32,000 nt of DNA, taken from NCBI RefSeq assembly GCF_900079115.1, contig NZ_LT549890.1, positions 2,520,001 to 2,552,000 of the forward strand, written 5' to 3'. Below the pieces are notes generated by a model. It was given only the letters and a program-made list of their open reading frames with translations, searched no databases and was not told the origin of the DNA. This DNA is from Saccharolobus solfataricus (lineage in GTDB: Archaea > Thermoproteota > Thermoprotei_A > Sulfolobales > Sulfolobaceae). How positions within the stretch are numbered: position 1 is the stretch's first letter; each line of letters begins with the position of its first letter. Both the position numbers and the translations under genes were made by a program. This document shows, piece after piece, positions 1 through 32,000 of this stretch.

Positions 1-218
1 AGGGGATCTCACAAAATGAGCCGGTATCAAAGGTTATGATAAAAAACGTTATTACTATAAATGGAGAGGAGGATTTGATAGATACTTTTATGTTTATGAT
101 GAAGAATAACATCACTCACTTATTAGCAATTAATGAAAACGGGAAAATAATAGGTGTAGTTACCTTGAGAGATGTTCTTTCAGCCATAAATAAGGAATGT
201 GAAAGAGATATTGATTAG
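1..218 (+). CDS. CBS-domain protein, C-terminal part (reading frame open at window start)
   Basis: The frame is open from nt 3 to the stop at 216-218. The translation PVSKVMIKNVITINGEEDLIDTFMFMMKNNITHLLAINENGKIIGVVTLRDVLSAI is a complete CBS motif ending in the typical G-[IV]-[IV]-T-x-x-D-[IVL] strand. Confidence 0.6.
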   Translation, partial: GISQNEPVSKVMIKNVITINGEEDLIDTFMFMMKNNITHLLAINENGKIIGVVTLRDVLSAINKECERDID

Positions 219-1990
219 AGTAAATATTTACTAAACCATTCTAATTTAGTCTTCAATCTATCTATCATATTCTTAGGCTTCCCTCTTCTAGCGTGTTCAT
301 GACTATCACCTTGGTATCTTACCAACGTTGTAGGGACTCCTTGCATCTTCAATGCAACATAAAATTGTTCAGCTTGTTCAATTGGGCATCTATAATCTTC
401 CTCTCCGTGAATTAACATGGTAGGTGTTTTAACGTTTTTCACATAATAAATTGGCGACATTTTCATTAGTTTCTCAATGCCTTCAGTACTCCATGGATCT
501 GCAATCCCGGATTCAATCGCATTAAACCAAAAACCTATATCACTAGTACCACACATACTAACTAGATTCGATATACTCCTTTCGCTAATTGCAGCCGAAA
601 ACATACTAGTCTTCGTTACTATCCAATTGGTCATAAAGCCTCCATAAGAACCACCAGTAATACCGAATTTACCTTTTAAACTATACCTTTCCTTAACGGT
701 ATTCACGAAGTTCATTAGATCTTCGAAATCCTTTCCACCCCAATCCCCCACACAAGCCTTGGCGAATTCCTCCCCATATCCTTGACTGCCTCTAGGATTT
801 GCATATATTACGTTAAACCCATTATCTACGAAGAACTGGAATTCTATGAAATAACCATAACCATACGCCATATGCGGTCCCCCATGGATGAATAATATTG
901 TTGGTGCGTTAGGATCTTTAATTATACTCCATCCCTCCACTTCTACTCCGTTAGAGTTTACTGTTATTCTCTCTGGAGTGTATCCTTTGATGTTAGGGTT
1001 CGGATCATATTCTATATCTCTATATTTTAATATTACAGGCTTTTCTGGAGTGGAATAGAAGTAAGCTAGTTCACTATTACTATAATCAAATCCTCTTACC
1101 ATTATATTTCCACTAGTTACCTTATCTACCTTATTATCAGAGATTTGATAAATATGTGACGTACCTCCCTCTTGACCTAAGGAGAGTATTAGATCTTTTT
1201 CGAATACGATCCTATCCTTTACGCCATCAAATAAATCAGTTAACACTTTATTTCCGCAAGTCTTTCCACACATGTAACTCTTTCCTTCTTCTGGTAGCAT
1301 TATTTCGAGAGAAGCCCATGGGGTTAGCCCTTTCCTATGCCCTAAAAACGCTATTTTCCCCTCGCTATTCATAGCTATTGCTTGTACAGTCCCATCCTCC
1401 TTCGTTATTCTGTTTAACTCCCCAGTTTCTATATTTACCTCATACAAATTTCCTAATCCATAATCATCTCCGTCCTTAGTTGCTGAAATTACGACCCTAT
1501 TACCGTTTGTAGCTAAATCTGTAACGTCAAAGTTCCCTGTAACGAGCCTTCTCAGATCCTTACCATCAAATAGGTAAAGTGATTGCCTAGCTCTCAATAA
1601 ACCTCTGCTATCAAACCTATACTTTATCTTCTCGGCTCTAAAAGGTAATGTCTTATCTGTGTTTTCCTCTGCTATCACTAATATTCCCTTATTATGGAAC
1701 TCATATTTGGATATTTTGCCAGAAAATGTAAATATTACTTTAGGCTCGCCATAGAGTTGTGCTTCAAGTAAGGATGATTTAGCCTCTTCGTTTCTTATAA
1801 AGTAAAGCTTATCATTATTGAACTTAGGTGATGATTCATTTCCTTGAAAAGTTATCCTCTTGAGGTTCAAATAAATTGATGATTTGTATTTATCCTCTTC
1901 TATCCATGTCTCTACGTGAAATAGTTTTCCATTCTCTATTGTTATTTCTGGTACTAATTTAATCGAATAGTAGTAGTCTTCTGGTTTCAT
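215..1990 (-). CDS. S9-family serine peptidase (acylaminoacyl-peptidase / prolyl oligopeptidase type)
   Basis: 591 aa. The N-terminal ~330 aa are repetitive and beta-propeller-like. The C-terminal alpha/beta-hydrolase domain has the nucleophile elbow GITGGSYGGFM, an acid in HGEEDYRCP and a His in GDSHEH. Confidence 0.85.
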   Translation of the reverse strand: MKPEDYYYSIKLVPEITIENGKLFHVETWIEEDKYKSSIYLNLKRITFQGNESSPKFNNDKLYFIRNEEAKSSLLEAQLYGEPKVIFTFSGKISKYEFHNKGILVIAEENTDKTLPFRAEKIKYRFDSRGLLRARQSLYLFDGKDLRRLVTGNFDVTDLATNGNRVVISATKDGDDYGLGNLYEVNIETGELNRITKEDGTVQAIAMNSEGKIAFLGHRKGLTPWASLEIMLPEEGKSYMCGKTCGNKVLTDLFDGVKDRIVFEKDLILSLGQEGGTSHIYQISDNKVDKVTSGNIMVRGFDYSNSELAYFYSTPEKPVILKYRDIEYDPNPNIKGYTPERITVNSNGVEVEGWSIIKDPNAPTILFIHGGPHMAYGYGYFIEFQFFVDNGFNVIYANPRGSQGYGEEFAKACVGDWGGKDFEDLMNFVNTVKERYSLKGKFGITGGSYGGFMTNWIVTKTSMFSAAISERSISNLVSMCGTSDIGFWFNAIESGIADPWSTEGIEKLMKMSPIYYVKNVKTPTMLIHGEEDYRCPIEQAEQFYVALKMQGVPTTLVRYQGDSHEHARRGKPKNMIDRLKTKLEWFSKYLL

Positions 1991-2020
1991 AATATTAGTA
2001 TATTGCTCTAAGTAATAACT

Positions 2021-2896
2021 TTGATTATCTTATCGTTTTATAAACTTTTAGAGCGAGTAATATGTGTGCACTCTATAACCACGTATTGGTGGAAATATTA
2101 TCTAGCATCCTTCTTCTCTATTTTAGTAATTGGTATAGTAATATCGTCCTTAAATATAAATATACCCTATTTCTTTCTAATCCAAATAGGGCTAGTATTT
2201 AGTCTCTGGTACCTCATTTCTCCAATTATAATGATCCTTGTATTTAAGATGAGAAGAGCTCCTCAAGATGTTACCTTTATGGTAGAAGATCTTTCAAAGA
2301 AATATAACGTTAAACTGTCCAAAGTTTACATTATAAATGATAATTTCCTTAACGCTTTTGCCTTTGGCAATATAATTTTTAGAGGAATAGCAGTTACTTC
2401 ACCACTGTATGAAAGTCTAGTCCAAGAGGAGTTAGCGGCAGTTCTCTCTCATGAAATTGCCCATATAAAGAATTACGATCCAGAAGTTATGTTACTTACA
2501 ATATTTTCCATTAATTCCATTTATGCAGCGCTTATTTATTATCTGCCTTTAGTTTCCCTATTTTTCCTAATAATATACTTTGTCATCTTATTGCCATCAG
2601 TCTTTTACGTGCATAGGAAAATAGAAAAGAGGGCTGATTTAACTGCAGTAAAGGTGAATCCTGATATAACTTATTGGTTGGAGAGTTCCCTAATAAAAAT
2701 TGGATATTTAAGTAGAAGTATTCCGACTAACATGTTAAGATATGTCCCCCCAATACAGATATTCTTGGCTAAGGAGTTCATTGTAAATCACATTGTTGAT
2801 GAAAAAAGCGTTCTCTCATTTAGAACGCATCCATCCCTAAAGGAAAGATTGTTATACTTATCTCAGTATGAGAAACAAAAAATGTATTATATTTGA
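2021..2896 (+). CDS. M48 (HtpX-like) membrane zinc metalloprotease
   Basis: HEIAH (HExxH) motif embedded between hydrophobic helices, with a C-terminal HPSLKERL typical of M48. The true start is probably the in-frame GTG at 2066 (see promoter feature). The TTG at 2021 leaves only 30 nt to the divergent gene. Confidence 0.75.
   Translation: MIILSFYKLLERVICVHSITTYWWKYYLASFFSILVIGIVISSLNINIPYFFLIQIGLVFSLWYLISPIIMILVFKMRRAPQDVTFMVEDLSKKYNVKLSKVYIINDNFLNAFAFGNIIFRGIAVTSPLYESLVQEELAAVLSHEIAHIKNYDPEVMLLTIFSINSIYAALIYYLPLVSLFFLIIYFVILLPSVFYVHRKIEKRADLTAVKVNPDITYWLESSLIKIGYLSRSIPTNMLRYVPPIQIFLAKEFIVNHIVDEKSVLSFRTHPSLKERLLYLSQYEKQKMYYI
2036..2044. promoter_or_regulatory. TATA-box-like element TTTTATAAA in the 1991-2065 divergent region
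   Basis: An A/T octamer of archaeal TATA type, centred ~26 nt upstream of the in-frame GTG at 2066. This spacing is expected for a leaderless Sulfolobus mRNA. Its reverse complement TTTATAAAA also faces the peptidase gene. Confidence 0.3.
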
Positions 2897-2899
2897 GAA

Positions 2900-3226
2900 T
2901 TACTTCCTTTCATGCGGATGGCCAATAGGTGGTGTGGTTTTAATAGCCCTTATCGCTTCATCAACAGAAATCGCTAAATAGGTCTTTGTCCTTACAGTGC
3001 CTCTACTATTCAATTCTATTAAGGCTTTAAGGAACGTTTCAACATTATCCACTTCTACTATGTTAATGAAATCTATATCACCAAATACTACATATTGCTC
3101 CTTTACTTTCGCCCCTATTTTAGCCAATTCCTCATTCACCTCTTTTATTCTTTCTGGCTTATCTGCTATAGTCTCAGCCCCCTTATCGGTAAGGTTAGAA
3201 AGAACTATGAATATTGCCATTATCAT
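2900..3226 (-). CDS. GYD-domain protein (small alpha/beta protein of unknown function)
   Basis: 108 aa. The pattern MAIFIVLSNLTDKGAETI...ELAKIGAKVKEQYVVFGDIDFINIVEVDN...RGTVRTKTYLA matches the GYD family layout, with the [GY]D-like 'GDID' before the third strand. Confidence 0.6.
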   Translation of the reverse strand: MIMAIFIVLSNLTDKGAETIADKPERIKEVNEELAKIGAKVKEQYVVFGDIDFINIVEVDNVETFLKALIELNSRGTVRTKTYLAISVDEAIRAIKTTPPIGHPHERK

Positions 3227-3357
3227 TATACTCTTTCTTAAAAAATATAAACATTTCTTATTAACAAGTACTATTGTTGTTTTTGCTCTAGAAATGAAGT
3301 TTATGTTCTCTTTATTGGAAGTTCAATTTTATATTTTAAATGTGGAATCTCACATGA

Positions 3358-4488
3358 ATGGTTGCAATTATTGACGCAAGCATAACCCGATTCGGAAAGA
3401 GAAAGGAGAGCTTATTAGAGCTTGCTGGAGAGGTTGCATTACCATTAATAGGGAAATACGAAATTGATTTTGTAGTAGTTTCTAACAGCTATTCTGGGGA
3501 GTTTAACTCCTTATCTGGGATAAATAATTTAATTACAACTTATTTATCAGTAGATAAAGTACCATCAATTAGGGTCGATAATACTAGTGGAAGTGGGGGT
3601 TCTGCAATATTGGTAGCTAAATCACTACTTGATTCTAAAATTACTAAAACTGTATTAGTCTTAGGAGTCGAGAAGATGTCTGAGAAGAATACCAAACAAG
3701 TTACATCTGTCATAGCCTCATTATTATCACCGGAGGAAAAAATTGTCGGACTAACTCTACCTTCACTAGCAGGATTAATGACTAAGGAGTATATGAGGAG
3801 ATATAACGCGTCCAGAGAAGCCTTTGCCTTAGTAGCAGTCAAAAATCACTATAACGGATCTTTAAATCCCTTTGCTCACATACAGAAGGTGGTGTCATTA
3901 GAGGAAGTTTTGAATTCCCCTATCATAGCAGATCCCTTAACCCTTTACGAATTTACCCCAATTAGTGATGGGGCTTCAGCAATAGTTATGGTAAGGGATG
4001 AGGACGCTTATAGTTTTACCAAGAAGCCTGTATTTATAAAAGGTATGGGTGCTTCTTCAGATACGTCATATTTATCTGAACGTGAGGATATATTAACAAT
4101 GAATGCGGTGAGAATTGCTGGATTGACCGCTAGGAAAATGGCAAAGGTTGATAAGGTTGATTTCGCTGAGCTTCACGATATGGCCACAGTTCTGGAAATA
4201 GTTGAGGCTGAAGAGTTAGGCTTATTAAAGAAAGGAGAAGGATGGAAAGCATATTACGACGACTACACCAAAATTAATGGCGAAATGCCAATAAACACTA
4301 GTGGAGGGTTAAATTCTAAAGGTCATCCAATAGGGGCAAGTGGTATAGCCCAAGCAGTTGAGGCATTTTTACAAATTAGGAATCAAGCGGGAAGTAGGCA
4401 AGTTAGAAATGCTAGAGTTGGGCTATCCCTAAGTATGGCTGGTTTCGGAAATTCCGCAACTGTAATAATTTACGGTGATGAGCCTTGA
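3358..4488 (+). CDS. Thiolase-fold protein (SCP-x/archaeal acetyl-CoA acetyltransferase-like) lacking all cysteines
   Basis: 376 aa with thiolase landmarks: N-terminal VAIIDASITRFGK, VLVLGVEKMS, PISDGASAIVM, NTSGGLNSKGHPIGASG. The expected nucleophile motif C-[AG]-S-G reads S-G-S-G (Ser77, codon AGT at 3586-3588). The translation contains no Cys. Confidence 0.8.
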   Translation: MVAIIDASITRFGKRKESLLELAGEVALPLIGKYEIDFVVVSNSYSGEFNSLSGINNLITTYLSVDKVPSIRVDNTSGSGGSAILVAKSLLDSKITKTVLVLGVEKMSEKNTKQVTSVIASLLSPEEKIVGLTLPSLAGLMTKEYMRRYNASREAFALVAVKNHYNGSLNPFAHIQKVVSLEEVLNSPIIADPLTLYEFTPISDGASAIVMVRDEDAYSFTKKPVFIKGMGASSDTSYLSEREDILTMNAVRIAGLTARKMAKVDKVDFAELHDMATVLEIVEAEELGLLKKGEGWKAYYDDYTKINGEMPINTSGGLNSKGHPIGASGIAQAVEAFLQIRNQAGSRQVRNARVGLSLSMAGFGNSATVIIYGDEP

Positions 4489-4751
4489 TCTATGTATGTA
4501 AAAATTGCGGTTATTCGTTTTGGGTTAAGAGGGCCAGATGTCCAAGGTGTTATTCAACTGAATTTAACATTAAGGATAATATAAGAGAGGGGGAACTACT
4601 AACATCGTGGAAATTGTCTGCTACTCCAGAGGGATTTGAAGATAAGTATTGGCTTTGTCTAGTCAAAGTCGATAATGTGAAAGTATTCTGTAGATCCTTA
4701 AGTGAGCCTAAAAATAAAATGGTGTTAAAAGAAAATGGCTTATGTGAACCA

Positions 4752-4760
<9 letters not shown>
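4485..4760 (+). CDS. DUF35-type zinc-ribbon/OB-fold protein (thiolase partner)
   Basis: 91 aa. CKNCG-x11-CPRC rubredoxin-like ribbon followed by a short beta-rich tail. The TTG start overlaps the thiolase stop (TTGA at 4485-4488), and this is the usual archaeal position next to a thiolase gene. Confidence 0.65.
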
Positions 4761-5983
<1,223 letters not shown>

Positions 5984-6086
5984 TTAATACTCAATGTTTT
6001 CCTTATTAAGTTTAATTTAGCTAGAGACAGAAGATAAAACGAAAAATAGTTAAACTACTAAATTCTCTTGTAATATAGGTGATTTT

Positions 6087-7262
6087 TTGCAAGACGATTA
6101 CGGCTATACTTTTCTTTTACTGTCAAGAATTTTAAGAAGCATTGGTATAATTTACATAACTCTCTCCTCTTCACTATATTTATCCGCAATTGGCGTGAAA
6201 CCAGAAATTATAGGAATAATATTTCTAGGTGCAATAGGATTCTCATCAACTCTCAATTTAGCCCTAGGTATCATAGGTGATAGAATCGGTTACAAAAAAG
6301 TCTTGATCTTTGTGGAAATATTGGCCGCAATCGCGTCAATGCTACTTGCGCTTTCGATAAACCAAACGCTAATCTTTGCAGCTCTTATAATAGGGGGAGT
6401 TGGAGGAGCTGCGGGAGGTATAAGAGGGGTATTTTCACCGGGTTTAACTGCACTGGTAGCTAGTAATTGGAGTGAAGAAAAGGAAAGAGTGAGAAGATTA
6501 AGTTTCCTAATGTCAGCTTCATCCTTAGCTGGAATAGGAGGGAGTGTTCTCCTTTCAATAAGGTCCTATATAAGTAATTCCGTTGAGGGATATAGATTAC
6601 TATATTTCCTATCATTTGCATTACTCTTAGCTTCGGCAATATCATTACTCCTTGTTAAAGAGGTTAAAAGGCCTAAAAAGACTTCAAAAGTTATGAAAAA
6701 ATCTAGTATGAAATACATTTCAAAAGTCATAGTTTCAAACTCAATAACTGGATTCGGACTAGGTATAGCTATTCCGCTACTTCCATTATGGTATAAGTTA
6801 GCTTTTCACGCTAATTCCTTTGAAATAGGATTAATCTTTACGATATCTTATTTAACAACTGCGATAGGTTCACTGCTTTCAAATAAAATAATGTTTGACC
6901 CATTAAAAGTCGCTTCGATAACTAGGATACTGAATGGAGTGTTCCTAATCGCAATGGCCTTTTCGCCTTGGTTAGCTTTAGCGGCTGGATTATACATTGC
7001 AAGGGGATTGAACGCTGGGATTGGAGCACCAAATAGAAGTGCAGTTAATGTTAGAGGGGTATCTGCTGAAGATTTCGGTACTGCCTCAAGCTTCCAAGGT
7101 TTGGCGACAAGGCTATCCCAGATGAGCTCTGGTATTAGTGGTTACTTATTAGATATTTCATACTCATTACCATTGGAAATAGGGGGTTTGTTGCAAGCTG
7201 TGGGAGGTTATCTCTATATGAAACTATTGGCAATATCTACTGATAGAAAAGTCGATTCTTGA
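6087..7262 (+). CDS. MFS transporter (12 TM-like)
   Basis: 391 aa of hydrophobic helices in two halves joined by a basic loop (KEVKRPKKTSKVMKK). Contains an MFS loop motif GDRIGYKK. GGTGA lies 4 nt upstream of the TTG start. Confidence 0.7.
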   Translation: MQDDYGYTFLLLSRILRSIGIIYITLSSSLYLSAIGVKPEIIGIIFLGAIGFSSTLNLALGIIGDRIGYKKVLIFVEILAAIASMLLALSINQTLIFAALIIGGVGGAAGGIRGVFSPGLTALVASNWSEEKERVRRLSFLMSASSLAGIGGSVLLSIRSYISNSVEGYRLLYFLSFALLLASAISLLLVKEVKRPKKTSKVMKKSSMKYISKVIVSNSITGFGLGIAIPLLPLWYKLAFHANSFEIGLIFTISYLTTAIGSLLSNKIMFDPLKVASITRILNGVFLIAMAFSPWLALAAGLYIARGLNAGIGAPNRSAVNVRGVSAEDFGTASSFQGLATRLSQMSSGISGYLLDISYSLPLEIGGLLQAVGGYLYMKLLAISTDRKVDS

Positions 7263-8280
7263 GTAGCGGAATTACGCCTATTATAATAATTATGATAATT
7301 TGTTCCAGAAGTAAGTAATAGGATGACAATTGCAATGAACTATAGAGACCATACGCAATTAATCCTAAACTTATGAAGCCTAGTAGTTTCAGTTCATTTC
7401 TAATTGAAAAGGTCATCGAGATAAAGAAGATTATTAGCGATATATAAAGTGCCGTCAAAGATGGGACAATCGTATAAATATAATACATATAGGGATTTAT
7501 TAGGCTAGTAAGTGTAAATCCTAAGAATCCTAAAACGAGATATTTTCTACTCTTAATGCTGAATTTCGATAGAACGCTCTTCAATGAATAAAATTCTACT
7601 ACAATTAACGAGAATGTACTAAATGATGAAATAAGATATATTATTTTAGGAATGTTAAAAAATGAGTCTAAAAACAGTATGGCTCCAGTTATTAAATACG
7701 CTAGAATTACACTATTAATTCCCTCTTTGCTACCATTTCCTATAAACGGTGTAAGTGTTATGCAGATGTATAAGAGAGAGGTAGAGAGAATGTTAGTAAA
7801 GCTTAGCTCATAAGGGTTCATGAATTTAAGATGCCAATTTATAGGGAGTATAAATAACATTTGTATGATTGCTGAGACAAATAGGAATTCTAACTCCCTA
7901 TCTAGAAGTGTTATCATTGCGATAGATCCCGCTATTCCAATTGTAAGCAGTATAGCTGTAAATCCGTCCAGATTTAGTATATAATATACTATATAATCTA
8001 CAGTATAACTTAAATAAAGGAAATATGAGAAAAACCAGAAGTATAGGAAGTAACTGGAGAGTTTTGGAGTAAATTTGACTACATAATCGTAAAGTCCACC
8101 TTTATCCCATACTTTATTCATAGAATAGTATACAAGAAAAGTTATGGGTGAAAATATGAGAACAGATAAGACTACTTCAAATGGGTTTACGTTTTCTAAG
8201 AATTGTCCAACTAATGCTAAAGGTCCACCTATGGAAGAAAAAGAAAAACCAAAAACAAGTAGCTTTCTGTTCAACCCCAT
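7237..8280 (-). CDS. Polytopic membrane protein, APC-superfamily-like permease (short)
   Basis: 347 aa with about 10 hydrophobic helices. DKGGLYDYV resembles the APC 'GG-x-Y-x-Y/F' signature. It is shorter than typical APC permeases. Confidence 0.45.
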   Translation of the reverse strand: MGLNRKLLVFGFSFSSIGGPLALVGQFLENVNPFEVVLSVLIFSPITFLVYYSMNKVWDKGGLYDYVVKFTPKLSSYFLYFWFFSYFLYLSYTVDYIVYYILNLDGFTAILLTIGIAGSIAMITLLDRELEFLFVSAIIQMLFILPINWHLKFMNPYELSFTNILSTSLLYICITLTPFIGNGSKEGINSVILAYLITGAILFLDSFFNIPKIIYLISSFSTFSLIVVEFYSLKSVLSKFSIKSRKYLVLGFLGFTLTSLINPYMYYIYTIVPSLTALYISLIIFFISMTFSIRNELKLLGFISLGLIAYGLYSSLQLSSYYLLLEQIIIIIIIGVIPLLKNRLFYQ

Positions 8281-8480
8281 ACTGCTCCACTAGAACTTGA
8301 TGTAGTAGTTGTAGTAGAAGATGATGTGCTAGGTGAAGTTGTAGATGTGTAGGTTGTCATATGGCTTGTTGAAGTCGCTGGTTGATGTGATGTGGCAGCC
8401 ATTCCAAAAAATGCTCCACCGATTATCAGAATTAGTATAGAAATTCCTACTATTATAAGTCCTATTTTGCTGATTTTCAT
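8271..8480 (-). CDS. Small membrane-anchored Ser/Thr-rich protein (hypothetical)
   Basis: 69 aa. One N-terminal TM helix (MKISKIGLIIVGISILILIIGGAFFG) followed by a pure S/T/P tail. It overlaps the downstream gene by 10 nt. Whether it is truly coding is uncertain. Confidence 0.35.
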   Translation of the reverse strand: MKISKIGLIIVGISILILIIGGAFFGMAATSHQPATSTSHMTTYTSTTSPSTSSSTTTTTSSSSGAVWG

Positions 8481-8597
8481 TGTTTCGCCAATATCCTCCT
8501 CTTTTCATATTAATTTAAATCTTTTCCCAAATAGTATTTTCAATCTAATTAAAGATTTGGGCAAAATCTTATTATTTATTGAATTACACAATGTCAT

Positions 8598-8993
8598 ATG
8601 CCTAGAGTTTCGATTTCCTTATTAGCCTTAGGAGTAGTTGCAGGGATAGCTAGTTTTGCATGGACTGCTGATCATTTGCCGTTATATAGTATAAGATTTC
8701 TACCATATAGTATTAGGGCATTCTTCCTTTTTGACTCAATCCTAGCTATTATTGCTGGCATACTATTCATACTTTCATTTAGACTCTTTACCTTGAAAAT
8801 TATCTATCTCTTAGAAGTAATATACTGGTGGATAAATTATCTACTCCTTACTTTAACTAGAGTATTCCCAGCACCGCTTATAGGTAGACCATTACCGGTA
8901 ACTACTGGGCCAGCTTTAATAGCTTTTGTTCTAGACATAATACTCATAATACTATCTACAACCATATACATTTTTCTAACTAGCAAACGGTAG
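8598..8993 (+). CDS. Hypothetical membrane protein (4 TM)
   Basis: 131 aa with four hydrophobic segments. Followed by a short A/T hairpin and the T-run GATTTTTT at about 9020. I recognise no family. Confidence 0.4.
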   Translation: MPRVSISLLALGVVAGIASFAWTADHLPLYSIRFLPYSIRAFFLFDSILAIIAGILFILSFRLFTLKIIYLLEVIYWWINYLLLTLTRVFPAPLIGRPLPVTTGPALIAFVLDIILIILSTTIYIFLTSKR

Positions 8994-9082
8994 GTAAATC
9001 ATTATAAATTTATGATTTTTTAAAAAAGTATGATCGTTATTGGGCAAAAGTTTTAATAAATTAAAGTTAAGTCTTTAACTAT

Positions 9083-10786
9083 ATGGTTCAGTACAAGTGG
9101 ATTGCATTGTCCAATACAAGTCTCGGTGCATTCATGGGATTTATGAACGCTAATGTAGTATTAATAGCATTACCAGCAATATTTAGAGGAATTAATATTA
9201 ATCCGTTTAACTCTTTCCAATACTTATTATGGATCTTATTTGGTTATAGTATAGTATCAGCAATCTTAGTAGTGAATGTAGGTAGGATCTCAGATATCTT
9301 CGGAAGGGTGAGAATGTACAATTTAGGATTCCTAATTTTTACAATTGCATCTATACTATTATATTTAACCCCTGGCAAAGGAGATATAGCCGCAATTCAA
9401 TTAATAATTTACAGGATACTTCAAGGTATAGGAGGATCATTCTTAATGGCTAATAGCGCTGCAATTTTATCTGAGGCATTTCCACCAAATGAGAGGGGAT
9501 TTGCATTAGGATTAAATGGCGTAATAGGAATATTCGGTGGAGTAGCTGGAATAATCATCGGTGGAATTCTTGCTTCAATATACTGGCGTGACGTATTTTT
9601 AGTGAGCGTTCCTATAGGTATTTTAGGAACTATTTGGTCATATAAATCCTTAAGGCAATTAAATAAGCCTAATAGAAATCAAAGTATCGATATAGTTGGA
9701 AATATCCTTTATGCCGTTTCCCTTATATCAATACTGCTTGGGATAACGTATGGTATTTTACCATATGGTAATCAAGTTACTGGTTGGACAAATCCATTTG
9801 TGATATCGGGTATTGTAGCAGGTGTAGGAATGTTCATCGGATTCTTGTTCGTTGAGAGTAGAGTTAAAGACCCCATGTTTAGAATAGAACTATTTAAAAT
9901 AAGGGCATTTACATCTTCAGCAGTATCAATAATCTTAGCACAGCTAGCATTTGGAGGTCTTCAATTGATGCTAGTATTATTACTTCAAGCCATATGGCTA
10001 CCTTTACACGGTTATAGTTATGAAGTAACACCTTTCTGGGCCGGAGTATATCTTCTTCCACTATTAGCTGGATTTGGAATAATGGGGTCAATAGCGGGTA
10101 GACTAGCAGATCGTTATGGAGCGCGAAGCTTAGCCACTATTGGACTTTTAATCATGGGAATAGGAGTTTTGACACTAACAACATTGCCATATAATTTCAA
10201 CTATATAGAATTTGCTGTGATAATATTTTTCATAGGTGTTGGAAATGGACTATTTGTATCGCCTAATATGACAGCCTTAATGAATGCCTCACCACCACAG
10301 CATAGAGGATCTGCTTCTGGAATAAGAGCTATGTTAACTAATACCGGTAGTACATTAAGTATTGGGATATTCTTTACTATAGTAATTGACACCTTATACA
10401 TTTCATTACCTCCAGTATTAACTAATGCATTAACTGCTGCTGGAGCTCCTCAACTAGCCCCAATATTAAGTAAAATACCTCCAACTGCTGCGATATTTGC
10501 GAGTTTTCTAGGCTATAATCCTGTTTCGACGATACTTTCGCAACTACCGACCTCATTAGTTAACGCAATTCCTGCCTCTACAATAGCTACCATAACCGGT
10601 ACATATTGGTTCCCTAACGTGATAGCATCACCCTTCATGGAAGCTCTAAGAATTGCATTTTACGTTTCAGCATCAATGGCATTTTTAGCTACTATAGCTT
10701 CAGCTTTAAGAGGAAAAACGGTGATTTATGAAAGAGATTTAATGAGACCTATGGCTGTAAACTCCTCAGATGATAAAAAGGATTAA
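9083..10786 (+). CDS. MFS transporter, DHA2 (EmrB/QacA-like, 14 TM) drug:H+ antiporter family
   Basis: 567 aa. Motifs: GRISDIFGRVRMYNLG (motif A), LQGIGGSFLMANSAAIL (motif C-like), AGRLADRYG in the second half. There is an extra helix pair between the halves. Confidence 0.85.
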   Translation: MVQYKWIALSNTSLGAFMGFMNANVVLIALPAIFRGININPFNSFQYLLWILFGYSIVSAILVVNVGRISDIFGRVRMYNLGFLIFTIASILLYLTPGKGDIAAIQLIIYRILQGIGGSFLMANSAAILSEAFPPNERGFALGLNGVIGIFGGVAGIIIGGILASIYWRDVFLVSVPIGILGTIWSYKSLRQLNKPNRNQSIDIVGNILYAVSLISILLGITYGILPYGNQVTGWTNPFVISGIVAGVGMFIGFLFVESRVKDPMFRIELFKIRAFTSSAVSIILAQLAFGGLQLMLVLLLQAIWLPLHGYSYEVTPFWAGVYLLPLLAGFGIMGSIAGRLADRYGARSLATIGLLIMGIGVLTLTTLPYNFNYIEFAVIIFFIGVGNGLFVSPNMTALMNASPPQHRGSASGIRAMLTNTGSTLSIGIFFTIVIDTLYISLPPVLTNALTAAGAPQLAPILSKIPPTAAIFASFLGYNPVSTILSQLPTSLVNAIPASTIATITGTYWFPNVIASPFMEALRIAFYVSASMAFLATIASALRGKTVIYERDLMRPMAVNSSDDKKD

Positions 10787-10813
10787 AAGCTAATTATACT
10801 AAAATACTAAGGC

Positions 10814-11671
10814 ATGGAGCCGAATTTAATTACCTTAAGTAATTACAAGGCGACTTTAGGAGAGGGCCCCGTTTACGATAAGGAGTTGAATAAACTTTTT
10901 TGGGTTGATATTGAGGGAAAGAGGATAATAGTTAACGATCTGAATACTGGTACTGAAGTATTCTATGAGATGCCTGATCTCATATCATCCTTATGTGTTA
11001 TTGATGATAAGAGAGTGATTGCTACCATTAGACATGGATTTTATATAGTAAATTTAGACAGAGGAGAAATTCAGAAGATTGCTGAAGTGGAAACTGATAT
11101 GGAATCTAATAGATTTAACGATGGGAAGTGTGATAAACTTGGGCGATATTGGGCGGGAACTATGAATATGAATGAAAGAAAACCAACTGGAAGTTTCTAT
11201 AAACTTGATACTGGTAAGATAACTAAGATTTTAGAAGGTCTCACAGTATCAAATGGCTTAGGTTGGGATCCAGATAATACTCAAATGTTCCTCATTGATA
11301 GTCCAGTTAGAAAGGTCTTCGTATTTGATTTCGATCTGAATAAAGGGGAGATCTATAATAGAAGAGTTGCAGTAGATTTCGGAAATGAGCCGGGAAATCC
11401 TGACGGGATGGCAGTTGATGAGGAAGGATATATTTGGGTAGCTCATTGGGGTGGAGGAAAGGTTAGTAGATGGAATCCTAAAACCGGGAAGAAATTGTTT
11501 GAAATAAAAGTGCCCGCAACCTATGTAACCTCAGTAACTTTCGGTACTCAAGAACTAGACCAATTATTCATTACCACTGCTGGAAAAAGCCAAGACCCAT
11601 TAGCTGGAAAAACGTTTACAACTAAAGCTAATGTAAGAGGATTGCAAAATTTTAGGTTTAAAATCTCGTAA
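10814..11671 (+). CDS. SMP-30/gluconolactonase/LRE-family beta-propeller hydrolase
   Basis: 285 aa. LGEGPVYD...LFWVDI..., [32 protein letters not shown] and LFITTA are the conserved blade motifs and metal ligands of this family. Confidence 0.85.
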
Positions 11672-11686
11672 GTTTTATATCCTTAA

Positions 11687-12412
<726 letters not shown>

Positions 12413-12420
12413 ATTCGAAA

Positions 12421-12426
12421 TTTTTT
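12421..12426 (+). terminator. T6 run immediately downstream of the MTAP gene
   Basis: TTTTTT lies 9 nt after the stop codon. Oligo-T tracts are the archaeal intrinsic termination signal. Confidence 0.3.
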
Positions 12427-12662
12427 AATGTATGTAAAAATTGGCTTCCTAGCAAATATTACTGAAGAGTAAATACTTGAAACGCTATTAAAAACTCTAT
12501 TCGTATCTTGCAGATATAGAATTGCAATCTTACTACTTTCTATTATTCATTATAACTAGAAGTATAATTTACAGACCAAGTACAGAGATTTCATGTTGTA
12601 ATTTACATCAATTATGAAATAACTTTAAAGATATGTTTCCAGAAGGGAAGTAAAAAAACAAA

Positions 12663-13064
12663 TTAAATTTGTGGACCCGGTAATATGGCTAAATCGCCTG
12701 GACCTAATAGCAGTAATATTATTGCGCCAGCTAGGAATAGTATATCTAGATCCATTCCTGGATTCATTCCAGTGGCTAGTGGCTTTTTCATTCTATGACT
12801 TACCACTATAGTACCCAAGAAGAACAGGATCAATACCGCTGAAACTATTAGTGATATAGCCCCTATCATTACTAAAAGTCCACCTAAGATTTCAACTAAC
12901 ATGGAGAGATCTACAAATATTGGCGGTACTCCTAACTGTCTCATATAACCTTTAAATTGGGAATTGAGATTTTTATTTGCCTTAGCCGTACCATGTGGTA
13001 TTAGGGCGATTCCATATAGTATTCTGAATATTAGTAGACCTATTGAGGCTATGGTCAGATCCAT
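12663..13064 (-). CDS. DoxX-family small membrane protein
   Basis: 133 aa with four TM helices. N-terminal RILYGIALIPHG and EILGGLLVMIG are typical of DoxX/DoxD-like proteins. Confidence 0.6.
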   Translation of the reverse strand: MDLTIASIGLLIFRILYGIALIPHGTAKANKNLNSQFKGYMRQLGVPPIFVDLSMLVEILGGLLVMIGAISLIVSAVLILFFLGTIVVSHRMKKPLATGMNPGMDLDILFLAGAIILLLLGPGDLAILPGPQI

Positions 13065-13279
13065 ATTTGGTTCCTCCGAGGAAACTACTTTACTTAGCTA
13101 AGTTCATATAATTAACTTAACTTGCATTAAGCTAGTTACCATATGTAAAGTTAGAATTATATAAGGGTTATATACTTTTTTAAATATATTTTTATTTTTA
13201 TTACCTTTTATCCAGCAACTACTTATGGAAAGCATTTGGTTACTTAACCTTTTAAATTTCCCAAGTATTTTATCACTTA

Positions 13280-14305
13280 ATGCATTTAGGAAAGATAAAT
13301 GAGGATGTATTTAACAAGGTAATCTATCCTCACCTTGGAGAGAGACGAAAGGAAGTAGTTGTCGGTCCTCAGCATGGAGTTGATACTGGAGCAATAGATC
13401 TTCAAGATGGTAGAGTCTTGGTAGTAAAGACTGATCCAGTATTCATCGTTCCTCAATTTGGGTTTAAAAAAGCTGCGTGGTTCGCAGTTCACATTTTAGC
13501 TAGCGATGTTATGACCTCTGGAATTCCACCCGAGTATGCTGTAATAGATCTAAATTTACCGCCCAGAATCAAAGATGAGGAATTTGAAGAGATGTGGATT
13601 GGGATTCACGAGGCGTTAAAGGAGATTGGAGTAATGGTAGTTGGAGGTCATACAGGTGTCTATGAGGGTACTGACTATCCAATGGTAGGAGGATTCACGA
13701 TGTTCGGTATAGGAGAGAAGGAAAGGTTAGGAATGCCATCTAAGGTTAAGGTTGGAGATAGTGTGATAATGACTAAGGGTCCAGCGATAGAAGCTACCGG
13801 CCTTTTAACTAACCTTTACCCTGAGTATTTTAAGCAAAGATTGAGTAATGAGATTTTTAACGAAGCCTATAACATGTATTGGAAAATGAGTTGTTGGAAA
13901 GATGGTTTAATAGCGTCCAGAATTGGCATTCACATGATGCATGATGCTACTGAAGGTGGGGTATTTGGAGCATTAACAGAGGTAGCGAGAGCGAGTAGTA
14001 AAGGAATGCGGATATATGAGGAAAGGTTTTTCATCAATAGGGCTGTTAGGGAGGTGACTAAGTTAGTTAATATAGATCCATGGATATCCATAAGTGAAGG
14101 TACTATGATCATAGTTACTGATAAGGGAGAAGAAGTGAGGAACACGTTGATAAGGGAAGGAATTGAAGCTGAAATAATTGGGGAAATAGTAGACCAAAGC
14201 GGAGAGGTAACTATGGTAAAGAAAGACGGAAGTAGAGTTAAGATTGAACATCCTTTAGAGGATCCTTTCTGGAGAGCGTTTTTCGATTTAGCTAGCAAAA
14301 CTTAG
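13280..14305 (+). CDS. AIR-synthase-related (PurM/HypE/ThiL-superfamily) protein
   Basis: 341 aa. N-domain GVDTGAIDL...[14 protein letters not shown] and VVGGHTG. C-domain [12 protein letters not shown]. Layout matches the PurM-like ATP-binding superfamily. Its specific function is unknown. Confidence 0.75.
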
Positions 14306-15200
14306 TAATTACTTTCTCGATAACTTCTTTAGTTTTTTCCTTAAATTTTCCCTCTCTGATCTCTTCGCAAACAATTTCTCTGAATTCCTCCATCTCTTCT
14401 AAATATTCTGTTAAAACTTTTATGGCTTCTTTCTCATTAGTTTCAGTTAGGATCTCTACTTCAGTTAGTTTAATGTAAGGATTATCTGGATCAATTTCTA
14501 AAGCTCTCTTTATTGTATTATAAGCCTCGTTTGTCCTTCCCATAAAAAGTAATGTCTCAGCTTTACCTTGATAGTAATATGGATCTTCAGGGTTTGCACT
14601 AATAGCCTTATTGAAATACTCAAGAGCTTGATCATATTTTCCCATTGTGAAATATGTGTAAGCTATTGCGTAGAGGTTTTTGTCATCGTTCAAGTTAGTC
14701 TTATATTCCTCAATCGCCTCATTGTATTTCTTCAATTGAAATAAAATATCACCTCTTAACTTATGAACTTCCGAAGAGTCGTCAATTTCTAAAGCTTTAT
14801 TAACTTTTTCCAAAGCCTTTTCGTAGTCCTCCAGTTCATATAAGATGTTAGCCATATAGTAATAATATTTCTTTTCCTTATTTGGTAAATCCTTATCCAT
14901 CTCCAATGAAAGTTGAAGTTCCTTTAATGCCCTCCTTATTAGTTTTTCATCACTAATATTATATCCTTCCATATATAGCGAATAGCCTAAAAGACAGTGA
15001 TATTTTGCCTCATCCTTCTTAAGCCTTATTGCTTTTCTTAAGTTGTCTATTGCCCTTCTATATTTTCCAATCTTAAAATACACTAACCCCATTAGATAGT
15101 ATAATTCAGGGTCATCTTTCTTTTGCTCTATTTCTTCTTTTATCCTCTTTAAGGCTTCATTATACTTTCCTCTATTTATTAGCTCTAATATTTCACTCAT
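14292..15200 (-). CDS. TPR-repeat protein
   Basis: 302 aa made of ~34-residue repeats with the A-x3-[FY]-x2-A-[IL]-x2-[DN]P pattern (e.g. [19 protein letters not shown]). The 3' end overlaps the convergent 13280-14305 gene by 14 nt. Confidence 0.8.
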
Positions 15201-15319
15201 CTCCTCTTCATTAACTTCCCTTATTTAATAACGTTTTCTTTTGTTCACTAGTTTTATGTCTTCAATTTCTATATTAATATTAAGATAACCATTTATTTTT
15301 CAAATTCCACCCTACATGT

Positions 15320-15949
15320 ATGGAAATTAACGTTGATCAGATTAATCTAATGACGAAGAAGGGTTTAAGAGGTGATTTGAAAAACTTTGAGAGTGTATTA
15401 GACTTTCTGGAGAAATACGGAAATGCAACCATAGTAAAATATGGTATGTATTCTTTAGTATTTCAAATTGCAATGAATAAGTTCATAGATATTTCGAAAG
15501 AATGTGAGGAGTGTGGAGGGAAGTGTTGTCAAATTGGTTATCCCGTACCCGTCTATGGATTTGATTATGAGGAGTTAAGAAATAAACTAAGTATGGAGGA
15601 TTTGAAAAAATTGGAAAAAGTAGATAGTAACTTATTTTTGTTAAGAAGACCTTGTAAATTTCAAAAAGGATGGTATTGTAGTATTCATAAATTTAAACCA
15701 TATGCGTGTCTCTCATATCCATTTGCGACGGAAGATGAGCAGAGGGACGCAATTAATTCATACGATGGAAAGGGTATTCCAGATTTTAAAGTACCTGAAT
15801 ATTGTAAAGCAGGGATGCGAGTAAAGCATATTATGAACCAAATTATTACTGATTTAACTAACAAATTGGGCAGACCACCTACTCCGAGAGAGCTATATAA
15901 TGAGTTAAAATCAAGATATTATAAAAATGAGGAAACCACCAGTAAATGA
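15320..15949 (+). CDS. YkgJ-family (UPF0153) cysteine-cluster protein
   Basis: 209 aa. CEECGGKCC ... RRPCKF...GWYCSIHKFKPYACLSYP reproduces the CxxCxxCC / C-x-F / C-x-I-x3-[KR]P-x2-C-x2-[FY]P signature. Confidence 0.65.
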   Translation: MEINVDQINLMTKKGLRGDLKNFESVLDFLEKYGNATIVKYGMYSLVFQIAMNKFIDISKECEECGGKCCQIGYPVPVYGFDYEELRNKLSMEDLKKLEKVDSNLFLLRRPCKFQKGWYCSIHKFKPYACLSYPFATEDEQRDAINSYDGKGIPDFKVPEYCKAGMRVKHIMNQIITDLTNKLGRPPTPRELYNELKSRYYKNEETTSK

Positions 15950-16026
15950 ACTGATGATTAAACCTTCAGTGGGCTGATTTTAACTAGGATATTTTTAAAA
16001 GTAGAAATTCACTATATTTAGTAGAT

Positions 16027-17463
16027 ATGAAAGCCCTTTCAACTCTTGCAATGGCTGTAATAATAATAGTTGTAATAGCTGTAGTGGCTGCTGCAGCATA
16101 TCTGATTACCTCAAGTAGTCATCATCCCTCTATTTCAACGACAACTACACCGATTATAGCTACCAACACAACCGCACCAATTACATTAACAGTAGTCACA
16201 TTTAGTGGGCAGTCTGCAAACTTTATCCAATACGCTGGTAACTTATTCCATCAACTACACCCAAATGTTCAAGTTGAAGTTATCCAATATCCATTTAGCG
16301 AGTACATTCAGAAAGAACTTACGGCACTTGAAGCTCATTCCTCCCAATATGATATTATAGGCTTCACTTCAACTTCTGCTCTAGATGTCGCATCATATTT
16401 GTTGCCTATAAACGAGTCAGTTTTCAATTTCTCCGACATAATATACCCTCAAGAAGATTTTGGAGGATTGTATTATAACGTATCCACTAATAAAACTGAA
16501 GTGATAGGTATCGCATATGAAACTGCAGTTTACTTAATGGCATATAATGCTACAATATTTAATAATCAAACCTTGGCACAAGAATTTGAACAAGAGTATC
16601 ATATGAATTTTTCACCAATTACATATAAGAACTGGAGTGTAGTTTTAGATGTTGATCAATTCCTAACTTCACACCATATCACAAAATACGGTTTCCTAAT
16701 AGACGATCATGTCGCACACGGAATTATTGACGCATTTCCTGCAGTATTTGGCTGGTATTATTTTAGAAATAATTCATTAAATATGGGTAATCCAGCAGGT
16801 TTACCTAACTATAACATAATGTTTGAGGGTAGAATATTACCAGGTTTTAATTATCCTCTACCATCGTTTAATTCTTCCTCTGGCGTGCAAGCTCTAATTA
16901 CCTATAGGGAATTAGTAAGTTATGAGCCCAGTCCTTCACAGATTCAAATATCGTATGATAACCTACCAGCATTCTTCTCTCAAGGAGCTGGCGCATTTCT
17001 ATTCACATCTCAATTAAGTTATATAAATAACTCTAAAGATGTACTACTCGCACCATTACCTGGGGGATATGCGGAAACCGGAACTGACTTTTTAGGAATT
17101 AGTAAGTACTCATCACATCCTCAATTAGCTCTAGAATTCTTGCAATTTTTAGTATCCCCTAAGGTGCAAGAGATTGCATTCCTAAAATATGGTAAATTCC
17201 CGATCTCTAAACAAGCGTTTCTTTCACTAATAAGCAACTCGTCACTTCCTTCTTATAAAAGGGAATGGCTGCAAGAGACTTATTACGCAGCGTTAAATGC
17301 CACAGCAAATCCACCAAATATTCCACAAACATATCCTGCATTAATTCCAAGCTTTAATAATGAGGCATTTCAGTTCTTAACTTCACCTCAATATAATGAG
17401 ACATATGCTATGAACGTATTACAACAAGCTGCAAATGCATGGATTAAGGCACTTTCTTCATAG
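16027..17463 (+). CDS. ABC transporter extracellular solute-binding protein (family 1-like), N-terminally anchored
   Basis: 478 aa. N-terminal TM/signal segment MKALSTLAMAVIIIVVIAVVAAAAYL, then the S/T-rich linker typical of Sulfolobus binding proteins. Many N-x-S/T sequons. It lies directly upstream of the ABC ATPase and permease genes. Confidence 0.7.
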   Translation: MKALSTLAMAVIIIVVIAVVAAAAYLITSSSHHPSISTTTTPIIATNTTAPITLTVVTFSGQSANFIQYAGNLFHQLHPNVQVEVIQYPFSEYIQKELTALEAHSSQYDIIGFTSTSALDVASYLLPINESVFNFSDIIYPQEDFGGLYYNVSTNKTEVIGIAYETAVYLMAYNATIFNNQTLAQEFEQEYHMNFSPITYKNWSVVLDVDQFLTSHHITKYGFLIDDHVAHGIIDAFPAVFGWYYFRNNSLNMGNPAGLPNYNIMFEGRILPGFNYPLPSFNSSSGVQALITYRELVSYEPSPSQIQISYDNLPAFFSQGAGAFLFTSQLSYINNSKDVLLAPLPGGYAETGTDFLGISKYSSHPQLALEFLQFLVSPKVQEIAFLKYGKFPISKQAFLSLISNSSLPSYKREWLQETYYAALNATANPPNIPQTYPALIPSFNNEAFQFLTSPQYNETYAMNVLQQAANAWIKALSS

Positions 17464-17505
17464 TAAAAGCTAATATTTTTTATTTTTATATCTTATTGAT
17501 AGTTC

Positions 17506-18450
17506 GTGATTACGCTAAAGGAAGTTACGAAGTTTTTTGGGAGTTTTAAGGTTATAGACAGCATTAGCCTTAATGTGGAGAAAGGAGAATTTTTCGTAAT
17601 TTTAGGTAAATCCGGTTCTGGCAAAACTACCTTGTTAAGACTAATTGCGGGTTTAGAAAAAGTTAGTAGTGGGAAAATACTTATTAGTAACGAAGACGTC
17701 ACTGATTTACCACCCTCCAAGAGAGATATTGGGATGGTTTTTCAGAGTTATGCGTTATATCCAAATAAAAAAGTCTTTGAGAACTTGATGATTGCATTGG
17801 AAAATTCGGAAATTAACAAGAAGGATAAGGAGGAGAGAATTATAGAAATCTCGAAGCAACTCGAAATATATCATTTAATGGATAAATATCCAGCTCAACT
17901 CTCTGGAGGACAACAACAGAGAGTCGCTATAGCTAAAGCACTAGTGAAGAGACCAAAAGTATTATTGATGGACGAACCCTTATCTAACCTCGACGTACAG
18001 CTAAGGTATTCAGCGAGGAAATTAATCAAGAAAGTTCAAAAGGAGTTTAATATCACAACAATATATGTTACGCATGATTCAAATGAAGCCTTAGCAATTG
18101 CAGATAGAATTGGTGTAATTGATAAAGGTAGACTATTGCAAGTGGGAATACCTGAAGATATCTATAATAATCCATTAAGTAAAGAGGTAGCGTCTTTAGT
18201 TGGTAATCCTCCAATGAGTTTCGTTAAAATTGATGGGAAGATAATTGGCGTTAGACCAGATAACATCATTATAAAGGATAATGGAACGTATGAGGGAATT
18301 GTGAGTAATTGTGAATTTTGGGGTTCATACTATTTAATTTACATAGATTTCATCGATAATGAAGTTAAAGCTATAAGTAAGGAAAGGATTAAGGAGGGTT
18401 CTAAGGTTAAATTCGACTTCATTAGTTATAAGGTGTTTAGTAATGATTAA
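17506..18450 (+). CDS. ABC transporter ATP-binding protein (MalK/UgpC/FbpC-like)
   Basis: Walker A GKSGSGKTT, Q-loop MVFQSYALYP, signature LSGGQQQRVAIAKAL, Walker B LLMDEPLSNLD, H-loop VTHD. GTG start preceded by an A/T-rich TATA-like tract at 17471-17490. Confidence 0.9.
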   Translation: MITLKEVTKFFGSFKVIDSISLNVEKGEFFVILGKSGSGKTTLLRLIAGLEKVSSGKILISNEDVTDLPPSKRDIGMVFQSYALYPNKKVFENLMIALENSEINKKDKEERIIEISKQLEIYHLMDKYPAQLSGGQQQRVAIAKALVKRPKVLLMDEPLSNLDVQLRYSARKLIKKVQKEFNITTIYVTHDSNEALAIADRIGVIDKGRLLQVGIPEDIYNNPLSKEVASLVGNPPMSFVKIDGKIIGVRPDNIIIKDNGTYEGIVSNCEFWGSYYLIYIDFIDNEVKAISKERIKEGSKVKFDFISYKVFSND

Positions 18451-20089
18451 GTATTCTGTCCCTTATTTGGTATATATTGCAGTTTTTGGTATAATACCAT
18501 TAATTCTAACCTTTGTTATCGTAGGCATTAATTTCTCAGGTGCAATAAAGTCTTCCTTTAGTGTTGCTCCTCCACCGGAAATAATATATAATACGTTTTT
18601 CTTCTCGTTATTCACAGCGGTGGTATCAACATTATTAGGATATATTCTAGCCATCACAGTTGATATATACCCTAAAAAATTACTAATTCTTTTAATATTA
18701 CTACCATTTACAATACCATTTACGGCATCAGCATTGATATGGGTTATAAGTTTTTACGGAGGTTATGGATGGTTCACATACTTTTTGGGTATAAATTATG
18801 ATCCATTATACTTTTCCAAAAGTGCATTATTTGCGGTAAGTCTAGTAAGTGCGTGGAGTTCTGTCCCCTTAGCCTTCCTTTTAATTTTGGCATCATTAAA
18901 GAGTATTCCAAAGGAGATCAAAGAGTCTTCTCAGATAGACGGTTTAACATTATCTCAGTATTATTTTAAAGTAGCATTTCCGTACTCATTAAAGGGGATC
19001 CTATTAGCCTTTTTGATAACCTTTGTCCTATCCATGGGTAACTTTGATTTACCTTATGTTATGACTCAAGGAGGTCCTGGGTTCTCTACAACAACATTAC
19101 CTCTAATTGTATATTTTATGATGTTTCAGTACGATAACTTTTCCGGTGGAGCACTTTTCGCGTCTATTTTAGCGTTAATAGCTTCGATACCGGCAATCGG
19201 TGTAGCGTTATTAGTGAAAAGCAAGGGCTTCAGATTTTCTCTTCCAGCAATAAAAATTCCGGATAAAATATTTAAAATAATAGCGTTACTGATTTCTTTA
19301 ATTATTATAATATTCTTAGACTTTCCTGTATATTGGATGGTATTAGTAGCTACCAGACCAAATACCTTAGATTTCTTAAAACCTCCAGTTTTAATTCCCA
19401 AGGAGTTTACTCTTTCATACCTAGTTTCGTCCTTAGAATCATCTGTTCCATACATTATATCTTCCATTATTGTATCATTAATCGTAGGTGTCCTTACAAT
19501 ACTTCTATCTAGTCTAGGAGCTTATGAGGGAGCAAGAAAGTTCTGGTTCTGGTTATTATTGTTATCAATTTACCTCTATGCCTTACCATCGACCTCTTAC
19601 ATTATTCCAGTATATTTAATGACGTCTGATTTACATTTAATAAACACTTGGATAGGACTGGCATTACCTTCGGCAATATTCACCGCCTCATTTGCCTTTT
19701 GGACGATGTTTAACTTTTACATAGATTTTCCAAAAGTGTACGAGGAAGCCGCTGAAATTGACGGCATGAAGAACAAAATACTAAAATTAATATTGCCGCT
19801 CTCAAGACCATTTCTAATTGCGACGTTTGTAATATCATTTACATTTGCATGGCACCTTCTATTCTATCCTTTAGTTCTGAGTGAGACTCCCTATCAAATG
19901 AACTTTCCACCAACTGGGAGTGAGACTGCAACAATTTTCGCTCTAAATGCCATAAGTCAAGGGTCAGTTAATTGGGCCTTATTAGCCTCATCAGCTCTAG
20001 TAGCATCATTACCTGTCGTAATAGTATCATATGTGGCGCAAGATTACATGTTAAGGGGCTTATACTCTGGTGGTGTTAAGGGAGCATGA
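18443..20089 (+). CDS. ABC transporter permease with two tandem BPD_transp_1-type domains (FbpB/ThiP-like architecture)
   Basis: 548 aa, about 12 TM. Two EAA-loop motifs: ESSQIDGLTLSQYYFKVAFP in the first half and EAAEIDGMKNKILKLILP in the second. The start overlaps the ATPase gene end by 8 nt. Confidence 0.85.
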   Translation: MIKYSVPYLVYIAVFGIIPLILTFVIVGINFSGAIKSSFSVAPPPEIIYNTFFFSLFTAVVSTLLGYILAITVDIYPKKLLILLILLPFTIPFTASALIWVISFYGGYGWFTYFLGINYDPLYFSKSALFAVSLVSAWSSVPLAFLLILASLKSIPKEIKESSQIDGLTLSQYYFKVAFPYSLKGILLAFLITFVLSMGNFDLPYVMTQGGPGFSTTTLPLIVYFMMFQYDNFSGGALFASILALIASIPAIGVALLVKSKGFRFSLPAIKIPDKIFKIIALLISLIIIIFLDFPVYWMVLVATRPNTLDFLKPPVLIPKEFTLSYLVSSLESSVPYIISSIIVSLIVGVLTILLSSLGAYEGARKFWFWLLLLSIYLYALPSTSYIIPVYLMTSDLHLINTWIGLALPSAIFTASFAFWTMFNFYIDFPKVYEEAAEIDGMKNKILKLILPLSRPFLIATFVISFTFAWHLLFYPLVLSETPYQMNFPPTGSETATIFALNAISQGSVNWALLASSALVASLPVVIVSYVAQDYMLRGLYSGGVKGA

Positions 20090-20173
20090 TAATTGATCAA
20101 CTCGTTAACAATTACCGGGTTTACCGTTTATTAAGCAAACTTTTTAAGGTCTAATGTACCAGTTTTAGACACG

Positions 20174-21583
20174 ATGAATACTAACTCTATCCTGATTGTA
20201 TTAACTCTAGGATCTCTAATGGCTGCAGTGGATACTACAATAGTATTATTAGCACTTCCTACTATTACATCGAGCTTACATACCGACTTATTGTCGTCAA
20301 TATGGGTGCTTTTAGCTTACATGATAGTTATTTCAGTTTTATCAACACAAGCTGGCAGAATAGGGGATTTATTTGGAAAAGGAAAGATCTATAATTTAGG
20401 ATTTGTAATATTTACAGCAGCGTCAGCCTTATGTGGTATTTCAAGTAATATAGATATGCTGATTGTATTTAGAATTATACAAGCTATTGGTGGGTCAATG
20501 TTGGTGGCTAACAGTTCATCCATAGTGGCTGATGTTTTTCCACCTAATAGAAGAGGTAAGGCTTATGGAATAACTAGTTTAGGTTGGAACATAGGGGCGT
20601 TAGTGGGTATTGTTTTAGGTGGAGTTTTGACTACTTTCTTTGGCTGGCAATACATATTTTACATTAATGTACCGATTGGAATAGTCGCAGTCCTTTTAGG
20701 AGTAATGAACATTAAGGATATCAATAAGGTTAATACGAAACTGGATATGCTTGGAGCAATCCTTTTGGGCATTTCATTAGCATTAATATCGTTATCATTA
20801 ATGTTTATTGCGGCATCTGGAATTTCTACTGATAATATTATAGAGTTAGCTTTAGGTGTAGCGTTAATACCATTTTTCCTATTAAATGAAACTAGGAGTA
20901 AATATCCTATATTAAATTTGAAAATATTTAAAATAAGGCTTTTAACGTATTCAATCTTAGCTAATTTCCTCCAAGGGATTGGAGGGCTTTCCTTGAGTTT
21001 CTTACTTATAATGTATCTTCAAGGCGTTAGAGGACTTAGCCCTTTAGATAGTTCCTTATTATTGACACCAGGTTATGTTATTGCTAGCATTTTAGCTCCA
21101 TTTATGGGAAGAGTAGCGGATAGGGGAAAGCCGGGTATTGTAGCTGGTATAGGTTTGATGTTCATTTTCATTACCATGATTCTGTACTTCTTCTTACTAA
21201 CACCGACTACTGACTATTATTTAATTGTAGGAATTAGTGCAATTACTGGTATAGGCTCTGCGATGTTTTGGCCGTCCAACTCAACTGCTATAATGTTTCA
21301 TGCACCTAAAGAATATTACGGTTCGGTCTCGGGTTTATCCAGAACGTTAGGGAATATAGGTACTATTCTAAGTTACGTTTTAAGTATAGTAGTTGCAACT
21401 TTAAGTATACCCAGAAGTGTTGCCTTTGAGATATTCATAGGAACTACCACGTTGAATGGGGACGTCAGTGTAACGTTTGTTAATGGATTACATTTTGCTT
21501 TTCTCATATCTTCGATTATAATAGTAGTAGCTATGATATTCTCTTTTATGAGTGGGAAAACTCAAGAAAGTGCCATCAAATAG
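20174..21583 (+). CDS. MFS transporter, DHA2 (EmrB/QacA-like) family, paralogue of 9083-10786
   Basis: 469 aa. GRIGDLFGKGKIYNLG, IQAIGGSMLVANSSSIV and MGRVADRGKPG correspond motif for motif to the 567-aa DHA2 protein upstream. Confidence 0.85.
   Translation: MNTNSILIVLTLGSLMAAVDTTIVLLALPTITSSLHTDLLSSIWVLLAYMIVISVLSTQAGRIGDLFGKGKIYNLGFVIFTAASALCGISSNIDMLIVFRIIQAIGGSMLVANSSSIVADVFPPNRRGKAYGITSLGWNIGALVGIVLGGVLTTFFGWQYIFYINVPIGIVAVLLGVMNIKDINKVNTKLDMLGAILLGISLALISLSLMFIAASGISTDNIIELALGVALIPFFLLNETRSKYPILNLKIFKIRLLTYSILANFLQGIGGLSLSFLLIMYLQGVRGLSPLDSSLLLTPGYVIASILAPFMGRVADRGKPGIVAGIGLMFIFITMILYFFLLTPTTDYYLIVGISAITGIGSAMFWPSNSTAIMFHAPKEYYGSVSGLSRTLGNIGTILSYVLSIVVATLSIPRSVAFEIFIGTTTLNGDVSVTFVNGLHFAFLISSIIIVVAMIFSFMSGKTQESAIK

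Positions 21584-32000: not shown

Follow-up and report, generated by a model that had tools for sequence, protein, structure and literature searches.

A gene pair on the forward strand of the Saccharolobus solfataricus chromosome probably encodes both subunits, alpha and beta, of a beta-ketothiolase of the two-subunit archaeal type known as "haloarchaeal". Within the window, that is, the whole stretch of 32,000 nucleotides that was analysed, the alpha gene occupies positions 3358..4488 and specifies a thiolase-fold protein of 376 amino acids, and the beta gene occupies positions 4485..4760 and specifies a trimmed DUF35 protein of 91 amino acids with a C4 zinc ribbon and an OB fold. In the alpha subunit, Ser77 replaces the nucleophilic cysteine of thiolases, and Met275 fills the place of the acid/base cysteine. 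The novelty that a sequence-only reading of this DNA had implied does not hold, as the enzyme type has been described (Hou et al. 2013, according to reviews of that work) and the structure of an orthologue, 4YZO, has been solved. The pair is thus a Saccharolobus member of a described enzyme type, a real but largely known oddity.

Profile matches place the alpha product in the archaeal/SCP2-like branch of the thiolase superfamily. The Pfam models Thiolase_N (PF00108; E 2.6e-25, 89.7 bits) and Thiolase_C_1 (PF22691; E 5.8e-45, 153 bits) are both recognised, and the matches to the structures 4YZO, 7YVY and 6ESQ run over the full length of the protein, so that the thiolase fold assigned from sequence alone stands. 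None of the NCBIfam thiolase models reaches its cut-off; NF004720 scores highest, with 358.6 versus 420 bits. When HMMER aligns the protein with the solved archaeal thiolase structures 7YVY and 6ESQ, Ser77 (codon AGT, 3586..3588), in the motif D-N-T-S-G-S-G-G, falls under the nucleophile cysteine of "aaCaSGG", and its proposed position at the nucleophile site is therefore supported. His323 (codon CAT, 4324..4326) of the GHP motif, here GHPIGASG, aligns with the same two structures and is retained as had been claimed. The third motif, His273-Asp274-Met275 (codons CAC GAT ATG, 4174..4182), is the family form of the archaeal HDxF/HDCF loop; ELHDMA lies under "evHDcF" of 6ESQ, with Met275 where HDCF has its cysteine. 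The histidine and aspartate of HDxF are kept in this HDMA sequence and the phenylalanine is lost, whereas the haloarchaeal branch has phenylalanine. The comparison of this loop with a canonical Y-D-C-F motif was mistaken, as the archaeal form is HDxF/HDCF. Canonical archaeal acetoacetyl-CoA thiolases (ACATs) carry the motifs CxS, HDxF and GHx (PMC12960953). The cysteine of CxS has no counterpart in the window protein, which reads S-G-S at residues 77-79, although GHP is present.

Serine at the nucleophile position of a thiolase-superfamily fold also occurs, reportedly, in DpsC, a priming ketosynthase of the KAS III-like type with a Ser-His-Asp arrangement. DpsC belongs to another branch of the superfamily and is not known to have a DUF35 partner, and membership of the window protein in the KAS III/DpsC group is rejected by the scores of TIGR00747 (19.5 versus 292 bits) and PF08545 (16.5 versus 24 bits).

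The absence of cysteine from the whole alpha translation, to which attention had been drawn, is correct but says little. The cysteine frequency of the genome is 0.58%, and 196 of its 721 open reading frames of 300-450 amino acids (27%) encode no cysteine, so that zero cysteines in a protein of this size is an uninformative signal. What departs from chance in the alignments is the invariance of Ser77, His273, Asp274, Met275 and His323, each of which is identical in 120/120 of the best database relatives of alpha (56-100% identity). These relatives come from Saccharolobus, Sulfolobus, Sulfurisphaera, Acidianus, Metallosphaera, Sulfodiicoccus, Thermoplasmatales, Sysuiplasma and Marsarchaeota, and none of them carries cysteine at the site, which would have been a sign of decay. 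The further claim that the cysteine of DCxPxSDG is replaced holds for the window protein; this position, residue 200, is cysteine in 55 of the 120 relatives, and the loss is not a property of the family as a whole. At 38-48% identity, in Desulfurococcales, Micrarchaeota and Halobacteria, the signature T-S ... HDM ... GHP is still kept. The codons for the serine are of the AGY type in Thermoproteota and Thermoplasmatota, whereas both AGT and TCY are used in Halobacteria, and the use of both serine codon families at position 77 within the wider clade speaks for selection on serine itself. Serine at position 77 spans at least four phyla, and the open reading frame in the window is intact. A strain-specific decay, in which a recent TGT to AGT change, a single transversion, converted cysteine into serine, can be dismissed with near certainty, since serine is found in 120/120 relatives and at 15/15 orthologous loci.

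The same serine motif is present in the nearest match among solved structures, a crystallised orthologue with 72% identity, ST0096 of Sulfurisphaera (Sulfolobus) tokodaii, deposited as 4YZO under the name "putative acyl-CoA acyltransferase". The match to the window protein extends over the full length (E 9e-169), and the motifs DNTSGSGG, ELHDMAT and GHPIGASG are identical in both; the deposited structure differs in that it is without its beta subunit. Our literature search found no dedicated paper on 4YZO/ST0096, which is cited as a structural neighbour of PhlC only.

The product of the downstream gene had been described as a DUF35-like partner with a CxxC...CxxC pattern, and this description is correct. 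Its zinc-ribbon cysteines are Cys5, Cys8, Cys19 and Cys22, and the DUF35 zinc-ribbon model zf-ChsH2 (PF12172) matches with 27.1 bits, above its cut-off of 23.2. The OB-fold model PF01796 has no sequence-level match in the window beta protein, and in longer orthologues it falls just under its cut-off of 27.1 bits (25.0 at locus L010, 26.8 at L090 and 26.6 at L107). The AlphaFold model of beta has a mean pLDDT of 88. Since each of the top 15 Foldseek matches listed for this model in the PDB is a DUF35 protein, among them BbsA (7PXP; TMq 0.78), beta is, as far as the predicted structure goes, a genuine DUF35 protein, trimmed of its N-terminal helices. The listed matches also include Trf (6HTJ), ChsH2 (6OK1_B), PhlB, MucABC, 6ESQ_F of the thiolase/HMG-CoA synthase complex, Shy-DUF35/9MYR_B and SSO2064. 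The usual N-terminal helical segment of DUF35 proteins is absent, and the four cysteines, Pro48 and Gly50 are invariant in the beta orthologues. A word-based homology search with the 91 residues of beta returned just five close matches, and the orthologues were drawn from the loci of alpha instead.

The two genes appear to be a conserved unit. As had been noted from the sequence, the beta start codon TTG overlaps the alpha stop codon TGA in the tetranucleotide TTGA (4485..4488), an arrangement by which beta would be made through translational coupling. The start is validated by orthologous loci of the S. acidocaldarius type, which have ATG exactly at the position of this TTG. A small zinc-ribbon/OB gene lies directly 3' of the alpha gene at all 15 loci examined, which span Sulfolobaceae, Sysuiplasmataceae, other Thermoplasmata, Desulfurococcales and Halobacteria and have beta products of 69-120 amino acids; the overlap of four nucleotides (ATGA, GTGA or TTGA) is found in 10/15 of them, including that of BktB alpha/beta. 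The distribution of the pair is patchy, as it is present in just four of the seven other Sulfolobaceae genomes sampled (E <= 1e-100). The Metallosphaera sedula orthologue may, by its genome position, be Msed_1290. When related loci were sought with generic thiolase patterns, four of the 80 loci among the matches listed belonged to the Ser/Met family.

The assignment as a ketothiolase derives from the kinship of the pair with two enzymes of Haloferax mediterranei. As relayed in reviews of the work by Hou et al. (2013; AEM 79:5104, PMC3753943), synthesis of PHBV in this organism uses two "haloarchaeal-type" beta-ketothiolases, BktB (HFX_6004/6003) and PhaA (HFX_1023/1022). In these accounts, the alpha subunits have Ser-His-His in place of Cys-His-Cys, point mutants of these residues abolish function in the haloarchaeal homologues, and the OB-fold beta subunit is indispensable in both enzymes. 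Deletion of the N-terminal segment is said in the same reviews to cut PHA synthesis by 93% in the case of PhaA-beta and to have little effect in the case of BktB-beta. The window beta protein has no such segment, which counts to some extent against the assignment. As relayed, the evidence is largely genetic, being based on PHA accumulation.

A tblastn search of plasmids with a haloarchaeal family member led to pHM500, in which the third and fourth genes encode a 120-residue "hypothetical protein" and a 383-residue "3-ketoacyl-CoA thiolase" and overlap by four nucleotides. By gene order, these correspond to HFX_6003 and HFX_6004, the latter being BktB-alpha. The window alpha protein and BktB-alpha are 43% identical over their full length (E 3e-104), and the motifs QTSSSGG, ELHDMF and KGHPLGASG of BktB-alpha align with Ser77, His273 and His323 of the window protein. 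BktB-alpha has three serines in a row (S83-S85), and we infer from the alignment that Ser77/His273/His323 correspond to the Ser-His-His of the published work, for which Ser83, His281 and His331 are the expected residues in BktB-alpha.

Phylogenetic analysis agrees with this kinship. IQ-TREE (LG+C20, 73 rows) groups the window protein with BktB-alpha in one clade of 23 rows (SH-aLRT 99), together with relatives from Sulfolobales, Thermoplasmatota and Desulfurococcales and chromosomal haloarchaeal orthologues. Serine occupies the nucleophile position in all 23 rows, and 22 of them have methionine at position 275; a FastTree of 157 rows is consistent with this grouping. The identity of 43% and the clade shared with BktB-alpha indicate that the window pair belongs to the described family of Ser-His-His two-subunit ketothiolases. 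Both systems consist of two co-transcribed genes with a four-nucleotide overlap, an alpha subunit with T-S, HDM and GHP motifs and a small OB-fold/DUF35 beta subunit. They differ in that the window beta protein has 91 rather than 120 residues and retains its C4 zinc ribbon complete, and in that the window alpha protein has HDMA where BktB-alpha has HDMF. As judged from sequence, every trait by which haloarchaeal-type beta-ketothiolases can be recognised is present in the pair. Ordinary thiolase activity is reported on genetic grounds for BktB in reviews of Hou et al. 2013, and by analogy the Saccharolobus pair is predicted to have the same activity as BktB and PhaA.

For this ketothiolase reading, a mechanism can be proposed. 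Ser77, at the N-terminus of the active-site helix, would be the acyl acceptor and would be activated by His323, while the oxyanion hole that accommodates the thioester enolate would consist of His273 of HDM and His323 of GHP. [quoted passage not shown] The reaction would most likely be the reversible thiolysis and Claisen condensation of short 3-ketoacyl-CoA, involving acetyl-CoA with acetyl- or propionyl-CoA, as in BktB and PhaA. Seryl oxyesters donate acyl groups poorly in Claisen condensations. Moreover, Met275 cannot replace the acid/base cysteine, and no substitute is evident. The literature searched contained no structural explanation of a cysteine-free Claisen mechanism on the thiolase fold.

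In a second reading, the protein is an enzyme other than a thiolase. Its two histidines would form an oxyanion hole in which an acyl-CoA thioester is bound and an enolate stabilised for non-covalent chemistry, for instance the decarboxylation of malonyl- or methylmalonyl-CoA or some other C-C or C-H reaction, and Ser77 would have a structural or hydrogen-bonding role instead of accepting the acyl group. We consider this unlikely. The invariance of both histidines, of Asp274 and of the N-x-S-G-G...GHP loop is what a working pocket would show. The Ser/Met clade nests in a larger, well-supported clade of 47-48 rows, none of which has cysteine at the nucleophile site; its sister lineages have proline, phenylalanine or threonine at position 77, and some are fused forms of about 500 amino acids. 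A nucleophile at position 77 is thus not required across the wider clade, and the ancestral function of the clade cannot have depended on one there. Variants of ketosynthases with cysteine changed to serine or glutamine, and an SCP2-thiolase-like protein of T. brucei, reportedly have malonyl decarboxylase activity, which also counts in favour of this reading. Thiolase-fold/DUF35 pairs have been repurposed in the Ltp2 and Sal aldolases and in the Friedel-Crafts acylases PhlC and MucB.

Against such a function stands the strict invariance of serine within the Ser/Met clade, achieved through both codon families. For BktB, a member of this clade, reviews of Hou et al. 2013 moreover report that it provides the 3-ketoacyl-CoA from which PHBV is made in vivo. 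The steroid side-chain aldolases Ltp2-ChsH2(DUF35) and Sal-Shy(DUF35) do resemble the pair in having a thiolase fold that lacks the cysteine nucleophile and needs a DUF35 partner, and 6OK1_A of the Ltp2 system matches the window alpha protein with an E value of 1e-18. However, these systems are bacterial, their DUF35 domain is fused to a hydratase, and the catalytic tyrosine of their YDHF/YDCY motifs is histidine in the HDMA of the window protein. The missing tyrosine rules out an aldolase of the Ltp2/Sal type and weakens the case for non-thiolase catalysis in general.

Genomic context gives no clue to the pathway, since no neighbour beyond alpha and beta is conserved in nine loci of Thermoproteota and Thermoplasmatota and five haloarchaeal loci, and no neighbouring gene directs the non-thiolase reading towards another pathway. 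In the haloarchaeal loci, HflX and DUF7547 are the sole nearby conserved genes, and their proximity looks like local synteny. The pair had been taken to mirror the thiolase/HMGCS/DUF35 partnership of the mevalonate pathway, and this idea has to be abandoned. The thiolase of 6ESQ is in the same sub-branch (E 5e-51), has a DUF35 partner and shares the HD and GHP loops, but it has Cys85 and HDCF and is encoded in an HMGCS operon, whereas the window protein has serine and methionine and no adjacent HMGCS. The one HMGCS above cut-off in the genome (G000:476535-477572) lies about 2 Mb from the window pair, in an operon of HMGCS, a thiolase-like protein, DUF35 and HMG-CoA reductase, and this operon's own thiolase-like and DUF35 proteins exclude the pair as a partner in the mevalonate complex. 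Nor was an HMGCS found near any orthologous alpha/beta locus (the same nine plus five loci).

No PHA synthase above cut-off is present in the genome, and the physiological role of the pair in a host that lacks a recognisable PHA synthase must therefore differ from that of BktB and PhaA in Haloferax mediterranei. The genome also contains two bacterial-type and two cysteine-bearing archaeal-type thiolases, which leaves no obvious need for another ketothiolase. The cysteine-less sister lineages, the lack of a PHA synthase in a genome that already has thiolases, and the patchy distribution in Sulfolobaceae keep alive the non-thiolase reading and, with less likelihood, a reading of the pair as a scaffold.

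As a scaffold, the pair would be a non-catalytic pseudo-thiolase that serves as a binding module for proteins or RNA, by analogy with Trf. This seems more doubtful still. Of the eight thiolase-like paralogues of archaeal type in the genome, six have no nucleophile cysteine, and one of these is partnered by the DUF35 protein Trf (Sso2509), which is reported to have a non-metabolic role in translation recovery. In addition, DUF35/thiolase pairs are assembly hubs in the fatty-acid synthase complex of S. acidocaldarius. The active-site motifs of the window family, however, are invariant over several archaeal phyla, unlike those of the other cysteine-less paralogues, which are degenerate (GGAS, GGPS, YDSF), and a conserved third partner gene is absent. 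In reviews of Hou et al. 2013, haloarchaeal homologues are also said to lose their function through point mutations of Ser-His-His, which argues against a non-catalytic role. Of the two options in the sequence-only reading, a scaffold or a serine-dependent enzyme, it is thus the latter that fares better, as it fits the Ser-His-His arrangement described in those reviews for the haloarchaeal relatives.

The current annotation of such genes as "acetyl-CoA acetyltransferase" or "thiolase family protein" ignores the loss of both catalytic cysteines. Only two of the eight archaeal-type thiolase/DUF35 pairs in this genome have the canonical cysteine, and counts of pairs alone therefore overstate its ketothiolase capacity, a point of relevance to the several thiolase/DUF35 pairs on which accounts of archaeal fatty-acid synthesis now draw. 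The tie to the haloarchaeal Ser-His-His ketothiolases and to the orphan structure 4YZO gives the genes of Sulfolobales and Thermoplasmatota a concrete, testable function, and it offers a thermostable system in which cysteine-free Claisen chemistry on the thiolase fold can be studied. There is a small but appreciable chance that the Ser/Met alpha subunit and trimmed DUF35 protein of Sulfolobales and Thermoplasmatota, groups that have canonical thiolases and lack a recognisable PHA synthase, are not a ketothiolase and carry out another CoA-ester reaction, either decarboxylation or enolate chemistry in the two-histidine oxyanion hole or O-acyl transfer through Ser77. In that case, the large clade of cysteine-less thiolase-like proteins with serine, proline or phenylalanine at this position would represent an unrecognised class of enzymes.

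The mevalonate operon of the Saccharolobus solfataricus genome from which the window was taken lies outside the window (G000:C1:476535-480294, extracted as L093:2530-6294) and carries, in this order, the genes for HMG-CoA synthase (HMGCS), a thiolase-like protein, a DUF35 protein and HMG-CoA reductase. The thiolase-like protein, 359 residues long, is devoid of cysteine: when aligned with the solved archaeal thiolase 7YVY, it places an Asp at the nucleophile position (VDNADASGG vs. ieaaCasgg), and its loop reads HDSY instead of the canonical HDCF. Because of these replacements, the “thiolase” in the Saccharolobus HMGCS complex may not be a canonical thiolase. Asp or Glu at the nucleophile site is common among the representative clusters.

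A further pair outside the window (G000:C1:2347678-2349191, extracted as L096:1679-3192) consists of a gene for a 380-residue thiolase-like protein and a DUF35 gene that overlaps its end by 4 nt and encodes the translation recovery factor Trf (Sso2509, PDB 6HTJ; E 9e-79). In the thiolase-like partner, Gly occupies the nucleophile position (VQYGGPSVLS), and the loop reads YDSF. The paper describing the Trf structure (6HTJ) makes no mention of an operon or of the thiolase neighbor.

Cys is absent from the nucleophile site throughout a clade, well supported in the trees, that comprises 47-48 representative clusters (P0125-P0258); the site is occupied there by Ser, Pro (as in ENGPASG), Phe or Thr, mostly together with HDAF. 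The length of several members, about 480-540 residues, suggests that they are fused to an extra domain. No characterized member of this clade was identified.

A 2.2-Mb Metallosphaera genome harbors an ortholog of alpha, the thiolase-fold protein of the window, at G091:C1:1266692-1267825. Purely by its position relative to the other thiolase paralogs, it is tentatively matched to Msed_1290. In Liu et al. 2020 (PMC7078158), Msed_1290 figures as an uncharacterized candidate ketothiolase, down-regulated during autotrophic growth. The characterized Msed_0656 differs in type from the alpha ortholog.

Within the window, inspection of the sequence alone shows an A/T-rich, TATA-like stretch (tttatatttta, 3327-3338, + strand) some 20-30 nt before the ATG of alpha at 3358, an arrangement that would fit leaderless transcription of the operon formed by alpha and its DUF35 partner, beta. 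A 100-residue antisense ORF inside the alpha gene (3540-3842, − strand) is not a gene; its recurrence in orthologous loci is only the shadow of the conserved opposite coding strand.

Across the same Saccharolobus genome, each of the eight archaeal/SCP2-type thiolase-like genes has a DUF35 gene as its downstream neighbor. The nucleophile Cys is kept in only two of them (2666787-2667944 and 2462735-2463877), the remainder having Ser, Asp or Gly at this site; tallying “KT/DUF35 pairs” (ketothiolase plus DUF35) thus overstates ketothiolase capacity.
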